This document shows, piece after piece, positions 1 to 64,000 of a stretch of 64,000 nt of DNA (position 1 is the stretch's first letter; every line of letters starts with the position of its first letter). A program made the translations under genes and the position numbers. Under the pieces are notes generated by a model. It was given only the letters and a program-made list of their open reading frames with translations, had not been told where the DNA came from and searched no databases. The stretch lies in contig JANJGN010000023.1 of NCBI GenBank assembly GCA_026770705.1, positions 5,828,001-5,892,000 of the forward strand, written 5' to 3'. Source of the DNA: Isurus oxyrinchus (lineage: Eukaryota).

Positions 1-271
1 CCAGTGCCTTTGTTGCGTGGAATGGTTTAATCAGGAAAGCTGCTTTTGAAGGCTTGAGTGACTGGAGCACAAAACTCGAAATGAGTCCAAGAGAAAATAT
101 TCCTTTAACTGGGTTGTTCTGATCGAGGAATTGGTCCTCACTCTTAAACTCTGTCTCTCGGCGTTATAGCTTTTCGTTGAGGGATAGATTATGATTCTTA
201 CTGTCTGTGTGTGTGTCGCAAAAAACATCAACTTTAATAGAAAAACACAATAACGAAAAAAAAATCCTAAT

Positions 272-277
272 TTTATT
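272..277 (-). terminator. Candidate polyadenylation signal (AATAAA) of HoxB7
   Basis: Plus-strand TTTATT about 560 nt past the stop, followed by U/GU-rich sequence on the minus strand. Confidence 0.45.
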
Positions 278-721
278 TCACAGAACAGTTTACATCCTTC
301 ATAACTAAAGCGCGAAATTTCAACTGAGCAAACATAATGGTCCATATTTAAATAGCAAAAAATGTACAGAGAAGTTACACTCAATACTTCCACCAGAACA
401 CCATTTTATATATTTAACTATAACAGGAGTTTATACGGGACACATGTCAATAATCTGTACACGGGTTGGGGTTACACACATCTCCTTTTGGAAACTATTC
501 TTAATGACAAGAAATTACATCAATACAGTAACAAATATAAAGTCACTGACATTGTTTTCCTTTAAATACACCGGATAAAGCAAAGCTAATTACAGTAACA
601 CAGTTCACCACATCAAAAGAGCTAACGCACAGACTATATATAACTGTACTTGTACAATATAGATTTGGGTTATTCCCTCTAATCTGTACAAAACAAACTA
701 CAAGTAAAACTGTTACAGATT

Positions 722-729
722 TAGGTAGT
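722..729 (-). promoter_or_regulatory. miR-196 8-mer seed site in the HoxB7 3'UTR (ACUACCUA)
   Basis: Plus strand TAGGTAGT equals nt 1-8 of the mature miR-196 at 21331-21352. Confidence 0.75.
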
Positions 730-839
730 ATTCTGTTTCAGTGTTAAGAAATGAGGAACAACTTGTTCCATTTGTTCAAAAAAGTCTTCTAAGTTTATGC
801 TTCTTTTTGAGTTTTTAGAAGTTTGTTTTTCTCCCCCCT

Positions 840-1133
<294 letters not shown>

Positions 1134-2454
1134 TCACAAACAATGCAGCATTAGCCCTCTAAAAATTCAGCATTGTTCATTCTTACACTACTTTTGCCAC
1201 TAATTTCAACATAATACCCAGAATATCCCCCTGACAGATACACTAAATTAGTGTCAGAAACTGATTACAATCAATATTAAAGTTTATATCAATGCTTGAT
1301 AAAGAAAGACAGAGGATGACGCTGTACAGGGAAGTATCTAAATTGTTTACACAGCACTTACAGGCCTGAAACAACTGTCATGTAATGAAACTCAAAAGCA
1401 TATTGACTCTAATTTTCTATTTAACTGTTATTTTGAAACAAGAATGCTTGTATTAGTTTCACAACTAGAATCTATTGATAGATGATCATTGTCCTACATC
1501 CTCGCTGCAGTCTGCATTTGGTGAATTAATGTTATGTAACCTGAAACTGACAGGTAGTTAGAAAATTGATACTGCGATTTGTTTGAAAGCACAGCTTGGT
1601 TCACTTTGTCTGCACAGTTGTGCAGGAAAGCACCAATTTCCAAATTCAGTAAACAGTCCGCAACTTTGCGCTTCGCCAACATTCGGGAGAAAATAATGCA
1701 AATGTGGAGCAGGCACTGAAATAAGCCTCTCACTTGCCTGGTTGGAAAGAGCTACTAAGATGGGAGAATTGTCTAAGGTCTCCCCACCACCCCACTCCCC
1801 CCTCCCCCTCACCCCTCCGCCACCCCCCCGCCCCCGACTTCCCTCTTTACCTTACATGTTACACAAGTACAAACTGCCGCATTGGTTTGACTGGGGCCAA
1901 CACAACGGTAGGCTGCGCATTTAAGTAATTCCCACTGAACTGAAATATCTTTATAAATATTTAATGCTAGTTTTGCGCACTTTTTGGAGCCTCCATTTGT
2001 CATCTTGTTGCCATTCTTGATGTATTCCGTTTCAGTCACCAGCAGTCCCCCCTTCCCGGCTCCTACCACGACCCCCCTCCCTTTCTAGCCGCATCACAAC
2101 ACTTAAAGCACGTTACAACTTAGAGAGACGGAAAGAAACTTCGAGCCGAAGAGCAACTGCAATGAATGGAAATAAAAAGAAAAAGGAAAAAGGGGCGAGT
2201 TAAGTCTCAGGGGATATTCCGGGTGCAATACTGTTTTTGTTGGAATTAAGAGCACAGATTGGCGAGAATGTACGAGAACAAAAATGATGGTTTCTTTGAA
2301 GTGTGCAATTAAAGTTGTCCTACAATGGACAACTTTGCAAGATCCCTGTCTGCTATTTTATTTAAAGATAGATTTGACAATTTGTCACATGGAGCTAATA
2401 ATATACTTCCAAGTCAGCGACTTGATTGCTTACAGGGGGAGGGGGGAGTGCATT

Positions 2455-2552
2455 GCATTTTATAACCCTGTTTCGTGAGCGTCATAAATGAACACGACAC
2501 CATAATGCAATAAAGTAATTGACGGTCCCTCTAAGAGAATTCATTTTATGTG
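2455..2552. promoter_or_regulatory. Cluster of Hox/Cdx-type TTTAT/TAAT motifs at the 5' end of the HoxB7 intron
   Basis: TTTTATAAC, GTCATAAAT, CAATAAAGTAATTG and TTTTATG within 100 bp. Similar clusters occur in the B8 (~5070-5095) and B9 (~15845-15890) introns. Confidence 0.45.
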
Positions 2553-2565
2553 ACTTTTCACATAC

Positions 2566-2965
2566 CTGAGCTCTTCATCCAAGGGTAGATCCGGAAGTTC
2601 TCGGACTGGGGGTCTGCCTCTCTTTGCTCCGACTTGCTGCAACTCTGCTTACAGGAGTCCCCAGCGCCGCACATCAGTGATGAGATGTTGTGATCGAATG
2701 AAGAACAGTGCATGTTAAAGGAGTTCGCGTTGAGGCCATAAGGAGACGTGTACATGGTCGGGGTCTGGTGGTGAAGGCTGTTGGCTGTGCTGTACAAACC
2801 CGGCACAGTGGCTGCGTAAGAAGCCGACCCTGAGCCATAACCCGACCGCTGGGAGTTTGAGGCAAAGGCGCAAGAAGTTGGTTCCGAAAATACCCCCGTT
2901 GGAAAAACAGAAGTTCCGGCTGTATATTTCGAAAATAAAGCATTCGCATAATACAATGAACTCAT
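2566..2965 (-). CDS. HOXB7: HoxB7 exon 1
   Basis: N-terminus [14 protein letters not shown] (HoxB7-type), hexapeptide IYPWMK, donor CAG|GTATGT. Confidence 0.95.
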
Positions 2966-3039
2966 AATTTGGCTGGTGATTTGTAGGCCGGGACGTTTCA
3001 GTGTCGGTTTTACGAGGTACGGTGATATATTACGGAATT

Positions 3040-3120
3040 AGAGTCCAGATTTACACCAAAAGAACCCCCTTTTTCCTCCCGATGCACGTGACATCGGCAC
3101 GTGACATGGGGGGCCAATGA
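3040..3120 (-). promoter_or_regulatory. HoxB7 proximal promoter: tandem CACGTGACAT E-boxes and CCAAT box
   Basis: CACGTGACAT at 3085-3094 and 3098-3107, GGCCAAT at 3112-3118, about 120-150 bp upstream of the ATG. Confidence 0.6.
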
Positions 3121-3562
3121 GAATCAGGCTACCCGCGGCTTCTTTGGATGATAAAAAAATTCTCTTGATCAAAAGAAAAATTCCTGCATCCAAGTCATAA
3201 TGTGACTAACTTTAAATAGGGGGTGAATAGGACGCCAACAGTTTATAGGCTGGGTTGATCGATCATTTAGATGGGAATTTAAATAAATCAATTCGCTTCC
3301 TGTAGCTTGCTTCAGCTTACAGTGGAAAACACATTTGTCAAAACAGCTTTCTTTAGGTTCAGTTGTATTCTAACATTGCGCACTCTGAGTTCCAATAATC
3401 GATATCTACCATAATATGGATCACTGGCCGGAGGAGAGTACTTGGGACCTATTTTCCGAAAACTACAATAGTAATTTACACACCAACAAACTAAGCAGGT
3501 ATCAGCCCACTGTGTTAGTCACAGCCACTCCAGATGAACTTCAACTTGCTCTTTTTTAAATG

Positions 3563-3650
3563 GGCTGGGGGGGGTGGGGGTGGGGGTGGGGGGGAGGGTG
3601 GTGGGGGGGAGGGGGGTGATGGGGGGGCGGGTGGTGGGGGTGGGAGGGAA
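3563..3650 (+). repeat. G-rich low-complexity tract (G-quadruplex-prone)
   Basis: Many consecutive G runs of 4 or more, (GGGGT)n-like. Confidence 0.85.
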
Positions 3651-3920
3651 GAAGGAATTATGAGTGCAAATGAGTCAAGTGAACTGCAAACATAAACAGA
3701 TCACTAATAAAAAAGTCACAAAGACAAATTGAGTCAGGTGCGATAGCAATGTGTTATTGATATTTAATGCTCAGTTTTCAACAATATTACCTATCCATCT
3801 ATCTGTTTGTCCATCTCGACAAAATAGGCACAGTCTCTTTTGCCAAATCTTTTCATCCAAATAAATTCAATTTAGGAAAAAAAGCCGAGCAATTTCACAG
3901 TTCTGTTTTCGCTTGTAAAG

Positions 3921-3926
3921 TTTATT
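3921..3926 (-). terminator. Candidate HoxB8 polyadenylation signal
   Basis: Plus-strand TTTATT about 730 nt past the HoxB8 stop. Confidence 0.45.
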
Positions 3927-4009
3927 GTACCCTTTTCCGCCGCTTGCATGTTCAAACAATAGCCCAATCCCGTGTATAACATGAATGGATCACCGGTTCT
4001 TCTCTCGCA

Positions 4010-4090
4010 CCAACCCCCCCCCCCCCCCCCCCCCCCCCCACCCCCAACCCCACCAGCAACCCCCCCCCCCCCCCACCCCACCATCTCCCC
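4010..4090 (-). repeat. Poly-C tract (G-rich in the HoxB8 3'UTR)
   Basis: Long C runs on the plus strand. Confidence 0.85.
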
Positions 4091-4275
4091 CAAATAAAGC
4101 AATTCACGTATACAGTAGACTTCTCCCACAGTTAAAACTTAAGGACCAGTTTCTTCTTGTACTGTTTAAAAAAAAGGCAACCTTTACTTCTGCACATGCT
4201 AGTTTTGAGAAAGGAATCTTATAAATACAACAAAGACGTAAACAATAACACAATCTAAAATAGCTAAAGCTTAAA

Positions 4276-4297
4276 TAGGCAGCTTCATGTTGTCGGG
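4276..4297 (-). promoter_or_regulatory. Full-length miR-196 complementary site in the HoxB8 3'UTR
   Basis: mRNA CCCGACAACAUGAAGCUGCCUA pairs with all 22 nt of miR-196: 19 Watson-Crick pairs and 3 G:U wobbles. Confidence 0.93.
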
Positions 4298-4659
4298 GTT
4301 TTTCTTTAAGCTAATGATTATTAGCTGAAGTAGTGCACACGGCTTCAATATCCTACAGCAGTATTTCAAAACATACACACACACTAGAACATTGGTCTAT
4401 GAACTTCACGTTAAATACTTGTACAATAATCCACTTGAAACACCTAGAGTGCTACACAACCACATGTATATATCTGGTAAAAAGTTGGAATACTCGTTTT
4501 AATCTACACCTCCAGACATTTGCGTACAATATTGTTTATCAAACAGTAATCAGTAAAATTTGTTCTGCTTCTCACACCCGCACTATTTAAAAACTGTCTA
4601 AATTTTTCTATTCATTTCCCCTCGGGTTAACGTTTTGTGTTTTAAATTATTTTTTATTA

Positions 4660-4940
4660 TTATTGATCCTTTTCTTCGTCTTCTTTCACGTCCTTCTCCT
4701 TTGGAGTTTCTTCTATTTCGGATTTACTGCTGGGAAACTTGTCTTTATTATTTTCCTTCTTCCATTTCATTCTTCTGTTCTGGAACCAAATTTTGACCTG
4801 CCTCTCGGTCAGTCCCAGGGCGTGTGACACTTCGATCCGCCGTTTGCGAGTCAGGTATGGATTGAACAAAAATTCTTTTTCAAGTTCTAGTGTCTGATAG
4901 CGACTATATGTTTGCCTCCCTCTGCGCCGTCCTGCAGCTA
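4660..4940 (-). CDS. HOXB8: HoxB8 exon 2 (homeodomain)
   Basis: [70 protein letters not shown]; acceptor CCTAG|TAG. Confidence 0.95.
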
Positions 4941-5322
4941 CTAGGAATGAGATGGGAGAGAAAGGGAGGAACAAGAAAGAAAGCTCAATGAGGCTCTGTA
5001 GTTGTTATACGAAGGATTCTAAAACAAGATTGAAACACTATTAAACAGTATTCAGTACCGTAGGAAAAATACGCCATAAAACTGCAATAAAACTACAAAC
5101 AGCATGCAATATACCACACTTAAAAAACCGCTCCAGGATCATTAAAGTATAAAGTAATTTACAAGGTACTGAACTTTAGAATCATAAAACACTAAAGTTT
5201 CAACGTTTCCTTTATTGGCTCAGGAAATGAACTTTTCTATGTTTATACATTTGTGCGTGTGTTTTATCTTTCTCCTTTCTGTCTCCCTCTTTATTTCTTG
5301 CTAGCCTATACCAAAGCCTCAC

Positions 5323-5749
5323 CTTGCGGTCTCATCCACGGGAACAGCTGTGTTGGAGATGAACTCTGTTCTGAATTCTCTGCTTCTTCTCCTAGGCTGT
5401 TCGCCGTCGACTTGCAGTCGGGATATTGGATCAGTTCGGCCTCTTGTTGGGCGGCGAAAATTGGCTGCCTTTGCAGGGCATCGTAGCCGTAGAAACTGCC
5501 GGCATCCCCGTGACACGTCACCGCACACGGGTTTTGTTGGTACGCGGAGGTGGAGAGAGGAGCTGCGCCGTGGTGGTAAAAATCCGGGATCTGGCCGGGA
5601 TGTTGGAAGCTGCCACCGGTGCCGGGTCCATAAACTACCGTGGGTCTACCGCCCAGGTCCTGGGCGAACCCACAGTCATAATAATTGGGGCGCAGCGTCT
5701 CCCCACTTTTATACTTGGAAAACAGCGAATTCACAAAGTAGGAGCTCAT
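5323..5749 (-). CDS. HOXB8: HoxB8 exon 1
   Basis: [14 protein letters not shown]...[12 protein letters not shown]...LFPWMRPQ; donor AAG|GTGAG. The spliced CDS is 708 nt / 235 aa. Confidence 0.96.
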
Positions 5750-6579
5750 TGGGATAGACCAGGATCTTTCTGCTCAACGGAGGGAACTTAGTGTTTGCTA
5801 ATCAGACAAACAAATAAGCCAAGATCTTTTTTTAAAAAATTAAACCTTCATCTTATTGATCTCAACAAATAGTGTCCTGGTATCACATCTTCGTGAAGAG
5901 GTTCACTCATAAACAGTTTTCTGTGATTTACTTCAGCCCAAATGAGTTGTTTCATATTTTGCCGTCTCTTTTCATGATAATTTGCATTTATTACCTCAAC
6001 CACGTCCTATTGGCTTCGCTTACTCCGTACGGACACTGCACCGCGTGAAAAGGGAATGGTGAGAGAGAGGGAATGAGAGAAAGATAGAGAGGGGGGAATA
6101 TGCGGATTAATATATTCAACCATGTTCATTACCGGGATATCAGCCGCTTTACAACAGATGAAATACATACGCCACCAAAAGATTGATAAGGGGAAGTATC
6201 CACGCTGTTCTGAAGTAAAGGATAGACATTCAGACGTTAATTTCCAAACCATTTAATGAGAATATGCGTCTCTTTTAAAGGTCAGAGTTACATCAACAAG
6301 ACATGTACAGTACCAAAGCGAAAATCTAATTACTATCAACTTTGGATCTAATTGCTATTTTTCCTCCCAAGTTATCGCAGCGTAGCGACAAGTCCAGGAG
6401 TAGACAAACGCAAATTATTTGGGATTTTTAAAAATGTTTTATCTTAAGGAAGAGGGAAATCTGGTGGTATTTAACAATTTAATGACCCATTTTCCTATTA
6501 TTAATAAAGCCTTTTATCTGGTACTTGGACGGACCATGGAACAGTAACAGTCATCTGAGAACTATAGGAAAGAGATTAA

Positions 6580-6690
6580 GGAACTATAAAGCGTAATAAA
6601 AGCACAGCCTGTTATTGTTTATAACATGCAGTGAACGGCAGTTAGTGCTTTTACGAGAGGCTCTGTGCGGAGCAGTAAAATATAGGCTTT
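6580..6690. promoter_or_regulatory. Candidate Cdx/Hox-site enhancer upstream of HoxB8
   Basis: CTATAAA, GTAATAAAA, TTTATAAC, TTTTACGA and CAGTAAAA clustered about 0.9 kb upstream of the ATG. Cdx-dependent enhancers are known upstream of vertebrate Hoxb8. Confidence 0.45.
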
Positions 6691-7673
6691 CTGAAGAGGG
6701 CACTCCATCCCTCTTACTATTTTAAATATGAAACACTTTTTATACAAAACAACTATTATGGTCTATTTGTTATTGGATGACATGTTATACCACAAATTTG
6801 ATCAAATTAAACGAGTTTTGGTTTCCAAACCAGAGGTTTCTTAGTGAAAGCAAATGCAGTCATTCCTAATAAATGTTCATGCAAGGTAGCACAAAGCTCG
6901 CTAAAGACGCGCATGAACTTGCTTCAAATATATTTTCTCTTTAACATAGTTTGATAGATATGCATGAAGCTGTATATATGTTATATGTATATATAGCTGA
7001 AATCATCGTCAAAGAGTTGACATTACATTCTAAAATGGAGTAGAAACTTAAGGGAAAGCATTGTAATCTTTGATTATATTTTCAAACTGACCATTTAGTT
7101 TTAAACCACTAACGAAACACCATAATAATGATTTATGGTAAACCTGCATCATTTTTAAGCTTCATGGTTTATTAGTGACAATTGAAAACAAGCCATTTCC
7201 TATCTCCAAGTCATAAGGAATCGGCTATTGTCATGCCGAACCAGTCTCCTTTGATACTTTGATTTTGTGAAGAGTAGTCAATATAATTTACAATCGATCT
7301 GTCTCACCTTGGCAGGTCTCCCGAAGCATACTAAATCTAATCACGCATTTCAATTATTTACAAATGGCTTATTTTGGGTTAGCACTCGGAATGCCCATAT
7401 ATAAACATAAGTCTCATCCAAATCAGCAGAGCTTACGCCTTAGCCACAGTTAAAAAGTTAGTCAGTTAGTTAGAATGCCAAATGTAAATAAAACTGTCGG
7501 GTATCAGTGGCAATGCGAGACTATTCAAATATTAACACAACTAACACGTACTGTAGAACAATATTGTAACTTTACATATTCCTATACTGATTGTGCATCT
7601 TTCAATCATTCAGTCTCTCTACCTACCTATTGTTAGTTGATCTATGCATCACTCTGTCTCTCGATCTATCTCT

Positions 7674-7722
7674 AGTATATACATATATATAGTATATATA
7701 TATATATATATATATATATACG
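7674..7722. repeat. (TA)n microsatellite
   Basis: Direct reading. Confidence 0.85.
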
Positions 7723-8955
7723 TATAGAAAACATCCTACATAGTCTGTCAATAATTCCGTGTTGCAGAAACACTGGTGATTCTTGGGCTGCAGATTTTCA
7801 TTCCATTCTGTAATATTATGGGATACCTCAGCTGGCGAGAACGCATTGACGTTGTAAAAGTATCATCCACTAAAGTTATTGAGTACAGCGGAGATAGTAA
7901 AACAATGAAAAGCAAGGATAAGAAAATGTAACTAACTTCATGCGCCTGCAGCCTGTGAAATTTGGTCAACTGGTCAAATGAACTCAAATAAGATAATTGT
8001 GATAAAAAGGCGATTGAATGCCTTTTAAAGGGGCGATGAGGGGTGTGAAATACCTCATCAATATAAAAAAAACCGATTCCATTCTACGAACGTTCATGTT
8101 TGTAAATGATTTGCATTTTTTGTGAGTAGCATTGGCCTTCTGAAAAAATTCCGTTCGCTATAGGACTGAATGAACTCAATAGTTTAATAATGAATTGAAA
8201 CGTTTCTCTTGAAAACTTTGACATCTCGAGCTACCGGCACCAGGAACTTCTCTGACTCTGTCTAAAATATTTTAATTTGATTTTCTTTGTTTTCTCAAGA
8301 TTAAAGGACAATGTCCCGTTTGTAATATTAACTTTTACTTTCGTTTTTTGGGAATGGTATTTAGTTTCATGGTCTATATCCGCTTAAATTCCGTTGAAAT
8401 TTGCCTCGAACGTAACGCGATTAGCGCTAAATATAACGGAACAGATGCTACAGTTTAATGTGATAAACAAAATAGTTGATTAAAATGTGCTTATTGGTGC
8501 AACAGAGACCAACCAGATTCTTTATAACATCGTGAAGTTATCAGAAGAAATGCTTTGTTAAGACGCGATCAGCTAGCGCCGTCATTGTAACTCGTTAGTT
8601 ATCTGAAGATCATTTTGAAGTTTTTAGAAAAAAATGATTTCTGACGACAGAAGTAAACAATATCTACAACTTGTCAGCTGTCCGGTCGGCAAGGGCCCAC
8701 GTGATTGCTGTTTTATTAGGTATTACGGCCATGACGTGCCTTAAGTGGCTCCGCATTGTTTATTCAATATTGTTTTTCCTTGTATTTTAATGTGTTTAAT
8801 CTCTTTATCAGCAATATGATTCGTTTAATGGGTGTGATTCCATTTTGTTCGAAAGCGTTCAAACATATTTCCTAAGTTCAATTGTAAATGCATTCACATT
8901 TCCTGAATTTCATTTGAAAATCTCTTTCTATAAATCTTTCTCATTGCATATAGGT

Positions 8956-9012
8956 ACACACACACACATACACACATACACATATATACACGGACAAACA
9001 CATGCACACACA
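8956..9012. repeat. Imperfect (CA)n microsatellite
   Basis: Direct reading. Confidence 0.7.
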
Positions 9013-10964
9013 TGCGTAATATGATATTCCAAGTACCTATCATGAACGTAGGCACATTTAAACATATACATTCTAAGGAGTTAGTTGCAAATTAATTCAG
9101 AAAATAAAGCTCCTTCCATCGAGTCTGTTCACAAATGGGTTTCTATAGATTTCTTCTATACTTGCAGCCGAAGCAGAGTTAAGCACTCTATTCTTCTCAT
9201 AAATATCAGATAAATAACCTATGTCACAGCGAGATAAGATATCATACGTGTTAATACTGATGCTTTAATTTCATTTTTTATTCATCCCTAACTGCTGACT
9301 ATTATGGAAAATGGGGTAGCACAAGTATTATGGATATATTTATGTATCTGTGTATCTATACTTAATCAGCTGAGATATTATTGATACGTTAAGCAGACAC
9401 AAAGAATCGCACTGGAGTTTAATCTAAAATTAATAGAAAGCCGGGCATCTGTGCATAAGCGAAAACATTACCAACTTTGTCAGATTTGACATCTAAAACC
9501 ACAGGCATGTTATGTTCCTACTAATGTGCTATACATAAAGGCACAAAGGTGGAAATAAAGGGATGTAGACGCGCGCAAGTATCTTCATTCATGTGCGCAC
9601 GTAGTACGCAGGATTGCAATTGTAAAACTGTAATCTTATTTATTTTATGTAACCTAAACTTATGTCTTTAGTTCTTGGGAGTATCATGTGAAAGCTTTAA
9701 AGAGCCAAAAATAAAGTATACCAAAAATGTTTTATATTCGGTGTCCTTGTGTTGAATTCTGTTTTTAGTGAAATTAAAGGCAAACTGATATCTAGAAAAG
9801 TATATAATTGTGTAAGAAAATGAGGCAAAGAGAAATACTATAATAGTAAAAAAAAACAAGGTCAGAGACAGAGAAAGAACAGTCCTATTGAAGGACAGTC
9901 TTGCCTTCATTTGGTCGAAATTCCAGTTTTGTTCTTACATAATATTATAGACAGTTCAATTCTGTACAAATCCTATTACATGAGGCAGCTACATACATCC
10001 TTTCAGTTATGTATGAAAAAGCACTCAAGCTTGATTTAAATACAGAGACAAGCAGATAAAGGGGTGGTTACCTAAATTGTGCATGTTTTAAAATCATGCA
10101 ACAAATAAAAACGAAATCAATAAAGTCTGAGAAAGAATAAATCAGCAAGGTCTGGGAACTAGTCTGGAGGAAATGTCCATGCGGATGGCTATTATACTGA
10201 AAATGTGTGTGCGTGGTTTGTTGAAAGGAAGACAGTCACACAAACAATAATCAATATCTGTACAACAGTCGAGAATGGATTCAATCTAAAGGTATGTGCC
10301 CTGAGATGTGAGAAATGTAACGGGTTTGAAACTTCATTTGGAAGCAACGCATCCAGAGATTTAAATGTCCACTTCGGATATTTTTCTACATAACATGTCT
10401 ATAAACAAGAAGTACAATAAATTATTTTCCCAATGCATGCATCCTTTTTAAAAATCCAAATGCAAACCACGCACACACTATGTTAGATGTTTAGTTGTGT
10501 GAATGTACATTTAAAAGTGCGAATGCCTAACATTTTATTTATTTCCCGAGTGTAGCAAACCTCGTGATTTCTCTATAATAGGACCGTCTTTATATATTGA
10601 CGTTAGCCCCATAATGTGGACTATCTTGCCGCAAACGGACGAACATATCTTTTCTGCTGTCTTCTCAGGCTTATAATGCAGTTTGAAAATGATAAAACTG
10701 CATAAAACGTCGCCCAGATGAAGACATTACCATAGAGATAAATTTCAAATTAACATTAGGACGTTTTGCAGCCAAATGCTGAGCAAAATTGGGGGAAAGC
10801 TTTGTAGGATTTAATACATTGTATTTAAAGAGGATCAAGCAAGGGAGGCAGGGGAAAGTGAAATGGGAGTTGCATGCTCCTTTATATGAGTGTTGTATCT
10901 ATTGAATCCCAGGTTCTTGTACTAATGTCTGCAAAAATCGTCATGACTGAGTTTGGTGGAACAA

Positions 10965-10982
10965 TGCTGCCACCTACTGGAA
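10965..10982 (-). promoter_or_regulatory. CTCF motif between HoxB8 and HoxB9
   Basis: Minus strand TTCCAGTAGGTGGCAGCA matches the core CCASYAGRKGGCRS. Confidence 0.7.
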
Positions 10983-13900
10983 TGAGGGCGAATTATTCAG
11001 GACTTAAGAAAAAAACAGGGTGAAAAAGCATTAGCAAATATGCGCAATAGGCGATAAAATCTGACTATAAAGAATTCATTAGACCCAAACCGTGGCAAAG
11101 GAAGAAGGTTTAAGCTCTTCAATTCCATCGACAAATACAATCGGAGACAGCACCAATAAACCACATCCTTGGTGCCGTGCTGCAGTGGATTGCTAACAAC
11201 CTGAATTCCTGAAGGGCAGTAAAGGAGGGGAAGAAGCAAAAGAAAAAAGGGAGGGAAAGAAAGCTTTCAGAACCCTATTGTCTCCGAGTCCGAGTCTAAA
11301 CAATTGGGCATTCTGCTTTAGAATAAAGTCCCAAGCATGGGCGCGGGGTTGTAAACACATCCAAAGACCCTACTCCAGACGTCTCGCCAGACTCTGTATA
11401 GCTTTTTATTGCAGCAATTTCTGGCAGCCTGAAATGGTTAGGAAGTAGAACAAAAGAGGGCGTCGCTTTCTTTAGAGTCGAAAAAGCATGTTGGTTACAC
11501 CACAATATTCACCGCGATTTTCCTAAACAAATCCGTTTCCTATATATTTCCCTTCAGAAATAAAACACAAAGCCATATTTTTATTGCTTGGCACCTCCAG
11601 TTGTGAGTTTAATTTAATAGGTTCTGAAAGTTTTCCCTTTGCTGTGTTTGTTTTACAGACGTTCAATTCTTAACCTTCAGAAATTTATACCCTATAAACT
11701 TTTACAACGGTCATATTATTTTATTGCAGCACACCACACTGAATTTCCTATAATGACAGACAACTTCCTAACTCCTCCTCCACCGTGCTAGGCTTATTTC
11801 TGCCTCCTCCTTTAAAGTGTTCGTGTCTCTTGTGTTTGGAAAATAATGTTGAACAGAAAATAGCTGATATTATATTACTTCGAGCATACGACACGCTGAT
11901 AAAGTAATTATTTTATTCCAGCCCAGTAGAAGTTCTTTTAAACGGTCACATAACCTTTTTCCCTGATATGGAGATATTAAAATATCTAAGCATGGATTTA
12001 TTTTTAATATGGACATGAGATACCCATGGCAGCCCTTTCACTGAACTAAGCTAAGGAGCAGGCTTTTAATGTGGCGAGCACCCTTCCCTCCCGTCCAATT
12101 ATCCCTTGTTGCGTTGTCAACAATAAGATAGCAACAAGGAGTGTAATAGACAGAAATGCCATCTACCATGGACATCCGACGAAACTGATCAACCTTAATT
12201 TCAAAATTGCTGAAATAAGCATCTTTTTGGCAGAGATTTGCACACAGGAATGTTATTTTTATTTAGAATGTGTTTAAGTTAAAGGCTTTTCATTAAAATG
12301 CCCCATTAGTTGTCTGTGGGCAGATTTTGTATGACATCTTCTAGTTGATTCTGTAATATTTGATTTAGTTTTTAAATTTTAGTTTTTGTCACATATATCA
12401 ATGGAATACTTGGCAAATAGGTTGATAGGGTTCTGCGTTCATTTATTTTAATCATCTTACAATTTTCATCTATAATGTCTGTGTGTATACACCCATATTT
12501 ATATTTGCATAAAGATACATATGTGCATACATATGTAGATGGATAAATAGATAGATAGACAGACAAACAGACAGAGTATATATACATTGAATAACAATAT
12601 TTTAATAATAAATTATTTTTACCTGCTAAAAAGGCTGGTCGACTTAAACCTTTCAAAGAGAGTAAGAGTGCTGAAATAATGCCTCATTTGTTTCAAAATT
12701 CAACTTAAATAGTCGACTGGTCGACTGAAGAAATATTAATTAGCATATAGATTATGATAGTGAACAATGCAAGTAAAGTATCAGAACATCGACAACAGGT
12801 TATGTTTTCTTCTTAATAGTGTATGTGAGTTATTTTAGAACATGTAATCTCCTTCATGTGGAAAGACATGAAGATTCTGCTTTTGAATTCCCCATGGCAA
12901 TTTATATTATTCCAAAGCTGCGATGCTTATCAACGTGTGCAAAGCAAGAAGTAATGAGCTCACACACTTTCTGATATGCATTGGGCAATAAAATATGCAA
13001 AGTAGCCAGCAAATAAATGCGGGTAGGAGTTTCGTTTATAATTTATTTTATGCAGAGTTAATGAATGGGTCAACAGAATACAAAACCCAGGATATTTCAG
13101 ATCCTCTAATGATAAGTACATGGAAAACAAGTGAGCAACTTATTAGATGTCGACCGAGGATGAAGTCCGAATTTCTGCGTTTTGAATCCATACCAACAAT
13201 TTGAAGAATATGTCAAATTCGGCGAGATTATCTAGTTAAGATTACTTCATAAAACGGAGGCATTTTGATTTAACATTATTTACGGGTTCAGTTTGCCTAG
13301 TTTTATGCTTCTTCTCTGTAGTTGCATGCATGCAGCCTCTCTGTGCTTTTCTATTGACGACCCGCCATTGTGTCCAATCTTAAGGGAGGATTTATCGGGA
13401 AAACGAGATAAAAATACTAAACTACCTCTTGTCCCTTGTTCGATATGATCACTGGCTTTGCCCCCAGAAATTGTCTCGTAGTTTATCAGATAAATGATTT
13501 GGTTTTGTTCAGATTTTAGGAATCGACTTTAGGCTCAGGTTCCTAAATACGTCTGTTCAATGCCTGTAATTATTCATCGAGTTTATTTAATAAATACAGC
13601 GATTCCCTTTGTTTTAATAGGCCTGGTTCTCAGGCATCAGTCACAGAGAGAGGTTCACATTCACAACCAAGAATGAGGCAAGGTCACGGGGAAAATCCGT
13701 TTGGAATTTTTTCAGCAGCTTTTTATTGTCAGCCGTTTTTAATACATTCACATATTTCCATCTAATGATTGCGGCGTTAGGTGTACAAAGAAGGGTGGGT
13801 TCAAAATATTTCACAACATCCAATGGGTTTAATTTATTATTATTATTAGTAATAAATCACATTAAAATAGTGCAACCGCGCGCTGCTGATGTCGGATAGC

Positions 13901-15104
13901 TCCAGAAAACAGAACTAAAAGTGAAGGTCACCTAGAATTGGGATTTTTTTAATGCAAAATAGTTAGTTCATTTGCCTTAAGAGTAAAATCTGCACAAACC
14001 TGCAAAACACAAGAATATAAACACCAGTTCCACATCGGACAGAGACAGGAACACTGAGAAATATTTAACAAGTTGCCACCAGGAATGTTATTGTTTCTGA
14101 AATTTATTCCTCTGAGCTGATCCCTGTTGTCATCCTCCTTTTATGTAACCTGTTCAGCAATCATAATTCACCATATTATCCCTAAACAGTGTTTTATTTC
14201 TAAAGCGTCATGAAATTCTATACGACAAACCGTTAAATTTTTGCTTCGACAGTTGAACGTGCTTACTACAACATTAGAACAACTTTAAGAACGAGCCACG
14301 TGGTAATAGTTACCCTTAGTTGTACAAACTCTTAACAAAGGTGCTACTAATTTAAACCTTAGGAGCATCGTACTGCACATTAATACAAAACTGCCAGACC
14401 CACACTGGAATACACAGACTAAGGGTTACAGAAATAGAGACCTTAAGGTAGGTCATCAATCGGTTTAAACAGTGGTCACAATTCCATTGAAGCAAACAAA
14501 TTCTCAAATCAAAGAGATAAAGGAATCGGGAAAACAGCGCTTAAACCAACCGCAATATAATATGTCTTCGAAATGGATTATAAACATTCGTTTGTGCATG
14601 TAAACAATTAAAAAAAGGCGTGTTAAATCATTGGGAACAATAAAAATTAAAAATATATATTTAATTGTAGGTTAAAAGGGTCCTTGTTGCAAAGCGTTGC
14701 TTTGGAACGCGGTCCATCCTGGTCCCGCGACAAAGGCCAACGCCAAAGAATTCACAGAAATTGCAGCAATTTATAAATAACACGAAGTTTCTTTTTAAGC
14801 CATAAAGAGAGAAAAGGTGGCGGGAATAAAAGCTCGCTGCTCTCTCTGGCTGTTATAGTGGATGAGAATGAGAGGAAGTTGTATCTCTTAATATCCTGCA
14901 ATAAAATCCTTTACACGTGACTCTATTCCCTGAATGAATGCACTAAAATGTTCGAAATAAATAGCCGAATTGCTGGATGTTTAAACCTTACATTCTGGCC
15001 ATTCTGTGCTGTGGAAGCATGTTGGTTTTCTCAGAACTACAGTAAGGATATATTGCAGTGACAGCAAAAACCGGCTACGCGCTAAAGTTTAAACTCAAAA
15101 CTAG

Positions 15105-15346
15105 TCACTCGAACTCTTTTACGTGCTCCTTACTGAGTCTCTTCATCTTCATCCTCCTGTTCTGAAACCAGATTTTGACTTGTCTTTCAGTCAGGTTGAG
15201 AAGGCGAGCTACTTCGTGCCTCCGGTCCCTGGTGAGGTACATATTGAACAGAAATTCCTTTTCCAACTCTAGGGTCTGATATTTGCTGTAAGGGCATCTT
15301 TTCTTCCTTGTCGACCGAGCGTGTAACCAATTTGCAGAAGGATTGC
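15105..15346 (-). CDS. HOXB9: HoxB9 exon 2 (homeodomain)
   Basis: [68 protein letters not shown]; acceptor TTCAG|GC. Confidence 0.96.
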
Positions 15347-16024
15347 CTGAAGATGAACGGAGGAAAAAAAATAACCAGATCAGAATAAGACTTATATTGT
15401 GATCATATTTTCTCAATGCACTTTTAACATTGCAATTGTTATGGGGGATACTTTCAAAATTATGTCGATAGAATTGAGATAGTGTGTGTGCTGTAGTCAT
15501 ACTCCTAAGCGTTTTTCCCTCAGTGAAGACTATTACCAAACTGGAAACCGTTGGGCGCTCTGGGTTGGTTTAGGTTTATTTTTGCTGTTCATTATTACTT
15601 ATGCATTTAGGAAGAAAACTAGAAGGCCCGATTGCATTGTACAAATTGCTTTATTTCTGCCTATTCTGTGGCTTCACATGAAGATGGTGTGCTGCACATT
15701 TTTTTTTGTTCACAATTCTTCAGTAGATTAATTCAAATAACAAGAGGGAATACGTTTTATTCATTCATTAATTTATTTATTGCCTCGTAGAAGACAGACT
15801 GGCAAAACCGTCATTAAAGGTTTGCAGGTGGTTACTTGTGTAACCCATAAAACAGAACGGAGGCGTATAAAATAACAAGCAATATAAAACCAGTTAAATA
15901 CTTGTGGCTAAACTGGAAGCAAACTGCCTTTTAATTGGAACCTTATTTCAGTCGCGTTTTTGCGTGAGGTTCGTAAACTACTTTGATTCTGAGATAAATC
16001 AAGTACATTTCCCAAGCAACTTAC

Positions 16025-16541
16025 TTTGTTCTGATGCCTCTTTGTCTCCCTTCTCTTCACATATACTGTCTTCATAGCCCGGCGCTTTCCCGGAGCTAAT
16101 GGTTTCGCCCTCCAAATACTCGCCATGTAATTTTTGGAGCGCTGCTGGTAGGGTTTCGCCGCCGTGACCCGCGAGTACCTCCGTTTTCAATGAATCGTGA
16201 CCGCTGGAAGGCATCCCGGGTACGGAGACGGCCCTGGGGGTCGAGTCCAACCAGGACCGCATGTACCTGCTATCAGGCTGAATGGGGTGAGACTGCACGT
16301 ATGGATGGTACAATGTGGAGACATTGGCAGAGGACTGAGCGTACACGGGGGTCCAAGAGGTACCGAACACGGGAGATTTCGGTTGAAAATTACAAGCAGG
16401 AAATTCGGGGTGCTCGGAGACCCCCGGCTGTCTGGATACTATATATTGCCCCGAAGCAAACTTTGTTGCGGCCGATCCCTCGCTTTCATGACTTATAAGT
16501 GAATCGACAAAATAGTTACTAATAGCACCAGAGATCGACAT
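16025..16541 (-). CDS. HOXB9: HoxB9 exon 1
   Basis: MSISGAISNYFVDSLISHE... The true ATG is at 16541; the ORF track starts at an upstream TTG. Donor AAA|GTAAGT. The spliced CDS is 759 nt / 252 aa. Confidence 0.95.
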
Positions 16542-16654
16542 TATCAAACATCATACACTTCGATTCATTGGGAAATTATATGTAAGACGAGAAATTGTTC
16601 TCTCAACTTCTCAACTAACAAAGTAGAGTTAGCTAATATGTTGTGGGCTATCTG

Positions 16655-16720
16655 CGAAACGATTGGTTAAAGTTTTCATGAGGCCGACAAAGCGACAATA
16701 AAACGTAAATCAATCCGCAA
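16655..16720 (-). promoter_or_regulatory. HoxB9 proximal promoter with a Pbx/Hox site
   Basis: Minus strand GATTGATTTACGTTTTATTG (TGATTTAC at 16705-16712) and CCAAT (plus-strand ATTGG) at ~16662. Confidence 0.5.
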
Positions 16721-19700
16721 AGGGGGTTAAACAATTAACATCGCCCCCTCCCCCTTATTAAATACTTTTAAAGGTGAAATTGCGATTAAACAAGGAACAG
16801 TGCCACACATAATGTGCATATTGTGCAACTATGCTTAACAATACCAAATGTAATCAACTTTAAAAGACAATCTTTTAAGGGACTATTTTGCTTCCTAATT
16901 AATCTTATCTCGGGTGACAAATTCTCACACCAGGTCTCATAATCGCCAGTCTTATTGTTACTGTTATTTTCTTAAACCTATAACATAAGAAGTGTTAAAT
17001 GCAATCAACGTAGCAGATAATTCTTGTGATATTGCCTTTGATAGGTAGAAGAAACTGGTAGGTTGGCGGTTTGGAGCGTCCAGATTTCAGTTACTAATAT
17101 TAGCCAGAGGTTTTTGGTATCATTGAACGAAATATGTGTGCGTTCTGTGAGTAACAACCGCAGACATTATACAGCAGAGACTGGGGTGAAAATGCGCATC
17201 ACAAACCGCGAGAAGCTATTCCGTCACATTTCCTTCAAATTTGAATTTGGACAAAAGTCCGCAATTGAGGAAGATTAAAACCAATTGTATTTAAGATAGT
17301 TTCTCGTTCCAGCTACTGCATTTCCAGCCAACAAAGTATTTTTGTTCCCATTGTGATCTTTTAAAGCTCACGGTTACATTAAAGATAGGTTACATATTGT
17401 TCTGTATTACTAAACTGCGTGACTTTAAATTACTCACAACACTACTTTATAACAAAGGAGAACGGAGAACCAATCCTTAAGCAACATTGACCTAAAGTGA
17501 ACGAGTGAATAATTATAGTGTATTAAAATTCTACATAAATTGTCACAAGTTAAGTTAAAGCCACGTCTTCCCTTGTTATCGTTTCCATCTGTTTTAGGAA
17601 ACGCCCTTTCCATGAAAATAAGTGCCAAGAAAGGCATTTATGTCGTGCAGCTAGGGAGAAACTCTGAATGGATGTTCTAAAATCACTTTCGACTAGTGAA
17701 ATGAGCAAATACTGACAAAATATCTGGGTAACGGAGGATTTGTACAGGTAAAAAATCGTTCGGCTATCCAATTTACAAAACCACTTTCTTAATGGAACTC
17801 ATTAATGGAAACTAACAATATTTAACTTTGCATTTAACAAATTCATTTAGGCGCTTGAATGAAAAAGCTTGATTGATATAATTCAGCTGGCGCAAAGAAG
17901 TTGATTTTGAAGAGGTTTGGATATTAGTCAAGCGGCAGGACGAGCAATGGCGGAGGCAATAAGAAAAATTACAACAAGTGGTGAATTGTATATATGCACT
18001 TTTAAACTATATTTTTGTCAATATTTAATCTTATAAAATTGATGAAGCAGAATGTGTTGTTCAATTCGGGGAGGGATTAATTTAAATATAAATAGTTGTT
18101 CATTTCTTTGGACCCAGGAATTATTCGACTAACATTCGTTTTAATGTTTGGACTGTTGTGCTGACAGGCAGTGGGCTGTCAGGAGCACTGCTTTTTTTTA
18201 CAACAGTGGCCTCTATTAAGATAGCATTAGTGAACATATAAGTATTCAGAAAGGCATAGGCTGTTAACATCTGAGCAATCGTTAATGTGATTATCCCGAA
18301 TCTCTAAAAGAATCCTCCCGTGGTAAAAAATATATTTTTAAATACTTGCAAGAAGCTGGCTAGGCTGTAAGCCTCTATGATGCGACTACCATTGAGTATA
18401 TCCAAATATTAGGACAAGTCAGTGTAAAGCTTCACCCATGCGCTTAAATTGGCTGTTAGCATCATGTCATATGTATTTCTGAATATATACATATATGTTT
18501 TGTATTTTGATTCGACTTGCTTTGGCTGGCATTGTATTAAATTAAAAAACAATTCCCCTATTCTCTTATTCCGCCTCTTTGATGGTTTCAAAAGTTTAGG
18601 GTAAACGAGACTAAAATTGATTTGACACCATTCTACACTTCAAGACTACGCACTTTAAAACTTGTTCTTAAAATCGGTAAGATGCTGAGAGCTATGTTTC
18701 TGTGTTACGTGAATATTATCTAGCCTAAATAATTAAAAGGGAGGTTATTTCAACGGAAGACTTTTGCATTATAGGACCTGCTAGACTGGCAGATCTAATC
18801 GGAAAATTGGCATCAAATGGATGTTTTAGTCAGCAGTAAAATGTCATATCTGCACATGTTGGTGATTGTTGTATATATATTCAAACATTAACATTTCGAG
18901 ATGTAAATATTCAATAGGGTCCTTTAAAATCCATTAATAGATATTTATTTCTGCCGAAAGAAAATAGATTTTCAAAATGCCACAGATGTGCATTTTCTAA
19001 AGAGCTTCATCTGTGCGAAGTATAAGAAAATTAACTTTCGTTGTTTCATGTACCAAATAAATTATTTTATCTATTTTCTCACAGTGTGCCGAGTTATCCG
19101 CTCATTTTCTTTGTAGCTCATCAAACTGAAAACGGTCACTCTACTGTGCAAATTATTGCTCAGAAATACTCGCCTGTCTTTTAACTCAGTATTTTAAGGG
19201 ACAATCTGACACTAGCACCGTCTTTGCTGGAATTCTGGATATCCAGTGGACTCTTGAAATGTTCTCCCTTTACAACTAAAATACGTCTTAAAAGCATAAC
19301 CGCAGTTTAAACAAATTGCTTGATAACATACAGTTTCACTGTCAATAAAGTAAAAATATGCACTCCTAATCGCTTAGTACAATGCATAATTCTGTATTAT
19401 GGAGTGAATTAAGATATGCGTTTTCAAATATTAGAGGCGGTGGTATCTATATAGGAGAACAGATACAAAACTTAACTTGGCCACGAAGAATGGGAACTGA
19501 ATTTTAACAGTAATATATAGAAAGTTCAGCGACCACATTGCTACATTCCTAGTAACTTTGCTTATATACTGTTACAATAATACGTTTATATGTTTTTATT
19601 AGGGAAAATCATTGGGCTTTTCTTGTAAATTTCGAATTTATTTATATTTTAAAGGCCTTTTTAAAAAAGACATATTCGGATCTCTGCCAACCCTAAAAAT

Positions 19701-21283
19701 GGAGTGACTCCAAACAACAGCAACTGACATTATGAGTAGCAAAAGACCCGTCGTTCGGGGTCGCTGCAGGCCATTTGGGTGGAAATACCACACTTATATT
19801 TAAAGAAGGAGTTTCAACTTAGGCCTAACTATACAAGAAGTAAGACTGTTTGCTCTTGGCTCCACAGCACATTGTGCAATATTATCAACTTTGTTAGTTG
19901 CAAAGCAGTTATAAACGCTCCAACATTCTTAACAATTAAGAGCTTATTTGTTGCATTCTCCCCTTTAGTTCAATTCATAATCCATTGGAAATATGCAGAT
20001 AAGCAAGAAAACAAATCAAACATCTTCACACCAAATAGTATACAGCAGATGGTGAAAAATGGCAATCAGCTACAGTCTATAATTGGAACATTCTCTGGCA
20101 TCCAATTGTTGTTAAGATGTGAATTCATGGTTTTCCTTTTTCCTTTGATGAGGTTCTATTCTACAAATCACTCGGCGGGCTAAGTGACCGCTATGCGTGT
20201 ATCGCTGCGTGTGTTTTAAACAGTAGCCGATACTTAACTTTCAAACTGACAGTGAAAGTGAACGAATTGAAGAACATCGGCGCAAACTCGCTCAAGTTAT
20301 ACTTTCATGTATGAACTAAAAAAAGTAATGAACAGATGAAGGCAATAGTAAAGCTTCCTCATCTAGAGGAAAGTGTCTAATTGGAAGCTTGCGTTATGTT
20401 TATCTGCAATTGGATGCCTCCAGTTAAAAATCCTCTGCGATTTAGTCAGATGTAGCTAACTGCAGTAATATCGAAGCGGTTTCTTTTATTTAATATAAAG
20501 TAACGTTGTGATAGACTGAACAACCATCGTTAATGATTGAGTAATATTTACATTATCATTTATAACTGGGCACATTGCATTATAACAAAACAAAATCATA
20601 CCGTTATTGCAAGACCTTGACACTGGGGAATGATCCACCAGTGTGCAATATTTGTTTTTCTTCAATCATATTTCAAGAGTACAAAAAGTACACGAAAACT
20701 AAATTAATATGGTCCAGAAATAAATCGTATTGTTTATCTGCTCACTTTCATCCTTGCTTGGTGCATTTTCCATTTGCCTGTTTTTAAAACCTGGGGTAAC
20801 TTCTTTGATGGATGTGGACCGTGCAGAAATTAATTACTTTACACAACTGCGCAGGCTACCTGTCTGTGTTGCTAACCAAACATCTATCTATTTATTATTC
20901 GTATAATTGATCGATCTCACTCTATCTACGCAGTTAGATCTAAAGAATGGAAAATCGCATCCAACAATTATGTTGCAATTCCAAAATTATATGTTTAGCA
21001 GTAGAAAAACTATACATAATTTGAATTATTTAAAACTTTACCATGCTATTCATACACAAGAACAGTTATTTCAGATCCATCCATGTATCGGACAGATGGG
21101 CAATTACATTGATGAACACTTCCGTTAATCTGCAATAACAGCCCGCGCTAGGCATTGCTAGTGGCACCATCTTCCATTTCTTCGCAATATTTAAAATGTT
21201 TTGTCACAGAAACCATTCCTTCGGGTAGTAAAATACCAGAGGTTCCTCTTTTTAACTAACATCCAAAAGTTTGCGATGACAAT

Positions 21284-21367
21284 AACTGGAGTAATTCAGG
21301 CAGTTTCTTGTCACTGCGATCAAACAGAAGCCCAACAACATGAAACTACCTAAGTCACACAGCAGTT
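21284..21367 (-). ncRNA. mir-196: pre-miR-196 hairpin; mature 5p UAGGUAGUUUCAUGUUGUUGGG at 21331-21352
   Basis: Exact miR-196a mature sequence, complementary 3p arm CAGUGACAAGAAACUGCCUGA, basal stem AACUG/CAGUU, canonical position between Hox9 and Hox10. Confidence 0.97.
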
Positions 21368-24300
21368 CCATTTCACTTGCACCATAGACTGGCCCTAACG
21401 AGTTGAATTCAATTGAAACGCTCAAATAAAAACCATCATTGTGAAATATATATATATTTGATAGGCATTTTTCTTTAAGATATAATTAACAAAAAAGCCT
21501 CATGTTTCGAAGAAAGGAAAGGGAGGGAGGATATTTTGAAATCTCACAGGTACAGGCGGTTTCAAAATTGGATCTATCTCGGTTTAATTATTCCAACAGG
21601 AAAGATTGCACCATTTCAGCCTTGCTTCGGCGAATAAACATTAGAAGCTGAAGCAACTGGCGTCACTGCACTACATCATTACCATGGTAAAGGGCCAAAG
21701 TTTTCACTTTCTAACACAGTCGCTAGACTGCTGCAACAACAAATTTAAGTGAAACCAAACATTCCATTTTCTACAAAGTCAATGTGGCTGTAACCAGCCT
21801 TAAAGAGTCCTGGCAAAACACCGTTAAACGTGACAACAATGCCCTACCATTTTCATCATGTTTCCCAAAGTCTTGAAAACAAATTTGGACAACAGTTAGC
21901 GAGTTTCCACTAGAAGTTTGTCGAAGAAAGAAAACTGTGGCCATTTTCCTGATCTCAAAGCTATGCTGTGTAGCATGCCGCTCGGAGCCAAACTGCCCAA
22001 GTCCAACAAGTCCTACATGACAGCAAATTGCCAAACATATTTACAAGCCATAAAACTTTACAAAAGCGGACGTGGTCGTCCTTGCTGCATCGTCAGTGCC
22101 CACAGTCAGTTACAACCGTCTCGATGGTATTTAAATCACCGACACCGGATACCAAATAAATTTCAAACTGCAGGGTTTTCTTTAGGGGTGGAAGCATCGG
22201 AATTCCCTGTCCTTTTTTCTCAACCATCAACTTGTCCATTTCAGGTCAATTTCACGGGTTCACAATCAGCCAACCAACGTCCATGATATATACGAGCCAG
22301 ACTTAATGAAAGAGCTACTAAAGAGCAAATGGCCGCAACAAAACTTAACAGACTTTTTGACATTAAATAAAAGTATAAAGAACTACAGAAATGCCAAACA
22401 CAATTTTATTGTTATATTTAAATCTGCATTTTAATATTAGCCTGTGATTAGGCCCAGGAAATAATGCAACCAATTTAAGACGTGAAATATACAGAACATG
22501 CTATTCAGAAAAAATGCCACACTTATTATGCTCCAATGAAAGTGAAATATTACATTTAAAAACGTTTTTTGTGAATGGTCCCCAAATATTAACAGTTCCA
22601 TTCATGCCCCTCTCTTACAACAGTGTTGTCCGGAGATCAGTGTGCATAGCAGTAGACAACATGTGATGGGCACAACCTTAATAGTCTTTGGTATAACAAG
22701 TTTCTTTATATACTTTTAAAAATAAATATTGCATTTTACCTGACATTACACATTTATTATCTGAAAATCTCTATCTAAAAGCACACACGTCAAACTAATT
22801 GAGAGGACAGACCACCACAGTTTGTCGGGCAATTTGATAAACATTTAAAAGACACATTATTCTTAAGCACAAACACATTTTAATTATAGTGTATAATCTC
22901 CACCAAGGCTGTAGTTCACTGCAAAGAAGTATAATCGATACTCGTGGTATGTTAGAAGCTGGGTTTTAACCGGTTGCTGTAAATGTACATTATTTATCCA
23001 GTAGGAGTTCAAACCAACAATGACTGATCCCCTCTAGGACAGTGACGAAGAACTCGCCTGGGCTTTTAACTATTTTAGCTTGCCGATGTGCTTAAGCTGC
23101 AATTTTTTATTGTGAGTTCGTCTTAATTTATTGGTTCCTCACATTCCATTCACATTTCGATGGGAAGCTTTACGTCACATCTCTAGTGTGGAACAGAATG
23201 AGAAATGAAATCATAAAATTGAGACTGAATCATGTTAAACACCTCCACTAAAAATAGGTCAATAGCAGTTTTCAATGATAAAATCAAACTAATAGCAGTT
23301 GGGAATTTATGCAAATGTTTTTCTACTTGAGAGATATGAGCCAGGTGTGCCGGCTGGTTCATGAACATTTTAGCCTTTTGACCTTAGTCAAAGGAACACA
23401 AAAGCTGCATAAGAATCTGCCTTTTCATAACAATTGCAATAAGATCATTAAAAAGTGTTCTATCTTGATAGTTGTTTCTTTTATTTAAATGTTTATGTTA
23501 ATCAATTTGCATTCAATTAATGTTTTATCTCCACTGCAAATCTTTACTTAATATAAATCTTCAGTTATTAGACGTTATTTAAAGCCGAATCAACAGTAGA
23601 ATATTTTGTTCACCTGCAATATACTCAATTAATTCCCAAAACAATTTATGGAAACGTTTTACGGTGTTTTGACGTGAACGACGCTGAATAACTGCAAGCA
23701 TTATAATCGCTATGAAATTTACATGCAGTTTTTCATAGTTTGGTTATTTCCATGTACTTCGATTCAACCGTTGGTTGAGGCTGTGCATTTATCAGGAAAT
23801 AGGGTTTTATTTAGAATTCTTAGAAACATTTTTAATAATAAAGTTTGTACTTAACATTAAGTTGGTAAAATTGTCTTCTGAAAATACGTGACACCAACGA
23901 AAATAATTGCACGTTGTTTGATATTATTGTTGCAATGCCCATTCGATAATCTACATAAATAATTATTCTTACATACTAAGAAGCAAGAAGGATTCATGAT
24001 GAGGCGACTATCTATGGAAATGAGTTTTTACCTTTACGTCCTCCCATAACTTTAAGAAAAGCGTTGTTTTAAGGCGAATCATAATGCTTCTATCCATTAG
24101 TAAGCACTAATTCAAATTTACCCTTTGGTAGACCGAGGATTTCCCATAATTATCGACCTCTAATTGCTTCAATATGCCTGCCTATTTTGAGGCTAGTTTC
24201 TTGGTATAATTTAACAAGTGCTTCACTCTCGTGCGTGAAGTATGTCTGCGCAGATGGCGTATTATAATAGGTATTGAGTTCTCTGGTGTCCATTCAACAA

Positions 24301-24788
24301 GAGGAAGCGGCAGACGTTAAAATGATTACTTTTGTAAGCATAAAACATAATTGTGGTACTAACTATACATCGATTAAACCCAAGAAATAGGACAAAATGG
24401 ATAATGCAAGTCAGATTTTATTGCCTTTGTGGAACATTCTTCCAGTTCCTTTCGTCATAATTAAGCGATAGGACACTAAATTATCTGATGGCAATTAATG
24501 AACTTGGCCAGTAAACTAGAGTCGTCAGACTGTGTTCATTTTCAACAGCAAATCAGTATCTTTTTGTTATGTTTAGTTATTTTGAACTTGCAAGCCCTTC
24601 ATCCGGCTATGTCCCTTCTCCTTTGCTGGCTCAGTGTTGTTCTAATGACTAGACTTCTGAACTTGCAACCTCTACCCCTCCCCCCAACCCCATCAATATT
24701 GTTGTAGCACTCGAATTGCTTCAACGAGACGCTTTATTATCGTCCACCGTCTCGTATATTTTTGATTTAAAAAACACCAGCACTTTCT

Positions 24789-25060
24789 TCAAATGGGGAA
24801 AGTAGCCGATATTTCTCGAACTCTGTGCTCTCTGCTCATCTTTTTCAGTTTCATTCTTCGGTTTTGAAACCAGATTTTGACTTGTCTGTCGGTTAGATTC
24901 ACGCTCCGGCTGATCTCTAGGCGGCGCTCTCGAGTTAAATACATGTTAAAGAGGAATTCCTTTTCTAGCTCCAGTGTCTGTTGCTTGGTGTACGGGCAGC
25001 GTTTCTTCCTTCCGCCCTTCGCCGACAGCCAGTTTATCGTATTCTCAGCCTTTGTACTCT
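24789..25060 (-). CDS. HOXB10: HoxB10 exon 2 (homeodomain)
   Basis: [67 protein letters not shown] (paralog group 10); acceptor GACAG|AG. Confidence 0.93.
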
Positions 25061-26399
25061 CTGTCAATCGGGAAAAACAAATTGTCAAACGACCTGCAGA
25101 ATAAAATGGATTCTGTTCTTCCTCCCTTTCTTTCACCACCAACGAGACCATGGCTCAGGGATGGCAATAAAGTATCCCAATTGAGAGCGGGGAGGGGGTA
25201 ACATTGTCGGCACATAGTCAGAAGGAGGAATGTGAACCCTTCATGTTTTATCTTGATTCTCATTAGCTCAGGCTGTTGTTTCACAACGCAGCATTACCTG
25301 TTCTAATGTAACTTCATGTCGTATCAAAATAAAGAGTTCCAACAACTTTTCTTAAAGGGGACACCTACACATGGACAAATAACTACAGTGAAGGCCTAAT
25401 TAATGTTTGATCGAAAATGTTATTTCTAATGCAGGTTGCACTAATATTGATTTTTAACGATGCAAAGCAATGGCATAAGGTACGGCAGATAACGTTACAA
25501 AAAGACATGGCTGTCCCGAAAGCTTCATTGCAAACATATCACTGTGTTTAAAACACGGTTAGTATAGCTGGGCCATGACAGACAACTGTATCTCAAATTC
25601 TAATTAATAATATTAATTTTCTGATAGAAAATGCTCACCTAGGTTAAGATAAACGGAATTATTCCCTGGGATATCTCAGGCCATTCAAACTCCTATTAAC
25701 TTCCAAGCGTCAATATTTTGTCCAAGCGGCCTTATTGTGAATTGTTTTAGAACAGAATTGTTGCATTGCAAAATAACGTTTAACCCCTATAATTTCGCCT
25801 TTATACTGGACTTTCACTTAAAGGTTATGAATTGTGCAAGGGAGGAGGAGAAATCATTTGACGAACAGGGGGCAGGAAAGCACAAACATGGGTACAGTTG
25901 TTGTCAGCAGAAAGTCATGAAACTTTTTATAAAGCTTCTCCACGCTTTTCATTTTGTATTATTTGCTGAAAGTCTTACATCCTTTTGTTAATTTTAATAC
26001 AATAGTTAACGCATTTTTATACGATGTTTTGCAATTCGCCATCCTATTGTGAGCGTTGTGACGAAATGCTTTAAGCTGAACTGTTTCCATAACCTTTTAG
26101 ACTTATACGTAGTTTAAAAAAAAACATGTAACGCGATCTCTGCGGTAAACCTTGCTATATATGATACAAATGTTATTCATGCATCCAATATCGCTGTAAT
26201 AAATTGTTGTATGAACCAGGAGCCATTACTGACCAATAAGGTCAATATATCCAAACTGTAAATACAATTGCAGGGTTTCTCAACATGTTCACAGTCCGTT
26301 TTGATAAAACATAAGCTGCTTCAGCTCCTCTGCCACTAAAAAGTATTTTTCTGAAATCCTGTGGTTACAATAAAACTAGGATTTAACCTTTAACATTTC

Positions 26400-26450
26400 C
26401 CGGCATGGTGGGCCGAACGTCGGTGCTGTATTTTTTCATGTTCCAATGTT
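26400..26450 (+). mobile_element. Short CR1-type LINE 3' tail remnant
   Basis: GGCATGGTGGGCCGAA...GTGCTGTA...CATGTTC resembles CR1 3' ends (from recall). Confidence 0.4.
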
Positions 26451-26603
26451 AGCCCAGTTACAAGTGCGGTAAACCACTAAATAGGTGGTTTTTAGGGTAG
26501 AAAACATTAAATGTAATTTCGTTGAGGGAAGTTACACCCTCACATAGAACACACTCTTGGCTTTACTGAAAGGGTTTAAGTTCATGGAACAGCTGGGAGA
26601 TAG

Positions 26604-26661
26604 GTTTCTCTCCACAGGCGCTGTTAGAACTGCTGAGTTTTTCCAGCATTTTCTGTTTTTG
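26604..26661 (+). mobile_element. Fragment of the Penelope-like terminal repeat family
   Basis: TTTCTCTCCACAG.CGCTG...TGCTGAGTTTTTCCAGCATTTTCTGTTTTT is homologous to 26985-27040. Confidence 0.6.
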
Positions 26662-26861
26662 AATAGGTTTATGCATTCAGTTACTCTAAGTAAACTTACC
26701 AAACTAATAACCTCATAAAGAAGCGGCCGATATAGTTAAAATTTTCGGCCCATGCAAGAAACGGCGTATATGGTGCAGGGGACAATTCCTTACCGGCCAA
26801 ATTTCAATCAGGTTCAGAGGGCTATCTGAGTATCACAGTTCAAAGAGCCTATAAATGAAAT

Positions 26862-27075
26862 AAAAACAGAAAACGTTGCAAATAACTCGGCAGGTCTGGA
26901 AGTATCTGTGCAGAGGGAGAAACAGAGTTAACGTTTCAGATCGTCACCTTTCATCAGAACGACCTGAAACCTTAAGTGGATCCCTATCTCTCCACAGATG
27001 CTGCAAGGCCTGTTGTGCATTTCCAGCATTTTCAGCTTTTCTTTTAGATTTTCAGCATCCGCCGGATGTTGGTTT
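26862..27075. mobile_element. Fold-back (inverted repeat) Penelope-like element remnant carrying a hammerhead motif
   Basis: Left arm 26862-26943 is an imperfect reverse complement of right arm 26960-27040. CUGAUGA...GAAAC core on the minus strand. Confidence 0.65.
26927..26960 (-). ncRNA. Minimal type I hammerhead ribozyme motif
   Basis: GUU-CUGAUGA-A-AGGU(GACG)AUCU-GAAAC-GUU-AAC: stem I GUU/AAC, stem II AGGU/AUCU, palindromic stem III AACGUU. Confidence 0.55.
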
Positions 27076-30000
27076 TGGTCTACACATGGCCAGGCTCTTG
27101 TTTAGAACTCAAGATGTTATTTTGTTCACCATATTCAGTGTCAGGTCACAATTCCCTAGTTCTAAGTGCATTCGTACAAGACCTTACTGCCTCTTATAGT
27201 ATTTAAAGTCAAGAACTTGTAACTAACAATTGGCAAACTTTAACGGCCGGTCTTTGAAGATCCAGCCGCATATTTGGGAAGTTCCTGATGTTTGTTTTGG
27301 CCATCCGGTGGCAATGCAGATATGCGAATTTGTCTACACTTTTCAGGTTAATAGTTTGTGGGAAAATACGTGAAAGACAGGGGGTTTAATTATTATATTT
27401 CCCTTTCAAATGTGCCTACCTAATGTTTCAAAAGGTCCACAATGAAAGGAACTATATGATAATCAGTCTGAAATCACGCTAGGCTCCTTCAGATAGTTTT
27501 CTTTTCTAGATGATGCGTTGTCAATTTGGTTTTTTTTATGCTGTGAGTGAAAATTGCACCATGTGTTACATTTTCTGTTCAAATACTATATCTTATTGGA
27601 GTAGCTCCCTAGATGAACATGGAAACTGCGTTTTGTGAGTACATAGGCCTGAATACATTTTAAATGCGGATAATTACTCAACAAGACTGAAGTGACCGGA
27701 ACAGCAAGGGCTTGGCAAAAAGTGCTATCCTACATAACCTGGAGTTCAGTTTAAATATTAAAATGCAAGTGTATACTATATTTTAAGCGACCTGCTAATT
27801 ATTGACTGATTGAAGGATGTTAAGAGCATGCTGTAAAGCCTTATTGTACAACTAGTTATGTGCATGAACTCTACTATCGGGTTTTATGTTATAACTGTCC
27901 TTATTATTTTGTAAGAATAAGATGTACTGTATAAAGAAATTGTGTGGGAATTAACTGATACCTATGACTTGCAATAACTTTCACTTTGTTGCGTACAAGT
28001 TCAATTTTAAAAACAGCCAAAATCCCAACTCAGTATAAGGCCTCCATCTTTATTAGCTACTTTGTGCCGTCATTCGGTTCTTTGTGTGAAGCTGACGTTA
28101 TTTCAATGCAGCAAAGATGGCGGAATTGTTGTTGTCGATGAGTGTAGCTTTTCGCCTAAGATTTTTGTCATCCATCAAGAATAGAAATTCCATGGAAGTC
28201 AAATAAATCCCTGAAACTGGACATATCAACTAAACTGTGCAATAAATGGAACACAGCGGTGATATGTTACAAATAGTTTTTTATAAGTACTGCCCAATTT
28301 TATTGCACTATACGGAATTAAAATATGACTAGGATTAAGTGCTTCCTTAGAGATCAACTAAATGATTAGAAAGAAACCAGGAGATTCTCTAAAGTTACAG
28401 AGGAAATATATCGGTAAATCCTAACAGTCACCAATCAAGCTTATATGTCAGATTGAAATAAATGTTACCAATTCAGGATCACCTAGTCTGTGATTTGGGT
28501 GATCACTGCTGATTTCGTCCAACTGCTATCAAAAATGCCATCGTTGCGTCCATATACAGTTCAAGATGTGTCAAGAATGAAACACATGATTCTCCCGTCC
28601 TAATTGAGAGGTAATTTAACTTCTGAGGTGCTCTCGGGATATATCCCGTGGGGCAAGGGGCACCTATGCCTCTTTACAATACTTTGCCTCATTTTCAAAG
28701 TTTAACGTGTGCTTAACATGTCCCAGATTTGCATAACAATAAAAGCATTTGTATGCCCCATTGTTACTTGATGCTTAGTACTTGAACTGTTAGGGATTGC
28801 AATGCTTTTACAAAGTGTTTGCCGATTTTTATGTAAATGACGTGGCCTTGCTACGCAGTGTTTCATTATTTTATGTGTGTGTGTAGGTGGAGGAATTCCT
28901 TTTTGGTGGATCCAAGTTAATTATAACTTCCTCCGAGCTATTGCATCCTGGTGTTTATCCATGTCTTTCCTCGTGTGTAGCGGCTCAGCATTGGCGGGGT
29001 GGGGGCGGTGGAGGGGTTAGGAACTACAGTTACTTTTTAAAAAAGTTTTCCCGGAAAATACAGAAATGTGGCTTAATAATTACCTGTCAGGCAACAATTA
29101 ACTTCTGAAAGAATCGGCAAAGCGCTACCAGTAACCGTTTTGATATTCATCTCATTTCTCGTAGATTGTGTTAGAATCAGATCACAGCAATCGGAATTAT
29201 CCACACCTACCAGGAAATAGCAAATGGAGTACCTCGGATTGCAAATGTGCATGTCGGTTCAATTTGGTTGCCCCTGTGGTTCTTTAATTCCTAATTTACT
29301 CAACAGCAAGTTTTCATATATTGCCGCAATGCTTCTGCAGCGCTGTGTGATGTAATTTTTCTTAGGTGCCATAATCTAGCTCCATGGCAACAAATAGAGT
29401 TTAAGTGGATATCACATGGTGCCACCAAGCTCAATTTATTTATATGCAGTATTTGGAATTCATAATTTCATCTTTGGCTTGTTTTAATACATGAACTAAT
29501 CATTGATAGACTGTCGCTCGAATGCTTTGTTGCTCACTGAATGTCAGACTTAAATCCAATATATATCAACACCCACAATTATTTATTTAAAATATCGCTG
29601 GCCACCAATGCAGTATTTGCATCAAAACTTCAAACCCGAGCACTGCTTGTGGTTTCATTTATAAGCGTATGTTTTTATGAATGCCTGCATAAACTAGCTA
29701 TGCTGCAGTGTTACCCACCCACACACACGCACACATACACAGCTGTTTGTGTGAAGATACACATACTAACGGCAAGGATTATTAATTAACCGATCAGTTC
29801 AATCTGTTTGCCTTTGTGTATACGTGTAATTATATATACCTATACACATATAGATATGTCCATATAACAGAATTATAATTATATGATATATGGGCAATTT
29901 TGTGAACATTTATATATAATTACATTTACACATAATCATGATTATATACTTATGTTCATAAAGCCACTAAGCTATATGAATGAATATAATTATTTAGTGT

Positions 30001-30433
30001 TTTCCGTTGTAAAGTAACCGCTAGTTTAATTGTATGTGTACTTGATATAACTGCAGTTTTATGCTTCCTTCTTAAGTATGCCTTGCGTTTGATAATGCTT
30101 ATTTGTTTTTGCCTAGGTGAGTTGTTTATATTGGGGACTTTTATAGCGATTTCTACTGCAACTAAGGAGTGGCCTTCAGAACAGGAACCATCCGCTGTTT
30201 TGATCTTTAAAAGGGTCACTTAAACGTGTTTGTAATTTACTCTGCCGTAAGGGGCCTGTCCTATAAATTACTCAAGGTATTAATTTGTACTGAGGGATCT
30301 TTGTGCTGGAGACAAAAAGGCTCCTTTATGACCTGAATAAAGTCACCTTGCCGCAGATGAGAGTGCTTGCCTGTGTTCCTGCTCCAACTGCCCTCTAATT
30401 GTTTCTCTTCCTTTCGTTCATGATTTTACCCAC

Positions 30434-31157
30434 CTTTCATTTCCTTCTCGGGAAGGGGTTTTTCCGCGCCAGGAAACTGTAAAGAGGATGTTTCTTGTAC
30501 AAAGGTACTTTCTCTTCCCCCTGTATCCTTTCCCGGGACTCCGCGGCCCGGATCTTTTGAGGTGCTCACTTTTAATTCTTTTTCACCTGGTTTTGAGGAG
30601 GACGACGTAGCGAAGGAAGAAGTGAAAGAAACACTGGAGTGAATCGAGCATGGAGCAGTGACTGGCTGTGGCTGGTTGTACTCCGTCGGTTTGTTTGATG
30701 AATAGCTCGGTTCTGAACGGAAATAGCTGGGCATGGGAACCCTGCCACTGTCATTTGTGCAGGTTTCAGAAACCACCCTCGGATAGACTGAAACCTCAGA
30801 GTGCGTCTTCGAGTGCTTATCCCCGTCTAATAAACAATAGTTGGCTTCTTCCTTCACGCTGGACGTGAAGGAATAAGTGTTTATCTGCTGAAGTCGGCTG
30901 GTGTGGTTGGGTGGTGACGAGTTTGCCCACCCTGCCATGCCTGGCACGTACTGATGTGGAACCAAACCTATACCTTGCTGGCTGTTCATCTCCCCTTGTT
31001 TACGATGTGCTAGGCCAACTTGCCAATTCTGCACCCCGTAGCCCTGGTCCGCTCTGGAGGACAAATAACCCCCAGGACAGTAAGGTTCAGCTCTTCTGGA
31101 GCAAATTAAAGACTTCACTGAAAACGAGCTGGAAGCAGAATTCTCCGAACATGACAT
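30434..31157 (-). CDS. HOXB10: HoxB10 exon 1
   Basis: MSCSEN...SFSVKSLI, SVKEE and VPMPSYFR motifs of Hox10; donor AAG|GTGGGT. Phase 1 gives 996 nt / 331 aa. Confidence 0.92.
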
Positions 31158-31199
31158 AGCTGCAGCTTAATTTGCTGAGGAGGGGGGAAGGGGGAAAAA

Positions 31200-31315
31200 A
31201 GGTCTTTATCAAACTGACATTTCACTTGGAGTCCTCAGAAGCCGGCTATGGACAACTTCCTCCCAGCCGGCCAATCAAAATCCCAGCAGCCTCTGCAGGC
31301 TCCGCCTCCATCACG
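31200..31315 (-). promoter_or_regulatory. HoxB10 proximal promoter (CCAAT and GC box)
   Basis: GGCCAATCA at ~31269 and CTCCGCCTCC at ~31300, just upstream of the ATG. Confidence 0.45.
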
Positions 31316-34300
31316 GGGTTTTGAAATGAGAAGAAAATTGATGTATTTGTGGGACTCAGAATCACCCGGTTATTGTGACAAATACAAGCTTGTTAATTCA
31401 GCTTTTACAACCAAGTTGGAGGGAATCCCCTCCTGGTCGACAAATGCACACTCACCAGTTCAAATGATAGAATTACATTTTCTGTGGCAAAATGAAACAG
31501 AACAAGATTATTATTTGTAGTTTTTTTCAGACAGTATGGCGACAGCGGGAACGCTAGGGGAGCTCTGCGCTTTTTCCAAGTTCTGTCTTGTGGTAACCCA
31601 TGACTGAAGTAATGGTTCAGTGGAAATAAAAGGAAATCCACCAGTAGAAACATTGTGTTAATTTTCAGGAAGAATAATTGTGACACCTTCAGAAATATCC
31701 GCATATATAATAATGCGACAGATAAATATATACATATAAACTTATTAGAACAGCTATTTGCTAATTTATGGTTTCAATAATGACATAAAGTCCTGGCAGC
31801 AACAGCATTCTATCGAATGGGCATAGAACTAGGAATTAATTTTAGATGAAGTTGAATTTTATATTTTTGAATGTTACACCAACATGACTTTGAAAGTTGA
31901 AGCTTGTTTTATGTGCTAAATGTGGTATTTCCCATATAATGATAGCCCTGGGGTGGGGATCCGCAATTTGTTAATTCATAAGGATTCAACCAATACGAAG
32001 CAACACGGCTTAAATGATTTGTAACAAGCAACAAATGTTTAATTTTTGTTGTAACTTATTTCTCTTGACCTTTGTTAGATTCAAACAGAACAAGATACAA
32101 AGATGGGCGCATCACCTGGACATGTATCTTACTCCGTTCAATTAGTTATTGAAAAACAGTACTTAGATTTTATCTATTTATTCTCTTTGCAGTTTCTCAA
32201 ACTTCTTGTTTCTCCGGCATTTTTCAACAGGAAATGACAACACCTCTTCATACAGCTTCGATTTTATATTCCGGAGACTTTCCTCCCTTCGCCCATTTTA
32301 ATTTTTATCGAAGTCTTTACGCCCTATATTTGCTTTTAATGTTCCACGTATTTTAAACCTGCCATACCTATTTATTTTTGTATTCAAATTTGCCTCAGTG
32401 AGTTAGAGAGTTGAGCACATAAATAAACAATCACACAAGTAATGAATAGATAATTTTACTAATGGATGTGCGGATATTGTGAATGATGCAACGTAAAAGC
32501 AGACATATCTGTCTCAAAGGACGGAGTCTCAGGCTTGCAATATATTTGGAGAGAACTGTGCACTACGAGTCCAATCGTTTCGCCATTTATGCATAATCAT
32601 TAAATCTGACTTTATGCACCCCTAAGGTTTTCAACTGAGATCAAATCTCCTGTGCAAACATGTTTTTGCAGCAGCAGTCGAATTAAACTAATGCGTTTTT
32701 AAAAAGAAAGGCAGGACTATGTAAGTTGCCTGTTTCCCGAGAGTGGAATATTTTATATCTGCCAAATTCACGCAGAGACGCCAATGCAGTAAAAAAAAAA
32801 TCTTTATTAGCAAAAAATAAAGTTTTAACTTTGAAATACTATCCCCCGCGGGGGTCTCACGTTCCCAACTGTAAATATTTTTAGAACAGAAAAAAATTAA
32901 ATCTGACGATGACAGATAGGAGCATTTTTATAGACAACTGACTAACGAACTACAGATTTGTTGAAATTGTCCTTTTCAGCCTCAATTAAATCTACTTTCG
33001 TGAGTAAAGCTAAATCTGTACAGTCCGCACATTTTTTAATCGTCTGGAAGCAATGCCAACGAATCAGCAACGTGAGTTTGGAAATCCGACCGGAACTTGT
33101 ATGACTGAATTCGGGCGCAGGTAAAATTCGACGCTTCTCCCAGCGCTTGCTGCCCCCACCCACCCCGAGAAATATATCATCTAAAATTGAAAATAAAGCA
33201 CCTTTGTATGAATAACTGGGCTTATGTACAATTCATAACCGAGCAATATATCAGAGTAGCATGAGGGGATTGTAGCATGTTATTGCCACGTGGACAGGGC
33301 TCGCGTGGGGGCAATATTCCATCCCAAACTGCAGCAATAATTCTACAGAAATGACAGAGACACTGCTTGTAAGAGAATAAGCAGAGGATTATCCCGGCTC
33401 GTGTTTATAACAAGGCCCTGGAGTACAGCATTGTGGGCAGCCGTGTAGAATAATCTAAAGCGAGCTGTATTGTATGCGAGAGAACGACAAGAGTAACGGT
33501 TTAGAGTGGATTTATAAATACGAAAGTGTTATACAGTGAAAGGGCTGCAGTACACGAGTAAAGCACACCAAACTGAAACCTTAGTCAGTAACTCCCAGCA
33601 AGACATATCGATAGCTGATACTGCCTCCCTAAATTACCAAATAGAACATAAATGCAGGATTCAGAACTATATAGATAATCCCACATTACATAGAAATCTC
33701 TGAATAGGTATGCAACCCATGCTGTATGTAGCTGAGGTCTGAAATCTCATTTACGTTCTATGCTTCACCTAAACACACTCGCACAACACTGCATGACTGT
33801 ATCGATGGGCACATAATGCGGCTAGATTTTGTATCCCATATTGAATGGAAATAACACATATACCTGCGCATAATGATAAATGGGCCTGCTAGAGGTTATA
33901 ATTGCCTCTCTCACACTTTATTAAGGATATACTGGTGCAAAATCAGGGATTTGTTTCACCTTGTGAAAATTTGTAAAAACTGTGGAGCTAGAACTCATAA
34001 CTGAATAGTGAGGTACAAATTAAATCTTTAAAACACCGAAATTTGGGATATGGTTACGAACAATCCACCCAACATGAGACTAAGTAAATAGATAAGTAAT
34101 ATGATTATAAGTATTTTTCGTGATTAATTCGGCCTCCGCAGCACACGTCAAGCCATTAGTGTATTTCGTTTTAAAACTTTTTTTCTTACACACGAATTTG
34201 CACATGGACCTTAGTAAGCAGTGCATGCGCCGCTGAGCAGGCAGGATTTGCCGCTCAACGCAATGTACATGTGCTTAATTTAAATAATAACATTAATTTT

Positions 34301-35321
34301 GTATCCTTTTCCATAAAACTCTTGGGGATTTTAAATTATAAAAATAATGCACTTCATCCGCAACATTATTTAGAAAATCTTTGTACAGAGTTTTTTTGTT
34401 TGTTATATGACTCGAGCGGTTTTCCTTTAACTCGAATTAACGTTGAAATGGAGGCGAAGCTTCCCACAAACCTTCCGAAATCTATAACTCAGAATCCAAG
34501 GGGCTCACGATAAGAATTATTGCGCTGATTTAATAAACACACACTGAGGCAGTTTCGAGTGCGGGACGTTGTTTGATGCTGATGTCTGTTTGGTGAAAAC
34601 GAGCCATGTATAATTCTAAGATATTTTAAATCAGATTTATACAATTAAGTTGACAGCACCAGCACCAGGAACCCTGCACCGTGATTGTTTAAGGAAGAGT
34701 TGCAATTGCAACGCTGAATTTAAGTGAAGGATTCTTTTTGAAAGGGTCACATTATTTTTCTAGATTCAAAACACGGTTCAGTAATAACTCATTAACGAGA
34801 GCCTCAGTGAGCGATGGGCAGGGAGAAGGGGGGAGGAAGCGATCTGGGCCCTTACCTCAAAATGGCGTCAGAAGTCGAACTACCTGGGAGAAATTCATCC
34901 AAATACTGATTTCTAGAAACTTATGAAACAATATTGCTTTCTTGTTCCAGGATGCCAAATAATAGGATGAGATCCAACAATAAATAGTCGATCTTAACGG
35001 AAAATAAAAGTTATCCCAAACTAATATTGTAGGCGTCATAATTTTGCCTAGTTAGCGCACTTATTCTTGAAAATCGAAATAACATAACCGTTGCATCTAA
35101 ACTGATTAAACTTCCAGGTCTCACCTTCAGCCCACACTAATGGTTGTGGCCTTATTCCTCACACACACTCTCTCTCTCTATTTTTCCCCTTCTCTCACTC
35201 ACTCGTTCGTTCGTTTCGTTGAAATGTACATAAACGGGAAAGTTTATAATACTGAGCCGTCGCATAAAGAATATATTTACTGGACATATCAGTGAAATGG
35301 TCATATTATCGACCATTCAAT

Positions 35322-35385
35322 AGCAACAACTTGCGTTTGTGCTGGCTCTCTAACAAAGGAAAGAAGCGTCTTAAATCGCCGCATT
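35322..35385 (-). mobile_element. L2/SINE 3' tail remnant
   Basis: GCAACAACTTGCGTTTGT...CGTCTTAAATCGC resembles the reverse complement of the L2 tail at 44690-44755. Confidence 0.4.
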
Positions 35386-36311
35386 AATGATATCTAGTCA
35401 GTTTTTAGGATATAGATAGATACAAGGACAGTTACATGAGGCCTTTTCGAACCCGCTCGTTCTAGGTTTCCTCGTGAGAAGCTCGTGCAAATAACAAGGG
35501 AATTTGCTGATTTTCTATCACAAAACTGACAGAAAAGAGAGTCAGAGCAATGTCAAAACAACTCGAGTCTGTGTACAATGGTTACCGACAATAAGGATTC
35601 ATATTTGTTACTAACTGGCAACTGCGGCATTTTTATCCACACGAGTAAATAACCTTTAAGGTTAAAGCATGATTGAAGCTCGATATTAATTTGTGGCGAC
35701 CCGATTATATTTACTTGCAGAAGTTAGGTAATTGTCCCCATTGGGGGTTCGGAGAGCAATGTTATAAATTACAGCTTTCTAACTTAAAATATAATGTTGA
35801 AACGGGGATTCATTTCACTCCGACACATTCATTCAATTTCATGCGACGTCTGTGCATCTCTGATATCATTTGGTCGCCACCCGAATCAATGACCCGTCTC
35901 CCGCACAGATTCGTTTGGAACACAATCAAAGCTCGGTCCTGTAGCATTCAAAGTACAGTAATGTTTAAAATTGCAGAAACCCAGAGGGAGACGGTGTTAC
36001 GGTTAAATTCGGAAGTCGGGTCCCACATTCTGCGCATTTTATTTTTATGTTAATTTCGGGATCTCAAACAGCGCGCGGTGAATGAAAGGAATGAAACGCC
36101 AGGAAACGAAACAACCACGAAATGCACCACACGAAACGCCAAGAGTCTACTTTCCGACAGAAAATTTTCCTCGAGACATCAGTTTACGGCTAATCGCAAT
36201 GAATGGGATTAAAAATAAAACCTCATGAAGTCGGCCGACATTTCAGTTCCTGGTTTTTATGTCCTTATTGACAGCATAACTCAAACTTGTTTAGTCAAGA
36301 ACGCTGCTCTG

Positions 36312-36388
36312 TAATCTATCTATTTATCTGTCTATCTGCCTATATATCTATATATATATATATATATATATTCTATCTATTATATATC
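36312..36388. repeat. (TCTA)n/(TA)n microsatellite
   Basis: Direct reading. Confidence 0.8.
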
Positions 36389-38742
36389 TCCATCTGTTTG
36401 CCTCAATTCTCCAAATTGAAGACGATGTGATCATTTCCGCTCCCTCAGCCCAATTTCTTCTCCTTTAACCCGTCGCTTCAGATGATCACAAAATTGTGGA
36501 GCCTTTTCTTTTTTTCAGGATTGGCCTCTTTCAGATTGTGGGCATGTAAAATTCAAACTTCATAGCAAAAAATCGTAGTTTCCTGTTCACATCTATCGTA
36601 CAGATCTTCTCAAGACCTTGCCTTATTTATCCTCTGGACTTTTAAACTAATCTCAAATCGACCCGATACACGTGTCCACGCTAAGTGAAGGCGATGACTC
36701 AGCATCTACCTTTCTGCAGACTGTACGAGACTCTTCCATGCTCCTTCTGTAGTGGAACAAAACTGTTCTGCATAAACCCCCACGATAATAAACAGAAACT
36801 CAATACCCTCAAAATGAGGCCTGGACAGTCTATCTTAGTTTAACGATAGAACAGTAAGAGACATTAATACTCTTGTAATAGTCCCCGACCCTAAACTTCC
36901 ACCTCTCACCTGAATTAAACAATGTTCTGGACTGAACTGTAAAGGACTTTTTAAAGTTATTGATACTTTTTTTAAAAAGGCAATTCAGATAGGAGCAGGA
37001 CCAGCACACAATTCCTGGAACTGGGAAATTACATCTCCGAATGAAATACAGGTCCTGAGTATTTTAAATTAAGTGAGATCTGGCAACTGATTGGGCGATC
37101 ATTTAAAAAAATACGCCTTTTTCAGTAAATTCTAATTTGTTAACTTCCCATCAGCAGCAAGCCAGATTCGGCGCGGTTTTATAAAACAAAGGTAGCGGAA
37201 TCAACGCGAGTCAACATTTCTAACTTATTAATGATTCAAATATATCCATCCACTGGCCCATTCTTGGTATTTGATTACTGTAAAGTGCTGCTTTTGCACA
37301 TTTATTCCTCTCTGAACTTGTCTCGCAAGGGAATGTACCGAAACTACTCCAAGAAGCATCTTTTTCATTAGTTTACACGTTTACAGCCGCGAGGCTACAA
37401 TCTTCTTGTTCTTTTTAAACTCACCCACGTTAATGATGTTCTGACCTCGAGTTTGCGTCAACCATTCACTCTCTCTTAGCGCCAGATGAAGGTCAAGTTT
37501 GTTTTTTAAAAATCCAAAACAAAAACCACAAAACCCATCGCAGTGAAAACACTTCCAGTTTCAATATTACCTCAGATTGTAACTCTAACCATCTGTCTAT
37601 CAATCTAGCTCAATGCAACTGGCCGTTTCTCCTGTTCATGGAGGCCACCAATCACATACACATTACAAGAGAGTATCACATTTTCCTAAATACTCAAACC
37701 AGAGAGGATCACAAGAATTGCATTATTTCAGCCCTTGGCTTATTTCGTAGCGGGCACAGTTATAAGGGTTTTGCCCTTCGTTCTCGCGAAACTCCGAACA
37801 CTGACTTTGACATTGACTGCTGCAGTCATTCACCCGTTCAAATATCTTAATACATTTTCTAAATGCAACATTTATTTTTGAAAGATCGAGTAGCGTAACG
37901 GAAAACGGCATTTCGATTTATCCGTAAATAACTTCCTGTCATGTCATATAGATACGATATTCTGCAGCCACTGTAAGAGCAACATGTTCCGTTTGTAATG
38001 GAGGAAGAATTATATATTCGGAATACCTGTAGATCAGACGCTAATTATTGGTCTGATTTCACTAATATAAGCTAATCTTTGGCACGTTTGAGGCCTTCAT
38101 CAAAACGACATGGACATGATTTAGAATTAAAGGTTTGATTTCAGTCATTATTCTTGTTATTACTGCATGAAAATGAAAATACTGCATTTCAATTAAAGCT
38201 TAAATAAAAGCTAAATGGATTTTCTTACTCGCCTGTATTGTCAGCTTGATCAGATCGAATAGACTTACATATAACGCGGTCGCCTTGGCCAAGCTAGCAG
38301 TCAGAGAGAATGCGCCCACACCAACTGCATCTCAAATTCAGCTTTAAACCCTTTACCAACAACAGTATTTCATCTCGGCAAAGCCTGTAAAGGAGATTCT
38401 CCGTGTAGGATGAAAGGAATAACACAGTTTATTCTTTGTTTCAACTGATTCCAAGTTTGCGATTTAGGTAATATTTCATCTCTATTACTTACCTGTAAGC
38501 ACTCCCTTGCCAAAAACTCGCCTACTTCGACTTTCTGGTGTCATCAAAGTAACACGAAGAACCCGAACGTAGAGCAACAATAAGGATCTGGTGTATCCGA
38601 GCCCACAATTCTGGCAATCTTACGCAGTCATGTGTATTTGATAAACATTAATAAATTATAAACAGCTTTCTAATGAATCATTGGGGTTGTAAACTCATCT
38701 CTGCACAAAATAGTTTTAAAAATACCATTCAGCCAGCCCAGG

Positions 38743-38830
38743 ACTTAAATAAAGGTCCAACTTAAATAAAGGTCCAACTTAAATAAAGGTCCAACTTAAA
38801 TAAAGGTCCAACTTAAATAAAGGTCCAACT
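38743..38830. repeat. Perfect tandem repeat, 5 x ACTTAAATAAAGGTCCA (17 bp)
   Basis: Copies start at 38743, 38760, 38777, 38794 and 38811. Confidence 0.95.
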
Positions 38831-41800
38831 ATTTCAGTGCACAAGAAGAAACGCGAAAGTTTCCGCAAGGAAATATCTTTGGTCGTGTACCAAAATTATT
38901 AAACACTGTTACATTGTTCACTGTCGCTCATGGGATGGTGTTTACTTCATAAGCTGGGCGGATTTAAAAAAAATATTTGCTGAGGATTTTCATGTGGCGC
39001 TTCACAAGAAATCATGCAAACTTATTAAAAGACTTTCCACTTTCCGTTTCAATTTAGTCATAGGAATAATGCAATTTTTAAATGAAGTTTCTCCAAGTAG
39101 AACAGGATGTGCTAATTTCGTAAAGCATGATTTTTCGCCTTACATCATAAAATATTTAAGAAACTGTGTATCCCTGTTAATTGTGCATTAATCACAATTA
39201 ATGCTCTCACTTAGGGCTGAGCATTGCAAAGTCAGGGGAGACGCACCATAACGGTCAACAATTTTGCACTGATTTTGCGGAATATACATCCAATTAAATG
39301 GTCAGATATCTTTAGGTACTTAATGCTTGTGAATGATAGGCCTTCGATAATTAGAGATTCTTGCACAAATTGTCTCCGTATCCGAAAAGTGTTTTGCCTT
39401 TTGTTTATATGGCGCTGAGCAAAGTAGAAAATAAAAGGACACCGCTGCAGTACTACGGATTTCCACTGGATGCCGCTGTTGCTTCACAAATGAGCCGAAG
39501 AAGACCTTGGCCTTTGTGTGTCTGTCTGGAATTCAATTCAATTCAATTCAAGGGTAGAAAAACAATTTTTTTGTAGTTCTATTTGAAGCATTAAAGCGCA
39601 TCAACAAGTTAAATTTCATTGCACGCCACAATTTCACTCTTTTAAAGTTAATTTCGGAGTTTAGATCACATCTGTTTATTGTAATTATAAAATGATATAC
39701 AGAAATAAAACAGCCAACGGACTAGTCTAATAATTATTTCTACTAATGTTCACATTTGAATCGACTCATTGTTTTGCCATGCTCCATGTTATTTAACTTC
39801 TATCGATTTAGAATACAGGGAGAAGACGATCACTGGTGTTGAAGAGATTGTCTCTCCATATATTATAGAATAACAGACCAGGTATTTTTTAAGATCTGGG
39901 TTGAAAGGTTGCCTGTGATCTGTTCAATAATTGCTGGGGTTTCCTATCCAGGGTCAATGATTGATGCTGGTATTTATACAATTTTGAGCTACAAAATAGG
40001 AAGATCGGAAAAAAATATGCGGCTTTGAAAGATCGATGTATATTAAACTGTCTTTCATTCTTTACTGTTTTTCCAATTAGCCACTTCCAACTCTCTTCCT
40101 GCTGCTTTCAGTTAGCGACCATCAAAATAAAAATAGACTACATCACCGATGCAAATTTTTTTTAAGTCTGCACATTTTTGCTGGTACAACATCCACTAAA
40201 GTTGGATTATCATAAAGATTAAACCCTGTAACGAGCAGAATGGACATAATTAGTGAATTAACTTGAAATGAATTATCCCCTTAAGGGTGAATAATGTTGG
40301 CGTCAACGTTGAGATTAATGTTAACCCTCTTCGTTCCTTTTGAACGAAAATGGCGATCCTAAACTTGAAATTGTAACTAAAGCAAGAGATATTGCTTGTA
40401 GAGGGAACCGTTGGAAGTATAATGTGAGACCGAGTGTTGAGCGTTTGTAAAGTCAACAATTTTTCCTCGACTCCTTTCTTCAGAATAAGAATAAATGAAA
40501 AAAAAAATCCCATTACACTGTAAAAGATACATTCTAGACTCATGCTAAGTGATCAGTTTCTAAAGCAAATACAACACAAATTGAACGAAACTTGCACCAA
40601 ATCAAACTTTGTTGCAAAACTTTAAAACTATTCCCAATTCCAGGGAGCAGAAACAAACAATAGAACATGTATAACACTCCTGAACAACCAAACAATTCAT
40701 TGCACGTTGGAGTGTTATTTGCGAACACAACTGAAGCAAGCAGGAAAGTGGGCATTTATCCGAAACCAAGCGAACTAAATTTGCAGCAGGATCCCTGAAC
40801 TCAGCTGGCTCTGGAAGCAGGAATCTAAAATAATAAACTTGGGGGTTCTATAATCAGGTGTTACCAAATCTCCTTACTGCATGGAACAAAGATGCTAAAT
40901 CAACGCAGATCAGGCAATATTTGCTCAGTTGGGATATTTACTGTTCTTTCTGTATCAATGTGAGATTGCGGAAGTGAAAATCAGAGCAGGAGTAAATGCT
41001 AAGAGTAGCCCCCCGGGAATTATATTACTGCACAAGAATTGTGCAAAATGCAGTGAAGGAATGAGGGTGCGAGATAAGGCGGGAGCGTTCTGATTTTCCC
41101 AGGTATCTGGTTTTTCACATGTGGTGTTCGTGGCTGCCATTAACTTGCCTGATATGTTATTCCTGCCCTTGCGTGCACCGATCTTCCGTTTCGATTTAAT
41201 AAAAGCTTCAATAATACACAGACAAGACCCAAAGCATTACGTCCAAGAATCCCGCTCTAGCCAGAAGTAACCTCCGGCTACCAGGAACGTGTAAGTCACT
41301 CACCTGTCAGATTGTTACAATTGTTGCAATTGTTCCTGTCAGATTGTTACGGTCTGTTTAAAGGTTTCCCCCCAGACTCTCATTTGTTGCTTTAATGCTG
41401 CATTTCCCCAGTCCCTCAACGATCATGGGCCGCAGAAGCTGCGCTCGTTTCCTCTCCCCGTTCGAATGCCCGCTGCAGATTTTATAGCACAGAGGATAAT
41501 ATTGCTGCTATTAGTACTCGACGTTGATCGCGCCGTCCTGCGCATTATGCAGATTGCCCGCCGTTACTGTTAAGCTTTTCAAAAGAACCCTTCGTTTTAC
41601 TAAGGAGGCTGTTGTATTTATAAGAAGTCGGTGCTGTGTGTACTTTCCGGTTCGTTTAATCAGTGGGATTTATGCCATGGAAGGTTCGTTTCAAAATGAG
41701 TTGTTAACATGTTATTAAAGATCAGTGAAATATAACTGTAGCCATGGCAACTGTTGTTGCCTGTTATTAGCGTAACATGGCAAGGTTACAGAAGATTACT

Positions 41801-43364
41801 GCGTCAGTCACTGGTAGGGCCATCTTCCACACAGATTGTTACTAAATAGGTTTACTTTCCATCAATGGGAAGATCCAGCGCCAATTCTGAACCCTCCTTA
41901 TTCTTCTTTCTCCTGCTTTGAGGCCATTCGGAACCATTAACAGATCGTGAAATTGATCCGTTTGCGGAGTGGTTTAGAAGTTTGTTCTGTTAGTGGAATG
42001 TGTTTGTCTTGACCTCGGGGTCAAAGGTGACCTTGACCTGACGGAAGTTCAAAGACAGTGCTCATTAGACCAGAAGGAAAAAAGATGGTCAGGCAGTTAA
42101 AGCAGCTGTGCTTTCCGAGAAAGGGGCAAAGAGAAAGAGAGGGATGATAAAAAGCGGGATGGGAAAGAATGAAAGGGAGCCAGGGAGATAAAGTAAAGGA
42201 AGACGTGGAGAGGAAGATAGAGAGACCGAGGAGGTTCAAAAAAGGGAATGGGAACAGAATTTTACAGTGAATCGAGTACCATTTGTTAAGGGAAATGATG
42301 TGTTATCATTTTGGAAGGAAAAATAACATTTCTGTTTTAATTAGAAACGTTTCGCCATGGTGGCTTGTTTTAAAAGTGAAACACGCAGCGGGGGCAGGAA
42401 AGGGCGGAGTCAGACAGACCAAGGCAGAGGAATGAAGATAAAAAGAGGAAGGAGGAGAAAGACATGGAAAGGATGAAAAAGGAATCGAAAACTGTAGCTA
42501 ACGGAGGGAGGGAAGGAACGCAGGGAAGGAGACCATAAAGGATGAGGGAGACAAAAAACAGAAAATGTAAACTATTAGAAAATGCTTATGTCGCTTTGCT
42601 AATCGAAGCGGATCTTGAGCAACAGTCTGAAACTGATTTAATCGACACACATTCGCCAAATCCAATGGACATGGTGGAGAAATGAGTTTATCAGGGAGAC
42701 AAAGCCACAATAATAATCATAGCGCGAGTGATCGAAAAGTCCATCTCAGAAGAATGGGTTGTAGGAAATCTTTCCAAATGCTTTACCTTGGAGAAATCGC
42801 TGGTCCCATTCTCTCCCTAGATGCATTTCACCAAAGTTCTGGCGTCTCCTAGTTTAACTGTATATTCAGGAAGTTGAAAATTACAAGCTGGTTCTCGCTT
42901 GTACGAAAAACAAGTCAGTCCTTAAATATGTTGAGGGTCTGTCACAGGGTCAATACGGCTGCCCCAGTTCTCGTGTAATCTGCCAATTAACAAATCCCGG
43001 CCCTGACCGTTCAGTGAGAACATGAATTTTTGTTTTGATCGTCGTCAAATCAGTTATCTTTAGTTTAAAAAGCAAATAAGCTAAAGGCAAAGCATGTTTA
43101 AACTCAACAAGGAGAGATAGGGAGAGAAAAAGATCTTGGCACCCGATATATTAGCAAAGACACAATACGCATCATGCTTTCAAGATGGTTTTTAATCATT
43201 TTTTCATTTGGTGACTTCAATTCAACTTTTCCATTAGCGACTGACATACAAACAGGAAAATACAAGGCCGGAGAACGAGAAAGACAGACGCAGAGAGAGA
43301 GAGAGACACTCAGAGAATGCGACGGTGAATCTATCAGAATGTTGGCAAAGAAAGATTAATTCAC

Positions 43365-43800
43365 GCTAGGCACTTGTTACATACGTGCCAGATACATACC
43401 ATGTGCATACTGCGTATAAGCTGGGCGCATGTTATGTACACGGCATGGAAATGCTGAGTGCGTGCAGAATGCATACTGAACACTGGTGAGAATAACTTAG
43501 ATACATACCATGTACATAATGGACACATGTTGGATACATGTAGAGTCCAAGTCAGTGTATGCTGGCTCATTGCTAGGCGCATGATGGATAGATACATGAA
43601 GGTTGCATTTTGGCTATGTGGTCAGTACATGATGGGCACATGTTAAGCACATGCTGGTTATATGATCAACATATGTTCTGTACATGATGACTACATGTTC
43701 ACAACCTGACATGTGCTGGGTACATGCTGGATACATGTTCGCAACATGATGTATATAAGTTTGGTGCATCTTGCACATATTGGGTCTGTGCAGCAGTATG
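43365..43800. repeat. Degenerate ~11-bp tandem repeat (TACATGCTGGA-like)
   Basis: Recurring ACATG/GCATG/CTGG motifs, e.g. ACATGTGCTGGGTACATGCTGGATACATGTTC. Confidence 0.6.
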
Positions 43801-44756
43801 CTGTTTCCATATGTACTCTGACAACATTCAGGCCTACTACAGCACCATAGCCTACAAATATCTAGACTGCTTGTTTGACAACCAGCACTGGATGAGCAGA
43901 AATTTCCTCCAACTAAATATTGGGAAGATAGAAACATTATCTTCAGCCTCTGCAAAACATGTACTTCTTAACCCATGACCTCATTCCTCGCCTTGGAAAC
44001 TGAGATATGCCAAGGCTGCATGCAAACTTGATGTCATAGTAGAGCCTCCAAAGATTTTCCAAACGCATGTCCAAGGCACTACTAAGACTGTCTATTCCAG
44101 CCTCCATAGCATTGCCACCGTTCTCTCTGCCTCAGATCATCTGCTGCTGAAACCCTCATTTTTCCCTTTGTTACCTCTAGACTTGACTATTCCAATGCAC
44201 GCCAAACTGGCTTCCCAGCTTCCACCCTTCATTAGTTTCAGGCTATCCAAAACTCTGGTAGCAGTGTCCTAACTTGCGCCAAGTCCCATTCACCCATCAC
44301 CTTTGTGCTCGTTGAACTAAATTATCTCTGGTTAAGTGATGCCTCAATTCTAAAATCATCATCTAATTTCAAATTCCTCCATGATCTCGCCCATCCTTAT
44401 CTCTCTAACCCCTCTCTCCATCACCTCCAACCCTACAACCCTCCGAGATATCTGATCTCCTTTAATTCTGCCCCCCCCACCCCCCCCCCCCCCCCCCCCC
44501 CCTCTGCATCCTAATTCAGATGCATTAAATATCTGGACCCTAAGCTCTGGAATTTCCTCCCTAAAACTTTCAATCTCTCTCGCTCTCTCTCCTTTAAGAC
44601 GCTGCATAAAATCTACATATGTAACCAAACTTTTGATCACCTGACCTTTTATCACTTTATATGGCTCAGACGGAAATTTTATTTGATAATCGCTCCTGTG
44701 AAGCTTGAGGCATTTCAGAACAATAACGGCGCTTTGTAAATATATAGTGTTGTTGC
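43800..44756 (+). mobile_element. 5'-truncated, decayed L2-clade LINE (RT C-terminus to 3' tail)
   Basis: FHMYSDNIQ (decayed YADD), WMSRNFLQLNIGK, AETLI..FVTSRLDYSNA, and a tail CGCTCCTGTGAAGC...GGCGCT...AAAT...GTTGTTG. Confidence 0.85.
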
Positions 44757-46877
44757 TACATTTTGGATATAACCGGATCAGAATAAGTGCAACCTTTGCT
44801 AAATCTTTCGGTTGTGATGGATGGGACTAAACACATGGCCTGTTCCCACCTCTCACATTAAATGGCTTCTCTTTAATCATTCCCTGTGTTGTGTATTACT
44901 TGAGGGGTGAAATTTATGAAATCCTGAAGTGGAATTAAATTTTACCGCGGCTGATATTCTGGGTCTCGAGGAGCCGGCTTGTAAAATTTTTGAGAATAAG
45001 TTTGAGGGATGCATTTAATAAGGGTGACCCGCTGCCCATTTTTCCAATGTGCGGCTGTGAACTACGAACCACATTGGAGGAAAAATATTGCTGATCTCAC
45101 CGTGCCTTATTTTGGTTGGGTGCAAATTCTGAAACTTTCTCTCCAGTCACCCGAAAGTTTGTGGCGTTTATTTTACAAAGCGGTGAACCAGGCCACTGTG
45201 GAGTTAGGAATTCGATTCGTGCTAAACATTCAAAGAAGGAAACGAGACTTGGTTCAACTCGAAATCATGCATCGTATATGCCAGTTCAGAGGACATCCAA
45301 ATATGTGTTGTCTCTCACGCGTAGGAATTAATCTTGGCCCTTTAATGAAATTTCACCCCCGTCGCCCAACCTCTACCACACCTTCTACCCGCCCCCCCCA
45401 CCCTTCTCCCGTCATCTGAAATCCCAAACTCTGGCCCCTGCACCGCAGTTTATTGTGGGCTGTGATTCTGCATTCGATAGGAACTTAATTCTGACTGTTG
45501 TGCGATTTAAAAAAAAATGGACTGCAAAGTTGTGAAGTGAAATGTTCCTGCTGCACGAATTTGCTGTTAAAATACCTATGCATCAGGAATGAACGCAGTG
45601 TTGCGAAAATCTGCGTGATGATTCAACTTAACTTCGTGGATTAGAAATACTGAAACAGAATCAAGTGTTGAAGTGTTTAAGTTTTAGTGGAAATAATCAG
45701 AGAATATTGAATCAGCAAACACTAGTTTTTTTTTCCCTGAGGAGCATGGCAATAAGTTATTGAAAAAAAAAATTGCAACTGAATAGCCATTAAACCTGCA
45801 TTACTAGTTGTTACATATTATACTGTGTTCCGAAATAAGGCGCCACAACGCTGAATTCCACGAGATAGTTCTCATAATTGAAATCTGAGTAAATATATAA
45901 ATTGTTAGAGGTAATAATTCTAAAATTAACGAATAAGAAACTGTGCGCTATGAATATCTGTTGACAGTAATCTGTGAAACTGAGGATCATTTGAGGTCCT
46001 TGGCTGTTCAACAGCTGGCCCGGGAGGTAATAGCACATTCCTCTTGATATATTAATCTGTTTATGTCACCAAGTGTACCTGGTGTGTCCTGTTTTTATGA
46101 CTGAAAGCACGCATATTAAAGAAGTTAACGTGAAAAATGTGATAAAATGCCAACAACACCATTAATGTTTAACCTCAAAGTGCATAAGGAACTTTATATG
46201 ACCTGACATGGCTATTTGCACGCCCCCATCTTTTAACTAAACGGTCACAGGCACAATTTCCGCTTACTAGCTCAAATAATCGACAGGTACAGATACTGAT
46301 ACATGCACGGCCAATAAATTAAAGTATTCCTTAAAATAAAGATGTAATATATTCAGGCATCGTTTATAATATTTAAAACAAACACTATTAATTTATTAAG
46401 GCGTAATTTATAACTAAGAGGCTTGGCCTGTAGGTAATCCGCTTGGGTAATTAGCTGCATTAGAACCGGAACCTGATGCTTGAATATTCATACCCTGTTG
46501 TACCTTTATGTCTAGATGTAATTAATTAGGCTGGATATATTTTCAATATACGATTCATAAGTTGTTAATTTCGCTATTACCTGGACAGCGTATCCCTTTT
46601 CCTGCAATACGGCGAGATTCCGATAAGTTACTCAGGGTTAGACTGTTTTTGCATATCATTATTAAGTGTATTTTCACCGGCTGTGGTCGTAGTACACTAG
46701 TACTATTCCAGTGGATAATGATTCGAGCCTCGGCTCGTCAGTCTGAATTAAGTGATATCAGGATTGCCTATTGCATATTCACTTTGTGTCTTGTATTCAT
46801 TTTTTTAAAATATGCGTTTGTAAATGGCAGTGTTCAAAACTTGTTCCCGCATGTATAGTTAAAGTGTTGCCCTTGAA

Positions 46878-48300
46878 CTAGAATTACATAAAATCTACAG
46901 CACAAAAAAGCCCAAATCATCTAAGCAAGTGTTTCTGCTCCACATGATGTTCCACTCTATCTAGCTCTTCCCACCCAGTCCCTATACTTTTTGCTCCATC
47001 CCTTTCCGCCTCATATATGCATCTGACCTTAAATGCAACCACCTGCTTCAACTTTTACATTCTGCCATCCTCACTACCTGCTTTGTAAAGACATTGCTCT
47101 TAGATCCTTTATCTGATGTTTATGTTTCCTTAGCCCATAGGTAGGAGCGTTTTTCCCCACTCTATTGACTCTATTGGCTTTCCTAATTTTCGAACTTCTG
47201 TCTGGCCTCCTCCTGGTCTCAGCTTTTCCAGAGAAAAGAGATCCAGAGTGTTCAATCTTATCTAGAAATCGCGCATCCCAATTCCAGTAATATCCTTGTA
47301 AATATTTTCTGAACTTTGTTGAATTTATCAATATCATTTTTATAGTGTGGGGATCAGATTTTCATATTCCAAATTTGGTCTAACCAATATTCTACATTCA
47401 TTTAATATTATCTTCCAGCATTCGTGCCTACTTATCTACAATTACACCCCAACACTGTATTTGTAATCTTCACGGGTCTACCAACTTTTCTTGCTACTTC
47501 TAATGATGCATGCACCTATAATTCCCAAATGTATTTGTCATACAACAGCGTGTAGTTTCTTTCATTTCAAGGAATATGTAGTCTCTTTATTCCTGCTGTA
47601 CAAATTTACCGTCTCACACTTCGCTAAATTGTATTTTAATTGTTGTTTTCCAACTACTCTGCAAACCAGCTTATGTCTTCCTGTATTTTAGTGACGTCTT
47701 GCATCTTCTTAGCTGCACCCCGTAATTTGGAATCATCTGAATTTGTCAACACTATCTCAAAGTACTGAGCAATTGGATATCAGCCGCCCAAGATAGATTT
47801 CTGCAGGACTACACATTCTACTTTCTGCCAAGCCGAGAAAACTCCCATAAGTTCTACCCTGTCTTCTATTTTGTGGCCATCTTTCAATTCAATCTGCTGT
47901 CTGGCTCCTGATTCCACACAACCCTTTGTTTGTCCAGGGTCTCATAGGTGGCACCTTCTCGAAAACGTTCAGAAAGCCTTCTTCGCTCTTGTCCATTCTT
48001 TTATTTAACGTACTCAATAACATGGTTTAAACACGAGTTTCATTTTAGAAACAAATGCTGTTTTATTATTATATTCTCCATCTTGCTAACCGATTTTTTA
48101 ACAAAGGTTCTAGTATTATCCCTACCATCGAATAGGAATAAGGTATAATTCTTATTTTTTGAGGTCGATAATTCTCTTGTTTATTCTAACTCCCATTTTG
48201 AAGACAGAAATTGCAATTGTTGTGACAATTCTACTGGATTTGTTCCTTTTCCTAATGTTTTGTCTGTGTTTGGCCATTCGTAGCTCTGCTATCTTCTCTC
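46878..48300 (-). mobile_element. Old, decayed CR1-type LINE fragment
   Basis: Reverse-oriented CR1 3' features such as AGAATTACATAAAATCTACAGCAC and CCAGTAATATCCTTGTAAAT...TATAGTGTGGGGATCAGA...GGTCTAACC. The far boundary is approximate. Confidence 0.6.
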
Positions 48301-48644
48301 TATTCGTTGGAATATCGATAAGGGTAATCCATCTGAACCTGGGCTATTGTCATACTTAAGTTTGCCTAGTTTGCCCTAGTATCGCTTTTTTTCTCCAAGT
48401 CAACTGTTGTAATAACATAGTTTTGTTGAACTGACATTGCGCAATTGTGCGTTGATGTGTGATACAAAACGTGTAAGTACCTACTCTAGGAAGCCTATGT
48501 GCAATTAGATGTGGCACTTGCAAGGGTTGTACGAGAAGCAGCACGGAACCACATAGGCAATCACTTGCCCATAAAAATATTGCAACTCTCCAAAGCCTAA
48601 AAGTTAATTTCAAAGAGATTACCAGATGGTCGGGTCGGGGGTTG

Positions 48645-48703
48645 GGAGTGTGTGTGTGTGTGTGTGTGTGTGTGAGGGTGGGCGGGGGGGTGGGGGGGGG
48701 GGT
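48645..48703. repeat. (GT)n followed by a G tract
   Basis: Direct reading. Confidence 0.85.
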
Positions 48704-51700
48704 ACTAATTATACGCTGAGGTTCCCAACACCGGCAAAGATGTGTTTTCTCCAAAGGAGAAGTTTCCACCGATGACTACATTTCAAAAATGCTAAAAATA
48801 TTAAGAAATTAAGAAATAAAGATGAGAACGGATAGTATTTTTCTTATTCAATGGATATCCTGTGTTGACACTGCTTCTGCTTCAAGAATCAATTCATGTC
48901 CTGGAATTGAAATGAAAAATTTTGTTTATCAAGCATATAAGATTTTGAAGTTTACACGTAATTTGGCACGCAATGTAAAGTATTCTTTAGCGCAATAATT
49001 TTCCACCAGGGTAGCACGAAGCAATACACATTATTAAATTAAGTTTCCTTCATTTCGAGTATTTCCATGTTTTGAGAAATGGTATATTCAATTCTACAAT
49101 CTAGCATTCTTATCAAGCTTTTTTCCTCCCTGATGTGGATGGCTTTTATAACCTTGTTATCCAGTGCAGTGCTTAAATTGCAATGAAGATTCCATTAATT
49201 GGGACGGTTTAAATCTGAGCTGAGACTGTGTTTTGTGACATTTAAACATCGATGCGCACGATTTAATGGAGAAAGCAAGGATCATTATGTCACGCTGGCT
49301 TGTTTTAGTGAAATAAATATTGAAGGGAGACAATGTAATATATGGCGTCCGTTGTGAATATACAATATTAGGTTGGCGCAGCGACCGTTATAAATGTCTT
49401 CACTTCTATGTATCATTGCTTTATAGCCTAAATAGTGTCTGAAGTGCGCCATGGGGGTTTAACTCTGCTGTATTGAAAATTAAAGCTTGAAGTTTCTTTT
49501 CAGTGATAAAGAAAAAACATGGATGTTGCACACATCCTGCTGAAGACCGGTGCCGCACTCCGTGTGGTTTCAAAACTAGTTCTGGTTTGTGATGCAAATG
49601 TACCTACAGTATTAACCTTGCAAGGGTTAGTTTATACAAGCGAGGAATTTCGAAGTGATGTACAAACTCAATGCGGATATCTAAGAAATAGCAAGTGCAT
49701 TCATGCTTAAGATTGTATTTTGCATTCAATTTGATGTGAGTTTGCATTGTCGGCGTTTAAAGTGCAAACCAAGCAGCCTTCGACATCCGGTCCCATCTAC
49801 AAGTCGAGCAGATTTGTCAAGTTAAAAGCTCAGCTTCACAACTGAAGAATTCAGCACCAGCATAAATGCTGATTAAACCCCAATAAAAATGTCTCCCAGA
49901 ATAAGGGCTGTGACTACATAGCGTTGAGCTGGGTGGGAGTGTTGGCACACGACTGCCCGCTAAAGCCGGGCCCTCCAGTGCAGTGTGTTCAATCTTTCGA
50001 CTTTAAATGAAAAGCAGCATTCTTGCAGACTGAAACTGAACTTGTCTGCTACTTTCATTTACTCACCCCGACAATGATAAGAATTTCGGCTTAACGCGTC
50101 AAATAAACTTCAGGTTTCTGGGGTAAAAGCTGTTGCACCTTTCTTTTTTATGTTCAGTTGGAAGATCTCTCTCCCTCTCTAGCCCCAATTTTGCTGTTTG
50201 TTACAAGGAGGCACCCCTGTCTCTGTCTCTTTTTTTCGTCAGCCAGTTGTCTGTTAGCACATAAAATTTACACAGACAGGCAATAAAGTGTCTGGCTGCT
50301 GTGTACGCTCCGTATACAGTGCCTTAAAAACCACTGGTTTTAAAATGCTGCGACAGCACTTGATGTTTTAGCTTTTACCTGCATTTAGATTTTGTAATCT
50401 CTGCAATTTTTTTGGAAATGCCAAAACGTTGCTTCTTTGGTGGATAGATATTTTATAACAGCTATTAAACAAAAAACAACGTCACTGTGAAAGCAAACCT
50501 GAAAACTGTACTTGATCATGGATGTTTGGTGTGACATTCTCAAAGTTTGAAGTGCCAATAAATAAAGTAAATTTTAATTATTCCATAAGGGTACAAAATT
50601 CCAGGTTTTAAAATATGAGACTGATAAAAAGGAAGAACTGTCTTCGTTGCCTCTGTCAGCACTCCGGGCAGTTTATGACCGTATCTGGGGCGACTGGCTG
50701 CAAATGAGTGAACTTCTCTTGTTATTTCTGTCGCGCAATTGTTTTCCCTCCTGCAGTTTCTAACCTTGAAACGGTTCCAGACTTAAACTTTATTTCCTGG
50801 ACGCATTCCCTTGTGGAACTTAGTTGTCGCTCATTCAGGAGCGGATGTTTATTTGAGTGAAAGTTTAACGCGTTGGAAACTCAAGTGAAGTAATTCTATT
50901 GACTGGTGTCTTGTTTCCAGCAACATTTTTGGTGACGATGCTCATAGAAAAGAGTTTTTTTTTGGATGAGGGGAAGGTTTAATTAATACAAGTGAAGCTG
51001 CATTGAACATACATAGTCAATCAACACATTAAAAAACGCTATCTATAGTTGAAAAGAATCTGTCTATTGCTGTGTAGAGTCTCGGGTACTTCAAGAAATC
51101 CAAGGCTGGATAATCTGTAGACAAAACTGATATGCTTGCTCTCCATTTGTAATTTTTCTTCATATGTGTGTCTAAGAACAATATATTACGGTCCCGTGTT
51201 ACAATACAGTTGAACGTAGTGAACCATGTGACGTGCAGCGTGATCATGTGATCGTGCCAAGAATCAGGGCCAACGCACAGACGATGTAAAGCCTGCAGCT
51301 TTTTAAATACATGCTGTCGTTACCTTTTATTATTCTCTCTGTTGAGGTATCGATTTGAAGTGGCAACCATCTAACAACAGAACACAAATATGTGTCTGAA
51401 AATACTTATGACGAATTCGTCGCTGATCTCTTGAAATTAACAAGTAAAAACTGTTCCTTTTAGTCGTAAAGGCCTGTTGTAGGCAACTGTCTTTTTGAAT
51501 AAAAGTAATCTTTGCAGAATCTTGCCTATCCACTAAATAGCTATTTCAAAACATCGCTTATTTATTTTATTAAATTGTTAAACTACCATATCTTTTTTTA
51601 TTGATCGGGGTGTTTGATTTCAAATGTTCTTTCCAGGTGACTTGAGCAATTTGTCTTCCCAAGGTACAGTAGTTAATTTGTACCAGTCTGGCTGTTGTAC

Positions 51701-52317
51701 AATAGTTTTAATTACATTTCTATTGAGACGTAGTAATTCAACCAAAAATGAATGCAATACATTCCAGTAAGAGCATGCAAATATTATCTTGAGGTTGCCA
51801 CTGTTCTGCCAATCAAGCATGTGGAATGTGGCATGAATCAGTTTATTTATTTTCTTTTGAAACTGAAGACAAAACTGCAACAGAACCTTTAAAATATGGA
51901 TTACATCGTGTGGCTTATTCAAACCTTTCGAACTGTGTATTCGTTGTGAATTTTTTTTTTACTTAAAGGGCTCGTTTTATTCCCCACATGAAAAGAAGAT
52001 AAACTCTGAAGGAACATGCTCCATATTTCATCATAGTGGCTTGGCTCGCTGACATTTGTTTAGAAGCTTTCACTGACCCCAGAATTTTCTCTTCGGGGGA
52101 TGACTAAGACCTCCCTACAGTTAATTGTAACCACGAAAAATTATTGATAAAAGTAAATCAAGAAGCATCGAAGTTGACAATTCGTTCATCTCTACATTGT
52201 TGGCTGCAGCATACATTTAAAACTGGGTTAACTTTTTGTTGCAGTTTATTGAAGTGTTGTGAAATTAACAAATGCATTAATTGGCAATCAGCATAGTGCG
52301 GTACTTAGTGCTACTGT

Positions 52318-53732
52318 GAGTACTGCACCATAAGAGAGAGTGCTGCACCACAGGAGAGAGTACTGCACCACAGCAGAGAGTACTGCACCACAGGAGAGAA
52401 TAATGCACCATAGGAGAGAATACAGCACCATTGTAGACAGTACTGCGCCACAGGAGAGAGTACTGCACCGTAGGAGGTAATACTGCACCATAGGAGATAA
52501 TACTGCACCATAGGACAGAGTACTGCACCATAGGAGAGAGTACTGCACCACGGGAAAGAACAATGCACCATAGGAGACTGTACTGGAGCATAGGAGAGAA
52601 TAATGCACCTTAGGAGACAATACTGCACCATAGGAGAGAGTACTGCACCAGAGGAGAGAGTACTGCACCATAGGATAGAGTACTGCATCATAGGAGAGAA
52701 TAATGCACCTTAGGAGAGAGTACTGCACCACAGGAGAGAATACTGAACCATAGGAGAGAATAATGCACCTTAGGAGAGAGTACTGCACCACAGGAGAGAG
52801 CACTGCACTGTAGGAGAGAGTACTGCAGCATAGGAGAGAATAATGCACCTTAGGAGAGAGTACTGGAGCATAGGAGAGAAATGCACCATAGGAGAGAGTA
52901 CTGCACCATAGGAGAGAGTACCGCACTATAGGAGAGAGTACTGCACCACAGGAGAGAGCACTGCACCGTAGGAGAGAGTACTGGAGCATCGGAGAGAATA
53001 ATGCACCTTAGGAGAGAGTACTGCACCATAGGAGAGAGTACTGCATCACAGGAGAGAGTACTGCACCACAGGAGAGAATACTGCACCATAGGAGAGAGTA
53101 CTGCACCATAGGAGAGAGTACTGCACTATAGGAGAGAGTACCGCACCACAAGAGAGAGTACTGCACAACAGGAGAGAGTACTGCACCACAGGAGAGAGTA
53201 CTGCACCGTAGGAGAGAGTACTGCACCAAAGGAGAGAATACTGCGCCATAGGAGAGAATAATGCACCATAGGAGACAGTACTGCAGCATAGGAGAGTGTA
53301 CTGCACCAAAGGAGAGAGTACTGCATCACAGGAGAGAGTACTGCACCGTAGAAGAGAATAATGCACCATAGGAGACAGTACTGCAGCAAAGGAGAGAGTA
53401 CAGCACCATAGGAGAGAGTACTGCACTATAAGAGAGAGTATTGCACCACAGGAGAGAGTACAGCACCATAAGAGAGAGTACTGCACCATAGGAGAGAGTA
53501 CTGCACCACAGGAGAGAGTACTGCACCATAGGAGAGAGTACTGCACCACAGGAGAGAGTACTGCACTATAAGAGAGAGTACTGCACCACAGGAGAGAGTA
53601 CTGCACCATAGGAGAGAGTACTGCACCGCAGGAGAGAGTACTGCACTATAAGAGAGAGTACTGCTCCACAGGAGACAGTACTGCACCATGGAGAGAATAC
53701 TGCACCGCAGGAGAGAGTACTGCGCCATAGGA
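52318..53732. repeat. 20-bp minisatellite, about 70 copies, consensus GGAGAGAGTACTGCACCAYA
   Basis: Clear 20-nt period. It accounts for all the repetitive ORFs at 52277-53868. Confidence 0.97.
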
Positions 53733-56700
53733 AAACAACAGTCTTGGAACCTGGCTGAGGTGAACTGAAACAGGCTTGAAAAAAGTCGCTATCGAAAGCA
53801 ACCAATGTTATTTCTTTTTCAGTAAGAGTATTGTCTAATTTGACCAAGCCACAGGATGTTCGGCGCACGATCAGAAGTGCTGTTCATATGTAATAGGTTT
53901 GTGAGCATTTTAAACTTTTTGCCGACCCTCTGGAGAATGATAGTCGATCTGCGCACACCAACACGGAAGCGAGTTATTTAATGAGCCTACAAATAAAGTG
54001 CCGCTATTCGGCCTCGCTTCTCCGTGTAACTGGAGTACCCACTCCGCGAAGGCTTTCATTATTTGATCTACATAGAAATAACTTCCATACAACTTTAACT
54101 CTCAAACCGATGCAGGCATAAAGATATGTGAAACCACCATTTCCGGTATTTTACTAATGTATCTTATTTTAACTATATGCGAATAATGCCCTGCCAGAAA
54201 AGAAGTGAAGAGGCTGCCTCGAAAATAAAAATCTCAATTTTCACCGATTTCACTGAAATCTTTGCATCAAACTCCCTTTTGCGAAAAATTCTGCATCTAT
54301 TTATAAAATACCCCCTTTCAGAATCTCTCAAAAAATGGGATTTTTCTCTACCTTTAATGTGAATTTTAAAATTTAATATATGTTACAATTAAGCACGGTT
54401 TGACTCAGACAAGAGGACAAATAGTATTCCACAATTACAAACATCCTAAAGTTATAGCATTCGTGAAAATATTAGGACAAATAATCCTTCGGTACTACGT
54501 GGTTTTCCAAAGAAACTGATTTTTAATCTAATCACAACATAAGGAAGAACAACTGTTTACAATAGTTTTAATCACAAAAGGTATGACATTCAAGAGCTAG
54601 ATTTTAGAAAATGGATTTGCCGGGGATAAAAGGAAAGATTCTGAATACACACAGCAGGCCAGTTCACATGGATGGTAACAAAGGACAAGTTAACTCTTCA
54701 TACACACTTGAAACTTTCGCCCAAGTTTTACTGTCCAGAGTTTGCGTGATTTTTTTGGGGTATTTCGAGCATGTTGCATTTCATTCCAATTTCTAACAAT
54801 TGCCGATCATTTTCCATTTGGATGAAGCTCTTTTGCACGAAATCAATATTTGCATTAATTCTCATAAACGGAGATAAATAACTTCTAATGTGCTGTAAAC
54901 ATGCCAAAATAACAGAGCATATCGCATTACTTAATAGGCCAGATTAATGTGACAGGCTTGTTTTTACGTTTTTAGTGGTTACCCAAGTGAGTTGAAAGAA
55001 GGCTTTAGAAATGCACAGTGCCACTGAAGTACATACACATTTTCATCGCCATTATTGTGTCGTAATATTCTAGCATGCATTGAGAAGAAACAGGGAATAT
55101 TTCAGCAAACGAGATTTACTCTCCAAAAAAAAATGAAACATTTTTGTCGAAGCTACCTTTTTTCAGCAATACTCAAGTTCTGTACTACCAAGCAACTATT
55201 CCCCCTCCCGTTAATCGGCCCACGATTTGAATTAGTTATTTACCCCTGCAAATACATTGCATAGTATGAGTTCATCTATTGGCACTCTGCGTGATTTCGA
55301 CAGGATTATAGTATTTTGAAGTGTCATTTCACAATGACATTCTACATGACTTTTAGAAAATAGAAGTATCTTGTCTACAAAACAAATTGCAGCCTTTTAA
55401 ACAACAGCTCTTGTTATGTAAGCACACTTGTCTCCAATCATTTGACTCGTTCAGAACGAACGTGCTACTTTAACCCAAAAAGCCAACAACGGGTTGGTAC
55501 ACCAGGGAGATTGGATCAGAAAATAAAGGCGGTTTCCACAATTCATGCAAGATGAACCGTTTCTTGCCCATTCCAAGAAATTCGAATAAATTCGGGTGAA
55601 TAGTGAATGAATTCATGCTCTTTTAAATTCAGCTTCGGAGGAATGTGGCTGTTCGTGACAACAGCTTTGCATTGGATGTCAAACCAGACACACAATAATT
55701 TCAACGTTGGCGAATAAAGAGGAAAAAGTGTTTCTTTTTTAATTGTAAACCGGTATCGCTGATTTTAATTTCTTTTTTTAAACAAGCAGTCAAGGCGAAA
55801 AACTAAGATCCTTAATGCACCTCACCACTAAGCCTTCAAAGAGTTAAAAAAAAGAGGAAGTCGATTAAAAGATGATAATGTGACGCCAGTACAACGTTTT
55901 AAAATCCTGAAAACGATAGAAAGGTAAATGAGGGAGGTGAGAAGTTACACGGTTCTGGAAAAGGAGGGAACTGCAACGGAAACCCGTGAATGAGTGTCGA
56001 GAATGCAGGGAGGGGGAATAGTGTCAGGAAGCACATAATTGGAGCTTAGATGAAATAAACAAGAGAACTTCATCGGTGCGATGGTCATAGCAGAGAGGCA
56101 GACAAAGACTATAAAGGACATGATGAATAAATTACTTACTGTTACTAGGTTTACATACTGGAAACAATTTAGGACAAAAGAGCCGATGTGATTCATTTTA
56201 CACCGTACAGGAATGAACTTGAATCAGCAATAGCCGGGGAAGAAGGCGTCAGCATTTACGCAATGTGCGCGCATAATATTAACTCTTGCTGCGCTCGAAT
56301 TTCGAAATCCCCGTTTGCATTGGTTGCAAAAGTCTCATTTTACATCTTAAGATGCACCTACACTATTTCTGGACTTCGGTTGTTATTTGGACTAAGTTGC
56401 ATAACCATAAATTTCTGTTTTTATTGAATAGCTTTCAACCATTAGAATATCTCTGTAGCTTGTGACACTTTCATTTTCCCACAGGTACAGATACACACAA
56501 GCTATGTTTCAATATAAACTCTCACACACAGGTACATGACGCCTTTCTCACGCACCCAAACATATACAGTCTCTCATAAATAAAAATAAGCATTCTAGCT
56601 GTCACACCTACAGATATACAGACACAACACATGCACCACATCTCACAGAAAGACCTGAAAATAGAATACACATGCTCTGTCATGCATAAAAGACATTGCT

Positions 56701-57444
56701 ATCAAAACGTGTTGCCTATCACAGACAGATAAACACATATTTGTTTCCAGTATCATTACGTAAAAGAATAAGGATAAGGATATCACCTTAAAACAAAAAA
56801 ACTGTAAAGGGAAAAATAATTAAAAATTGAACGGATGTTTTCCAGAAACGCTCACTAAGGAACACAACACATAGAGCACCCAGTTCTTCTTTCATTTCAG
56901 ATACAGGAGTTTGTAGTTAGTACGGTCGAGCTACATGCCAAGTTAAAGTAATCTGACAAATTATTTGGGACAAATGGCATGAATCCTGTGGATTTTGACG
57001 CAAACTGTAGACGAAATATGCGTCGCACAGGCTATCATCACGAACGAACCACTGGGCACTGCTGAGGTTTCGTTGGGCTGAAAGTAGTGTACGTAGTACC
57101 TAGCTTTAAAAAGGCCATTCATTATATCTGACGAAGGTAACGACAAACGCAATAGCCTAATATTAATGATGCTAAAATCATGAAAACCTTTCGAACGGTG
57201 AAACTAGAGGATTATCTGCATAGCAACAGCGCCAAAAACAAACCGCACTCGAGTTTATGTTGTATCTTATCACCTCGCAATTTCGCAATTGAATTGTCAG
57301 ACATTGCTGAACAAGTGACATACAATGAGTTACATAGCAGCACCTTTGCTGTTGTGATTTACACATATTTTAATTCGAATGAGCACGGCATAAAGAGTTA
57401 ATTTATGAGGGCAGGTTTCATTTACGTGGAAGATTGAGGGGGAT

Positions 57445-57780
57445 ACTAAACAAGGCGTTTAAATTGATTAAAGGGTTCGATAGAGCATATATATATTGTT
57501 TCATCTGGTGGGGGTAAAGAGCAGGCTAACACAAAGCATTTAAGAATGAAATCAGAAAACATTTATTCTCACAAAAAATATTGGAAATGGGAAATCTCTA
57601 ATCTAAACAATGGTGGATTCTGGGTGAATTTACATTTTCGAGACCGAGACCGAGACCGATAGATTTTTCTTGGGTGAAGGCATCAGGGGAATGGGACAAA
57701 GGCGGGGAAATGGAGTTCAACCATAACCTAATTTAAATACTCGTACCAGACTGAGGGGTTGAAAGGCCTGCTACTGTTTT
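57445..57780 (+). mobile_element. CR1-type LINE 3' end
   Basis: TTTAAATTGATTAAAGGGTTCGATAG...TTCTCACAAA...GATAGATTTTT...GAGGGGTTGAAAGGCCT.CTACTG. Confidence 0.7.
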
Positions 57781-58719
57781 GCAAACATTTCTGAATCCTC
57801 TCAAGATGTTGAAGACGTTAATAGTGAAATGCTAAGGGATTATGTATGCGGAACTCTCTGAATGCTTTTAATAACGTTCCAGACGGAAACGTCTTATTAA
57901 CCTAAAACAAACACGGGGATCAAGGGTAAAAACTGGATAAGGCGTTGGTTATAAAATAGGAAACCGGATGCTCCTTTCACCTGGGGGAAATTAGAGACAT
58001 TCCAGAGGATTGATGCTGCCAATTTACACGAATTACCTGGATATCAAAAACTATCAGGTTTGGTGAAATAGGTAAAGCAGGAGAAAGGGATTTGCAAAAA
58101 ATATTAATATTTGTTACGAAACTGAGTAGACAAATGCGAAAATAACTTGAACATCGATAACTACTAGGTATTGATTAAATATCTATTATAGTTATGCAAC
58201 ATTTGCAACTGAGCTGTCAGAATGAGAGAGGGACAATCCCTTTAGTGTTAATATTGGAAAGTTCCTGCTTTGCCGAAGTTCAAATACAACAGTATTTGGC
58301 GGCCCAAGATCTGAGCCTCCTTTTAATATGAGGTTTCGGGCTCATCCAATTGTGAACAGACTCCAGTATAACTTTGTTTTGCCTAGGTTCATAAATAAAC
58401 ATGCGCAACGTCCAGTTTCACTGCTTGTATTGAGCACCCAAAACAGGCTAGATAAAACTACAAAATAAGTAAAACTACTGGCTTATGCATTTCCATTACA
58501 TTTCGCTTTCCAATGCACCTACGCAACCATCTAAAATTAATCTGTGCATAATCGTCTATATGACTCTATTTCCTGTGCATACTCGGGATGTCTAAATCAG
58601 TCCCATTATAACTTTAGTCCATGCAACTGATTCAAATTGAGATTAGTCTTACACCATATGTGTGATCCAATTTCAGCCCTCGAAATTGACTAAGGATTGA
58701 TAGTCGACGTGCCAATCTA

Positions 58720-59160
58720 GAAGTCTAGGCAATTTTTCAAAGCAGTAATTAAGATTGTTCCGACATTCATCCAGAAGGATATCTATGGAAGTTATTCCGA
58801 GTTCTTACAATGTACAGGGCAGACGTCACTTGGAATATTGTGTTCTGGCTACAGCATCACAAAAACAGACACATGCAGTGGAGACGATGCCGAACAGAGC
58901 AAAAATAATAACTTAAAGCCTAAGCCGGATGAGCTGTGAGAGAGGGTTGGAAATACTCAAGTTCCATAATCTAGAAGGAAGAAATTAAAGCGAGACGTCA
59001 TGGAAGTGTAAAATATATTTAGTGGTAGCGATTTTATACACTAGGGACATTACTTCCAAAAGTCCAGGAAGCGAGAACGAGAGAATATATGCAATTCAAT
59101 TTATTTTTTTAAAAAGCAGAGAATTGAAAATGCAGCCTTAATCAAAGGATAATAAATGTT
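58720..59160 (+). mobile_element. Decayed CR1 RT C-terminal fragment
   Basis: CACTTGGAATATTGTGTT (HLEYCV), GTGGAGACGATGCCGAACAGAGCA, GAGAGGGTTGGAAATACT and AAGCGAGACGTCATGGAAGTG (RGDLIEV-like). Confidence 0.6.
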
Positions 59161-60682
59161 TACAATTATTTGCGAGATGATGTATAGATATTATATTATT
59201 CGATGCTGTAATGGAAAGGGTTCTTTGAATGTTTTTCTTGCCTTTAACTTGAACTATATACTACATGCTCGCACTCTGTCTCACACAGAGACATGCAAAC
59301 ACCTAGACTCTGCATAAACTAATAGCGTTTAAAGATGATCAAATATTATTTTACGTTGCAAAACCCACAATGCAAATACGATATTTCCCAGATTAGTGCA
59401 AGCAGACAATTCTATAAAAATAAACCCTTTTCATAGTGTGATTCATGTGATAAGCTGAGGCACATTTTCTCGTGTGATGACCATTCGGTTGAATTATGCA
59501 AATTTTGTACATTGCTAGAGTTTGGCTTAAAATGAGTGAAAATTGATTACATTGAAGCTTATTGTTGCCTGATTGAATCGCTGATTTTGAAAGACAATAT
59601 CCGAATAAGTCCCTATTTCCCTTGCAGCCTAAGATCCAAGGTCGGTTTTCTGCTCTCACGAGCGTTTTGCTGAAAAACAGTAATACATTCAAACAGCAGG
59701 ATACCTGATTCCTTCATGCAAAGAAAATTCATTTTTTGCTAGGGATCCAAACAAGTCGAATCTAAACTGCCCGCGTCAATGTTTAAAAATATTAAACCGA
59801 AGCTATTTTTCGTTTCACAGAAACTTTGAAGATGCTTCAGTTGCATTGAAAGTGGTTTATTGTTTACAAATAGGAACCATTATTTGCATTTCGGAAGGAA
59901 GGTGATATATTAGTTGAAGATATTGGAGAGCTAGCCAGCGTAGCTCAATTACAGATTATTTGTGAAACAGCAACTACAAAATACAGAAACGCTCCTACAG
60001 CATCAACCTTCTCAGTAGAGAAACCCACAGAGATTCAGCCTTGGCAAATCATTTAGATAAAATTCTCAAACGCTAAACATGCTAATATCACAGTATAATA
60101 ATTCGTAGATTTGAACTTGAATATTCTCCATGAAACTTCATATTCGAAACAGGTTGCTGCGTAAGCTTATTATCCAGAGATAAAAATTATTAAATGATTG
60201 TATGTGCACTATCAGAGCATAAATATTATAATAATAGAATTAAGCCTCTGATTGTCTTAAACAGTGGATTACTAAACTATATTTCTGAAAGTATTGCTCT
60301 TTAAGGATCTCCTGAGCCTATTTTCATAAACGCACGAAAAGTATAATAGTAAAGGGCGAAATATGTTTTACTTGCATTGACTTGATTGTCCTTCCTTAAT
60401 GCGTTTTTTCTTCCCCAGATATATGATTATTTCAGTCAAAATAAACCAACGAACAAAATCTGGTTTGTTTGAATTTGATTAACGAATTAGCAGGAACAGA
60501 CCCGAAAACAGTTATCAATTATGATATTATAATTTTGAGGACTAGACGAAGGGAAAAGAGGAGTGTATCCCATTAGAATCAACATTTATATCAGCGCTGT
60601 CGAAATAGTCTGCGTCTTCCACCTCACCCTGATCAATATCATGGTGAGGTGATCACTGGTCACATGCTATGAAGTTCTTTGA

Positions 60683-60697
60683 ACGGCAGAGGGCGCA
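60683..60697 (+). promoter_or_regulatory. CTCF-like motif
   Basis: ACGGCAGAGGGCGCA is a near match to the CTCF core. Confidence 0.45.
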
Positions 60698-60939
60698 CGG
60701 GTGTAACCACCTGCCAAGTTAAAGATGGGGGCAGCGACATCAAACCTACATTGTTCTTCTGTTGAAGAATTGATTTCTGACTCAAAATTCAGATTCTAAA
60801 ACGTAGAATTAACTTAAAGTCGAACTGTTCAATTCAACAGTAGCAATCAGGTTTCCTTATCGCAATAGCAATTACCTCCGCCCACCTTTAGTGGCAGAGG
60901 TAATTACAATAATCAGGACTTTAAAAATATACTTCCTTG

Positions 60940-61003
60940 GGCTTCAAGTGCTTTGGACGCTTTGAAGTTATGGAAGGAGCTATAAAAATGCAAATTCTTT
61001 CTT
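60940..61003 (+). mobile_element. SINE/L2-derived 3' tail
   Basis: AAGTGCTTTGGACGCTTTGAAGTTATGGAAGGAGCTATAAAAATGCAAATTCTTTCTT. Confidence 0.55.
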
Positions 61004-62183
61004 CCCTTCCTTATCATAATCGCGTCTGTGAATCAAGGCCCCAAGCCTTAAAATGATCGCCAAGGTGTTTAAATATTTACCTGAAAAACGCTGACAAAAG
61101 TTGAGCGGTGTACAAAGTTCATCGGGTTATTAATAAAATCTACCATTTTTTGTATATATAATTGGTGAGATTTAGAGTTTATGTTTGTGATCGCCATTAA
61201 ACTAATAGCCCCTTTGCATTATCTGTATGTGCATCGTAGCTGAGTTCCAGACAGTGGCCTTGGGGATTGTTGTTCAGGAATTCTGTCTATGTAGGTGTAT
61301 CCAGTAGAGGATTTGACCGTTTGGACTCCTCGGTAGCTGGATCATTAATTTCTGGGAGAGAAAGTGAAGTGGACGAATCTTAATTAATGGGTGAGCATTT
61401 TTCCTTACAAAAGTAATCTAATGATTAATGTAATTATATTCTCACAAATTAATTTCTCATCATCGGAGTTGTCTCCATATTTTAAATCTCCCCAGGAACT
61501 TACTCAGCCCTAGATCCTACTCAGACATCTTTTGATTCCTTGTCCTTCTACTGCAAGATAGTGATTTTTTTTGCCCAACACTGGAAAGTTTCTGTCTCAA
61601 TTTCTCCACTTTTCTGTTCTTCTCGTCCTCAAAACTCTCCTCAAGAGAGCTTACCATATGTACACGTTATAGAAACTCAAACTGCTATTTTGGAGAAAAC
61701 TAATTTGTTCATATCTATGAATGTCACAACTTTAATTGTTCAAAATGGCGCCCTATAATTCCCTTAAAGTGGCCAGAAATTCCTTAAAGATTTAGGTGGG
61801 CTTTCAATCCAATGTGCATTTGGATTGGGAATTGGGGGGCGGTGGGCGGTGGGCGGTGGGGGGTGTGAAGGAGGATTTTAAAGCACACTGTGAACGTGTG
61901 ACAAACATTTGTATAAACGCACGCCCAGAAAGGGCGTCCAATGAAGAGGATAAATATGGAAACCTTGATGAAAAACTAATCGCAATAAATTACAGTTAAC
62001 CCATGAATTCCTGTTATCGTGATTTTGTTCATAATTACCCTTTTTACAATTAAATAAGTTTGAAGCCAATATCTGAATTATTTGAATGCTATATAATCAA
62101 TCGCATCATAGTGAGCCCAGGATATAATCAAATGTGCGATAATGAAACGTTGTTGCAATTACCAATGCTATAATGAAGCATCC

Positions 62184-62371
62184 TTTTTTTAACTCATTCA
62201 CGGGATGTGGGCTTCTGGCTGGGCCTGCATTTGTTGCCCATTCCTAATTGCCCTTGAGAAGGTGGTGGTGAGTTGCCTCCTTGAACCGCTGTTGCCCATG
62301 TGGTGTAGGTACACCCACAATGCTCTTAGGGAGGGAGTTCCAGGATTTTGACCCAGCGACAGTGAAGGAAT
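62184..62371 (-). mobile_element. LINE 3'-end fragment
   Basis: T-run followed by CATTCACGGGATGTGGGC...CCTAATTGCCCTTGAGAAGGTGGTGGTGAG...CAGGATTTTGACCCAGCGACAGTGAAGGAA, a recalled abundant shark LINE end. Confidence 0.65.
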
Positions 62372-62699
62372 ATTGAACCCATGGATTCTTGGCCTAATTA
62401 AATCGTGCTACAATGAACGTTAACATTGTGAAACATGGCAATGATCGCTGTTGTATTGAAAACCAGTTTTAGTGAAACTCTGATATGGTGACTCCCTGTA
62501 CAATGAAATATTTTACAGTAAAATCTTACTATAACAACCTCGTTTTATGAAACAGTTTATATTCACCCTTTTTATGGTGAAGACTTTTTATGATCAACCC
62601 TGTTACAGTGAAATGCTGTTATAATGATCATTCTTATTACGAATGTTTAGTTTCACTTGTCTTGTTATAGTAAAATGCTGTAAAAGCAAAACTCATAAT

Positions 62700-62760
62700 C
62701 AAAAACAGAAAATGCTGGAAACACTCAGCATGTCAAACAGCATCTGTGTAAGAACAGAAG
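62700..62760 (-). mobile_element. Another fragment of the Penelope-like terminal family
   Basis: AAAAACAGAAAATGCTGGAAACACTCAGCA...CAGCATCTGTG is homologous to 26862-26910. Confidence 0.65.
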
Positions 62761-63464
62761 AATTGTGAATATCAAAATCCAATTTGGGATTTCCAGGATT
62801 TGCGTTTTTTATTCCAATAAATTTAGTTACATTAAAGGTTGCGTTAACGACCTGTTATAATGATCCTTGTTATAGTGAAATTTTACCGTAATGAAAACTG
62901 TGCAATAATAAAATGCGTTTTTAAGCGTCCCCATGAAACTTTCTCCAAAGAAGTTGTTTGAAAAATATTTTGCTGCTTTTACAGTTAATCTGAGAACTCA
63001 TTATACAACAAAGCCTTTGTTATAATGTAATACTCGCAGAATGACCATCACGGAAGAAGTCTGACTCGTAGGAACATGGCACAGAGTCAAAAACTGAAAA
63101 GGTGAAAGAAAATATCTCACTACGTTATCAGGAAGCCAATCCGAAGTAAGGAAAATTATTGCATTCTTTATTTGCTTGCGGAAATATCCTTTACTTTGTG
63201 TGCGTCAATGTTTTAAAGAACCCACTTAACGAATGGAACAAAAGTTAGCGCTGTCGTTCATGGAAAAGGCCCGGTATGTTTGTAACAGGCAATAAAGTGA
63301 AAATTACTGAAGAAGAAATTAATGGAAGGGCTCTAACAAAACATGCTAACTCTTAATCTATAAAGTGGAATTTACTAGGTATCCCAAGGCACGTGAGGCC
63401 AGCAGCCGTCTTTTCCATATCGCTCTGTTTTAGGCTAGCTGCTGTACCTCTGACCAAGTGATAT

Positions 63465-63545
63465 GGGAACATAGGAACACGAGTATGCTATTCAGCCCAT
63501 CGAGTTTGTTCCGCCGTTTAATTCAATCACGACTGATCTGTACTA
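63465..63545 (-). mobile_element. CR1 3' tail fragment
   Basis: ACATAGGAACACGAGTA.GC.ATTCAGCCCATCGAG..TGTTCCGCC...CTGATCTG. Confidence 0.65.
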
Positions 63546-63670
63546 ATTGCAAATAAACACTTTGCCTGCTACCTTTACCTTTCGAAGACAGGCGGTAGGG
63601 GTCCTGGGTGTGGAAGAGATTGCGAAGAAGTCTTAGCAAGTGTTGTCATGCGTTGTGTAGATGGTACACA

Positions 63671-64000
63671 TCTAATCGACAATGTGGAAAATTGCCCAGG
63701 TATGTCCTGTGCACGAAAATCAGGTCAAATCCAACCGGGCCAATTACCGCTCCACCAGTTTACTCTCGATCATCAGTAAAATGATGGGAGGGGCCATCAA
63801 CAGTGTTATCAAGCGACACTTGCTTAGCAATAACCTAATCACTGACGCTCGGTTTGGGTTCGGCCAGGGCCACTCAGCTCCTGACCTCATTAAAGTCTTA
63901 GTTTAAACATGTGCAAAAGAGCTGAACTCCAGAGGTGAGATGAGACTGATTGCCATTGACTTCAAGGCAGCATTTGACCGGGTGTGGCATTAAGGAGTCC
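63671..64000 (+). mobile_element. Non-LTR retrotransposon reverse transcriptase fragment (pseudogenised, runs off the window)
   Basis: WKIAQVCPVH...NYRSTSLLSIISK...FGFGQGHS...AIDFKAAFDRVWH with in-frame stops. Confidence 0.9.

Follow-up and report, generated by a model that had tools for sequence, protein, structure and literature searches.

The locus analysed here raises the question of whether a ribozyme motif inside a Hox intron takes part in the expression of its host gene or came along with a transposable element. In a preliminary description of the window, by which we mean the whole stretch of 64,000 nt under analysis, a hammerhead motif within an inverted repeat was proposed as a module acting on HoxB10 or pri-miR-196 transcripts. 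Our main reading, to which we assign a probability of roughly 0.88, is that the structure is an old protein-less insertion composed of two head-to-head pseudo-LTRs (pLTRs) of a Penelope-like element (PLE), likely of the Neptune clade, and that its hammerhead is likely idle for the Hox gene. The copy belongs to a dispersed PLE family, has a layout described for such elements and has diverged at the rate of its family. Nothing was found in the literature on the hammerhead of this locus or on any hammerhead in a shark Hox intron, and the word 'Penelope' is absent from the main text of PMC11979771.

Host gene and hammerhead motif

The host gene and its surroundings were defined by the following features:

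30434..31157, minus strand: coding part of exon 1 of a Hox group-10 gene (open frame; covered by contigs of one putative RNA run)
25061..30433, minus strand: intron of this Hox paralog-group-10 gene, presumably HoxB10 (GT-AG; reading frame continuous over the exon junction; splice sites taken from genomic sequence)
24789..25060, minus strand: coding part of exon 2 with the homeodomain (Pfam Homeodomain, E 1.5e-21)
21288..21361, minus strand: mir-196 hairpin, 5.6 kb downstream of the motif (Rfam RF00256, 68.7 bits)

The fold-back motif lies within the 5,373-nt intron and is sense to the pre-mRNA, as had been described before; the name HoxB10, given at the same time, we infer from homeobox order, mir-196 and paralog signatures rather than from a named database match. 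The best solved relatives of the exon 2 homeodomain are Hox-A9 and Hox-C9, with no group-10 chain among 26 matches. Four homeoboxes and mir-196, the sole Rfam match at gathering score in the window, stand in the order expected for groups 7, 8, 9, mir-196 and 10. As far as is known, this group set occurs in HoxB only, which makes HoxB10 the presumed identity of the gene. Contigs of X20, a run guessed to be RNA, span both exons, and the absence of locus-specific intron contigs is uninformative either way. The same intron holds an AT-rich inverted repeat at 29814-29935, with 35-nt arms that are 77% complementary, and a possible cryptic 3' splice site was read by eye on the minus strand at 26848-26880, where the T-rich end of the fold-back's first arm is followed by TAG.

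The motif itself is given by one feature:

26927..26960, minus strand: minimal type I hammerhead motif of a pLTR (sequence; descriptor match; pairs covary across subfamilies)

Reading of the DNA confirmed the 34 letters reported for minus-strand positions 26960 to 26927, including both catalytic boxes, the extra A after A9, the 3-bp stem I and the GUU triplet, after which the cut is predicted between 26930 and 26929. Two details had to be amended. Stem II has indeed 4 bp and a 4-nt loop, but one of the four pairs is G-U and the core-adjacent pair is A10.1-U11.1 instead of the usual G-C. The loop-less stem III AACGUU is palindromic as claimed, but helix III can be formed by ACGU only, and only between two copies.

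A descriptor demanding both boxes, at least 4 pairs in stem II, a complementary 15.2-16.2 pair and at least 3 pairs in stem I matched a single site on both strands of the 64 kb and none in 200 dinucleotide shuffles, which rules out a chance motif. By the same descriptor, a second sense copy that could serve as dimer partner is absent from the window. The search with Rfam covariance models, a check named in the preliminary description, returned no match to the hammerhead families at gathering score or at E up to 10 in the whole window; three weak matches to unrelated Rfam families (E 0.7-1.5) were dismissed as chance.

According to the available text of PMC4209133, PLE pLTRs keep a minimal hammerhead of which monomers do not cleave and dimers cleave weakly, and the G10.1-C11.1 pair is highly conserved. 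The window motif shares with these published hammerheads the intact boxes CUGANGA and GAAA-NN-UH with stems I and II, the extra 9/10.1 nucleotide after A9 and the palindromic 15.2-16.2 without loop 3, as well as the location in a pLTR, the thousands of single dispersed copies and the arrangement in pairs on opposite strands, published as 100-700 bp apart. It differs in having A10.1-U11.1, as found in its subfamily, in place of the conserved G-C, a stem II of 4 bp and a stem I of 3 bp. Such hammerheads were found in fish Xena, Poseidon and Neptune elements, and sharks are not named in the available part of that account.

Two head-to-head pLTRs of a Penelope-like element

The fold-back and the related pieces in the window are listed below:

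26856..26960, minus strand: pLTR arm 1, from hammerhead stem I, tail-less, sense to the Hox pre-mRNA (profile E 1.7e-23, profile positions 46-151)
26961..27076, plus strand: pLTR arm 2, inverted, 5'-truncated inside the hammerhead (profile E 3.8e-20, profile positions 62-187; alignment)
27047..27076, plus strand: tail of about 30 nt, on arm 2 only (comparison with family copies; available text of PMC8557442 and PMC3846280)
26847..26857, no strand: left copy of a probable decayed target-site duplication (8/11 match with 27078-27088)
27078..27088, no strand: right copy of the same probable duplication (8/11 match with 26847-26857)
26607..26660, plus strand: separate short pLTR fragment of the same superfamily, hammerhead-free, antisense to the pre-mRNA (profile search)
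62660..62750, minus strand: further pLTR fragment, hammerhead-free (profile search)

The imperfect inverted repeat previously seen around the motif is real: self-alignment of 26858-27044 gave 67% over 192 columns, and the fold-back folds with -72.9 kcal/mol (z -4.6). The first base region of arm 2 corresponds to the 3' strand of stem II in the alignment to the family majority. This arm had been thought to have lost its CUGAUGA box; because it is 5'-truncated and starts past the box, at that strand, it never held one. An assembly artefact is unlikely, as the hammerhead is joined to the unique right flank in contigs of three runs from organisms A and B and, in one contig of organism B, the left flank runs on to 26938. 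A decayed target duplication of about 10 nt at the fold-back is probable but not firm: the 8/11 match at the ends compares with 1.8% in an anchored control and with 67%, not significant, in an unanchored one. With four pLTR pieces in 64 kb the density is not clearly below that of a genome sample (P 0.22); the element is thus not kept out of this part of the Hox cluster.

Arm 1 is a repeat dispersed over most large contigs of the 4.98-Gb host genome, which, judged from HoxB10 and this repeat, is presumably that of a shark. The search with it yielded 1,522 first-look candidates, 40 of which were scored and gave 44 matches, and its dispersed relatives are 80-89% identical; a 32-nt core pattern had 97 exact matches against none when reversed. 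A 371-nt query retrieved copies that have upstream sequence in common, reaching about 1.3 kb in the longest one, and this sequence translates to broken GIY-YIG and linker motifs with CX4CxxC. By a loose regular expression such motifs occur in 10 of 30 copies, about seven of them convincing. L052, from the subfamily of the window, retains an upstream GIY-YIG remnant (Pfam E 0.011, under the Pfam cut-off), and an endonuclease piece from a related subfamily had 135,522 first-look candidates. The most complete evidence comes from L121, also of a related subfamily, with a 788-aa RT and GIY-YIG frame comprising YIDD, a CX4CxxC linker and two cysteines inside GIY-YIG; its Pfam matches (RVT_1, E 1e-6; GIY-YIG, E 8e-4) lie just short of the curated cut-offs, and a pLTR-type repeat follows at a distance of about 420 nt from the frame. 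An inverted pLTR just upstream of the L121 frame belongs to an older subfamily and may be a separate insertion.

Since the repeat trails an RT and GIY-YIG frame, or GIY-YIG remnants in longer copies, the window repeat is, judged from sequence, the terminal pLTR of an EN+ PLE, and the earlier classification as a Penelope-type minimal hammerhead is borne out. In the available text of PMC8557442, Neptune is defined by an RT, a C-terminal GIY-YIG with cysteines between its two motifs and a CX2-5CxxC linker, which Penelope and Poseidon lack and which is reduced in Nematis. Domain order, cysteines and linker are alike in the window family, and the linker between RT and endonuclease was found in L121, L043 and L054. 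The element therefore likely belongs to Neptune, an assignment made by the linker motif and not by a tree.

Across subfamilies the stems are kept while the letters change. In 14 hand-picked rows the 10.1-11.1 pair is A-U in five, representing the subfamily of the window, and G-C in nine from younger subfamilies; 96.8% of 126 cells are paired and one pair has changed on both sides, in rows that are related and reflect few independent events. Pairs kept in this way argue for selection on the hammerhead fold in the element lineage, which says nothing about single genomic copies.

To estimate abundance, 60 stretches of 10 kb picked by position (600 kb) were searched with a profile built from 30 copies. 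There were 61 pLTR matches in 28 of the stretches and none in the reversed control, from which about 0.5 million pLTR pieces (0.39-0.65 million) of all subfamilies were extrapolated. Ten head-to-head pairs hold 20 of the 61 matches, corresponding to an extrapolated 83,000 or so fold-backs genome-wide (40,000-150,000). In nearly all pairs one arm extends to the tail and the other ends before it, as in the window. Among 30 copies selected solely for an exact core, 6 also have an abutting inverted arm.

The available text of PMC8557442 and PMC3846280 describes EN+ PLE insertions in which one pLTR is inverted and 5'-truncated, a tail may be present on one side and the target is duplicated. The window locus has the inverted 5'-truncated copy and the one-sided tail, and shares with these insertions the head-to-head pLTRs, a 30-40-nt tail at one end, a duplication of about 10 nt (probable here) and an AT-rich target. 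It is unlike them in that no coding sequence lies between the arms and the total length is about 220 nt. Following the published mechanism, the RT and GIY-YIG endonuclease of the element would have introduced a nick at an AT-rich site and made two copies of no more than the short end of the element RNA, one with the tail and one lacking it, while about 10 target bases were duplicated.

A self-standing non-autonomous family, of a retrozyme or MITE-like kind, which copies the fold-back as a unit, would also account for the frequency of fold-backs (10 pairs in 600 kb) and for the flank duplications that most of them have, with 9-10 of 10 positions repeated in 8 of the 10 sampled pairs. We give this explanation a negligible probability. 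The sampled pairs differ in where the second arm starts (profile positions 40-107), and most of the best-matching relatives of arm 1 lack the same partner arm, so the junction was apparently formed afresh at each insertion. Moreover, retrozymes as described in the available text of bioRxiv 10.64898/2026.07.22.740005 are tandem direct repeats, each with a hammerhead, whereas the window has one motif and inverted arms.

Short copies (L061-L090, L126-L185) tend to start at the 5' edge of the hammerhead and not at the cut. The upstream pLTR is missing in 23 of 30 core-picked copies, and many sampled matches begin at profile positions 40-54, which is partly an effect of upstream subfamily differences. 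Long copies have a branch-like motif, a pyrimidine run and CAG right at this edge, reminiscent of the intron of Penelope, whose end lies at helix I (available text of PMC4209133).

Folding, decay and possible constraint

Equilibrium secondary-structure prediction put the cost of the hammerhead fold at 3.8 kcal/mol for the motif alone, 8.3 within arm 1 and 21.0 within the fold-back, the last value also holding with 300 nt of flank. The predicted share of the active fold in context is about 1e-15. The earlier suggestion that the opposite arm could sequester the motif is thus supported as a prediction. In the pre-mRNA the inverted arm would be transcribed first and is predicted to capture the GAAAC box and the 3' strand of stem II by base pairing, which should prevent the active fold. 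A monomer would be unable to close helix III, the window offers no second sense copy, and splicing would remove the intron while its hairpin is still whole.

Cleavage of the HoxB10 or pri-miR-196 transcript by a working or latent hammerhead would depend on another pLTR RNA pairing in trans or on help from the element protein, and this reading has in our estimation barely any chance of being correct. In its favour, the core is unchanged at its 11 positions and the ACGU palindrome is complete, the orientation is sense, and thousands of intact-core copies (3,745 matches) could be partners. In the available text of PMC11167929, the element protein switches on the hammerhead of an anole PLE, which needs it and is itself dispensable for insertion in vitro. 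Yet that study found no RNA-seq reads with ends at the anole cut, the swapped dimer is predicted at +0.9 kcal/mol when the most favourable competing duplex reaches -9.6 kcal/mol, and besides the minute share of the active fold, stem II is weakened, with A10.1-U11.1 at the core, next to a stem I of only 3 bp and in a window holding a single sense copy.

The divergence of the copy was compared with that of 30 family copies, which are the best matches to one long copy and lean to low divergence. Relative to the family majority, arm 1 carries changes at 4 of 36 positions in the hammerhead (11%) and at 7 of 67 in the body (10%), plus three inserted bases; the 30 copies average 11.0% and 11.1%, respectively. 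Decay at the family rate and the lack of a covariance-model match are both outcomes that the preliminary description had itself named in advance as speaking against its proposal. Three of the four hammerhead changes fall in stem II and reduced it from five pairs to four, one of them G-U. The window copy retains the whole 11-position core, as do 17 of the 30. Against the passenger reading stand the following observations: across the 30 copies the core positions vary by 5.2% compared with 11.1% for the body, and the full descriptor is passed by only 3 of the 30 copies and by no site in the 600-kb sample. The usual break of the motif is decay of the CG in the ACGU palindrome, kept in 9 of 30 copies. 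CpG observed/expected is 0.62 in the Hox intron against a median of 0.27, so the CG was presumably spared because the Hox region is CpG-rich, and an intact core in such a region is not evidence of selection.

Conservation was assessed with a single relative, organism B, about 2% diverged from organism A. Organism B shares the insertion. Its contig over 26637-26938 shows no substitutions and 16 deleted bases, and its contig over 26929-27700 has 14 substitutions, of which 13 are assigned to positions outside the element; the remaining difference falls somewhere within 26929 to about 27059 and may or may not lie in the core. The element has at most one substitution in 214 nt where 3.1-4.5 were expected (P 0.06-0.18; Fisher 0.13), and over the hammerhead alone the comparison has no power. 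A stretch picked after the fact, 26650-27126, which adds 200 nt of further intron DNA to the element, has at most one substitution and the 16-nt deletion (P 0.001-0.03) between flanks at about 2%. The low substitution count speaks against the passenger reading, but we regard it as a loose end and not as evidence of function, and as too weak to exclude constraint.

This count and the extension of the quiet stretch past the element are nevertheless among the points that favour a passenger whose hairpin or underlying DNA later came under weak constraint, as an ADAR-edited duplex, in splicing or as a Hox enhancer, for which cleavage would be unneeded. The stable fold (z -4.6) and the location in a CpG-rich, regulation-dense cluster agree with it as well. 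We hold this explanation to be unlikely. The arms are just 67% alike, the duplex is predicted to be broken into helices of which the longest has 13 bp, and 14 of 67 body positions in arm 2 deviate from the family, so the pairing was not maintained. As for the quiet stretch, it takes in DNA outside the element with the 16-nt deletion and was chosen after the fact, and the pLTR density of the window is not below that of the sample.

A combination of both ideas, in which the decayed fold-back was later constrained as an edited duplex or as a switch hiding the hammerhead until element protein or a second pLTR RNA frees it to cut HoxB10 or pri-miR-196 readthrough transcripts, appears very unlikely. 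Domesticated intronic hammerheads of amniotes occur as single copies, are of full length with tertiary contacts and have been conserved between distant species; the window motif, unlike them, is minimal, lies in a high-copy repeat and decays at the family rate. What it has in common with them (RECK and others; available text of PMC6155905) is the intronic position and the sense orientation to the host pre-mRNA. With no Rfam match, family-rate decay and tens of thousands of fold-backs, the proposed module acting on HoxB10 or pri-miR-196 is unsupported, and the old passenger insertion remains our preferred reading.

The U6 subfamily and the meaning of the locus

In the commonest pLTR type found, core position 6 is U; this type had 59,315 exact 34-nt matches and none reversed, while the type with intact box and G10.1-C11.1 accounts for the 3,745 genome-wide matches mentioned above. 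Examples of the U6 type are located at L181:1211-1249 and in L121 near 4940-4975, i.e., in the copy with the near-intact frame. Changes of A6 (A6C) strongly lower cleavage in Mg according to the available text of PMC7151607 and PMC3088659, and no paper on a natural U6 hammerhead was found in the literature listing. If a subfamily with an altered core expanded greatly in recent times, cleavage would seem to be unneeded or of an unusual kind.

The fold-back in the window is one of tens of thousands of similar scars, and its layout and ribozyme have already been described for PLEs. If the constrained switch were true, a transposon ribozyme would have been recruited into Hox control. The finding shows that Penelope-like elements do land inside shark Hox genes. 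Of more use than the window motif itself is the side finding of U at core position 6 in the most abundant young subfamily of this genome, which bears on whether PLEs need ribozyme cleavage at all.
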